Shown: positions 1-64,000 of the stretch, in pieces
Layout: each line of letters opens with the position of its first letter
Numbering within the stretch: the stretch's first letter is position 1
Source of the DNA: Zootoca vivipara
Taxonomy: Eukaryota
Length of the DNA: 64,000 bases
Direction of reading: 5' to 3'
Assembly (NCBI RefSeq): GCF_963506605.1
Contig: NC_083288.1
Coordinates: forward strand, 30,256,001-30,320,000
Notes under the pieces: generated by a model
Database searches by the model: none
Seen by the model: only the letters and a program-made list of their open reading frames with translations
What the model was told of the DNA's origin: nothing
Made by a program: the position numbers and the translations under genes

Positions 1-426
1 TTAATGCCATTGATTTCAAGTAGTCTACTCTGCGTTAATACAGCAGCTTATTTGATTTTCACATTGCTTCACTAACTATTAACTACCACATTGTATTGGA
101 CATTTCAAACAACATAACAGCCACTTCTGGAAATATGGTGGAATATATTGCAGATTTAACACATATTTCCATGTTATTAGCAAAGAGGGTTTTTTTTCTG
201 GAAGCAAATGACACCAGAATAGTATACAAATATAGTGAAATAGTTCTAAGCACATGGTCTGAGTTTTTAGAGAGCAAGTTCAATCACTTCCTATCTTGGT
301 GAATTCATATGGTGAAAGCGAGTGAAGAAGGAAGCTTCACTTCACCAGAGGTGAGGGGGGGGGGACCTAACTTAGTCTAAGAATACAATTCTATGGTCTT
401 AGCCCTAAGCTAGCTACTGTAGTTAT

Positions 427-715
427 AAAGATAAAGGGACCCCCTGACCATTAGGTCCAGTCGTGACCGACTCTGGGGTTGCGGCGTTCATCTCGTGTTA
501 TTGGCCGAGGGAGCCGGCGTACAGCTTCCAGGTCATGTGGCCAGCATGACAAAGCCACTTCTGGCGAACCAGAGCAGCACACGGAAATGCCGTTTACCTT
601 CCCGCTGAAGCGGTACCTATTTATCTACTTGCACTTTTATGTGCTTTCAAACTGCTAGGTTGGAAGGAGCTGGGACCGAGCAACAGGAGCTCACCCCGTC
701 GCAGGGATTCAAACT
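427..715 (-). mobile_element. Sauria SINE
   Basis: Diagnostic core (gggacccc..tgaccattaggtccagtc ... ccaggtcatgtggccagcatgac ... tacctatttatctacttgcac); probable TSD tagttata on both sides. Confidence 0.85.
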
Positions 716-935
716 AGTTATATTTGACTGCAATTACCTAGGGGATGCCTTCTGCCCTGGCCTAGACATACTGCCTGCATGTGAAATTACAATGACAACT
801 GTAGGTGAATAGTAAAAGTTTATTTGCAAACACTAACTGACTCACTGCTTCTTATTTATAGAACTACCAGTATTAACAGATCCAACTGCTGTGACCTCAC
901 CTCCCACTTAGGAAAGCTCACTATCCTGACCGAAG

Positions 936-1883
936 ATGGACTCCCTCAAATCTATGGGAAGACAGAACACAACAAGTGTCACAGAGTTTATCCTCATGGG
1001 ATTCTCTATTGATGCAGAGAATCAGCTGCTTCTCTTTGCCTTAGGACTTTCGGCCTATCTGTTGACTTTGTCGGGGAATCTGGCCATCATTGTATTAATT
1101 CGGGTGGACCAAAGCCTCCACACACCCATGTACTTCCTCCTGGGAAACCTCTCTTTTGTTGAGATCTGCTACACTTCCACCACAGTCCCCAAGATGCTGT
1201 GGGATCTCTTGTTGGGAGACAAGAAAATCTCCTTTGTAGGATGTGCACTGCAGATGTATTTCTTTGTCACGTTGGGGGGCACAGAGTGTGTGCTTCTCTC
1301 AGCCATGGCATATGACCGCTATGCAGCTATCTGCCACCCATTGCGCTACACTCTGCTCATGAGCCCACCAATACGTAGGAGTCTGCTGGCAGTTTCATGG
1401 GCTGTTGGCAACTTCAATTCCATGGTCAACACAGCGATGGTCTTTTCCCTAAATTTCTGCCACTCCCATGAGATTGACCACTTCTTCTGTGACATACCTC
1501 CCCTTCTGCACATCTCTTGTTCTGACACATTTGTCAGCCAGCTCATAACCTTCACCATCTCTGGGTGCGTTATCATTGTGCCATTCTGCCTGACCCTTCT
1601 CTCCTATGCCTTGATTGTCTCCTCGGTGCTCAAAATCCGCACAGCTCATGGTAGAATCAAGGCATTCTCCACCTGTGCTTCCCACCTCACTGTGGTGAGC
1701 ATCTTCTTTGGTACTATCATTTACACCTACATACGGCCCTCCTCCACACATTCTATGGAACAGGACCGCCTAGTTTCTGTACTGTATGCCATCATCACTC
1801 CCATGCTCAACCCCTTGATCTATAGCTTCAGGAACAAGGAAGTGCAGGGAGCACTTCAGAGAGCACTTGGGAAGAACAGATAA
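936..1883 (+). CDS. Olfactory receptor, class II, intact (start may be the ATG at 954)
   Basis: 315 aa; N-terminal NTT glycosylation site, LHTPMY, MAYDRYAAICHPLRY, HFFCD, KAFSTCASHL, PMLNPLIYSFRN. Confidence 0.97.
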   Translation: MDSLKSMGRQNTTSVTEFILMGFSIDAENQLLLFALGLSAYLLTLSGNLAIIVLIRVDQSLHTPMYFLLGNLSFVEICYTSTTVPKMLWDLLLGDKKISFVGCALQMYFFVTLGGTECVLLSAMAYDRYAAICHPLRYTLLMSPPIRRSLLAVSWAVGNFNSMVNTAMVFSLNFCHSHEIDHFFCDIPPLLHISCSDTFVSQLITFTISGCVIIVPFCLTLLSYALIVSSVLKIRTAHGRIKAFSTCASHLTVVSIFFGTIIYTYIRPSSTHSMEQDRLVSVLYAIITPMLNPLIYSFRNKEVQGALQRALGKNR

Positions 1884-2080
1884 GAGATATGGGACCAGTA
1901 AATTGAAAAGTTAAGATCCACCACAAAATTCATCAGATTAGTTTAAAAGACATTGGGTGATATCCTAAATCAGGGGTAGCCAACATGGTGCTCTCCAGAT
2001 ATTATTGTTGGACTACGAGTCTCATCTCTGACTGTTGACCATGACGACTGAGGATGTTGGGAGTTGGAGTCCAAAAACAC

Positions 2081-2155
<75 letters not shown>
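2081..2155. repeat. (AAT)n(AAC)n microsatellite at the tail of an L2 fragment
   Basis: Seen directly; it causes the spurious poly-Leu ORF 2002-2235. Confidence 0.95.
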
Positions 2156-2156
<1 letters not shown>

Positions 2157-2695
2157 CATTTTTATTTATACCCTGCCCTCCCCAGTCAAAACCGGCCTCA
2201 GGGCAGCTAACACCAATAAAATTACAATAAGACATAAAATAAAATAATTAATTAAAATACAGATTAAAATACAATATTAAAATTTAAAATGCAGCCTCAT
2301 TTTAAGTAGTCCATAAATCAAAACCATAAGGGAGGAAATCACAGGGGTCAGACTGAATCCAACCCAAAGGCCAGGCGGTACAGCTCTATCTTGCAGGCCC
2401 TGCAGAAAGATGACAAATCCCGCAGGGCCCTGGTCTCCTGTGAAAGAGCATTCCACCAAGTTGGGGCCAATACTGAAAAGGCCCTGGCCCTAGTTGAGGC
2501 CAATCTAGCCACCTTATGGCTCTGGATCGCCAGAAGATTGTTGTTTGTGGACCTTAAGGCATACCAGGAGAGGCGGTCCCATAGGTACGAGAGTCCCAAG
2601 CCACATAGGGCTTTAAAGGTCAAAACCAGCACCTTAAACCTGATCCTGTACTCCACCGGGAGCCAAAGCAGCTGGTAAAGCACTGGCTCCCGGTG
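2156..2695 (-). mobile_element. L2-type LINE 3' fragment
   Basis: Translation WLPVEYRIRFKVLVLTFKAL...RAFSVLAPTWWNAL is the typical L2 ORF2 C-terminus, followed by a simple-repeat tail. Confidence 0.85.
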
Positions 2696-4278
2696 GACAT
2701 CACTTTGACTACTCCTGTACCAAGTCCTACTGAAATCAAAGAACAAGGTATTTCTATTAGACATGCCAAGTGTGACATGTTGTTAATAACATGTTAAAAG
2801 AATAGTTAATAACATTTACAAATCAGAAGGTAGATCTAAAAATTCAACGCAGTGTACAGAATTCATTTTGCCATGAGCCTTATTGGACGAATTATTGTTT
2901 CTACAACAACAAACAATTATTGTTTCTACAACAACAAAGTTATCATGACAATACAGGCTGATGGGAAATCCCAATGTCAATTTTGTGTTTTGGTGGTTTG
3001 CAAAAGGTCTGATAAGATCCTCAGTGCTGATTGTATATTAAGCTGTCCTTAGAGGAAACCTTCTATGAGTAACTACTAATTCTGTCTGTAGAGATCAAGA
3101 CCATATGTAGCAGACATTCACACAACCCCCTAGGAACATCTCAATGCATTATTTACTACACCTGGTGTAATGTAGTTCGCAGCTGCATCGTGGAGGAGGT
3201 AGAAGTAGACTAGCAAGCTACTGAAACTGGTCTGTGAGATTTTTTTAAAAATACTATCTTTATCAACATCTTTTTCTGGAATGAGATTACAAAAGGGATG
3301 ACTCCTTGCAATTAAACAAAAGCGTAAAGAGCATGGCACAGGTAAAGATTGTACTTGAAGCTTGGTGAGATCTATAGTATTACACTTTATTGTTTATCAT
3401 TTTTTGGTATTTACAAATGAAATCATTTTTAAAGATAACTCAGTACATGGTAAGTGATTTTAGATGACAACACTATATCCACTTACCACAAAAGGATTTA
3501 CTTCAGAGGAGACATATATGGGGTTGCATTGTAACAGAGCACTCCTCTGTAGCAGGGGAGGGGAGGGAGAATCTGTGATTCTGCCAAATTCTAAGCTCTA
3601 CTGGTCTTGGGTCAGTCATGACAGAAGATGGATGGCTAGAGTGATAGGTGGCTAGAGTGTTGGAGAAATGGGAGAGATTTAGANNNNNNNNNNNNNNNNN
3701 NNNNNNNNNNNNNNNNNNNNNNNNNNNNNNNNNNNNNNNNNNNNNNNNNNNNNNNNNNNNNNNNNNNNNNNNNNNNNNNNNNNNNNNNNNNNNNNNNNNN
3801 NNNNNNNNNNNNNTGTTTCCTTTCCCCCTTCTCCACCATCAGTGCACCAACTGTGGCACTCTTTTCCACAGCAGCTAGCAACAGAGGGAGGTGTGCAAAA
3901 CGCAATGATCCATAGAATAGTCCTTGATTTTAGGAAGTTCTCTCTTTAAGAAGCTGTCTGATCCAAGTCTGGTTTAAAAATTTAAAGAACCATAATAAGA
4001 ATAGCTAGGGGTCTTGAAATCATCTGTTCACAACCTCACTCACTATGGTTCTATGTGACCTCTACTTTGCTTTACATGTCACAAACCCCTTTTGTTAGAC
4101 AGGAATCTCAGATTTTCTAAAAAGGTGGGGCATTTATATATGGATGCTTTGTGTTTCATTTCTTTTATGCTTTTTTTAAAAAAATGTTTAGAGGGCAAGT
4201 GGGCACACTGTAAAGAGCATTGCCAGTGAGATCCCAACAAGCTATGATTTTATTTTGCCCAGAGGTATTGTTTATATT

Positions 4279-4499
4279 CTCCTGCAGTTCGAAAGCACGT
4301 CAAAGTGCAAGTAGATAAATAGGGACCACTACAGCGGGAAGGTAAACGGCGTTTCCGTGTGCTGCTCTGGTTTGCCAGAAGCGGCTTTGTCATGCTGGCC
4401 ACATGACCTGGAAGCTGTACCAATAATGCGAGATGAGCGCACAACCCCAGAGTCGACATGACCGGACCTAATGGTCAGGGGTCCCTTTACCTTTACCTT
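4279..4499 (+). mobile_element. Sauria SINE, 5' truncated
   Basis: Ends in (tttacc)n tail; TSD tattgtttatatt at 4266-4278 and 4500-4512. Confidence 0.9.
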
Positions 4500-4742
4500 T
4501 ATTGTTTATATTTATGCAAAATGGTGTCATGGGTCTCTCTGTCCTAAGTGCTTTAAGTACCTAGCAATGCCCGTCGGCTACAATCAGTTCCATAATTCTC
4601 CAGAAATTTATTTTGTGAAACCTAGAAAATTCTAAATTAACTTCTCAATGTTGTTTCTCACTAATAGTGTACATTTATAACATCTGCTGTTGTGTTTCAG
4701 GTACTTGGAGTCTTATAGCCCTATCATAAAAGATGGTCAAAT

Positions 4743-5678
4743 ATGAGCAGAATGAAGGTGAACCACACAGTTGTCACAGAGTTCATCCTCCTGGGCTTAT
4801 CCAGTGATCCAGCCCAACAGATACTTCTTTTTTCCTTAGTACTTTTAACCTATCTGCTAACTTTAGTAGGAAATCTAGCCATCATGACTTTGATTTGTGT
4901 GGACCGGTGCCTCCAGACACCAATGTACTTCCTCCTTGGCAACCTTTCATTCATTGAGATCTGCTACACCTCTTCCACTGTCCCAAAGATGCTCTGGAAT
5001 CTCGTGTCAGGAGACAGGACCATCTCCTTCACTGGCTGTGCTCTCCAGATGTATTTCTTTGTCACTTTAGGAGGCACAGAATGTGTACTCCTCTCAGCCA
5101 TGGCATATGACCGTTACGCAGCCATCTGCCACCCGTTGCGCTACACTGTGCTCATGAGCCAGCCAACCTGTAAAGGATTGCTAACAGTTTCATGGACTGT
5201 TGGCAACTTCAACTCTATCATCAACACAGCCTTGGTTTTCTCCCTTGACTTCTGCAATTCAAACCAAATACAGCACTTTTTCTGTGACATTCCTCCCCTC
5301 TTGCACCTCTCCTGCTCTGACACAAGACTGAGCAAATTGGTGACCTTTACAGTCTCTGGGTGTGGCATTACCATGTCCTTCTTCCTAACTCTACTCTCCT
5401 ATATCTTCATTATCTTCACTGTGCTCAAAATACGTACATCTCAGGGTCGGATCAAAGCTTTCTCCACCTGTGCATCCCACCTCACTGTGGTGAGCATCTT
5501 CTATGGAACCATCATCTTCACTTATCTAACTCCATCCTCCAGCCATTCCACTGAACTGGAGCAGCTGGTCTCTGTGCTTTATGCCATCATCACCCCTCTG
5601 CTGAACCCTCTAATCTACAGCTTCAGGAACAAGGATGTGCAAAGTGCTCTTCGTAGACTGTTTGGAACAAACACATAG
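4743..5678 (+). CDS. Olfactory receptor, intact; close paralog of 936-1883
   Basis: 311 aa, all OR motifs; shares ALQMYFFVTLGGTECVLLSAMAYDRYAAICHPLRYT with the upstream OR; splice acceptor tgtttcag at ~4700. Confidence 0.97.
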   Translation: MSRMKVNHTVVTEFILLGLSSDPAQQILLFSLVLLTYLLTLVGNLAIMTLICVDRCLQTPMYFLLGNLSFIEICYTSSTVPKMLWNLVSGDRTISFTGCALQMYFFVTLGGTECVLLSAMAYDRYAAICHPLRYTVLMSQPTCKGLLTVSWTVGNFNSIINTALVFSLDFCNSNQIQHFFCDIPPLLHLSCSDTRLSKLVTFTVSGCGITMSFFLTLLSYIFIIFTVLKIRTSQGRIKAFSTCASHLTVVSIFYGTIIFTYLTPSSSHSTELEQLVSVLYAIITPLLNPLIYSFRNKDVQSALRRLFGTNT

Positions 5679-6261
5679 AGAAAATGGGCCTGGAATCTTG
5701 AACAATTCAGCAAAAGAAAATCAATAACACAAGTTGAAAAATATTTGAAATGTTTTATCCATGTGAATGTTTGCACACTGTTATATTTATTTGTCACCAT
5801 TAATGCTCTTTTTTATTCCTATCAATAACAAAAATAGATAACCCAACCCAGCAAAAGTGGGCAACTTGTGGCCCTACAGTTGTTTCTGGACTACAACTCC
5901 TATAGCCCTTTGATCATTCTATCTGGGACTGGTGGAAGTTGGAGTCCAGCAACATCTGGAGAGTCATAGGCTCCCCACCCCTGCAATACAGCCTTAAGGT
6001 CCAGGATCATTGTCCATGGAAACATGAGGCAGTTTTTCTTTTCTGTGTGTCATGGGTTCTCCCACTCATCCAACAACACTCCCAACAAGTCCAACAACCT
6101 TCTCATTTTTGAGGAGGAAAACTAGATAATAGAGTGCTTTGCATGTATGATCAGTGGCTTTGTGAAGTGGGAGTCATCCCACCATCCTGTATGGTTGAAA
6201 AAGCTGGAGAGCTATTAGCATGTGGACAAGTTTGAACATTTGAACCACTAGATACAGGCAT

Positions 6262-7100
6262 TTGCGTGGACAGGCAGAGTCCCCCCAACCCCAGGCGACC
6301 CCCAAGCGGAATAATGACTCAAGACAACATGCTACGGGATTAAAATTGGCCACAACTTTATTAAGTTTCAGATGTAGGAAGACCTTAGCTCAGGCATTGG
6401 GCATTTATCCTTCCCAGTCCCCACCTGGGGATCTGGGAAACATCAGGGTTAACCAGAATGTGTGGGGATTGGGCTGGCTCTGGAGAACATATGTTCAAGC
6501 AGAGAGCCCACTCCCCGTTTCGCCGCCGTTAGAGGGGACAGCAATGGCAACCTCTCAGTGTATGGCCAATGCCCCCCCAAGACCCCTTTAATGGGGAACC
6601 CTGGGATCACCGCCGCAAAGGGGGCATGGGTCACTGCTTCACGCCCCCCTCCATTTAGGAAGATAGAATAAAGGATTCCGCCCAAGGCCTGAAACCGCCA
6701 AAGTTGTGATGTTTTGCTAGGGGGAAGGCAAAACCTGTCAATGCAGGAAAATTCCTTTCCGGCCCTTCAACAGCAACCCTGACGTAGCAGCGCCTTCGTA
6801 CCTGTGTAGAAGATGTTAACCTGCAAAAGAAGACTTAACTGAGGGAGGGCAGGGTGGGAGAAGCTCTGGAGCCACCTGCTACTTTGCAGGTAAGATTCAC
6901 CTTCCATTGTGTGGGCGTTGTAAGGGTCCCTCCCCTTATCTGGCCAATCCCCTGGCAACACCTCCCCAGGTGGGATTAGGCAATTGGCTGAGGTAGGTGG
7001 AGACCTCCAGGTATCCAGCCTGGAGAGGATGAAGCTAGCCCAAACTACCAGGAGCCACACTGGGATCTGGGGGGGCTGCACATGACCACACAAAAGGCGC
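6262..7100 (-). mobile_element. Probable DIRS/Ngaro-type terminal repeat fragment
   Basis: Minus strand carries AATAAAGTTGTGGCC; 6665-6912 is homologous (inverted) to 24572-24822 next to the Ngaro-like element. Confidence 0.55.
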
Positions 7101-10100
7101 ACCCCACTTGATGTGGGGAGCGGTCATTAAGAGTTGCTGATTATCACTCTGAAATTGGGGCAGATGTTTCAGAAGTGTTATTAAATCACTTTGAGCTCCC
7201 CCCACCATCTCAAAAGGAAGGATTTTGCTGCAACTTTTCAATTTAGACCTACGAATGAAGAGGTGCATCCAATGTTAGTCATATGTGGAACCAGACCTTT
7301 GGGCTTAATTGATTTCAAGGCGTCTGCACTGCCTGAGACTTGGCTGGATATCCCCAAAGATTGTGGACAAGCTCTCAAAACACCAAGAAAATAATATATT
7401 TAGCTCTTGGGATGCTTATTTTTATGGGGCATTTGCATTGTGAATTCCTTTGTAGCAGCTAAAATTGTATTGGCTCATGGATAGAAATCTTCTTTTCCAC
7501 CTACATTGATGGAATGGTGGTTGAAAGCATTAGAAATTGGAAATTAGAAATTGATAAAATTTGAAGACACAACACTGGCTGATTTCTTTCAGAAATTTCT
7601 CTCGTTTATTACACACTTTAATGTACAATGTACTAAATAAATTTGTTTTGTTACATATTTCTCTCTATATAATAAAAATGTAAGGCTGTCATCATTCACC
7701 CCCTTTTGGATGATTTGTAGTACCTCTTCATAGTCCTGAATTTTCATGAAGGCAGAGTAGGATAGGGGAGCAAAAGTGAAGGCAGATTGTACAGCAGTAG
7801 TGGCTGTGGTATGGGAGTGAGAAGGGAGATCACTGAGTGGGGGAGTTGTGGTTTAAAACAGCAGAAGAATTTAAAGTAGAGAACTTAGAGCAAAGTGGCA
7901 GTTTTAAGCAATGGCAGAGGTTTGAGTAAAGTACTATGGAATATTTGAGGGCTCCACATCCTTTATCTCTCTCACATGAGGCAGCTGATAAATAGAAGAG
8001 GCAGAAGTTTGAGTACAGCAAGAAGGAAGGGACTCTGAAAGGGAAAAAAAAGTAGCAATTTTAAATAATGGCAGAGATTTGAGTGGAGTTTGCAGGGGAT
8101 GACACTGAGAGAGGAAGTGGTTGTTTAAAACAATATTTCAGTACATTAAGAAGGATGTGTGGGAAAGCTTGGTTGTTTTCACTTTTTGGTGTTACCATCT
8201 GTGTTATACTTCTCATTGTTAAAAACTGTTCTGTTTTCCCCCCCTAAAAAATACAACTCAATGTCCCTTCATCCCTCTTTTCTTCAAACCTTTTGCAATT
8301 GTTTAAAACCACCATTTTCTTCTCAGTGTCCTCCACCCATGCTTTACCCAAACATCTGCCACGACGATAGAGGCAGGAGGGAGAAAGCATTGTTGCTACT
8401 CCATTTACATTACAGCGTTCCAATTCCGCTTTTTAAAAACTAAAACAATTTAGGGACAAAAAGTATGAAAATACATGGCATAGCATATTTGCTCTTCAAA
8501 CATATCATTAAGGATTTCTGAACTAGCCATAAACCACATTTTTGAATGTTTCTATTAGAATTTTGGCATGCTTTAATTTAAGGTTGGGAAATGTAAAGAA
8601 CACAAAATCGTCTCATGGCATTTCCTATAGATATCCACTGCACTTATTCCCTCGGCTCTTTGTGCTACTCCCACTTGAGATTATTTTAATGACTCAAGTA
8701 GATTCTTTACATTCCTCAATGGGACTAATTCCAACAGTCCCACGGTGAAATAATCTGAAGTTAGCATAACACAAGCATCTTACTATGCAGTTGTCTACAA
8801 GAAGAGATGCTAGACAGCAAATAAAAAGGCACCCAAAATGAAATGTTGATTCATTTTGACTTCAGAACTGACATCTTAGCAATGGAATGAGAAGGTTTGT
8901 TTCTCTTTTTCTTTTAACTCTCACAATTGGACTTCCTCCTCGCTTCGTATGATTTTCGACAGACCCTCTCCCCACTGAAAGGGATGGATCTGGTGCCTTC
9001 ATGTCTAGTTTGAGCCTGAAGAGTTTATGGCTAGGATCCAACAGGGTTATTTAGGCATGTTCAAGAACTTGGACACACTAAAGGGAATGCTGGCTTGTCC
9101 TCCTCCTCTTCCTTCTCCCCTTTGAACAGTAGATGCACTGCTTTATCCCAATATGTGCTTGATGTGTAGTAAGGGCTCCTGGGTTGTTCATGAAACTGGA
9201 ATGAGTGTGGGTTAACTTGATCTGAGATGCTGTTGCTTCGAAATGTGTAGCTTTCAAATGTGTGTAGGAGTTGCCACTGGCATAATTTGAAGTACATCAG
9301 TATAACTGGTAAATCAAAAATATTACAACACACGGAATAGTAGGCTCATTAATAATAAAATGTTGAGTGAATCCCTGATAACCGTAGAATAACATGGATT
9401 TTAACAATAGTGGCTGGCTTGTGTAGCTGCAATGTCCTTTGCTTTCATTCAGTAGCAGCTGTTAGGCCCAAGACAAACTAACAAAGGGGTCATTGGAGGA
9501 ATTTATATGATATATGGGGAAATAGAATACAGAAGGGATAACCAATATATCAATACACATTTGTTCTATTTAATCCAAAGATAGAGAGGTAGTGCTGAGG
9601 CAAATGGTCTGCTTCTTTTTAAATCTTGGTCTCAACTGGTCAGTCAGGACAGATCCGAACTGGGAGGCCATTACATGGTAGAACAGAGGGAAGGATTAAG
9701 AGGAGACTGGGAGAAGCAGAGCTGGCAGCCATTGCAATGGAGGGAAAGTAAGAAGACCGAGAAAAAATTGGAGAAGGTCTGAAACCAATTACCTCAGTGG
9801 TGACTTACAGGGAGAAGGGAGAGATGCATAGTGCTAGGCTGGATGTAACAGTACAGCAAATAAACAAAACAGGATGAGATCTAATGATAGCAAAAATCTG
9901 AAGCTCAAAGAGTAAGGGCTGACCAGGAGGTCTCTGACACTAAACTTTTGAATCCATAGGTCTTCTCAGTAGGAAGGAGGGAAGTGACATCTCCTTTTGT
10001 GTTATACTCACACTAACCCTGATTTAGCTCCAGTACCACAGTTGTTTGTCTCCACATAATTGACAGGTATAGAAGAAATGAACTTAATCAGAGAGATTTG

Positions 10101-10656
10101 GCTTCCTATTTCCTTCTTTCAGAACCTCATAGATCAACACATAATGATGGAACACAAAGATAGAGAGACACAAGTGCAAGACAGCACAATGCCTGGAGAA
10201 CAAATTGTTCACATGACACAAACAATTGAGCCACGTCACTTGTTACAGGACAAGGATGTTTGAGAAGTTGAACCAAAAAAATAAAATAAAAATCCTTCCA
10301 GTAGCACTTTAGAGACCAACTAAGTTTGTCATAGGTATGAGCTTTCGTGTGCATGCACACTTCTTCAGATAGAGAGGTTGTTATCCATTCTGCTTTGAAG
10401 GGAAATATATCTAGGCCCCACAATCAGTAACTCAGCATGATTGAAAACCATCCATGGAGTTCTTCCCAATAGCCATTTTTATGAAGTGCAATCAGTGCTA
10501 CCTAACATTTTATCAGTAGCTGTGTCAGACTTTAAAGTCCCATTAAACAGTTGTCAATACTTAACCCCTCTTATTATGTCCCCCTCCCCACTCTCCTGAA
10601 TGTGCAGCTCTGTACAGTGAAGGAAGCCCTCTGAGGAGTCCTGATGCCTTCTGGAG

Positions 10657-11601
10657 ATGGAAATCCATGGCAAAATGGAAAGGAAAAACCAAACCACTCT
10701 GAAAGAATTCATCTTTTTGGGACTGTCAGATGACCCTAAACTCCAGAGCCTCCTCTTTGCTATTGGACTGATGATCTATGTAATCACCTTAACAGGGAAT
10801 CTAACCATCATTATTTTGATACAGGCCGACCAGCACCTCCACACTCCTATGTACTTCTTGCTGAGCAACCTGTCATTTACAGAGATCTGCTACATCACCA
10901 CCACCATGCCAAAGATGTTGTGGGACCTTCTGTCCAAGGACAAGACCATCTCCTTTGCAGGCTGTGTGATCCAGATGTACTTTTTTCTAACCACAGCTGC
11001 CACGGAAGGTGCCCTCCTTTCTGTCATGGCATATGATCGCTATGCCGCCATCTGCCACCCACTGCGCTACACTTTGCTCATGAGCCAGCCGATCCTCAGG
11101 TGGCTTTTGGCTGCTTCATGGACCGTTGGAAATATCAATGCCATTGTCAACACATCTTTTATATTCTCCCTGAACTTCTGTGGCTCCAATGTGATTGTGC
11201 ATTTCTTTTGTGACATCCCACCTGTCCTGCACCTCTCCTGCTCAGATACCTCCCTTGCTGAGTTGGTGACTTTCATAATCTCTGGCAGCATAATGATAAC
11301 AACAGTTTCCTTGATTGTACTCTCCTACATCCTCATTGTCTCAGCTGTACTCAAAATTCGTTCAGCACAGGGTAGGATCAAGACATTCTCAACCTGTGCT
11401 TCCCATCTTACTGTGGTGAGCATCTTCTACAGCACAGCCATCTTCACCTACATGTCTCCTTCCTCCAGCCGCTCCATGGAACAGGAGCGCTTAATCTCTG
11501 TGTTATACACCATAATCACTCCTTTTCTGAATCCTCTGATCTACAGCTTCAAAAACAGGGAAATGCAAGTTGCATTTCTGAATGTTCTTGGAAAGAAATA
11601 A
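10657..11601 (+). CDS. Olfactory receptor, intact; same subfamily as the two upstream ORs
   Basis: 314 aa; NQT site, LHTPMY, MAYDRYAAICHPLRY, KTFSTCASHL, PFLNPLIYSFKN. Confidence 0.97.
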   Translation: MEIHGKMERKNQTTLKEFIFLGLSDDPKLQSLLFAIGLMIYVITLTGNLTIIILIQADQHLHTPMYFLLSNLSFTEICYITTTMPKMLWDLLSKDKTISFAGCVIQMYFFLTTAATEGALLSVMAYDRYAAICHPLRYTLLMSQPILRWLLAASWTVGNINAIVNTSFIFSLNFCGSNVIVHFFCDIPPVLHLSCSDTSLAELVTFIISGSIMITTVSLIVLSYILIVSAVLKIRSAQGRIKTFSTCASHLTVVSIFYSTAIFTYMSPSSSRSMEQERLISVLYTIITPFLNPLIYSFKNREMQVAFLNVLGKK

Positions 11602-12144
11602 CACATTGCATTATGAAAGCTCAGATTTTTCTCGCCACAGACAAGTTGGGGATTGTGCTAAATTGTGAAACATCAAATAATCAGTTAATAAGGAAGATTT
11701 TCCATCTATTATTTAGCTCACTTTCCAAAGCAAAAAATGCTAAATTCTCCTGAACATACAGTAGTGACTAAAATATTAGTAACACTCCCAAACTGAGATA
11801 TGCAGATATTGTTAAATATTCAAAGAATGAGTGAAGACAGAGGGAGAGGAGCAAGTTTCAATACTATTATATTCCTGTACTCCCATCTTACCAAAAAGTC
11901 AACCATTCCTTGCTGTGGCCAGTAAGGGAAAGATGGAAAAATAAAAATTCAGCCAATAAATAACAAAGACCATCTTAGAGTTATCTTAATAAGGTCTGGA
12001 GAGTAGGGGAGTAGACAGCTAAGATCACAATCAGGGCCTATGTATAACTTAAACATGTGATTTAACATCACATGCATCTATCTATATCTGTATCATCCAT
12101 ATCTATATCTTTATCTATCTTTATCCAGATAAGAGTGAAGTAAT

Positions 12145-12700
12145 TTTTTTAATTCTTTTTTCAGATTTCAAAATTTACAAACAATTATCAAACAATGAAC
12201 ATAGAAAGAGAATTCCAAAGGATCTCCTGGACTTCCCTCCTCCCTTTGTGGGTCCTTATATTAACCTTTCCTCCCTCATCTTGTCTATTAATCCAAATCT
12301 ATTAAATCTCCATTTTAACCAAAATTCAACATTGAACTATAAGTGCTATTTCAATCCTACTAATAATTTGAATTGTTTACAATGGTTTTTAAGGTAAATT
12401 ATATATTTCCCCCATTCCTTATTAAAAATTTTGTCTTCCTGATTTCTGATTCTTCCGGTCATTTTTGCCATTTTGGAATAGTCCATCAACTTAATCGGCC
12501 ATTCTTCTCTGGTAGGGTCTTCTTTCCATCTCTGGGTTAGTAACATCCGAGCAGCAGTGGTCCCAGTCTTTTCTGATCCGTTGGAATTTCAGCACCTAGA
12601 ATTCTGAAAAGAAAAGTTTCCAATTTTTTTAGAAAAAGTTATTTTAAACATTTTTTTCCGCTTCATTATATATCATCTCCCAGAATTATTTTACTACTTT
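12145..12700 (-). mobile_element. L1-like LINE 3' fragment
   Basis: Translation QRWKEDPTREEWPIKLMDY..MAKMTGRIR..FNKEW resembles the squamate L1 ORF2 C-terminus; T-rich tail at ~12145. Confidence 0.7.
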
Positions 12701-12744
12701 ACATGTTACTTTACAAGGGTGAAGTAAATTTTCCCCTTGTGCTT

Positions 12745-13200
12745 AGCAGAACTTTGAAAGAGCAGCATTCAGAGGAACTGAATGTTCTTGATTCGGCGGT
12801 TTTGAGAGTAAGATTTGGTCAGAGAATGTGCCATTGTGCCTTGGGTGAGGTAGAATCCACAGAACACATTTTACTGAGTTGTCCCTTTTATAAAGATTTA
12901 AGGCAATATCTTATAACCCCATGTTTATCTCAGTTTAGTTCCCAACTAAGAAAACAGCAGGCAGCATATTTGCTAAACAAGCCCACTGGGAAAATAACCT
13001 TCTCGGTGGCTAAATTCATCTTCCTGGTGCTCAAGTGTCGGAAACGTATAATCGAATGCCTTGATGTGGGTTACCTGTAGGAGGTTCAGTAGCACGGTCA
13101 TACCTCATTTATGTATCCCTCTGATGCCTTCGGTTTTATATTTTTATATTTGTATTGAGAAATGTTTTTTTCTTTCTGACTATCAGTCGAATAAAGTATA
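12745..13200 (+). mobile_element. Non-LTR retrotransposon 3' fragment
   Basis: CHC...ESTEHILLSCPFY zinc-knuckle-like C-terminus followed by AATAAAG. Confidence 0.6.
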
Positions 13201-14949
13201 TTGCATTGCATTCAGAGGAGCAACAAGCAAGTTCATATTAGGCATAGGAACTTGTGACCATGGGTGTTTACAATATTTTTCTAGTGGGGAGCAATTTCTT
13301 CCAATTTTCAAATGATGCTCCCATTCCAAGTACCATTCCATGCTGCCTTCAACTCCCCCCACCTTAATATTTTGTATCTGAGTGACCCACTCCAAACATA
13401 CATTTCAAACATGATGCATTACAAGTGATTCGATTTTTTTACACCCTATTTTGCTATCATGGGAACTCTTATTTTTTTATTTTATTTTTTGCCCACCTGA
13501 GCCTTCCTGATAGGATATAGATCATTAATTTAAAAATCAGTAACCACAATCCAAGACAAATGTGACGAAGGCTGTTGATCTCAGTGGGCCTAAGCATGCT
13601 TAACTCTGCTTTGGACTGTGGCCACTGAAAAAATAATGGTTGCATCCAGACTAAAGATCCCTCCAGACTGGTCTTTTATTGCAGGTATATTCTGCAACAT
13701 ATTCTTAACACAATAATTGTGCATTAGTGATAGAGCTATTCTGCTTTAGTTGGTTCTGCAATGTTCCCCCGGTACTACCCTATTAAGATTAGTCTCTTTA
13801 TAGTGATATTTCAGTTGCATAGAATAAATGGGTATGAAGTGCAATAAATACTAGGTGGGACATGGTAGACATGAGGATCTACAACTTCTGTTAAAAGGAG
13901 GTCCATGCTGCAGAAATATGTATAAATAAATAAATAGAATCTATCTAACAGGCTTGGTCATTCATTTCTTTAATTCAAATTGTTTTTTACTCTATACCAC
14001 TAGATAAGAATATTCAGACTTAGGGTCAATCACATCCAACCAGATGCGTTTTATTGATTTGATTTTCTTATATGTAATAAGGTACATTTACATTTATGTA
14101 ACTAGTTTTTCTCCAGTCATTAGTTTTGGGTTTAGTCAATCAACTAGCTACAAATCCACCTAACAGTTATGAGAAAGTTGCACTTCAAGTCACCACCTTT
14201 CTAGGATGTGGTCAAAGCAAGGAGATGTGCAAAACTGAACTTTAGAATGGAAAAGTCGAAAAAATATTTTATGCCTTTTGGATGCCTAAAGGGCTTTACA
14301 AATGTTATTCTTTTCCTTCACATTAAGCCCCATTTTACAGCTGTTACAAATCGGAATTGCTCAAGGTCACAGTATGGGCCCTTGACAGTGATGGGTTTGA
14401 ACCCAAGTCAAAGTCCAACATCCTAACCCTATCCACTTCACCATATCAGATCCAAAATAGCAGCTTGGGGTGTCTGTGTGCTATTGTTGTTGTTTTCCCC
14501 CCAGAAAGTTGGGAGATACCTATGTTTAATGAGTCTCAAGTGGGTTCCTCCCATAGGGCCCTGATGTCACTGTACAAGTTTCCTGATCTCCCAACTTTAA
14601 TTGGAATTGCTTCTGTAAACTAAATGAGGGTACTAACATACCAGGGTGACGGCTGAATAAAATACATAGCACATTAGGTGCATATAGTCCTACATATTTC
14701 ACAGGATACATATTTGCTCAGGTTGCTTTCAATTAAATGTCCATTTAGCTTCATCACATACAAGCCTGAGTGAGCATGTCATGAGAAGATGGCTGAGGAG
14801 ATATTGCAACCAGAGACTTCCAATTATTATTGAAGTTAAACAGAGGGAGACTGGTTATTCTGTAAAAAGTTATGTGATCCATCTACATCATTTAGCACAG
14901 CAGCTGACCTGCCTGGTTGACTGAAAGTTCCCCAGCAGAGACAAAAAGA

Positions 14950-15210
14950 TGGGATCCATTTCAGGGATAAAAAAATCAGTTGTCCCATGTCTAGTAAAGC
15001 ATGTAACTACAGAAGCCACAGCAACTGCCTTTGACCTGGGACTCACCATAATGAAGGAAAAGTGTAAGTAGAATAGAAAATGCTACCATGTACACTCAAT
15101 ATGGCATTGGCGAAAATCCTTTGGAAGGCAAAAGGGGCATTGCAGAATTAAGACTTTAATGAGCAAGGATTGTGATATAATGAGGGGAAAACATGACTGT
15201 AATGAGTATA
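14950..15210 (+). promoter_or_regulatory. Candidate OR promoter/enhancer (homeodomain + O/E-like sites)
   Basis: Four TAATGA at 15049, 15157, 15178 and 15200, plus TTTCAGGGA at 14959; about 2 kb upstream of the OR at 17090. Confidence 0.4.
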
Positions 15211-17089
15211 TGAGTGTTGTAAAAATATGTTAAAAGAAGGAATAAAAATAAGGATGAACTACTAAAGCTAAAGAACAACCACAAATTTATTATGTTCACA
15301 AAGTAAAAGGTTATCAGGGGCTACTAGTTGTGACTACTATGATCTAGCTCCAGCGTCAGAGGCTTTTTTTTAGCTGGAACGCACCGGAACTCAGTTCTAG
15401 CACCTCTCAGGTGGGTGCCATTGCCACTATAAGAGAACAATGGAGGCATTCATGGTGAGTTCCAGCACCTCTTTTTCTAGAAAAATAGCACTGAGTATGC
15501 CTCTGGATAGCAGTTGCTAGGGTTCACAAGCGGAGAGGGCAATGTTGCGCTCAGGTTTTTTTTGTTTTTTTTTGAGAGAGAACATAGTAGAAAAGGATGG
15601 TGGACTAGGTGAGGCTTTGGCCTTGGCCTGATTCACCGGGGCTCATCCATTGTTCTTATATTATTCAGAGTGCACTATTAATATATTGTACAAATCTGAA
15701 AAATAATAATAACCAATTCTTGAATAAACGTGTGTTTTGTAATAGAAAGCATATCATTGCCCTCTGATTACCTGTGTCTGCAACTATCTATTTAAAAATA
15801 ATAAAACAATGAGGCATTACTCTATGAAGACTCAATGCACACTTCCAAAAATTAAGAGTACTTTGAAATTTTTTGAGTACAGTACTTATTGTTGGGAGTG
15901 TACACATTTACAATGGTACATTTTTCACCCATCAATTTTTCCATCAAAATCAAATACTGACCTTGTTTATCGCACTGCAGTCTGTAACAAGGAGAATAGG
16001 GCCATCTACCTTTGGGAGCTAAGCTCAGAAATTCTATCATAGGTAACGGCTGGTGTGCTGATATGTATGAGCAATGGGGTGGGAAGGAAGAGGGCTCTGT
16101 TAAAAAGGGGACACTTTGGTTTCATCAAATCAGATAAAAGATCACAATAATGTTTCTGGAGAATGTCCCAACAGACCAACCTGGAGGCCATAATTGGAGT
16201 AGATGTAGTAAAATAAACCACTTGAAAACAACTGAAAAGCTTCCCATTTCCATCTATCTCCTGAATGAATATTTCAAGATTTGGAAATGTTTCAGCTGTT
16301 CTAGCAACACATGTGTTTAGCAGCCTGACACCACAGACAGTCATTGCTACTGTTCTAAAAGCCAATGTGGTGTCGTAGTTAAAGTGTTGGATCCTTGGAC
16401 AGCAGGATTAAAATCTCCACTCACCAATGAAGCTGCCTGAGTGACCTTAAACCACCCACAGTCTCTTAACCTCACTTGCCTCACGGGGTTGTTGTGTTGA
16501 TAAAATGGGAACCATGTATGCCACCTGGAGCTCCCGGGAGGAAAGGTGGGATATAATTGCAGTAAAAATATAAAATATAATGAGTAAAAGGAACATGAAT
16601 TAAGCTAGTATATTTTGCTGTGGACTTATCATCATTAAACTCTTTTCCCAACTGCAACTCTTTCTTCATGCTACAAAGGAAAACTGAAATTAGGACGTTT
16701 ATAGCATTACTTATATGTTTAGGAGCATAGGAAGGATGTGAGAAGTTGTCTAATTCTGAGTCAAACCACTAGTTCATCTAGCTCAGTGTTATATACATTT
16801 ACTGTCAGTGGTTGTCCAGGATATTTTTTGGTGGGAAGTCCTCCTCAACCCTACTTGGTGATGCCAAGGAATGAATTTAGGAGCTTTGGCATGGAAAACA
16901 GTTGTCCCACTACTGAGCTCTGGCTTTTCCTATAAACCTAGGTCTTTACCTACAGGAGCTCTTGCCAAAATGAACAAATTAGTCACTAAGGAAACATATC
17001 ACTGATTTTTCTATAATGACTTTTCTTAATTTATTTTAATTATATACTAAATATTCCACTTTCTTTCAGAAGGAACATATGTTGGTAAG

Positions 17090-18046
17090 ATGACCTTCAG
17101 AAACATCTCCAAAACCATTGTCACTGAGGTTGTCCTACTTGGCTTCTCAAATCTCCACCAGTTTCAAAAACCACTCTTCTTCCTCTTCCTTGTCATGTAC
17201 ATACTGACTTTGATTGGGAACACTTTAGTCATCGTCATGATCCATGTGGATCACCGTTTACATACACCAATGTACTATTTACTCAAGAACCTCTCCTGGT
17301 TGGAGATCATCATCACCACAACTGTCACTCCGAAGATGCTCACCCTGCTTATCTCAAAGGAAAACACCATATCTTTTGTTGCCTGTGCCTTGCAAGGATA
17401 TATCTACTTTGTTGCTGGTTCCACTGAAGTCCTCCTTTTGGCTGCTATGTCAGTGGATCGCTATGTGGCTATCTGCAACCCTCTGCGGTATACTGCTATC
17501 ATGAACTCCCGTGTCTGCATGCTAATGGTCCTGTCTTGTTGGTTGTGCAGCTTCTTTTCCATCTCTGCCTCCATGGTGCTGAAGGCAGGGCTGCCTTTCT
17601 GTGGCTCCAATGTTATTGACCACTTTTTCTGTGACAGTGGCCCTCTTTTGGAAATGATCTGTGCTGATGTTCGCTTTCTCCAGATCTTAGATTTGGCAGT
17701 TTCCTGCTTCATGCTTCTCAGCTCTGTATCTGTAACAACAATCTCTTATATCTGCATCATTGTCACAGTGATTAGGATACCCTCTGCTAAAGGCAGAAAG
17801 AAAGCCTTTAGCACATGCACTTCACATATCACTGTGGCATCACTTTATTATGGCAGCTCCATCTTCATCTATATCAAGCCAGCTGGCAGCTCTTCAATGG
17901 AATTCAACAAAATAGCCACAGTATTCAACACAGTAGTGACCCCATTGCTAAACCCTATTATTTACAGCTTCAGGAATAAGACCGTGAAGGAAACACTGAG
18001 AGATGCATTGAGAAGACTGCAGGCCATTTTGCAAAGTGAGGCCTGA
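17090..18046 (+). CDS. Olfactory receptor, intact, OR6-family-like
   Basis: 318 aa; NIS site, LHTPMY, MSVDRYVAICNPLRY, HFFCDSGPLL, KAFSTCTSHI, PLLNPIIYSFRN; acceptor ttctttcag at ~17069. Confidence 0.96.
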   Translation: MTFRNISKTIVTEVVLLGFSNLHQFQKPLFFLFLVMYILTLIGNTLVIVMIHVDHRLHTPMYYLLKNLSWLEIIITTTVTPKMLTLLISKENTISFVACALQGYIYFVAGSTEVLLLAAMSVDRYVAICNPLRYTAIMNSRVCMLMVLSCWLCSFFSISASMVLKAGLPFCGSNVIDHFFCDSGPLLEMICADVRFLQILDLAVSCFMLLSSVSVTTISYICIIVTVIRIPSAKGRKKAFSTCTSHITVASLYYGSSIFIYIKPAGSSSMEFNKIATVFNTVVTPLLNPIIYSFRNKTVKETLRDALRRLQAILQSEA

Positions 18047-18132
18047 GATTGTTGAAGCATACTTGGAGAGATGGAATCTTGATTTGTTTTTCCGAATTGC
18101 CCCTATATAAAAGAAGAAGACGAAGACAAAGA

Positions 18133-18192
18133 AGAGGAGGAGGAGGAGGAGGAGGAGGAGGAGGAGGAGGAGGAGGAGGAGGAGGAGGAGGA
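18133..18192. repeat. (GAG)n microsatellite
   Basis: Seen directly; it explains the poly-Leu and poly-Pro ORFs. Confidence 0.95.
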
Positions 18193-18423
18193 GTTTGGAT
18201 TTGATATCCCACTTTATCACTACCCTAAGGAGTCTCAAAGTGGCTAACAATCTCCTTTCTCTTCCTCCCCCACAACAAACACTCTATGAAGTGAGGCTGA
18301 GAGACTTCAGAAAAATGTGACTAGCCCAAGGTCATCCAGCAGCTGCATGTTGAGGAGCGGAGATGCGAACCCAGTTCACCAGATTACGAGTCCACCGCTC
18401 TTAACCACTACACCACACTGGCT
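18193..18423 (-). mobile_element. tRNA-derived SINE
   Basis: Minus strand begins agccagtgtggtgtagtggttaagagcggtggactcgtaatctggtgaactgggttcg (A/B-box-like head). Confidence 0.75.
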
Positions 18424-19724
18424 CCTACATGGGGAGAAAAAGAGAGAGAGAGGTAGAGATGTTCTGCTTGTCTCCCACTTCCAAACAAAGTATGCAGCAG
18501 ACAGGAGAGGCATATAATGGGTATGGGAATGAACAAAGGTTGAGTGGAAATAAAGAGGTCATTAATTAAATTAGTTTTCCTCATTATATTTCAGAAAGCA
18601 AAACCTGTTTTGGAGTGACATTGTGTGGGAACCCTGAACTCTTGCCTGATATCACATTGAGGTTCTATATCTACGTTTTATGCAAGGAGCATATGTGAAT
18701 CTATACCTGACAGTCCCTTTACACATAAAAGGAATATGCCTAATTACAAATGTGTCAGGAAAAAGCAAATCTGTCTGTTTTTAGAGACTTCACGGAAGAA
18801 TATAGACCCTTATGTGTTCTGCAAAAGGTTGAGGAATGACCCATCAGGTAAGACATTAAGCAAGTTGCAGTCAAAATCTTCTGCCACCACCACAAAGGAA
18901 GGGGGGACATTGGATGAGGATGTGCCTGGTGCCCATCGCAGGGGCCATGCCCTCTGCACCAGCCCCTGAGGACTCTGGGGCAGCTTGTGCCTGAGTTTCC
19001 TGCCAGCTCACTGCCTGCTTAGTGCCTGTAGTCATGTGCAACTTATAGGGTGCTTTCAATAAACTATCTTTAGGATTCCTCTGTGTATGCTGTGCAATCT
19101 TTTGGAGTGGGATTGCAATGCTGGCTAAGGTGGGTGTTTGGGGTCTGTGCAATGGGTGCCGTGTGGGTGCAATGTGGGTGTTCTGGTGTGCTCCTGTGTG
19201 CTTGCTTACCTAGCCACACTGTCACATGCTATTGGTGCACATACCTGTGTGATAAGAAGAGCATGCGCTGATGTATGGCACACACGTTGTGCTGATTGCC
19301 TGCCCAAATGAGCACTGCTAGAGACTCTGTGCACAGTTTGTTTGTATTCCTCTGCTGGCAATTATGAGCCATTTCCAGTGAGCTATCTGTACAGTTCATA
19401 CACACCTGGTCAGGGGACTTGGAAACTCTCCTTGTGTGTGTCACAGGTGCACCCCATTCCATGGTAGGCAATCCCAGATGAGCTGGCTCTCTGTGTTGTG
19501 GTACTTTCTTTTTGCTCGACTGGGCTAGTGCTGGACATTTACAGGGTGTGAATCCAGCATACTTTATACTGGCTTAAGTTCCACCAGCTTGCTGTGTTCA
19601 AGAATGCTCAGTACGTCTCATGTGCCACATACGTGACAAATAATAATGTATGGAATGAATAACAAACAACATTCACTGAGAAATATCCACTATCACACTG
19701 CACAAAACAAAAGAAATTGAAGCA

Positions 19725-19973
19725 AGGGCTCATCCACACATCTGCTTGTCACCTGCCTCTGAGTGGTTTTCCACTTGTCTCACACTTTCAAGGCATAGGT
19801 CCAAGCAATTTTGCCATGGCCTGCTGCTTTCCCCCAGAAAACCCTCTCTTTAGCAATAGACAAGAACAAACAGCCATCTGCAGAATACACAGTTTGTTTG
19901 TTCCAAATCAGCTCTAAAGATTGGATTTTGCTGGGAGAATGTGGCAGGGGAAACAAAGGTGTGGTTGAGCCCT
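19725..19973. mobile_element. MITE, possibly PIF/Harbinger type
   Basis: Terminal inverted repeats AGGGCTCATCCACAC / GTGTGGTTGAGCCCT; TSD not clear. Confidence 0.6.
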
Positions 19974-20241
19974 GAAAGTATGTGCCTGTGCCGATGAAGG
20001 GAGGAAAAATATTCTGAAAACAAACAAACAAACAAACTCTTATTTATTTGTTATGTCTGTAATCTAACTTTCCACCAAATATAAATCAAGTACATGTCGT
20101 CAATAATGCAAATACAATAAAAATATTGGCTGAACAGTAATAAAATACAAATTACAGGAAAAAGCTATGTAAGGTGAGCTCAGTACTTTTTTTTTTTTTT
20201 AAAAAAGCTGCATCTCAAGAATAGATGAAACAAAAACAGGC

Positions 20242-21210
20242 TTATAGGTGAATGGGAGGCCTCATTTTATTATTCCTACCAAAAATAAAACCCAGCAACT
20301 TCCACAAGGCAGTTTTGACATCTTTGTTCCTCATGCTGTAGATTATTGGGTTCATCAGTGGAGGCACCACAGTATATAACACAGCAAGCACTTCATCCAG
20401 ATGGTATGAAGAATTAGAGGTTGGCATTAAGTAGGTGAAGACAGAAGTGATGAATAATATGGAGACAACTGTGATGTGTGGAATGCAAGTGGAGAAGGCT
20501 TTCTGCCTGTTTGCCATAGACGGCATTCTCAACACTGCAGTAAAGATCTGCACATAGGACATGACAATGAATGAAAAGCAACCAAGACTTAACACCGCAG
20601 TAAATAGTAGAGCCCACATTTCACTGAGGTATGAATCAGAGCAAGAGATTTTCACCAGGTGTGGGACTTCACAGAAGAACTGATGAATGACATTGGAGCA
20701 GAAGGGAAGTGAAAAGACAGTGCCAGTGTGCAAAGCAGCATTGAACAAACCAAACATCCATGCTCCACCTGCCATTTGAATGCAGCTACTCCATTTCAAC
20801 ATAGACGCATAGTGCAAAGGGTGACAGATAGCTACATATCGGTCATAAGCCATGACAGTGAGGAGGAAGAAGTCTGATGATGCAAAAAGGATGAAGAGAA
20901 ATGTTTGAGTAACACACTGTAAATATGAAATCAGTCTTATGTTCATGAGAGAATTTGCCATGGATTTGGGAATGATGACGGAGATTGAGCCAACATCAAG
21001 GATTGAGAGATTGACAAGAAAGAAATACATTGGGGTGTGCAGATGACTGTTGACAGCAACCAGGGTAATGATCAGAAGATTTCCCACCAGGGCAGTCAGG
21101 TACATTGCGAAGAAGATCACAAAGTGTAAAATCTGCAGTTCTCGACCCTCAGAAAATCCTAGAAATATGAAATTTTCAATTATTGTTATGTTGAGAATGG
21201 CATCAATCAT
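20242..21210 (-). CDS. Olfactory receptor, intact, OR14-family-like
   Basis: 322 aa; NIT site, LHTPMY, MAYDRYVAICHPLHY, QFFCEVPHL, KAFSTCIPH, PPLMNPIIYSMRN; acceptor 7 nt before the ATG. Confidence 0.96.
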   Translation of the reverse strand: MIDAILNITIIENFIFLGFSEGRELQILHFVIFFAMYLTALVGNLLIITLVAVNSHLHTPMYFFLVNLSILDVGSISVIIPKSMANSLMNIRLISYLQCVTQTFLFILFASSDFFLLTVMAYDRYVAICHPLHYASMLKWSSCIQMAGGAWMFGLFNAALHTGTVFSLPFCSNVIHQFFCEVPHLVKISCSDSYLSEMWALLFTAVLSLGCFSFIVMSYVQIFTAVLRMPSMANRQKAFSTCIPHITVVSILFITSVFTYLMPTSNSSYHLDEVLAVLYTVVPPLMNPIIYSMRNKDVKTALWKLLGFIFGRNNKMRPPIHL

Positions 21211-22439
21211 ATTTTGACTGTTGGAAGAAGAGAAAAAGTTTTGATTAATTCATTTGCACATAGAAAAAGGTGCCTTTGTTATAAATTCCGAAATGTCTCT
21301 CTGTAATTTGCTACTTCCCCAACCCCAACCCCATTTCCTGATTGTAGTTTGTTTGTTTTTGTTCATTTGCTTGTATTTTGCACCAGCAGAAAGGCACTTC
21401 TAACAAACAGCACCCTCAGATTCTAGCGATTCCTCCAAACAGTTGTAGCACGCTTGTTCCCCAAGCCCATCCAATATCATTCCTTAACTGTCCTTCATCC
21501 TTAGATGTCAGGGGTTTGTCATGGGGAGAAGAAGCCCCACTATGTAACCAGTGTTTCATTCCCAATTCTCTGGGTCAAAAATTTATTCTTTAAGGCAAAA
21601 CTCACAGTCCAGATTTGTATAATTCCAACTCTGTGTTCTGGTGCTCAGAAAATAGCCAAAATGTGTGTGTTGCATCTCGATTCCTGAGGCTAAGCAGGTT
21701 TGGTCATGAATGTTACCAGGATGGAAGAGTGCCAAGGAACCATAACCACTCTGAGATCTTTGGGGGTAAATCTGGGGCATACAGGTCAGAAATAAAATTA
21801 TAATGCCTTGGATCCTATGATAACTTCATTTTGCCAGAGGAATTTTCCCATCCCTGCCTCTCCCCAGCAGCCATTGATTTGTTAGCAGCCTTCTCCTCAA
21901 ACTTCCAGAGAGGCTTTTCAGAGGTTGCAAGTGTATACATTGGGGAGGATAGAAGGATAGATGCTTCTTCTCTGAACTTCAGATCATTTATCCATCTCAG
22001 AAGAAATAGATTGAAAATAAGAGAAGGTGCATGATTAAGCCACTATTCTAGTGGGATAGAGCTGAATTGGGGACAATGAACATACAGTATGAATGAGGGG
22101 ATAATCACCTCTAAAAAGAAAACAACAACATAATAGCAATGATATATACTTTATTTTAAAAAGGTGGGGAAAAGCAAAAAAAGGAATGGAATTAAGTGGA
22201 TAGAATTAAAGGAATATTGAGAAAGGAGATCTGAGGACAAAAGATTGAAGGACACAGATAAAATGGGTACTGTATTTTTCTATATATTTCTTTGGCAATT
22301 CTGCTTCAAATGCTTTATCAGCAAAACAGTTTCTATTTACCTTGGTTGGTCTAGGTGTCTCTCCCTTTTTCTGACTCTCCCTTTTAGTCTTTCACTCAGT
22401 AAAGTGTGAGCAAATCAGGTGTATATTTTCCATAGTTCT

Positions 22440-22910
22440 TTCACAATTGCAAGTGGCTCCTCACTTTTTCTTCTGTCAGATCACAGCAGCTCATCTTGGG
22501 TTGACAGGTGTGTCTTGGAGAAAGAACTTGTTTCATTTAACAGCAGTAAAAGAGGCAGGCTCATGTGATGTCCCCTATCTACCTGAATTATGTTGTTGTC
22601 TAAAGTTTTACTCCCTGTTTCCCTGAATAGCTCAGCATTAATGGCACAGAGTGGCTACATTGCTGATTTTTCTGACTACAGCAGCCTACTTTCAAAGTTT
22701 GCAATCTAAGGCTATGTTGCATTGCATTTTCCAGTTGTCAATATTCAGTGAGACCCAGAGAGCTCCTCTTTGAATTTCTAAACATCCCCACATGGAATAG
22801 GGAAGCAATGTTTAAGTCACCCACCCAAGGGAACAAATGTAATAGTTGAATTGTAGCAGAGGCTGATGCAATGCCAGCTCTTTAGCATTATTCTAAGGAA
22901 TGGAAGATTT
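22440..22910 (-). promoter_or_regulatory. Conserved non-coding block upstream of OR14-like genes (likely promoter/5'UTR exon)
   Basis: Collinear similarity with 39230-39710 (ctgtcagat, ttcaaagttt.ca.tctaaggct, cagtgagacccag, atggaat, gcagaggctgatgcaatg.cagctc). Confidence 0.6.
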
Positions 22911-23196
22911 TTCTTCATCATTAGGTAAATTGTTGTACACCCACAAAGAATCAAAGATACTATGGAACACCAAGAAAATTTTAATAACCAATTAGTTTCA
23001 ATACCCACACACATGCATTAAAGTAACTTGGGGTAATAGCATCAGAAATATCCTTCCCCTCAAGAGAATATAAGAGCAAAAGAAGATTTTATGTGGATGC
23101 AACCAAAGGTCTATTTAGGCCAGCTTCCAATTTTCCATACCAGACAACCAGATGTTTTTGGAAACCCATAAGCAGAACTCATTCATACAACTGGTA

Positions 23197-24001
23197 CAGT
23201 GGTACCTCGCAAGACGAAATCAATTCGTTCCACGAGTCATTTTGTATTGCAAAAAATTTGTCTTGTGAAGCACAGTTTCCCATAGGAATGCATTGAAATT
23301 TAATTAATGCATTCCTATGGGCAAAAAAAGCTCTCCTTTCAATGAAATGGCGCCATAGCAAAGCAGCTTAAGGCACAATCCAGCACTCACAAACCCCGAC
23401 TCACCCGCCGAGCCCAGGAGCAGCCACAGCAGCAGCATTGCCCCCAAGCGCCACGGCCGCTCGGGAAGTTTTAAGGCTCTGGGGAGGGAGAAGCAGGAGG
23501 AGGGCCAGGGAGAGGCTCCCTCCCTCCTTCCCCAGCAGCCGGACCCTCGCGCCCAACCAGACAGACAGCCCGTTCACGTGCAGGCAGGCAGGCTGTCTGG
23601 TTGGCCTCTCCCGTTCGCGCTCTCCCGTTCGGCGCAGCTTTCCTGTGAAACCAGCCAAGAAAGGGCTCCACTCCCTCTGCACGGCGGCTTAAGGCGAGAG
23701 TGAGGGGGGGATCTGGCTGCTGCTCGGCTGCCAGCGGCCGTTTCGGTGAGGCGCTGCCAATCGCCATGTCCCTCCGGAAGCTGGGTGATGACGGCGGCGT
23801 AAGCGCAAGGCGGGCGGGCTCCCCGGAGGAGGCTCGGTCTCCTTAATGGGCCATCCCTGGACTTTCTCCTCCTCGCTGCGCCCCTGCCCTGCTTCGTCTT
23901 GCGAGGAAACGTCATCTTGCAAGTCTGCCAAAAAATCACAAAACGTTTTCGTCTTGCGATTTTTTCGTTGCATGAGGCATCCGTCTAGCGAGGTACCATT
24001 G
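23197..24001. mobile_element. Tc1/pogo (Tigger-like) MITE with CpG-rich cargo
   Basis: TA|CAGTGGTACCTCGC ... GCGAGGTACCATTG|TA; subterminal TTCGTCTTGCGA repeats; GC-rich insert at ~23340-23890. Confidence 0.85.
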
Positions 24002-24839
24002 TACTTGAAGGTATCTGAACTTGCAAGTTGTGTATGGACATCATTACTAGTCACTATTGAGAGATCATTCCTTCTCTGAATTGCCTAATCATTTATAAAA
24101 CTGTGTTAAATTCACCATATCTCATGACAACTAAATCTGCACATTATTATGTTTAGATATAGTAGCAAGGAGGGTTACATCTGTCGGCAATGCTCTTGGT
24201 CCCCCCAGGACCTCTGAGCATCTCCTGGTAGGCACCTCTCTGGAATAGCATGTCCCTTCACTCCAGAGTGCCTCTCTGTGACACTTTCCATATTAAAAGT
24301 GCACACAAGTCTTCTAGCATCACACAGCAAGAAGAAAGAAGCATCCGTAGATCTAAACTACGTTTTATTTACATTCTATAACAGACAATCCATAATCACG
24401 TCTGTGTTCTTCAAGCTCTGGCAGAACAGCTATTGCAGACTGTAAAAATGAAAGTACAGTACAATAATACGATCAGACGGAAGAGATAAGACAGTCTTCC
24501 ATTCCCACACTCTGCTCAGACATCTCATGTGGGGAGGCGTTGCCAGGGGATCGGCAAGGTAGGGGGAGGGACCACAATGGAAGGTGAATCTTACCTGCGA
24601 AACGTCAGTTGGCTCCAGAGCTTCTCCCACCCTGCCCTCCCTCAGTTAAGCCTTCTTTTGCAGATTAACCTCTTCTCCACAGGTACGCGGGCGCTGCTAT
24701 GTCATGGTCACTGTTGAAGGGCCGGAAAGGAATTTTCCTGCATTGGCAGGTTTTGCCTTCCCCATAGCAAAATGTCACAATTTTGGCAGTTTCTGGCCTT
24801 GGGTGGAATCCTTTAATCTATCTTTTGAAATGAGGGAGG

Positions 24840-27245
24840 GAGATGGCAGCACATTGAATCTAGCGAGGGTAAACGACCACACACACACCCAGATTCCTTT
24901 AATAGAATACCCTTAAAAGAGGAGGGGCAAGTGATGGTCACAACCTCCCCTCCCATAAGCCAAGATTCTCCAATGCCTAACCGCCAGCCAAGCTAAAACG
25001 GCTTGCCGCCAATACCCTCACACCTGCAACCAACACCTAATGCCCTCAATGACATCGGCCAACTAAACATCATTTCCACGATCAGAAAGATGAACGCCAT
25101 CATCACAGAACAAGGCCTCATTGCTGAACACAATAGTGGGGCCCTTCAGCATCTGCACTTTCAGTGCCACCGCTTGATTCACAAGTTTCCTGGCCTTGTT
25201 AATTGCGGCTGGGTGGAGGCTGTTACACCACACATGCCTCTCTAGTAGAAGCGACCAAATCAAAGTCATGTTGGGATATGATGCAGCCAACCCATCAAAG
25301 TCCCTTTTTATGTTCCACGTCAAGTCCAAGCCTAAAGGCCAAGTCATTCTCCCCCAGCTGCACTATCAGAGCGTTGGGAGGGCCAAGCAAAGCAGCTCTG
25401 GCTTTTATGATTGGCAAAAACTTTCCCCATCGCATTCCATGCTTTGAGATCCAGGAAACTCTGACGTTTTGGGGCAATCCAAACCTGCACCCCAAACTGC
25501 TGTCAATTGCACACACAGAGGCCCAGGGGACAATGCTGTGACCCTAGATGCAAATATGAGTCCCAATAGCACCTGAGAGTAAAGAAGTGACAACGTGTGG
25601 TTAGAAGTGACAATGGCCAGTTACAAATTCTTGTGAATATACTCCATGTAAGCATCCTATTAAATAGTGGGTCGACAACACAACAATTCTTCAAGAAGCT
25701 CTTTATTCGGAAGCCAGAACAGAACAGAACTGCATTGCCGAGCTGGCCTGCTTTTATGGAGGTTGGCTCAAACAATGTATCAAACATAATTCAAAGTTCC
25801 CTCCTAAAGTTCCCTCCTAAAACAACTGTCAAGGACCTGAGGGAAAACTATATACACTAATATATAACACATCTGATCTCCAATGACCCATGTCTTTGAT
25901 TCTGTCCATTGGCAGACCCAGATGAGCAGCCACCACGGCGGCTCCAATCCTAAAGGAGTGTGCAGCATATTCACTAGCCGGGAGTCCACAGGCTTCAATG
26001 GCCTTACGCATCACACATGTAAACTGATGCCAGGCAAGGCGGGATCCATCCTGATGTATCAGGAATGGGCCTGGACCAGGGGGCCTTAGGTGAAGGTATC
26101 TCCTGGTATCTTTAACAGGACAAGGACCCTTCTGCTCCGATGCTGAGAATCTGATAAGGGCACCTTTCCCACTCTGGTCAGTTTTGATAGATGAATGCAG
26201 ACCACTAACTCTGTGCTGGACAGATTTATGTCTTCCAAACATAGCACCCTGGAGGCGCAACCTGGCTCCCTCTCATTGACAACCTCGTCCACCCTTAGGG
26301 CGTCAAAGAAAGCAATAGCATAAGCAGCAGAGAATAAGCAAGATTCATATTTTGACTAGCAAATTACTCTTAACCTCCTGTGTATTTGATAAAGAAAGTT
26401 GGACGTGATAGGCCTTCTACCCTCTCTGCTTGGTGGTTGAAAGCTGTGCCACCCCTCAATTGCCCTACGGACGACAAATTCTGCGTAGGGATCCATGGAA
26501 TAAATGGATTTACTAAAAAAAAGAAAAGAAAATAGCAGCTGACTGGATGTTTAAAGTCTGAGCTGCACACCCCAGGTAGCAGGCAGAAGGCTGACTCGAT
26601 GTCACACCTGGCAAACAGTGCCCCCTGACCAAAGGTCCGAATGAGCTTTATGGCATGATCAAAGGAGGCATACTTCACCGAGCAAAGCTCGGATGGAATA
26701 GCATTATTAACTGAGCTCCCTTTGGGACATGACAAATTGTGAATCTTGCAATATTCACCTGCGCCTTTTTAGGCACAATACCCAATGGGGAAATGTGTAA
26801 ACCGCGGATGGGGTGAATGTAAAGTGGCCAGTCACCCGACCAGCTGCAATTCCCTTGGCTATTTTCTTTTTAGCAACATCTGGCTTTCCCTCACAGATTT
26901 TTTGTTGGGTGGGTCCGTGGAGTTAGGAGGGAATGATACTGGGATCCTAAAGTCCTGGGAGAAGCCCATCCCCCCAAAAAAAGTTTTAGCTGCCTCCTTG
27001 TTTGGATATTGTTCTAGGAGGAGCTTCAGGAACAAGAAGGGAGAGCTCCTGTGCGGCTGTTTAAATGAGCCAAGCCATGCCCCCCAGCTGACCAGATTGA
27101 ACGGCTGTAGGCATGATGCGGCCGGGACTCCCCTATGGCGTGGGGAAAATGCCACAGCCCCACTGTACACAGGGAGAGCACCTGACCTACTCGCAACACT
27201 GCCCCCCTAAGAAGGGGAAACAGCCTTAGCCCAAAGGTGAAAAAT
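24840..27245 (-). mobile_element. Degenerate Ngaro/DIRS-group tyrosine-recombinase retrotransposon
   Basis: Broken frames give an RT fragment (KYASFDHAIKLIR.FGQGALFARCDIESAF), a tyrosine recombinase (HSFRIGAA...MGHWRS) and an SGNH hydrolase (LIVQLGENDL; DDGVHLS), the order seen in Ngaro elements. Confidence 0.85.
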
Positions 27246-27838
27246 CCCCAGTTAATCCATTCAGACTACCTTTCTTTACCTCCTTTCCAGATGGCTTCAA
27301 CTTTTAATGTTTGCTTGCTTGTTTGCTTGCTTGAAGTATTTAAAATTTCAGAATGAACCTGTTGCGTGTCTGCCCACTTACTGTAGTAGGTGACATTTGG
27401 TGGAAGTAATATGCCTTCTACAGATGTCTCAGGCAGAAATTCACGATATACATCTGTAGCAAGGGATTGGGATATCCAGGCACGTATTTTTGCCTGGATA
27501 TTTTCCACAGCTGTGGCTGTGGCAGGGAAGCAGAGTGCCTTCAACAGATGTATTCAGGCAAAAATTCATCATGGCTACATGAACCATGTGACTGAGAAAG
27601 CTGTTGCACCTGTTGATTATTTTTTTCTGGATACATGCCTCCTCCCGCATCCCAAAATCCAGGGCTAAGTATGGATGCAGGGAGCCAAGTTTGTAAGCAA
27701 GCATAATAGGCAACCCTTGGCAAAGTATTCCCTGTTTAAATAATGTGAACAGTAACATTCCTTTTGATATTTTAAGCAGGTGAAGAAATGGCAAACACCT
27801 CAGATCACATTTGGAGGGGGCTGGTGGTTGTTTTTAAA

Positions 27839-28780
27839 CTATGAAACTGATTTATTGTTTGGAAGCTTCTGGTAAAACAGCTTCCACAGGGCAGTTTTGA
27901 CATCCTTATTCCTCATGCTGTAAATTACCGGGTTCATCATTGGAGGAACCACTGAGTATATCACAGCAAGCACTTCATCCAGATTATATGAAGGGCTGGA
28001 GGGTGGCATAACATAGGAGAAGATACCTGTACTAAGTAAGAGAGAAACAACAGTGAGGTGGGGGATGCAAGTAGAGAAGGCTTTCTGCCTGCTTGCCTTG
28101 GAGGACATTCTCAGCACTGTGGTAAAGATCTGAACATAGGATGTGACAATGAGCACAAAGCAGCCAAGACCTAAGGCTGAACTAAAGAGAAGGGCCCACA
28201 TTTCACTGAAGTGCGGATCAGAGCAGGATATCTTCATCAGGTGTGGGATTTCACAAAAGAACTGAGAGATGATGTTGGAGCAGAAGGGCAGTGAAAAAAT
28301 GGTACCTGTGTGCAGAGCAGCATTAAGGAAGCCTGCTGCCCATGCCCCACCTGCCAGCTGAATACACCTTCCCCACTTCATCACAGAGGTATAGTGCAGT
28401 GGGTGGCAGATGGCCACATACCGGTCATAGGCCATGACAGTGAGGAGGAAAATGTCTGATGACATGAAGAAGAGAAAGAAAAGCATTTGTGCCACACATT
28501 CAGAATATGAAATATGTGTTGTGTTCATCAGGGCATTAGCTATTGATCTGGGAATGGTGACACTCGTGGATCCAAGGTCAACAACTGATAAGTTGACGAG
28601 GAAAAAATACATTGGGGTCTGAAGGTGGGTAGTTCTAGCTACCAGGATGATGATGAGGAAGTTTCCAATGAGAATCACCATGTACATTGCTGTGAAGACT
28701 GCAAGGTGTAGGATCTGGAGTTCCCTTTGGTCTGAAAATCCCAGAAGCAGGAAATATCTTATGATGGTTACATTAGACAT
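27839..28780 (-). CDS. Olfactory receptor, intact, OR14-family-like
   Basis: 313 aa; NVT site, LQTPMY, MAYDRYVAICHPLHY, KAFSTCIPHL, PPMMNPVIYSMRN. Confidence 0.96.
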   Translation of the reverse strand: MSNVTIIRYFLLLGFSDQRELQILHLAVFTAMYMVILIGNFLIIILVARTTHLQTPMYFFLVNLSVVDLGSTSVTIPRSIANALMNTTHISYSECVAQMLFFLFFMSSDIFLLTVMAYDRYVAICHPLHYTSVMKWGRCIQLAGGAWAAGFLNAALHTGTIFSLPFCSNIISQFFCEIPHLMKISCSDPHFSEMWALLFSSALGLGCFVLIVTSYVQIFTTVLRMSSKASRQKAFSTCIPHLTVVSLLLSTGIFSYVMPPSSPSYNLDEVLAVIYSVVPPMMNPVIYSMRNKDVKTALWKLFYQKLPNNKSVS

Positions 28781-28999
28781 GTCTTCTCAGTCTGTTCGGG
28801 GAATAAGAGAGACCATTATAAAAATGTTGCTTGTGCAAGAATATGGTTCCATCCAGTATCTAGCAATGGCCAACTCAATACCTATTGGATGTCCACAAGC
28901 AGGTCAAAAGCACAATGACATTCTACCACTCATGTTCTTCCACAACTGACATTCAGAGACACATATCTTCCAACATTTCCCACTGAAAATAGTGACTTC

Positions 29000-29052
<53 letters not shown>

Positions 29053-30088
29053 TTGTTATGTATACTTGCCCATCTGACTGGGGTGCCCCAACAACTCTGG
29101 GCAGCTTCCCACATATATAAAAACATAATAAACCAGTAAACATAACAATAACTCCCCTATACAGGGCTGCCTCCAGATCTCTTCTAAAGGTTGTATAGTT
29201 CATTATCTCCATGATTTGGTGGTCACATAACTCCATACCCCCCCCCCAACATTTCTCCAATGAATATAGGGACATCCTAAGGAAAAACAGAACATTTCAG
29301 GATCAAATCAGAAACTGGGACAGCTTCTCTAAATCCAGGACTGTCCCTGGAAAATATGGACACTTGAAGGGTCTAGAGAGATATTCTAACTTAGTGATAT
29401 TTATAGGGACAACTGTAAGGTAGAGGTTGCGGCATGCTCACCATTTGTGTAAAAACAAAAACCCCTATGCAGAACAGAACAGCTAAATAGCAAACAGTTC
29501 GACCCTCAATTTTCACATACCGCCTCTTCCTGAAATCTCCACTTTGTGTAGAGCAGTTTGAAAACCCTCACCACATCTACTCAGAAGTAAGACAATTGGG
29601 CTTATTCCCTGGTAAGTGGGGTTACTTCCTGAAAGCTAGGAATGGTTTGCTTTGCATTCAGAAGCAGTAGAGATCTGACTGCTAGAATGAAAGAAGAGGC
29701 AAAGGAATGAAACAAAGGAGCTTGATGCATTTCTCATCTGCATCAAGCTCCTTTCTGGCAGAGGAGAGATATTATGCTGAGCTGCAAGCATCACTGCTCT
29801 GATCCAGCATCATTGTTCATATGCACCCACGGTCTATCTCTCTTTCCTACCATCTGCCTCTGATTTAAGGCTAACACACACACACACACACACACACTAT
29901 TAAACACTGATTCTATCTAATGTGTTGTTAAATCAGGGAGATCTATGAAAGGCTGCATATCAGCATTTGTTTAAATACACATGGGAAATATTCAACCAAG
30001 GATTACTCAAAGCAGACTCACTGAAATTAATTCACCTAATTTAGTCATCCCACGCATTTCAACATGTCTAATCTGAAGAGGACTAACT

Positions 30089-30334
30089 TAGGGTTGCCAT
30101 ATTTCCAGAGGTAAAAATCTGGACATCCCATAGTGCCTCCGCCATGCCAGAGCCAGAGCCAGAGCCCAGGTTGCCCACATCAGATCCCTGCCTGAACCAG
30201 AGATGCCCAAGCACACACAAAAAAAAACCCCGAAATCCGGGACATTCGCTTTAAAGTGTAAAATTACCCTGGGGGGCATGTAGGACCCCCAAAAGAGAAC
30301 ATGTCCAGAAATTCCTGGACATATGGCCAGCCTA
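30089..30334. mobile_element. hAT-like MITE
   Basis: Ends TAGGGTTGCCATAT / ATATGGCCAGCCTA; internal ggaca/tccgg motifs; partial TSD actaac. Confidence 0.6.
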
Positions 30335-31924
30335 ACTAACATTGAATAATTCCCATTGTTTCTGCTTCACTTGGGTGCAGTTTGGGATGAAAGAGACTAT
30401 AGCCAGGATCCAACTAAAGTTATACAATAAGCAAAGGTAGCCATAGTTAGCCATGANNNNNNNNNNNNNNNNNNNNNNNNNNNNNNNNNNNNNNNNNNNN
30501 NNNNNNNNNNNNNNNNNNNNNNNNNNNNNNNNNNNNNNNNNNNNNNNNNNNNNNNNNNNNNNNNNNNNNNNNNNNNNNNNNNNNNNNNNNNNNNCACCCA
30601 TCTGGCTGGGTTTCCCTAGCCACTCTGGGCGGTTTCAAGCAAAATATTAAAATACAATAATTCATCAAATATTAAAAGCTTCTCTAAACAGGGCTGCCTT
30701 CAGATGTCTTCTAAAAGTCAGATAGTTGTTTATTTCTTTGACATCTGATGGGAGCGTGTTCCACAGGGTGGGCACCACTACCAAGAAGCCATGTGCCTGG
30801 TTTCCTGTAACTTTGCTTCTTGCAGTGACGGAACTGCCAGGGTGAACCAAAATGTCACAAAATCTGTGTAATCAACAGTCCAGTTCAATTGTGACAGTTT
30901 TAAGCCTTGCGATTTCAATAGACATAAACGACTAGTTCTTGCTGTATCAGAACTCTTGCCTATAGTCAATTGGCAATTATCGCACCATGGAGAGCTGGTC
31001 AGAAATAGCTTAGGATGCCTAAGAAAGGAAAACATGCTTAGCAGAAGTACGTCTTGCTAGCCATTACTCTCCCCACAATATTTACACAATACATGAGGCC
31101 ATGCTGAGGCATGAAAGGAATTTGCATGGTAAATGTCACATGGAGCATGATGTCTGCTTGGCTGCAGTTTGCAAACCCCTCAAATAACATGCCTGCTGGA
31201 AACAGGCACTCACAAAGGAGTGAAAATACAGTGTCGGCTAAATGCACTTATGTCAGAAGAAGATCAAAGTGCATGTTGGGGGGATCACAAAGGGATTAGA
31301 TTCACACAATACATTGATGCATAGAGTGGATATGGATTGATTAGAAGTCAGGGAGGGGTTCACAGGGGATCAGAAATAGACATGTACAGAAATGCAGAAG
31401 TAAAATTAAATACTGAGGCAAAGGAAACCATAGAGAAAGAGAGAAAGAAAGAGAGAGGTTTGATAACAGTTTTAAATCTGTCTTTCCCTACAAATATTTT
31501 CCAGCTGGATGCTGGAACTTCTCCCTGAATCTTAACTTGCCATATAACATGATATTTATCACTTTTTCCATCCATCCACTCCTTCAATCATCCTTTTATC
31601 TACCATTCATTATTCAGGGCAGCAAAAGAATGTCTATATTTACTTCATGTACTTACATTAAATTCCTATTTCTTTGAGGTTTGAAGGAAGCAACCTGTCG
31701 TTGTGCAAGCATAAGATGTGTGCCCTGCTGGGTACAAGCAGAACCAGAAGTGCTAAAAGGTGTGAGAAAAGGGATATGAAGAGTAAGAATGATTCCTAGG
31801 GATTAACTACCTGAAGGTTCTGTGCAACTCTTCAGCAAAGCCCTAGAGACAAAACAGTGTCACTCTTGCATGCCCCCTTTGGAGCATTTTTCATCATACA
31901 AGGCCCTTATTCTTGCATTGTGCT

Positions 31925-34900
31925 GTAAGTCACCCAGAGTGGCTGGGGAAACACAGCCAGATGGGCAGGGTATAAATAATAAGTTGTTGTTGTTAAAAAT
32001 TGAAAACACAATAAAACATCAAACAGGGCTGCCTTCAGATCTAAAAGTCAGGTACTAGTTTATTTCCTTGACATCTGATGGCAGAGCGTTCCGCAGGGTG
32101 GGTGCCACTACTGAGAAGGCCCTCTGCCTAGTTCCCTGTAACCTCACTTGCAGGGAGGGAACCACCAGAAGGCCCTCAGAACTGGACCTCAGTGTCCAGG
32201 CTGAACAGTGGGGGTGGAGATACTCCTTCAGGTATACTGGGTATACTGGGTCAGCATCAACACTTTGAATTGTGTTCGGAAACGTACTGGGAGCCAATGT
32301 AGGTCTTTCAGGACCGTTGTTATATGCTCTTGGCGACCACTCCCAGTAATCAGTTTAGCTGCCACATTCTGGATTAGTTGCAGTTTCCAGTTCACCTTCA
32401 AAGGTAGCCCCACGTAGAGCGCATTGCAGTAGTCCAAGCGGGAGATAACCAGAGCATGCACCACTCTGGCGAGACAGTCTGCGGGCAGGTAGGGTCTCAG
32501 CCTGCGTACCAGGTGGAGCTGGTGGACAGCTGCCCTGGACACAGAATTGACCTGCACCTCATGGACAGCTGTGAGTCCAAAATGACTCCCAGGCTGCACA
32601 CGTGATCCTTCAGAGGCACAGTTACCCCATTCAGGACCAGGGAGTCCTCCACACCCACCTGCCCCCTGTCACCCCAAAACAGTACTTCTGTCTTGTCAGA
32701 ATTCAACCTCAATCCGTTAGCCGCCATCCATTCTCCAACTGCCTCCAGGCACTCACACAGGACCTTCACCACTTTCACTGGTTCTGATTTAAAAGAGAGG
32801 TAGAGCTGGGTATCATCCGCATACTGATGAACACCCAGCCCAAACCCCCTGATGATCTCTCCCAGCAGCTTCATATAAATGTTAAAAAAGCATGGGGAGA
32901 GGACGGAACCCTTTGACACCCCACAAGTGAGAGCCATGGGGTCTAAACACTCACCCCCCTATTTTCTGGACATGGCCCAGGAGGAAGGAGCGGAACCACC
33001 ATATAATGGTGCCCCCGGCTTCCAGGTCCTCTAGACGGTCCAGAAGGATGTTATAATTAATGGTATCAAAGGCTGCTGAGAGAGCCAGCAGAACTAGGAA
33101 ACCACTTTCACATTTGTCCCTAGCCTGCCAGAGATCATCAACCAGCATGACCAAGACAGTTTGAGTCCCATGATGAGGCCTGAATCCCGACTGGAAGGGA
33201 TCCAAATGGTCCGCATCCTCCAGGCATGTCTGGAGTTGTTCATCAACCACCCGCTCAATCACCTTGCCACCTCTGTCAGCGGGTCTGGGAAGTCTCCCTC
33301 ATAGAGGCAAGCATTCCTCACCCCATGGAGTCTATTGCCCAACCCTTCCTGGCTCGCTTTTATGAGCCAGGATGGGCAAGGATCAAGGAGACAGGTGGTT
33401 GGCTTCACTCGTCCAAGCAGCCTGTCCACATCCTCGGAGGTAACAGATTGGAATTGATCCCACACAACTTGACTAGACAGAACTCTAGCACTTTTCCGCC
33501 CCGGCCCTGCTCCCATGGTGGGGTGTACAGTGGTACCTCTACTTACGAATAACTCTACTTACAAATGTTTCTACTTACGAACGGAGCTCCGTCCGCCATC
33601 TTGAATGCAGTTTAGATAGGATTTTTTCTACTTACGAATTTTTAGATAGGGTTGCTTTGACTTACAATTTTTTTCTCCCAATGCATTCCTATGGGATTCG
33701 ACTTACAATTTTTTTCGACTTATGAATGTGCATTAAATTCGTAAGTAGAGATACCACTGTACCAGGTGCCTCTTTCCAAATCTGAGCAACTTTATCTGCA
33801 AAAATCTTTGCAAAATCATTGCAGGAGATCTTGGGGTCCTTACCAGGCCCTGGTGGCAAAGGTGGTTCTGTTAAATTGTGAACCACCTGAAAGAGCCTCT
33901 GCTGCTCTTTTCTGCAGATACAATAGAGGCAGTGAAGAAGATCCTCTTTGCCATTGTTATCGCCACTTGGTAGGTTCAATGTTGAGCTGTAACCTGTGTC
34001 CAGTCTGATTAAGAATGAATTTTCTGCCACCGACGTTCTAGCCGTCTCAGCAATTGTTTTATTGCCCTCAGCTCTGGGGAAAACCATGGAGCTGTCCAGG
34101 CTCCATGCAATCAGAGAGGGCGCTTCAGAGCCAGGCAGTCGATAGCCCTGGTTAACTCCACATTCCAGTGGGCCACCAGGGAATCAGCTGAAAGGCTATT
34201 AACATGGGATAAAACATCCCCTACCACTCTCTAGAAACCATTTGGACCCATTAAGTGGTAGAGGCAGACCATCTGAATCGGGCCCACCTCCCTGCAGAGG
34301 AGAAGGGTCGTGGAGAAGTCCAGTTGCACCAAGAAGTGATCTGACCATGGCACTTCTTTTGTTTTGTTTTTATTTAGTGTCAGATCACCCACATCCATAG
34401 AGGTGAACACCAGGTCTAAGGCATGTCTGTGACTATGAGTTGGGCCAAACCTATTCAGGGACAGTCCCATGGAGGCCATGCTTTCCACAAAATCCTGAGG
34501 TGCCCCTTGTAGGGTTGTGTTGACATAGATGTTGAAATCTCCTAGGACAACCAAACTAGGTGTCTCCAGGAGAACATCTGCCACAACCTGAAGCAGCCCA
34601 GGCAGGGAATCCTTTGTGCAGTGTGGAGGTTGGTACACCAAAAGTAATCCTGTACTGCCCCTATTGCCCATCTTCCAGAACATGCACTCAGAAAACTGGG
34701 TCTTCCCAATAGGATGCCTGGTGCAAACTAATGACTTCATAAAAATCACTGCAATCCCCCTTCCCAGCTCATATGATATGGGTTTCTGTGCCTAATAGAA
34801 ACTTGGTGGACAAGCAGTGGCAAGAACAGGCCCATCTGCTTCATTCAACCAAGTCCCTGTTACACATGCCAGGTCAAGTCCTCCATCCCCAATCAAGTCA

Positions 34901-35155
34901 TTGATTCCAGCATCCTTCTGGTCAAGGCCAGACCTGGAGGCAGGGATAGTCTTCAAACAACAATTAAACCCGCCTCCTCGGTAATGACATGGTCTGGTCT
35001 TAGCATAGCTCCTCCTCCTAACCTTGATCACTGTGATCGGATGTCCCAGTGCACCCCCACCCCACCCCCGTGGAACCTGCCCCAGCCATTCTGTTGGCTG
35101 CGGCCCACTCCCAGACAGCCCTGACCCTCTCCCCTTAAAAGCAAACACAAACTAT
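31925..35155 (-). mobile_element. Near full-length degenerate L2-type LINE
   Basis: Endonuclease (LVVLGDFNI, HALDLVF, WSDHFLV), RT (QSGFRPHHGT, GSVLSP, QYADDTQLY) and C-terminus (LHWLPVRFR), with frameshifts; (AAT)n at 35160. Confidence 0.9.
33528..33759. mobile_element. Tc1/pogo-type MITE nested in the L2
   Basis: TA|CAGTGGTACCTCTACTTACGAA ... TTCGTAAGTAGAGATACCACTG|TA; internal (C/G)ACTTACGAA repeats. Confidence 0.9.
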
Positions 35156-35157
35156 AC

Positions 35158-35199
<42 letters not shown>

Positions 35200-35294
35200 G
35201 AAACTAATAATAATAAGAAAAACATTTTACAATTACACTAAAACTAAACCAATTCCCAGTCCCACCCAAATGTCCATCTCACCCCCAACAGAGA

Positions 35295-35329
<35 letters not shown>

Positions 35330-35892
35330 CCCCATAATTTAAAAAGCCACAGATAAAAATAAAAACAATTTAAAGGAGGAGCCCTCTCTGCTGAGCAGCA
35401 GCCGCAGTCCTTGTGAAGCCCGTCCTGTTTTTGTTGTTGCTGCTGCTGCTGCTGTTGTTGATAATGATGATGTCACCATAAATTTGTTCTTCTGTGAACT
35501 TTCTGAAAACAATTTGAAAACTATATAACTAGGTAGAGCAACAAGGATACCTACCCCAAGGGCAGCATAGACTCAAAGGTTATGTATTATATTTCCATTT
35601 ATTTAAAATAATATTGAAATTTCCCCAAAAAAATAAATAAATCAGAAAACAATAACAAGTGGCTTTTGCATGAAAGTGTTGTCCCAGGAAAAAATGCTTG
35701 TCCAATATGGAAATATTTCTTCCACTTTTAGTGATGAAGGGGGAAAACTACACTGAAGCAGAGTTATGGTTGTGTTCAGCTCAGTTTTATTTGGAGTAAC
35801 TACGTAATTAAAATCAATCACCTCAACTTATGTTTATTACTTTCAAGCTGTCAGTTCTAAGTAGGACTTACCGTGCATACCACACAAACATT

Positions 35893-36635
35893 ATTATTTT
35901 TTTGAAAACTTTATTAAGATTAAAATACAAGAAAAATATAAAAGAAAATATAACAGTATAAAACAATAATACAAATGAAACATATTCACAAATAAAACAC
36001 GAATCACATAATGAAAAATTATTATCTCATTCTTCTCTTCTGGTTCCTCTATATTTAATATACAATTTAATCTAACATATTCTTTCTCCTCTGTAAGTTG
36101 ACTTCCGCTTGTCTTCTTCCCGGGCTGAAACATTCATACCTTTTTACACTGCATCGCTTAGATTTTCACCTTTAGTTAGTGCGAGATGTTAAAAGTAAAT
36201 CCAAGTTTTTATCATGGGGCACTGCTTTTTGAAATAATCTCCACATTTTTCCCAGCTTTGAATGAATTTTTTATTACTCCCCCCTCTAATTGCATTTGTT
36301 AATTTGTCCAATTCCATGAAATTTAATAATTTATCTTGCCATTCTTCAATTTTTGGGATTTCTTCTTTTTTCCAATATTTGGCAAGTAGGATTCTTGCTG
36401 CTGCCACTGCATATAAAAAGATTTTTTCATCCTGTTTAATTATGTCTTCCCCCATTATCCCTAACAAAAAGGACTCTGGACACTTTTTAATATTATATTT
36501 ACATATCTTTTTGATCTCTTCCAATATCCCATTCCAGAATATTTTAACTTTCTCGCAGTGCCACCATATATGCACAAATGTCCCCACTTCCTTTTTACAT
36601 CTCCAGCAGAGGTTGTCTCTAGTTTTGTACATTTT
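35893..36635 (-). mobile_element. L1-like LINE 3' end
   Basis: CWRCKKEVGTFVHIWWHC zinc knuckle, AARILLAKYWK; AT-rich 3'UTR with AATAAA. Confidence 0.8.
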
Positions 36636-36832
36636 ATGAATTCTTACCGGCGTCAGATACCCCTTTTACCACACAAACATTTTACATTCCCAGTGATATT
36701 GATAATAACTCACAATTTGAATTCAATATATTATGCAATGCTAAAATGCAATACAGTGAAAATAAAGTGGGAAATGATATAAGTTTTATGTTAAATTCTT
36801 CCATAATTTAACACAAGTAAGCAGCAGGGTTA

Positions 36833-37783
36833 TCAGTGAAAAGGAAGCATTGTGTTCTTGCCTGAAATCTTCCAGTAAAACAGCTTCCCCAGGGCAGCTT
36901 TGACATCCTTATTCCTCATGCTGTAGATTACTGGGTTCATCATTGGAGGAACCACAGAATATATCACAGCAAGCATCTGGTCCAGCTTGTATGAAGAGAT
37001 GGAGGCTGGCATGAGATAAGTAAAAAGAATGGTGCCAACTAAGACAGAGAGAACAATGAGATGGGGAATGCAAGTGGAGAAGGCTTTTTGCCTGTTTGCC
37101 ATGGACGGCATGCTCAACACTGTGCTGAAGATCTGCACATAGGTCAAGACGATGAACACAAAGCAGCCAATACCTAATGCGCAACTGAAGAGGAGTGTCC
37201 AAATTTCATTGAGGTATGAATCAGCGCATGAGATCTTCATTAGGTGTGGGATTTCACAAAAGAACTGATGGATGACGTTGGAACAGAAGGGCAGTGAAAA
37301 AATAGTGCCAGTATGCACAGCAGCATTAAGCAAACCCGCCATCCATGATCCACCTGCCAGTTGGATGCATCTTCCCCACTTCATCATAGACGCATAATGC
37401 AGTGGGTGGCAGATGGCCACATATCGGTCATAGGCCATGACAGTGAGGAGGAACACATCCGACGACAGGAAAAAAACAAAGAAAAGCATTTGTGTCACGC
37501 ATTCAGAATATGAAATCAATGTTGAGTTCATGAGCGCATTGGCCATTGATTTGGGAATAATGACAGAGGTGGAGCCAAGTTCTCCTATCGATAAATTGAC
37601 AAGGAAGAAATACATTGGGGTCTGAAGGTTGGTGTTGAGGGCTACTAGAATTATGAGAATGAGATTTCCTGTAAGGATAACCAGATACATTGCTGAGAAG
37701 ACTGCAAACTGTAAAAGTTGAAACTCTCGTTGGTTAGAAAATCCCAGAAGCAGGAAATAATTGATAATTGTTATATTAGACAT
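36833..37783 (-). CDS. Olfactory receptor, intact, OR14-family-like; closest to 27839-28780
   Basis: True ATG at 37783 (MSNITIINYFLLLGF); all OR motifs present; acceptor ccattctatag at 37848. Confidence 0.96.
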   Translation of the reverse strand: MSNITIINYFLLLGFSNQREFQLLQFAVFSAMYLVILTGNLILIILVALNTNLQTPMYFFLVNLSIGELGSTSVIIPKSMANALMNSTLISYSECVTQMLFFVFFLSSDVFLLTVMAYDRYVAICHPLHYASMMKWGRCIQLAGGSWMAGLLNAAVHTGTIFSLPFCSNVIHQFFCEIPHLMKISCADSYLNEIWTLLFSCALGIGCFVFIVLTYVQIFSTVLSMPSMANRQKAFSTCIPHLIVLSVLVGTILFTYLMPASISSYKLDQMLAVIYSVVPPMMNPVIYSMRNKDVKAALGKLFYWKISGKNTMLPFH

Positions 37784-37951
37784 TACTTCTCCCTCATGCT
37801 CAAGAGGTAGCACAGATTACTAGTCATCAGAAGCCAGGAATCAAAACCTATAGAATGGGGGGAATACCATTAATCTTCATGGATAGTAACTTATATTGTC
37901 TGAACATTCGATACTGCATTTATTTAAAGTGTTTTCTCACTACAAAACAGC

Positions 37952-38067
37952 AACATCAGAATAGTCAGGTATACTCCTAAGAAGATCACAAAGTGCAAAA
38001 TTTGTCATTCTTCATCCCCCGAAATCTCCAGTAATAGAAAATTGTCAATGACGGTTATGCTGGACAT
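37952..38067 (-). pseudogene. Truncated OR 5' relic
   Basis: Translates MSSITVIDNFLLLEISGDEE*QILHFVIFLGVYLTILML, which aligns to the N-terminus/TM1 of the 20242-21210 OR; stop at 38005-38007; own acceptor at 38090. Confidence 0.85.
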
Positions 38068-38189
38068 TATATCTATAAGATTTTGGCTACTGAAGGAACA
38101 GCAGGAAAAATAATGATTCCGTGCACATAAAACAATGTGTGTTCATTCTAAAGTCTTGTTTTTTTCATTAATGTTAGAATTATATTTAC

Positions 38190-38311
38190 TGCCATGCTGG
38201 CCACATGACCTGGAAGCTGTACACCGGCTCCCTCAGCCAGTAAAGCGAGATGAGCACAGCAACCCCGGAGTCATCCACAACCGGACCTAATGGTCAGGGG
38301 TCCCTTTACCT
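38190..38311 (+). mobile_element. Sauria SINE 3' fragment
   Basis: catgctggccacatgacctggaagctg ... ggtcaggggtccctttacc. Confidence 0.85.
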
Positions 38312-51455: not shown

Positions 51456-52266
51456 TTTGAAGGCAAATCCTATTGCCATGAAACAGAAGCCCCTGTTTCC
51501 ATCTTCTTTGTGATCCAGCACCCTCTCTTCAAAGAACATTGATTGTTTAGATACATCAACCCTCCCCTGCGTTCTCCTCAAGGGAGAATTTCCTAGACTG
51601 GACCATTGTAGCTCTGCCTACCCCTACTTCTCCCATGCACTGAATAGTACTATGATCTTTTATATAAGCTCTGAGTCACTTGTTTACTGATTGTGTGAAA
51701 GGCCCCTGGAAATCCACATTGCTCACAGTGATATGAAATAATTACAGGGTACACAATCACTCTACAATTCTATTATTTCTTCCTCCCCACAGGACTACTC
51801 ACTGTGGCACCATGTGCAAGAGAGTCAGAAACAACCTGTTTCCCTGATCTGACCATGACTCTTTGCTGCTCCTTAGTGGAAGAGGGTATAGTTATCATAT
51901 GCAGGCTCAATGATAGAGATTAATGCAACACCAAGGGGAGGAAATAGAATCTAGGCAACAGAAGAGTAGAAGCAAGGACGTAGTATTAGTGGAAATGTTT
52001 TGTATTGAAATGCTAATGCCCTGGACTCCTATGACATATTCTATGTAGAGTGATATGACTGCAGCCGCATGAAGTATTCTGTATAGACATGCTTTATAAT
52101 AAGTATTCGGTTTTTGTAGGGGTATAACTCAATAGTTATATAACTGCTGCAGACAAATTCTGCTGAATCATGTGATGATGCATAGTAGTCAACACACTAA
52201 GGCTGCAAACCTGGAAGTAAGCATTATTGAACTTAATAGGATTTACTTCTGAGTAGATACATAAAA

Positions 52267-52526
52267 CCTCCTGCCCACCTAGCAGTTCGAAAGCACATCA
52301 AAGTGCAAGTAGATAAATAGGGACCGCTCCGGCGGGAAGGTAAACAGTGTTTCCGTGCGCTGCTCTGGTTTGCCAGAAGCAGCTTTGTCATGCTGGCCAC
52401 ATGACCCGGAAGCTGTTTGCAGACAAACACTGGCTCCCTCGGCCTATAGAGCGAGATGAGCATCGCAACCCCAGAGTCGGACACAACCGGACCTGATGGT
52501 CAGGGGCCCCTTTACCCTTTACCTTA
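52267..52526 (+). mobile_element. Sauria SINE
   Basis: Core motifs, tttacc tail, TSD atacataaaa. Confidence 0.88.
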
Positions 52527-52970
52527 AATACATAAAAGCACGTACTGTCATATTGCCAAATCTTCATTTGCTCCAGCCATCACTTTAGGCCACATGTGGG
52601 GACCTTTGGCCCTCCAGGTGTTGCTGAGTTGTAACTCCCATCATACCTGGCCATTGGTCATGCTTGTTGGGCCTGATGGAAGTTTACCAGCAACATCTGG
52701 AGGGCCAAAGGTACCCCACACCTGCTTTAGGCACTTAAACTGGAACCAGTTTTAAAATATCTTCCCTGCATACTTTGGAGTCAAAGCATATTGGTATAAT
52801 TAACATGCTTTTTTTAAAAAGACACCATGGACTGGTCTTTAGTGCAAACTGGTGGGAAAGAGTGCTAAGTATGGGGTTTCAAGGCTCCATCCAAGGCAGA
52901 AAGTATGAAAGTAGACAACAGAGTTGAGAAAGTGGATCTTCAATGTTGAAACTACTATGATAAAGTATTG

Positions 52971-53240
52971 GTAAAGGTGAAGGTCCATTAGGTCCAGTCA
53001 TGGATGACTCTGGGGTTGTGGCACTCATCTCACTTTATTGGCTGAGGGAGCTTCCAGGTCATGTGGCCAGCATGACTAAGCTGCTTCTTTTGAACCAGAG
53101 TAGCGCACGGAAACGCCGTTTACCTTCCCGCCAGAGCGGTATCTATTTATCTACTTGCACTTCATGCTTTTGAGCTGCTAGGTTGGCAGAAGCAGGGACC
53201 GAGCAACGGGAGCTCACCCCGTCACGAGGATTCGAACCGC
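52971..53240 (-). mobile_element. Sauria SINE
   Basis: Reverse-strand copy of the same core. Confidence 0.85.
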
Positions 53241-54671
53241 TGAGAAGCATCTGGTGGGCCTCTGTGAGAACACGATGCTAGACTAGGTGGCCCATTGGCC
53301 TGATCCAGCAGCCTCTTAGGTTCTTACTAATATTCTTCTACACATTAGGGGCCATCCAGGGGCACTTTTCCTAAACAGAAGCTGTATAACAGCTAGTGTG
53401 CCTGCTTGCTAGCTCCCCTTCTTTCCTTGCCTGAAGCTTCTGTGCCCATGCTCTGCTGGCCCATCGATGAGGCAGGGTGAGGAGCCTGCCTCGGGTGGCA
53501 GAAGTACAAGAGGCAGCACCCACCTTGCCTCTTCTGCCTTCCCTGTGCCGGAAGTGTCAGCAAGATCTCGCCTCAATCTTATGAGATCTCACCTGCTTTT
53601 CAGGTGCCATCACCACTGCCAAGCAAACAACACAAGTAAGAGAAACACAGTGCCATCAGCAGGGGGGGGGGGGGGGCGGCACATTCTTGCTTCATCTCAA
53701 GTGCCAAAACAGGATGTGACATCCCTGCTGCTTCCCATTTCAATAAGACACTGGTGGCCGCACACTGTTTGCTGCCCAACATAATAACAGAAAGTGGGCC
53801 TGTCCTCAAGCTCCAGCATTTGCTCAACTCTACGAGAAAAAAGTTGGGTTCACACACCTCTTACCTTTGCCTTCCGCACTGTTTGGGATGGGATGGGAGA
53901 CATCACTGCTTCCCTCTTCAATGATAAAGTGGTCAAGGTACTGCAGATTCCTGCCTTAAGAGAGACTGGCCATTGTGACCTCACAATGTCTCCCTTCCCA
54001 GCCAAGTTGACCACTGAGAGTTGTTGACTCAAAACATTGCTTAGCAACTTGGTGAGCAGGGGCTGAAATCACTTTACTTCTACATGGAAGAAGTTGGCCC
54101 ACCAGTGCCCCAGCTTTTCGGCTTTGCAAAGCCTGCCTACCCTCCACTTTCCCAACATTATCCCCCCACTGAAGAGGCAATGTTTTTTATTCCACTTCTT
54201 TAGAATCAGTTGTTTTTTTATAAAAAAAAAAAGCTAGTTTTTAATCAAAGGCTTTATTTCCACCACATACGGTATTACCTGAGACCACAAGAGCTTGTTT
54301 TCTTCAGCTCTCCTTTGGATTGGGAGCTATGAATTCTTCTTTTACAAAATGCTACTCTATTCACATTAAATTCAAGAGAGGCTAAGGCAAAAGAGAGTTG
54401 CAGGAAACATGCTCAGGGTGGAAAATTGGATGTACTAAGCTCTGCTAAGAAACTTAAGCTGCGATCCTGTGTGCATTTGGATACAAATGGGTCTCAATTC
54501 GGTTACTCTGATTTTAAACCAGTATGAGCTGGAAAAGGTTTCCAGGAGGGTTAAAATCAGGGGTGAGTAATATACATTATTTATTGCCTCAGTCTCTTAG
54601 GTAACGTGTGACATCTCCTGCATCCACATTTCTTGAGGATGTATGGGGTGTTAGGGGAGGGGTAGTATCTT

Positions 54672-54931
54672 GGAGAGGGAGCTGAGGCTCCAATACTTTG
54701 GCCACCTCATGAGAAGAGAAGACTCCCTGGAAAAGACCCTGATGTTGGGAAAGATTGAGGGCACTAGGAGAGGGGGACGACAGAGGACGAGATGGTTAGT
54801 GTGTGTTCTCGAAGCTACTAACATGAATTTGACCCACTGTGGGAGGCAGTGGATGACAGGAGTGCCTGGCATGCTCTGGTCCATGGGGTCACGAAGAGTC
54901 GGACACAACTAAATGACTAAACAACAACAAA
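54672..54931 (+). mobile_element. BovB (RTE) 3' fragment
   Basis: LRLQYFGHLMRREDSLEKTLMLGKIEG, (caa)n tail, TSD agtatct. Confidence 0.9.
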
Positions 54932-55189
54932 AGTATCTCTAGTGGGGGACACACCATGCTCCTTCTGAGGTAGTTTGTCCAGCTTTATTCCCCATCCTGT
55001 ACTTGGCTCTCACCTGCAGCTCCGAGAAGCTGTCAGCATGTGACAGCATCTACATCCTGGGGGGAAAGCTTCGACTGGCCAGCTAAACCAGGTGAGGATA
55101 GCCAATGGGTCTCCAACCCTCAGCAGCTTTCTCCCGATTGAAGTGCAGTGTTTGAGGACCGGGACATCCACAGGGAAATCAAAATGCTT

Positions 55190-55840
55190 GTTTACAAAGC
55201 TACCAACTTTACTGTGTTTGTGAAACGCTGACCACTTTCTCAAACTCCTCAAAAGATTCCACCAATAGTGTCTCCGAAAATTTTCACACATCACCTGGGA
55301 AGACAGGCGAACTATTGCCAGTGTACTGGAAGAAGCAAAGATCACCATTGTTGAAGCAATGATTCTTCAACATCAAATTCGTTGGACTGGTCATGCTGTG
55401 CGGATGCCTGATTTATCATCTTCCAAAGAAACTAGTCTACTCTGAACTTAAAAATGGAAAGCACAATGCTGGTGGTCAACAAAAGAGCTTTAAAGACTCT
55501 CTGAAGGCAAATCTTTAAAAAATGTAGCATAAACACAGCCAACTGGGAAACACTGGCCTGCAAGCGCTCCAATTGGAGAACAGCCTTTACCAAAGGTGTC
55601 ATGGGCTTTGAAGACACTCAAACTCAAGACAAAAGGAGAAACATGCTATGAGGCACACTTCACAAGCCCTCACCATGATCAACTCCCACCTGGAAACCTA
55701 TGTCCCCACTGTGGAAGGATGTGTGTGGAAGGGTGTGTGGGTCCAAAATTGGCCTCCACAGTCACTTACTGACTCACTGATAAAACTGTGTTCATGGAAG
55801 ACAATCTTACTCGGCTACAAGTGATCGTCAAAGAAGAAAC
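55190..55840 (+). mobile_element. RTE-clade LINE 3' fragment (non-BovB)
   Basis: Degenerate RWTGH..RMPD...ELKNGK..AGGQ.K.FKD.LK coding signature. Confidence 0.75.
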
Positions 55841-55856
55841 CCTCAGTGAGTTAGGA

Positions 55857-55992
55857 CAGGCATCCCCAAACTGCGGCCCTCCAGATGTTTTGGCCTACAA
55901 CTCTCATGATCCCTAGCTAACAGGACCAGTGGTCAGGGAAGATGGGAATTGTAGTCCAAAACATCTGGAAGGCCGAAGTTTGGGGATGCCTG
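55857..55992. mobile_element. hAT MITE (136 bp)
   Basis: TIR CAGGCATCCCCAAACT; 8-bp TSD AGTTAGGA. Confidence 0.93.
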
Positions 55993-56067
55993 AGTTAGGA
56001 GCTTCCCTTGCACATGAAGACAGGCTCCAACGGATTTGAGTAGAGGAGACCAATAGTGGGTCCAATG

Positions 56068-56203
56068 CAGGCATCCCCGAACTTCGGCCCTCCAGATGTT
56101 TTGGACTACAATTCCTATCTTCCCCGACCACTGGTCCTGTTAGCTAGGGATCATGGGAGTTGTAGGTCAAAACATCTGGAAGGCTGCAGTTTGGGGATGC
56201 CTG
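56068..56203. mobile_element. hAT MITE (136 bp), same family, opposite orientation
   Basis: TIR CAGGCATCCCC; 8-bp TSD GTCCAATG. Confidence 0.93.
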
Positions 56204-56801
56204 GTCCAATGGTCAAGAAGGTGGTTACTCCACATGCAGAAGGAAATGAAGGGCAGATGGGGCTCACCAACCTGGGAAGGTAGCTCATCCAGGAGAAGGA
56301 AAACTGATCCTAAACCACTGCTGCCTTGCAGCTACACTCATTCATGAGAAAGGCTTCCAGAGTAAATCCTGAGGAAAAATCTGTACCTGCTACCTTGCAG
56401 GACATCTTTGGGTGAAGAAAAGGCTAAGGAGTAAACTCTCTACAAATCTGGAGTCCCTAAAATGATTGGATGGGGCCTTGCATGCCTCCTTCAGGCAATT
56501 CCTGCAGCCAAGCTGGTGCCAAATGCATTGCTCTGCTTCCCTTTGGACAAAATCAGTGAAGTCGAGGGCTGTGTCTTGTGGTCTGGGCATCCCAGGACCT
56601 CCATTATGGAGCAAAAACTTGATGTGAGCAGCAGTTACAATTTACTGGTCTCTGTAGCCACAGCAGAAGCTGCAATTCTCCAGCAGTTTGACTTCATCCC
56701 CTGCAGCATACTCCATTGTCCCATGGCCAACAATTGGTAACTACTGTTTCTTTGTCAATTATGGTGTTTTTCCTTTTATAGACTGCTCCATTTCATTTAT
56801 A

Positions 56802-56958
56802 CAGTGGTACCTCGGTTTACAACCACAATTGGTTCCGGAAGTCTGTACTTAACCTGAAACTTACTTAACCTGAAGCGAACTTTCCCATTGAAAGTAATGG
56901 AAAGTGAATTAAGCCGTTCCAGATGGGTCCGCGGTGTTTGTAAACCGAGATATGACTG
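56802..56958. mobile_element. Tc1/pogo-type MITE monomer
   Basis: TA|CAGTGGTACCTCGG ... CCGAGATATGACTG|TA; one ACTTTCCCATTGAAAGTAATGGAAAGT core. Confidence 0.9.
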
Positions 56959-57387
56959 TATATTTTTATTTTGTTCTTAGCTATTGCTGAGTCTGCATAC
57001 TTCCATCATTTCTTTATAGTGATTGTAATTAAGCGTTCCAATTTCTGTGTTTCTGGTTCTTCCTGGTTAGCATTAGCTCAATGGAGTAAGCTTCATAGAC
57101 CTACAAGCTACAGCCTATTTTCAGTGTAGGTGAAATTGTTGGCCCCAATGATGGGAGTTTGCTAGTATTAATATTGCATTAAATTTGTGATCCTCATAAT
57201 TTCATGTATAAAAGTGAGCGAGTTCTAGAGCGAGTTCAAGTTTTCCTAAATATTTCCTGTATATGCACACTTAACCCACCAATCTTTTATGAGGCAGTTT
57301 CTCAAGCTTTACTAAGTAGTAAACCTTGCCTCAGAAGGTGATCACTTAATAACCAGAACAGCCCTTGTTGCAGTTAACAAATAAATA

Positions 57388-58275
57388 CAGTGGTACCTTG
57401 GTTTAAGTACACAATTGGTTCCGGAAGTCTGTACTTAACCTGAAGCGTACTTAACCTGAAGCGAACTTTCCCATTGAAAGTAATGGAAAGTGGATTACAG
57501 TGGAACCTCGGTTTATGAACACCTCGGTTTATGAATTTTCGGTTTATGAACGCCGCGGACCCATCTGGAACGGATTAATTCACTTTCCATTACTTTTAAT
57601 GGGAAAGTTCGCTTCAGTTTATGAACGCTTCAGTTTATGAACAGACTTCCGGAACCAATTACACCCATGCTTCAGTTTATGAACGCTTCAGTTTAAGTAC
57701 TCTGCGGACCCGTCTGGAACGGATTAATCCACTTTCCATTACTTTCAATGGGAAAGTTTGCTTCAGTTTATGAACGGTTACTCTGCGGACCGTCTGGAAC
57801 GGATTAATCCACTTTCCATTACTTTCAATGGGAAAGTTCGCTTCAGTTTATGAACGCTTCAGTTTATGAACAGACTTCCGGAACCAATTGTGTTCATAAA
57901 CCGAGGTACCACTGTAATCGGTTCCAGACGGTCCGCAGAGTACTTAACCTGAAGCGTACTTAACCCGAAGTATGAGTGTAATTGGTTCCGGAAGTCCGTA
58001 CTTAACCTGAAGCATACTTAACCTGAAGCGAACTTTCCCATTGAAAGTAATGGAAAGTGGATTAATCCGTTCCAGACAGGTCCACAGAGTACTCAACCTG
58101 AAGTGTACTTAACCCAAAGTATGAGTGTAATTAATTCTGGAAGTCCGTACTTAACCTGAAGCGAACTTTCCCACTGAAAGTAATGGAAAGTGGATTAATC
58201 CGTTCCAGATGGGTCTGCGGAGTACTTAAACTGAAAATACTCAAACCGAAGTGTACTTAAGCCGAGGTATGACTG
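57388..58275. mobile_element. Trimeric Tc1/pogo-type MITE (outer element)
   Basis: TA|CAGTGGTACCTTGG ... CCGAGGTATGACTG|TA; three cores; interrupted at the TA 57496-57497. Confidence 0.9.
57498..57914. mobile_element. Same-family MITE nested in inverted orientation
   Basis: TA|CAGTGGAACCTCGG ... CCGAGGTACCACTG|TA; removing it restores ggatTAatc in the outer element. Confidence 0.92.
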
Positions 58276-59465
58276 TAGCAGTATCTCTTATACCAAATGA
58301 AGACATTGCTTTCAAAGTTGTTTATTTAAAGTACCACTTGATTCTCTGCAATAATTCACTTTTATTCTTTCCCATCTACATTCCAAGATATTCTTTATTT
58401 TTGGTTGATACAAGTATTTCAAATTACTTGTTATTAAAATATGCATCAATGCTACATCACTACCACCACTTATTCCAGTGATTAGAACAGTTAATTGATG
58501 CTGCAATCTCTTAGGGTTTGAAGACAACCCAGTAGACGTGCCTTTCAGCCAGGCTGTATATTGAAGACAGCATTTCATATCCTAAAAATCTGAAGTGGTG
58601 GGGTTTTGTTTTGTTTTGTTTAAAAAGAGATGTTTCTAGTCCATACTGCTGTAAAAGTAATATTGTAAATGTGCAGGCAATGCCAGATATAAAATCTCAG
58701 AAGCCTAAAGGGAGCTGACTAGGGTTTCAAGGGATCAGTACTATGTTTCCCATCAACTGAGAAATTATGCAATATAAGTGACTCTGTGCTGTTTGCTTCA
58801 TCTGCATAATGTATAGTCACAGAATTGAAATTCAGAGCACATTAAAAAAATAACTTTTCTTATTTGATTTTTACCTTGCCTTTCTTCCAAGCTCAGGGCA
58901 GCACAGATATTCCCATTTTTAAAAAATCCTCACAACAACACTGTGAGGAGGAATGACTGGCCCAGGAGACTGCAACAACCTACATAGCTGAATGGCAACT
59001 TGAACCTCGGTCTTTGTAGTTTAGTGGCAATTTGAACCTAGTCTGAAACTTTGAACATTGCATTATGTTGGTCCAGAAAGGAATACACACTGGCCTGTCT
59101 AGAAGACATTGTTTGTAAAAGGAGCCTGAGTTAGCCTATCCTCGTTTTCGGGTTCAAGGCTCTTCCTGCACTCCCATCTTATGCTTGAGCACAGGATGCA
59201 GATAGGAAAAGCTGTGCCACAGAATGGCATTGCATGAACTGAAATTGCAATTCCCTGGGAACAGATTGCCAACATCCAGGCACAAACCAAGATTCCCAAC
59301 ACCTGGAATTTACTTGGTAGGGCACAAGAGGTTTTTGCTTGCGGGTTTCTGAATGCACTCATCCCACCTGGTATGTCATTCCTACCATCCACCCTGGGGG
59401 AGCGGGGGGGAGAAAACACCTCTGGGTGTGAATGATTTCACAGAACAGCTCCTTAACGCTTGCTA

Positions 59466-61483
59466 TTACAGGATAATACATTTATCAGAATTTTTGGGAG
59501 GAGGACTGCTCGGGGGAGTAAATGAATAAGGCATTGGTTTTCCTAGCAAAGAGGCACGAGGACTGCCCTGCTTTTGCTCAGCTTCTTTGGAAACCGTGGG
59601 CAGATTTTGGCTAGGAGAACCATAATCCATGCTGGCGTGAAAAGCATAGGAGGGCTGCAGGGATGGGGAGCTGGTTTCTCGAGGGGAAGGTGGTGATTTT
59701 GCCGACTGTGGGCTTGCAGTGGTCACAGAGCTGACATTAGCATGCTGGTGCTGGTGGATGAGGGCCTGAGGCTTAGAAGCATCCAAATTTCTGTTCGTTC
59801 CAGGTGAAGTATATGATGAGGGCTGCCAGGATAGGGTGGTCGTGGTTTCCAGAGGGGAAGGGGATGGGTGTGCTGATCTTGTGCTTGAGGTCACACTAAC
59901 ATATCGCTGCTGGCTGATGAGGGCCCAAGACTCGGAGCACAGAGCATCAGAATTACCGTTGATCCAAGAAGAGGTGCCCGACGGTTGCAGAGGTGGCGAG
60001 GTGGTGGTGGTTTCTAGAGGGGAAGGTGGTGAGCTTGCAGGTCCTGTGCTTGAGGAGCTTACGGCATAGTTCTTGCTAACAATGTTCTGCTGATGCACCA
60101 AGGGCCAAGAGTCAGAAGGCAGAGTGCCAGAATTACTGCTGGGACTAACAGCGGCATAAGATCCAGAGGACTGCTGGGTTGCATTGGTCGAAGCAGACTG
60201 CGAAGTGAGTGGCTGTAGGCTTGAGGTTACAGGAGAGTCCACACCATCGTACTTCCCCCAATGTGTGGACGTTGGAGACTTAGAAGGTACTTTGTCTGAA
60301 GGTGCAGCCACAAGATTTTTATCTGCCACAGGGACAGAACTCCGCGGCAGACCATCTAGCCATGTATGGTGGTGGCATTCTGATTGGTGGGCAGTCCGAG
60401 ATTTGGGCGAGTGGAGGCTGGCTGTGTTTTGAGATGGTAAGGAAGTAGGAGACGTCCCTGCAGGAGTCAAACTATGGGGGAGTCCTGCGGTTCTGGGTGG
60501 TAGCTGCTCCTGAAAAAAGGAATCTCGTCCCGAAACTGCAGAAGCATAGGACCTCTGCTGCTGAATTTGGGTGGGAGGCTGAGTCTGTCTGACTGGAGGC
60601 ACAGCTTGGGCAGGCAGCGTCTGTGGTGCAGTCTTCTGAAACTGGATCCCAGAGGGTCTTACAGAAACTGGTAGGAATGGTGCTGGGTAGAGAGGAGGCA
60701 TCTCTGGAATAAATGTGGCAGGCGGGTATACAACTGGCTGAGTCCATGCTCCAGGACTGGTAGAGACAGGCTGGAAGATGGAGGGAGGTGGTGGTGTATC
60801 ATTGTTAAAAAACCAATGGTTAACCAGATCTGCAGGCCTGGAGACCATGCTGTCAGGTTTCAAATTCTCATCCCTTCTGGTGGCTTGGGAATCCACTGGG
60901 TAAACTACAGGAGAGTTGGGAGTGTCTATTAGCTTGAGTGTCATCTCTCCCCCAGGAGCTACTGGTTTGGGAGTCCCAGGTAAAGTACTAATTTCCTTGT
61001 TGGCTGGTGGTCCAAGACATTCAGAAGGCTGGCGGAGAGAGAGATGGGGCTGAGGCGGAGGCAAAGATGTAGGCTTGCGAAGTGCAGTCTTTCGAGAAAA
61101 CTTGGGAACAACCAAAGGCTTGTTTTTAGGTGGGGAGTGGCCAGAAGTCACTGCAGAGTCTTGCACTTTGGGCAAATCAGGATGGCCTGAAAGGTCTCTT
61201 GAATTGGCTGTGGCCCTCTTGTGCTCGTGCTCTTGCAAAAGAGGTACTGTTTTGGGTATCTCCTTGAGATGGCCCTTGGGTAGAATGCAGGACTCCTTAT
61301 CATCTTCCTTTTCGAGGGGCTCTGAAGCCCGGAGGAAAGTGGAGTGGGGCTGTGGTACCCCTGGAGCCTTGGGAAGAGGGGCAGGCTTGGGACCTACTAC
61401 AGGTTCAGCTGCTGCCATCGTTTGGGGCAGCGAGTGACAAGGAGCCACTGCAGCGTTTTCCACTTCGGATGGGACAGGCTGAT
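59466..61483 (-). CDS. Large terminal coding exon: Pro/Ser/Thr-rich protein with C-terminal CaaX box (CIIL); gene not recognised
   Basis: 2 kb without a stop codon; acceptor gttgtttcag at 61484 (phase 1); first in-frame ATG at 61418 in strong context (ACGATGG); ends KNSDKCIIL-TAA-TAG. Confidence 0.8.
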
Positions 61484-62018
61484 CTGAAACAACAACAACA
61501 TTTACTGTTATGAGAGAAGGATCACAACTGCAGTTAGAAACAGGGGTGGGGTGGGGAACAGAAAGGTCAGTTGGTTCCTTCTTGAAGCCTCATATGGAAA
61601 GACCGGGGTGGGGGGGTAAGCTTGGGAATCTAGATGCTGTTAAGCAGGGGAACTGTTTGTTCATTTTTAAACTAGATCTCTCTTTCTCTTTGGTGATCAG
61701 TCCTAGCCAAGCAAGATTGTCTTCCATGAATATGGCCTTAACGGTGTGTCAGTGAGTGACTATGGAGGCCAATTCACTCACGGGATCATCACCCTTGTCG
61801 TGACGAATGGGCTTGCACGTTCCCATGATCCTTGTGAGCAATGCCGCCGGGAGTCGTACTCCCAGTAGGATCACCCAACACGGTCAAAAGGGAGGAGCTA
61901 GACCAGGGGTCAGCAAACTTTTTCAGCAGGGGGCCAGTCAACTGTCCCTCAGACCTTGTGGGGGGCCGGACTATATTTTCGAAAAAATATGAATGAATTC
62001 CTATGCCCCACAAATAAC

Positions 62019-62108
62019 CATAGCTGCCAAGTTTTCCCTTTTCTCGCGAGGAAGCCTATTCAGCATTAGGGGAAATCCCTTAAAAAAAGGGATAACTTGG
62101 CAGCTATG
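62019..62108. mobile_element. 90-bp hAT-type MITE nested in the larger hAT
   Basis: 15-bp TIR CATAGCTGCCAAGTT; 8-bp TSD CAAATAAC. Confidence 0.93.
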
Positions 62109-62229
62109 CAAATAACCAAAGAGATGCATTTTAAATAAAAGGACACATTCTACTCATGTAAAAACACCAGGCAGGCCCCACAAATAACCCAAGTGTCCCT
62201 GCGTCCAGTCCCTGTGTCCGTGGGACTGC

Positions 62230-62460
62230 ACTACTGCGCATGTGCCCCACAGACAGCCGTTGGGACTTGGAACGAGCAGGTGCGGCGGGGCGCGGCTCCA
62301 CCCCGAAGGCTCGTCCTGGGGCCACAGCAGGCAGGCTCCTCCCTGGGCCGGGCTCCGGGCTCCTCTCCGGGCCCATATAAGGCTTCCGCGTTGGGAGGGA
62401 GGTCCATCCAGCCCTCGCTCGGGCCTGCCGCCGTGCCTCGCCTCACATCTCCCCGCTCTC
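62230..62460 (+). promoter_or_regulatory. CpG-island promoter-like segment (cargo)
   Basis: NRF1-like TGCGCATGTGC (62235), GC boxes, perfect CArG/TATA-like CCATATAAGG (62373-62382). Confidence 0.6.
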
Positions 62461-62568
62461 CGGCCATGGCTGCGGCGGCGGGTGAGGAGGGCGGCGGCGG
62501 CAGGGCCCAGGCCGATGCCGCCTCTCCGTCCCGCTCCTCACCCGCTCGGCGGCGACGGAGGAGAGACC

Positions 62569-62691
62569 ATGGCGGGTCTGTGGCCGGCCTTGCTGGTGGC
62601 GGCGCTCCTCACCAGGCTCTGGTATGGCCGTGGAGACGGCAAGGGGAAGGAGGAGGCCGGGGGTCCCCTCAGCGGCAGCATGGAGACTGAG
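62569..62691 (+). other. First-exon-like fragment encoding a signal peptide (probably captured)
   Basis: Kozak ACCATGG; MAGLWPALLVAALLTRLWYGRGDG...METE; possible donor GAG|GTACAG. Confidence 0.55.
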
Positions 62692-63489
62692 GTACAGCGC
62701 CTGGTTCCCTCCCTCCCTGAGGGGAACTAAATAATAATACTAATTTTTATTCTTTCTACCCCGCCCACCTGACTGCGTTCCTAAGTTGGTACCCTAACTT
62801 TTCCTGCCTCCCCTAACTGCTCCTCTCCCAACTTCTTCCTTTCCTGCCTTGATTCGTCCCTGAGTGGGTCACTGTGGGGTTCTCCTCGCTGCCCCATGTC
62901 TTGGAGAGGGGGTGTGACACCCCCCCAAAAAAAAATACCTGGGGTTTTCTCTCTCTTCCCCGCAAGGGACTGCGTGCATCATGTGCTTTCCACGCCAGCC
63001 CCGCAGAGACTTCGGCCGGCCGGGCGGAACTGTTGAAATCTGTTTTTACAAACGTTTCACCACATATGTTCTAGCACCCGTTAATTTAACGGGCTTCATG
63101 ATACTAGTTTTAAATAAAATGACACATTCTACTCATGTAAAAACATGCTGATTCCCAGACCATCCGCGGGCCGGATTTAGAAGGCGTTTGGGCCGCATCC
63201 AGCCTTAGTTTGGGGACCCCTGAGCTAGACAAAGAATGATCCAAGAAGTCTTTGGAGGCAGAACAGGCGGAAGATAACAAGCAGTATGTTACAATGGCTG
63301 TGAAGGCGGATGAAGGCTGCAGCAGATAAGAAGAATCTGCCAGTCGTCATGATACTCATGCCATTGGAATAGAGCCTTACTGCGAAAACAGTGCATTTAT
63401 CAGCGTGCACTGATCTCCACACAAAAAACAAATTCACACACAGAAGAGTCTTCCGAAAACCCATCCCAAGCCCACCCCCCTTCCCCGGA

Positions 63490-64000
63490 TGTGAGGGACA
63501 GGGGATATCGCGAAGTCCCTCCCCTCCTGAGTTCAAGCCCAGCACTGACCACAGGGGAAAGCAGAGGGAGCTCTGATTCCAGTGGGGAAGCAGGAAGTCG
63601 GGTCCGAGGCTCAGGCAAGGTAGCGGAGCCAGGGTCCCAGGTGGGACAGGAAGGGGCAAGTAAGGGGGGGAGACCCATCCCTCCAACGCCAGAATTACGC
63701 AGAAAGAGGAGGGGCAAGAGGATGGGTCTTCCGAGGCTTTTGTGCTGGGGAAAGACGCGCCAAAAGTCATTCGGAGGTTCTGATACCGACTGAACACATC
63801 ACTCTGTGTAAATAGCAATGACTTTAGCACTGTAAATACGCAGCACCAATAAAAGAATAAAATGCAGAGCTGCGTAGCGTCGTTACTCTGAAGTAGCCTA
63901 CTCCGGCCACTGTGACAGCAACCTCCGAATCTTTTTTGGGCTACTTTGGAGTTGCCGGGATGAGCGTGCCAGAGGCGGAGAAATGGCGGCAGCTCGCTGA
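63490..64000 (+). mobile_element. 5' LTR (63490-63917) and start of the internal region of a Gypsy-like retrotransposon
   Basis: TG...CA ends, TGTAAATA and AATAAA signals, CpG retained; an ATG at 63960 opens a frame (MSVPEAEKWRQLA) that runs off the window. Confidence 0.65.

Follow-up and report, generated by a model that had tools for sequence, protein, structure and literature searches.

An 805-base transposon at 23197-24001 of the window (the whole 64,000-nucleotide stretch of Zootoca vivipara DNA analyzed here, positions 30,256,001 to 30,320,000 of contig NC_083288.1) is a pogo/Tigger-type non-autonomous derivative in which host DNA takes the place of the transposase gene. The capture of this DNA is a property of a dispersed family of elements and not an event at the window site. 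It is highly probable that the derivative was loaded by what is likely template switching, and that the copy in the window is likely an inert, methylated passenger. What is of interest is the family and its bias towards the 5' ends of genes; at the window locus itself the element is ordinary.

The element is flanked by TA (23195-23196 on the left, 24002-24003 on the right), as are most of its sister copies, and its two ends match each other in inverted orientation over 23 nt at 91%, with one change in the right terminal inverted repeat (TIR) that is private to the window copy among the aligned sisters. The interior (23340-23890) has 66% GC and 39 CpG, with an observed/expected ratio of 0.66, compared with 37% GC and 0 CpG in the left neighbor (22000-23197). 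The first-pass annotation, which had proposed a Tc1/pogo-type MITE with a CpG-rich interior in AT-rich surroundings, was thus correct in both respects, as the ends of the element are also those of a transposase-encoding parent. This parent was found through a search with the Pfam DDE_1 profile: L445 measures 2.86 kb and has TA as well as the two TIRs, and its left end recurs in L387, L395, and L398. L387 encodes a DDE_1 and an HTH_Tnp_Tc5 domain, as well as a CENP-B_N domain that scores below threshold. These domain calls are computed, and "Tigger" is the label that we take to apply to the element. The left end of the window copy (23197-23328, plus strand: TIR, subterminal repeats, and a palindrome) is 88.6% identical to L445 over 132 bp, and its right end (23893-24001, plus strand: subterminal repeats and TIR) is 80% identical over 90 bp (23912-24001).

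The approximately 560 bp between these ends map to host loci, more than the 100 bp of non-TE host DNA that is asked of a Pack-TIR. Reading from the left, the first piece is a 69-bp fragment of a BCOR CpG island (23330-23398, plus strand, 91% to G000:C4:45271280-45271347). It adjoins, on the minus strand, the coding part of LDLRAD3 exon 1 (23399-23438; ATG at 23438, 34 nt, and a GTGAGT splice donor at 23404-23399) and then LDLRAD3 5'UTR and upstream DNA (23439-23570, minus strand, 94% and 90% to L085). As a whole, the LDLRAD3 match covers 23396-23570 plus 23606-23638, with a 57-bp internal deletion of upstream DNA at 23481, and the stretch 23553-23638 is rearranged, containing a short inverted repeat, a direct duplication, and the LDLRAD3 upstream bits at 23606-23638. 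Next come two pieces from a locus on C12 (L228, G000:C12:26898384 region), the left at 23651-23678 (plus strand, 93% over 28 bp) and the right at 23840-23872 (plus strand, 97% over 33 bp), which bracket the 5' region and first 24 codons of DENND6A (23677-23837, plus strand, ATG at 23766, 90% over 161 bp to L138). The last piece, a distal LDLRAD3 upstream fragment at 23871-23892 (minus strand), would be the outer edge of the founding capture and is a short, weaker match (20/22, E of 0.001 in a small database).

The four donors lie on four contigs (C1, C2, C4, and C12) other than that of the window (C13). The best protein hits of neighboring host genes come from Zootoca vivipara, Podarcis, and Lacerta, which marks the host as a lacertid lizard. 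When the parts of the interior were searched separately, each led to a single locus that lacks element ends, and no family ends were found around the donor pieces at L085, L084, L138, and L228. The proposed capture from host CpG islands is accordingly confirmed for BCOR, LDLRAD3, and DENND6A, each with a single donor locus; the C12 donor is an unnamed non-CpG locus. L084 on C4 is a BCOR CpG island, and a coding exon of BCOR follows about 14 kb downstream of it. L138 on C2 is the first exon of DENND6A, captured opposite in direction to LDLRAD3; the element hence holds a second captured first exon, on the plus strand, which was absent from the first-pass annotation. The DENND6A frame in the element reaches a stop three codons past the end of the piece. 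The peptide ARRAGSPEE of the window copy equals that of the Podarcis muralis protein and the present donor reads AKRAGSSEE, indicating that the donor drifted after the capture. At the C12 locus, a different MITE sits about 270 bp from the donor piece and octamer-like words are repeated. In RNA run X5, 21 reads match the C12 piece and, a few bases on, depart from the genome sequence; these may stem from another allele, another copy, or a splice form.

The minus-strand sequence 23438-23405 is a 34-nt ATG exon encoding MLLLWLLLGSA plus 1 nt, in phase 1 and followed by GTGAGT, which had been read as a captured signal-peptide first exon, and it is indeed exon 1 of LDLRAD3, splice donor included. 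L085 on C1 is a CpG island in which exon, donor, intron, and upstream DNA run on uninterrupted, without element ends, and 33 kb further downstream lies an exon that matches LDLRAD3. The donor encodes MWLLWLLLGSA, codon 2 having changed from Trp to Leu in the window copy. This peptide begins the annotated LDLRAD3 of lacertids, three geckos, goose, and hawk, and close variants of it are found in LDLRAD3 of Anolis and Pogona. As a copy of a real exon 1, the exon is beyond chance, and the conservation of the signal peptide in geckos and birds sets the direction of the transfer from host to element. A 24-mer of the exon occurs 43 times in the genome, and among the 17 of these loci that were listed (two of them seen in part), L085 alone is without element ends. 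At the LDLRAD3 donor, each run contributed 3-8 RNA reads, a depth at which neither splicing nor a start can be shown; in one run, five molecules end at L085:1601, which weakly suggests a transcript start there.

The opposite direction, in which the host genes took these sequences from the element, or a native interior such as the UTR of an autonomous element, is so improbable as to be negligible. It has nothing to recommend it beyond the fact that the interior is multicopy, and it is refuted by two lines of evidence: geckos, birds, snakes, and turtles have conserved forms of the donor peptides, whose loci are longer, colinear, and free of element ends, and the window interior, compared with nine transposase loci, gives one 25-bp match at an E of 0.055 and otherwise none. 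The interior is, therefore, not the UTR of an autonomous element, a possibility that had been named as one that would overturn the reading as captured DNA.

The family to which the element belongs is large. A search of the 1.44-Gb genome gave 2452 first-look candidates, 40 of which were scored, with many at full length and 72-85% identity. The aligned copies have common ends and TA flanks, and their interiors differ by blocks. Allowing up to two mismatches, the genome contains 1588 occurrences of the 37-bp left end and 0 of the reversed control; the former count takes in empty relatives, and empty derivatives of the family measure 205-250 bp. At least 23 places, the window copy included, have all or most of the joint between BCOR and LDLRAD3 (40 of 54 candidates scored). 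Direct counts, which are lower bounds, place the LDLRAD3 deletion joint in at least 198 copies and the FKBP4 splice-donor site in at least 80. A figure of about 1000 cargo-bearing copies, extrapolated from 59/88 of the 1588, was dropped in favor of these direct counts because the sample is biased towards the subfamily of the window copy. Some short MITEs in the window (33528, 50922, and 56802-58100) share the first TIR bases and have different interiors, some being cargo-free, and those near 56800-58100 are nested in one another. A second pogo-type transposase family (L435, L436, L451, and others), with ends unlike those of the window family, has many near-identical open frames of 452 aa and about 98% DNA identity between copies; as its copies are near-identical, this family appears young and possibly still mobile.

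The cargo of the family was assessed in a sample of 88 copies that were selected for a left end resembling that of this subfamily (88 of 100 places listed, the omitted ones being 11 known from interior searches and one neighbor). LDLRAD3 DNA (at least 25 bp) is present in 59/88 copies, 53 of which also have a second located donor. The other donors are FKBP4 (27/88), DENND6A (21/88), and an ASPP-family gene (17/88), with ALOX5 (5/88) and the C12 locus (2/88) being rarer; 27/88 copies have none of the located donors. The splice-donor end of LDLRAD3 is kept in 54/88 copies and the exon body in only 3/88. The FKBP4 (C9), ALOX5 (C8), and ASPP-family (C1) donors are likewise start-codon first exons in CpG islands. 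Six of the seven located donors pass CpG-island thresholds, compared with 10 of 471 background tiles, and a start codon lies inside five of the seven. The FKBP4 donor (L374:320-740, G000:C9:72285300 region), located through Pfam PF00254, provides exon 1 and its splice donor, from which 140 bp have been deleted at a repeat of 6 bp. The ALOX5 donor (L347:2297-2720, G000:C8:81936300 region) has been rearranged in the element, the central part of exon 1 being deleted and a piece of intron standing ahead of the ATG. The ASPP-family donor (L408, G000:C1:13437692 region), identified by an ASPP2-like RA domain and presumably PPP1R13B, gave a first exon with a long 5'UTR that often accompanies FKBP4 and LDLRAD3 cargo. 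A further class of GC-rich, internally repeated cargo (L195, L206, L207, L219, and L240, 5/88) has no located donor, and the same cargo is found in a related element, L350. In DNA searches with FKBP4-type and L207-type cargo, all of the loci inspected were copies of the element. Other arrangements were also seen: a 909-bp copy (L295:157-790) has further GC-rich cargo with CCAAT-like and ATG-containing stretches, and L166, L008, L012, and L118 have another MITE inside the palindrome or a tandemly duplicated cargo.

How was such a mosaic assembled? The retention of intron-1 sequence from LDLRAD3 (about 185 bp in L087), FKBP4, and ALOX5, together with internal deletions that are not at splice sites, indicates that capture occurred at the level of DNA; these are not retrocopies. 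In L087-type copies, LDLRAD3 is the only cargo and the parent sequence runs straight into LDLRAD3 intron 1, which fits a founder form. Successive template switches in the repair of gaps or forks likely put host DNA in place of the transposase gene, the LDLRAD3 exon 1 region probably entering first, followed by the C12 piece inside it and DENND6A inside the C12 piece, and BCOR would have replaced the intron side of LDLRAD3. Each new hybrid would have kept both ends and been re-amplified by transposase supplied in trans. This suggested order is read from the nesting of the pieces, one outer piece being only 22 bp, and recombination between copies could yield the same mosaic. The joints have overlaps of 1-5 bp (CTCCC, CCG, CC, and the single bases G and A) or a 2-nt filler, and the one in FKBP4 has 6 bp; these are raw lengths, and the script produced anchor artefacts at three of nine joints. 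Such overlaps and fillers are what gap filling or template switching at forks, with subsequent transposition, predicts, according to the relevant parts of Tan et al. (2021, PMC8277862). No close family copies were found within 80, 40, 25, 50, 60, 10, and 3 kb of the donors, whose surroundings contain only three related elements at 6-48 kb; as founders may have moved, this absence is not decisive.

The bias towards gene starts may reflect open, unmethylated CpG islands being the easiest repair templates, after which the GC-rich cargo would itself provide microhomology to further islands. The bias could also arise at amplification instead of capture. In one such scenario, selection acts on the element itself in favor of promoter cargo: CpG-island DNA would keep copies open or unmethylated long enough for re-mobilisation, and serial promoter capture would amount to an anti-silencing strategy. 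The addition of cargo to lineages that were already loaded, as seen in the 53 doubly loaded copies among the 59 with LDLRAD3, would agree with this, as would bat Helitrons, for which the part of PMC4224331 that deals with copy number reports higher numbers when promoters or first exons are carried. Inserted copies, however, lose CpGs five-fold faster than other sites, and the empty derivatives are also common, making this scenario rather unlikely. The success of loaded and empty copies is not comparable here, as the sample was picked by left-end likeness. Loading through repair of open templates is the preferred account. A separate reading of low CpG loss, in a comparison of donor with family majority, as a sign of unmethylated master copies was dropped because donor drift explains the low loss.

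Across 18 copies, 388 of 2368 CpG sites have changed, compared with 324 of 10188 other sites, a 5.2-fold difference, and in the window copy the values are 19.4% and 2.8%, at the high end of the sisters. The window copy sits on a star-like tree of copies; together with the pattern of decay, this likely indicates methylated and unselected DNA, the inertness of the copy being deduced from CpG decay and reading frame. A change of 3.2% at the lacertid rate of 2.56e-9 (as quoted in PMC12001565) corresponds to roughly 12 million years. Both the ATG and the GT are intact in 14/19 sister copies, which is compatible with youth, use also being possible. Promoter motifs had also been listed for the insert. 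All four are present, namely CACGTG (at 23575, not 23576), CCAAT (23757), CCGGAAG (23774), and AAATGGCG (23345), but their value is weak in a comparison of sisters, in which two of the four prove to be private or rare changes. CACGTG is found in 2/18 aligned sisters and, as the others read CGCGCG or similar, is a product of CpG decay. CCGGAAG is found in 1/18 and lies inside the DENND6A coding sequence, where the donor reads GCGGAAG. AAATGGCG is found in 7/18, the donor reading AAATGACG, and CCAAT, 9 nt before the DENND6A ATG, is found in 16/18. An ETS-like site in the LDLRAD3 5'UTR is kept by the sisters and changed in the window copy.

The neighboring olfactory receptor (OR) gene had been suggested as a beneficiary of the insertion. 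Its intact open reading frame (20242-21210, minus strand, 7tm_4) and an acceptor AG that ends at 21218 are as had been described. A block at 22462-22909 (minus strand) is conserved with the paralogous OR at 36833-37816 (63% over 495 columns) and is likely, as judged from this conservation, the native regulatory or first-exon region of the OR. The MITE is situated about 290 bp beyond this block. One can envision that the window copy was co-opted as an alternative promoter and first exon, or as an upstream-ORF brake, for this OR, given that it lies on the same strand with ATG and GTGAGT intact, 2.2 kb from the acceptor and beside the conserved block, and that at least 30% of Pack-TIRs are transcribed as chimeras, according to the section of Tan et al. 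on expression (2021, PMC8277862). Yet splicing from 23405 to 21217 is predicted to continue as V-K-I-stop, yielding a 14-codon peptide of which the stop overlaps the OR ATG out of frame, so that the product would be at most an upstream ORF and never a signal-peptide fusion to the OR. CpG decay is as high as in the sisters, the ETS-like site has been altered, the stretch with the weakly suggested LDLRAD3 start is missing from the window copy, and the paralogous OR is without such an insertion between the same two conserved blocks. Co-option is, therefore, very unlikely, and the window copy probably does not act on the OR, contrary to the suggestion that a promoter and donor had been placed for it; a likely inert passenger is the better description. 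A search for O/E sites in 21200-25200 gave none. Three raw RNA runs of unstated tissue, each read to about 6%, and a contig set contained no joint between 23405 and the OR, but the OR is essentially uncovered in them and 93-97% of the RNA reads that match at the window run on into unlike sequence from other family copies, so that the absence does not bear on expression. Elsewhere in the window, exons of a receptor-like gene at 41933-50201 (minus strand), past seven OR genes, presumably belong to a vomeronasal type 2 receptor, judging from their translation. A 707-aa proline/serine-rich open frame is present at 59466-61589, and a CpG island in 62000-64000 may include a signal-peptide first exon at around 62600.

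The family is multicopy and has distant donors, up to four of which are stacked, as well as a strong skew towards gene starts, unlike the mostly single-copy Pack-TIRs that have been surveyed. Its nested, dated steps and known donors make it testable whether the skew stems from capture, with open chromatin as the repair template, or from amplification, with promoter cargo aiding mobility. Gene and promoter annotation in lizards can be led astray by such copies, which look like CpG islands and first exons. A wider notion, tentative and rather unlikely, is that vertebrate pogo/Tigger MITEs are serial harvesters of CpG-island gene starts, in which every promoter taken up would seed a further capture and aid the element in evading silencing; a single family would then scatter hundreds of head-to-head promoter/first-exon cassettes with splice donors, ready for use, and some of these would rewire genes at their new sites.

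No account of the family was found in the open literature, that is, outside subscription journals and repeat databases. A truncated Tc1/Mariner-like element of a lacertid, known here by its description (PMC10058329), is described without gene capture. The family shares with pogo/Tigger-derived MITEs the TA target site duplication, TIRs that start with CAG, derivation by deletion from a DDE_1/HTH_Tnp_Tc5 element, and empty forms of 205-250 bp, but differs from them in that its interior is foreign host DNA and not a remnant of the parent. Like the rice Pack-MULEs, as characterized in the pertinent part of PMC5861414, the elements are non-autonomous, have TIRs, and prefer GC-rich gene sequence, and open chromatin has been proposed there to favor acquisition. 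Pack-MULEs differ as members of the Mutator superfamily in a plant, many being transcribed, with target site duplications of 8-11 bp and long TIRs, whereas TA and short TIRs are found here. The closest parallel in cargo is with Helitrons, namely HelibatN3/NUBPL of bats (Thomas et al. 2014, PMC4224331) and Heli1Xen1 of Xenopus (PMC12001565), which, in the portions of these studies concerned with capture, show the same bias towards promoters, 5'UTRs, first exons, and first introns, sequential capture, and high copy number; the 5' enrichment in Xenopus is called unexplained there. These are rolling-circle elements with corresponding ends and no target site duplication, whereas the window family consists of cut-and-paste DDE elements with TA duplication, indicating that the bias towards gene starts is not tied to Helitron chemistry. 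In its workings the window element thus resembles Pack-MULEs and the promoter-carrying Helitrons of bats, but it belongs to neither group.

Among animals, the relevant comparison is with the Pack-TIRs of the one survey found, that of Tan et al. (2021, PMC8277862), which, in the sections of this survey that treat their origin, are rare, mostly single-copy accidents of local repair. Only four cases (1.4%) are multicopy, a frog example having three copies, and TcMariner elements are among the carriers, with one frog case containing the 5'UTR of CAPSL. The only lizard surveyed, anoCar2, had 0 Pack-TIRs, but also 0 annotated TcMariner elements, so that the lizard clade was effectively unsampled. 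Like the multicopy Pack-TIRs, the window element has host DNA between TIRs, short overlaps at the joints, distant donors, and new target site duplications; it departs from them in having four nested donors in one element, at least seven across the family, and hundreds of copies. Under the published filter, a single, unique parent has to account for 80-120% of the insert, and an element with four parents and hundreds of sisters would be missed, although the concept fits, which makes the family a variant of the class. By concept, the window element is a multicopy, multi-donor Pack-TIR.
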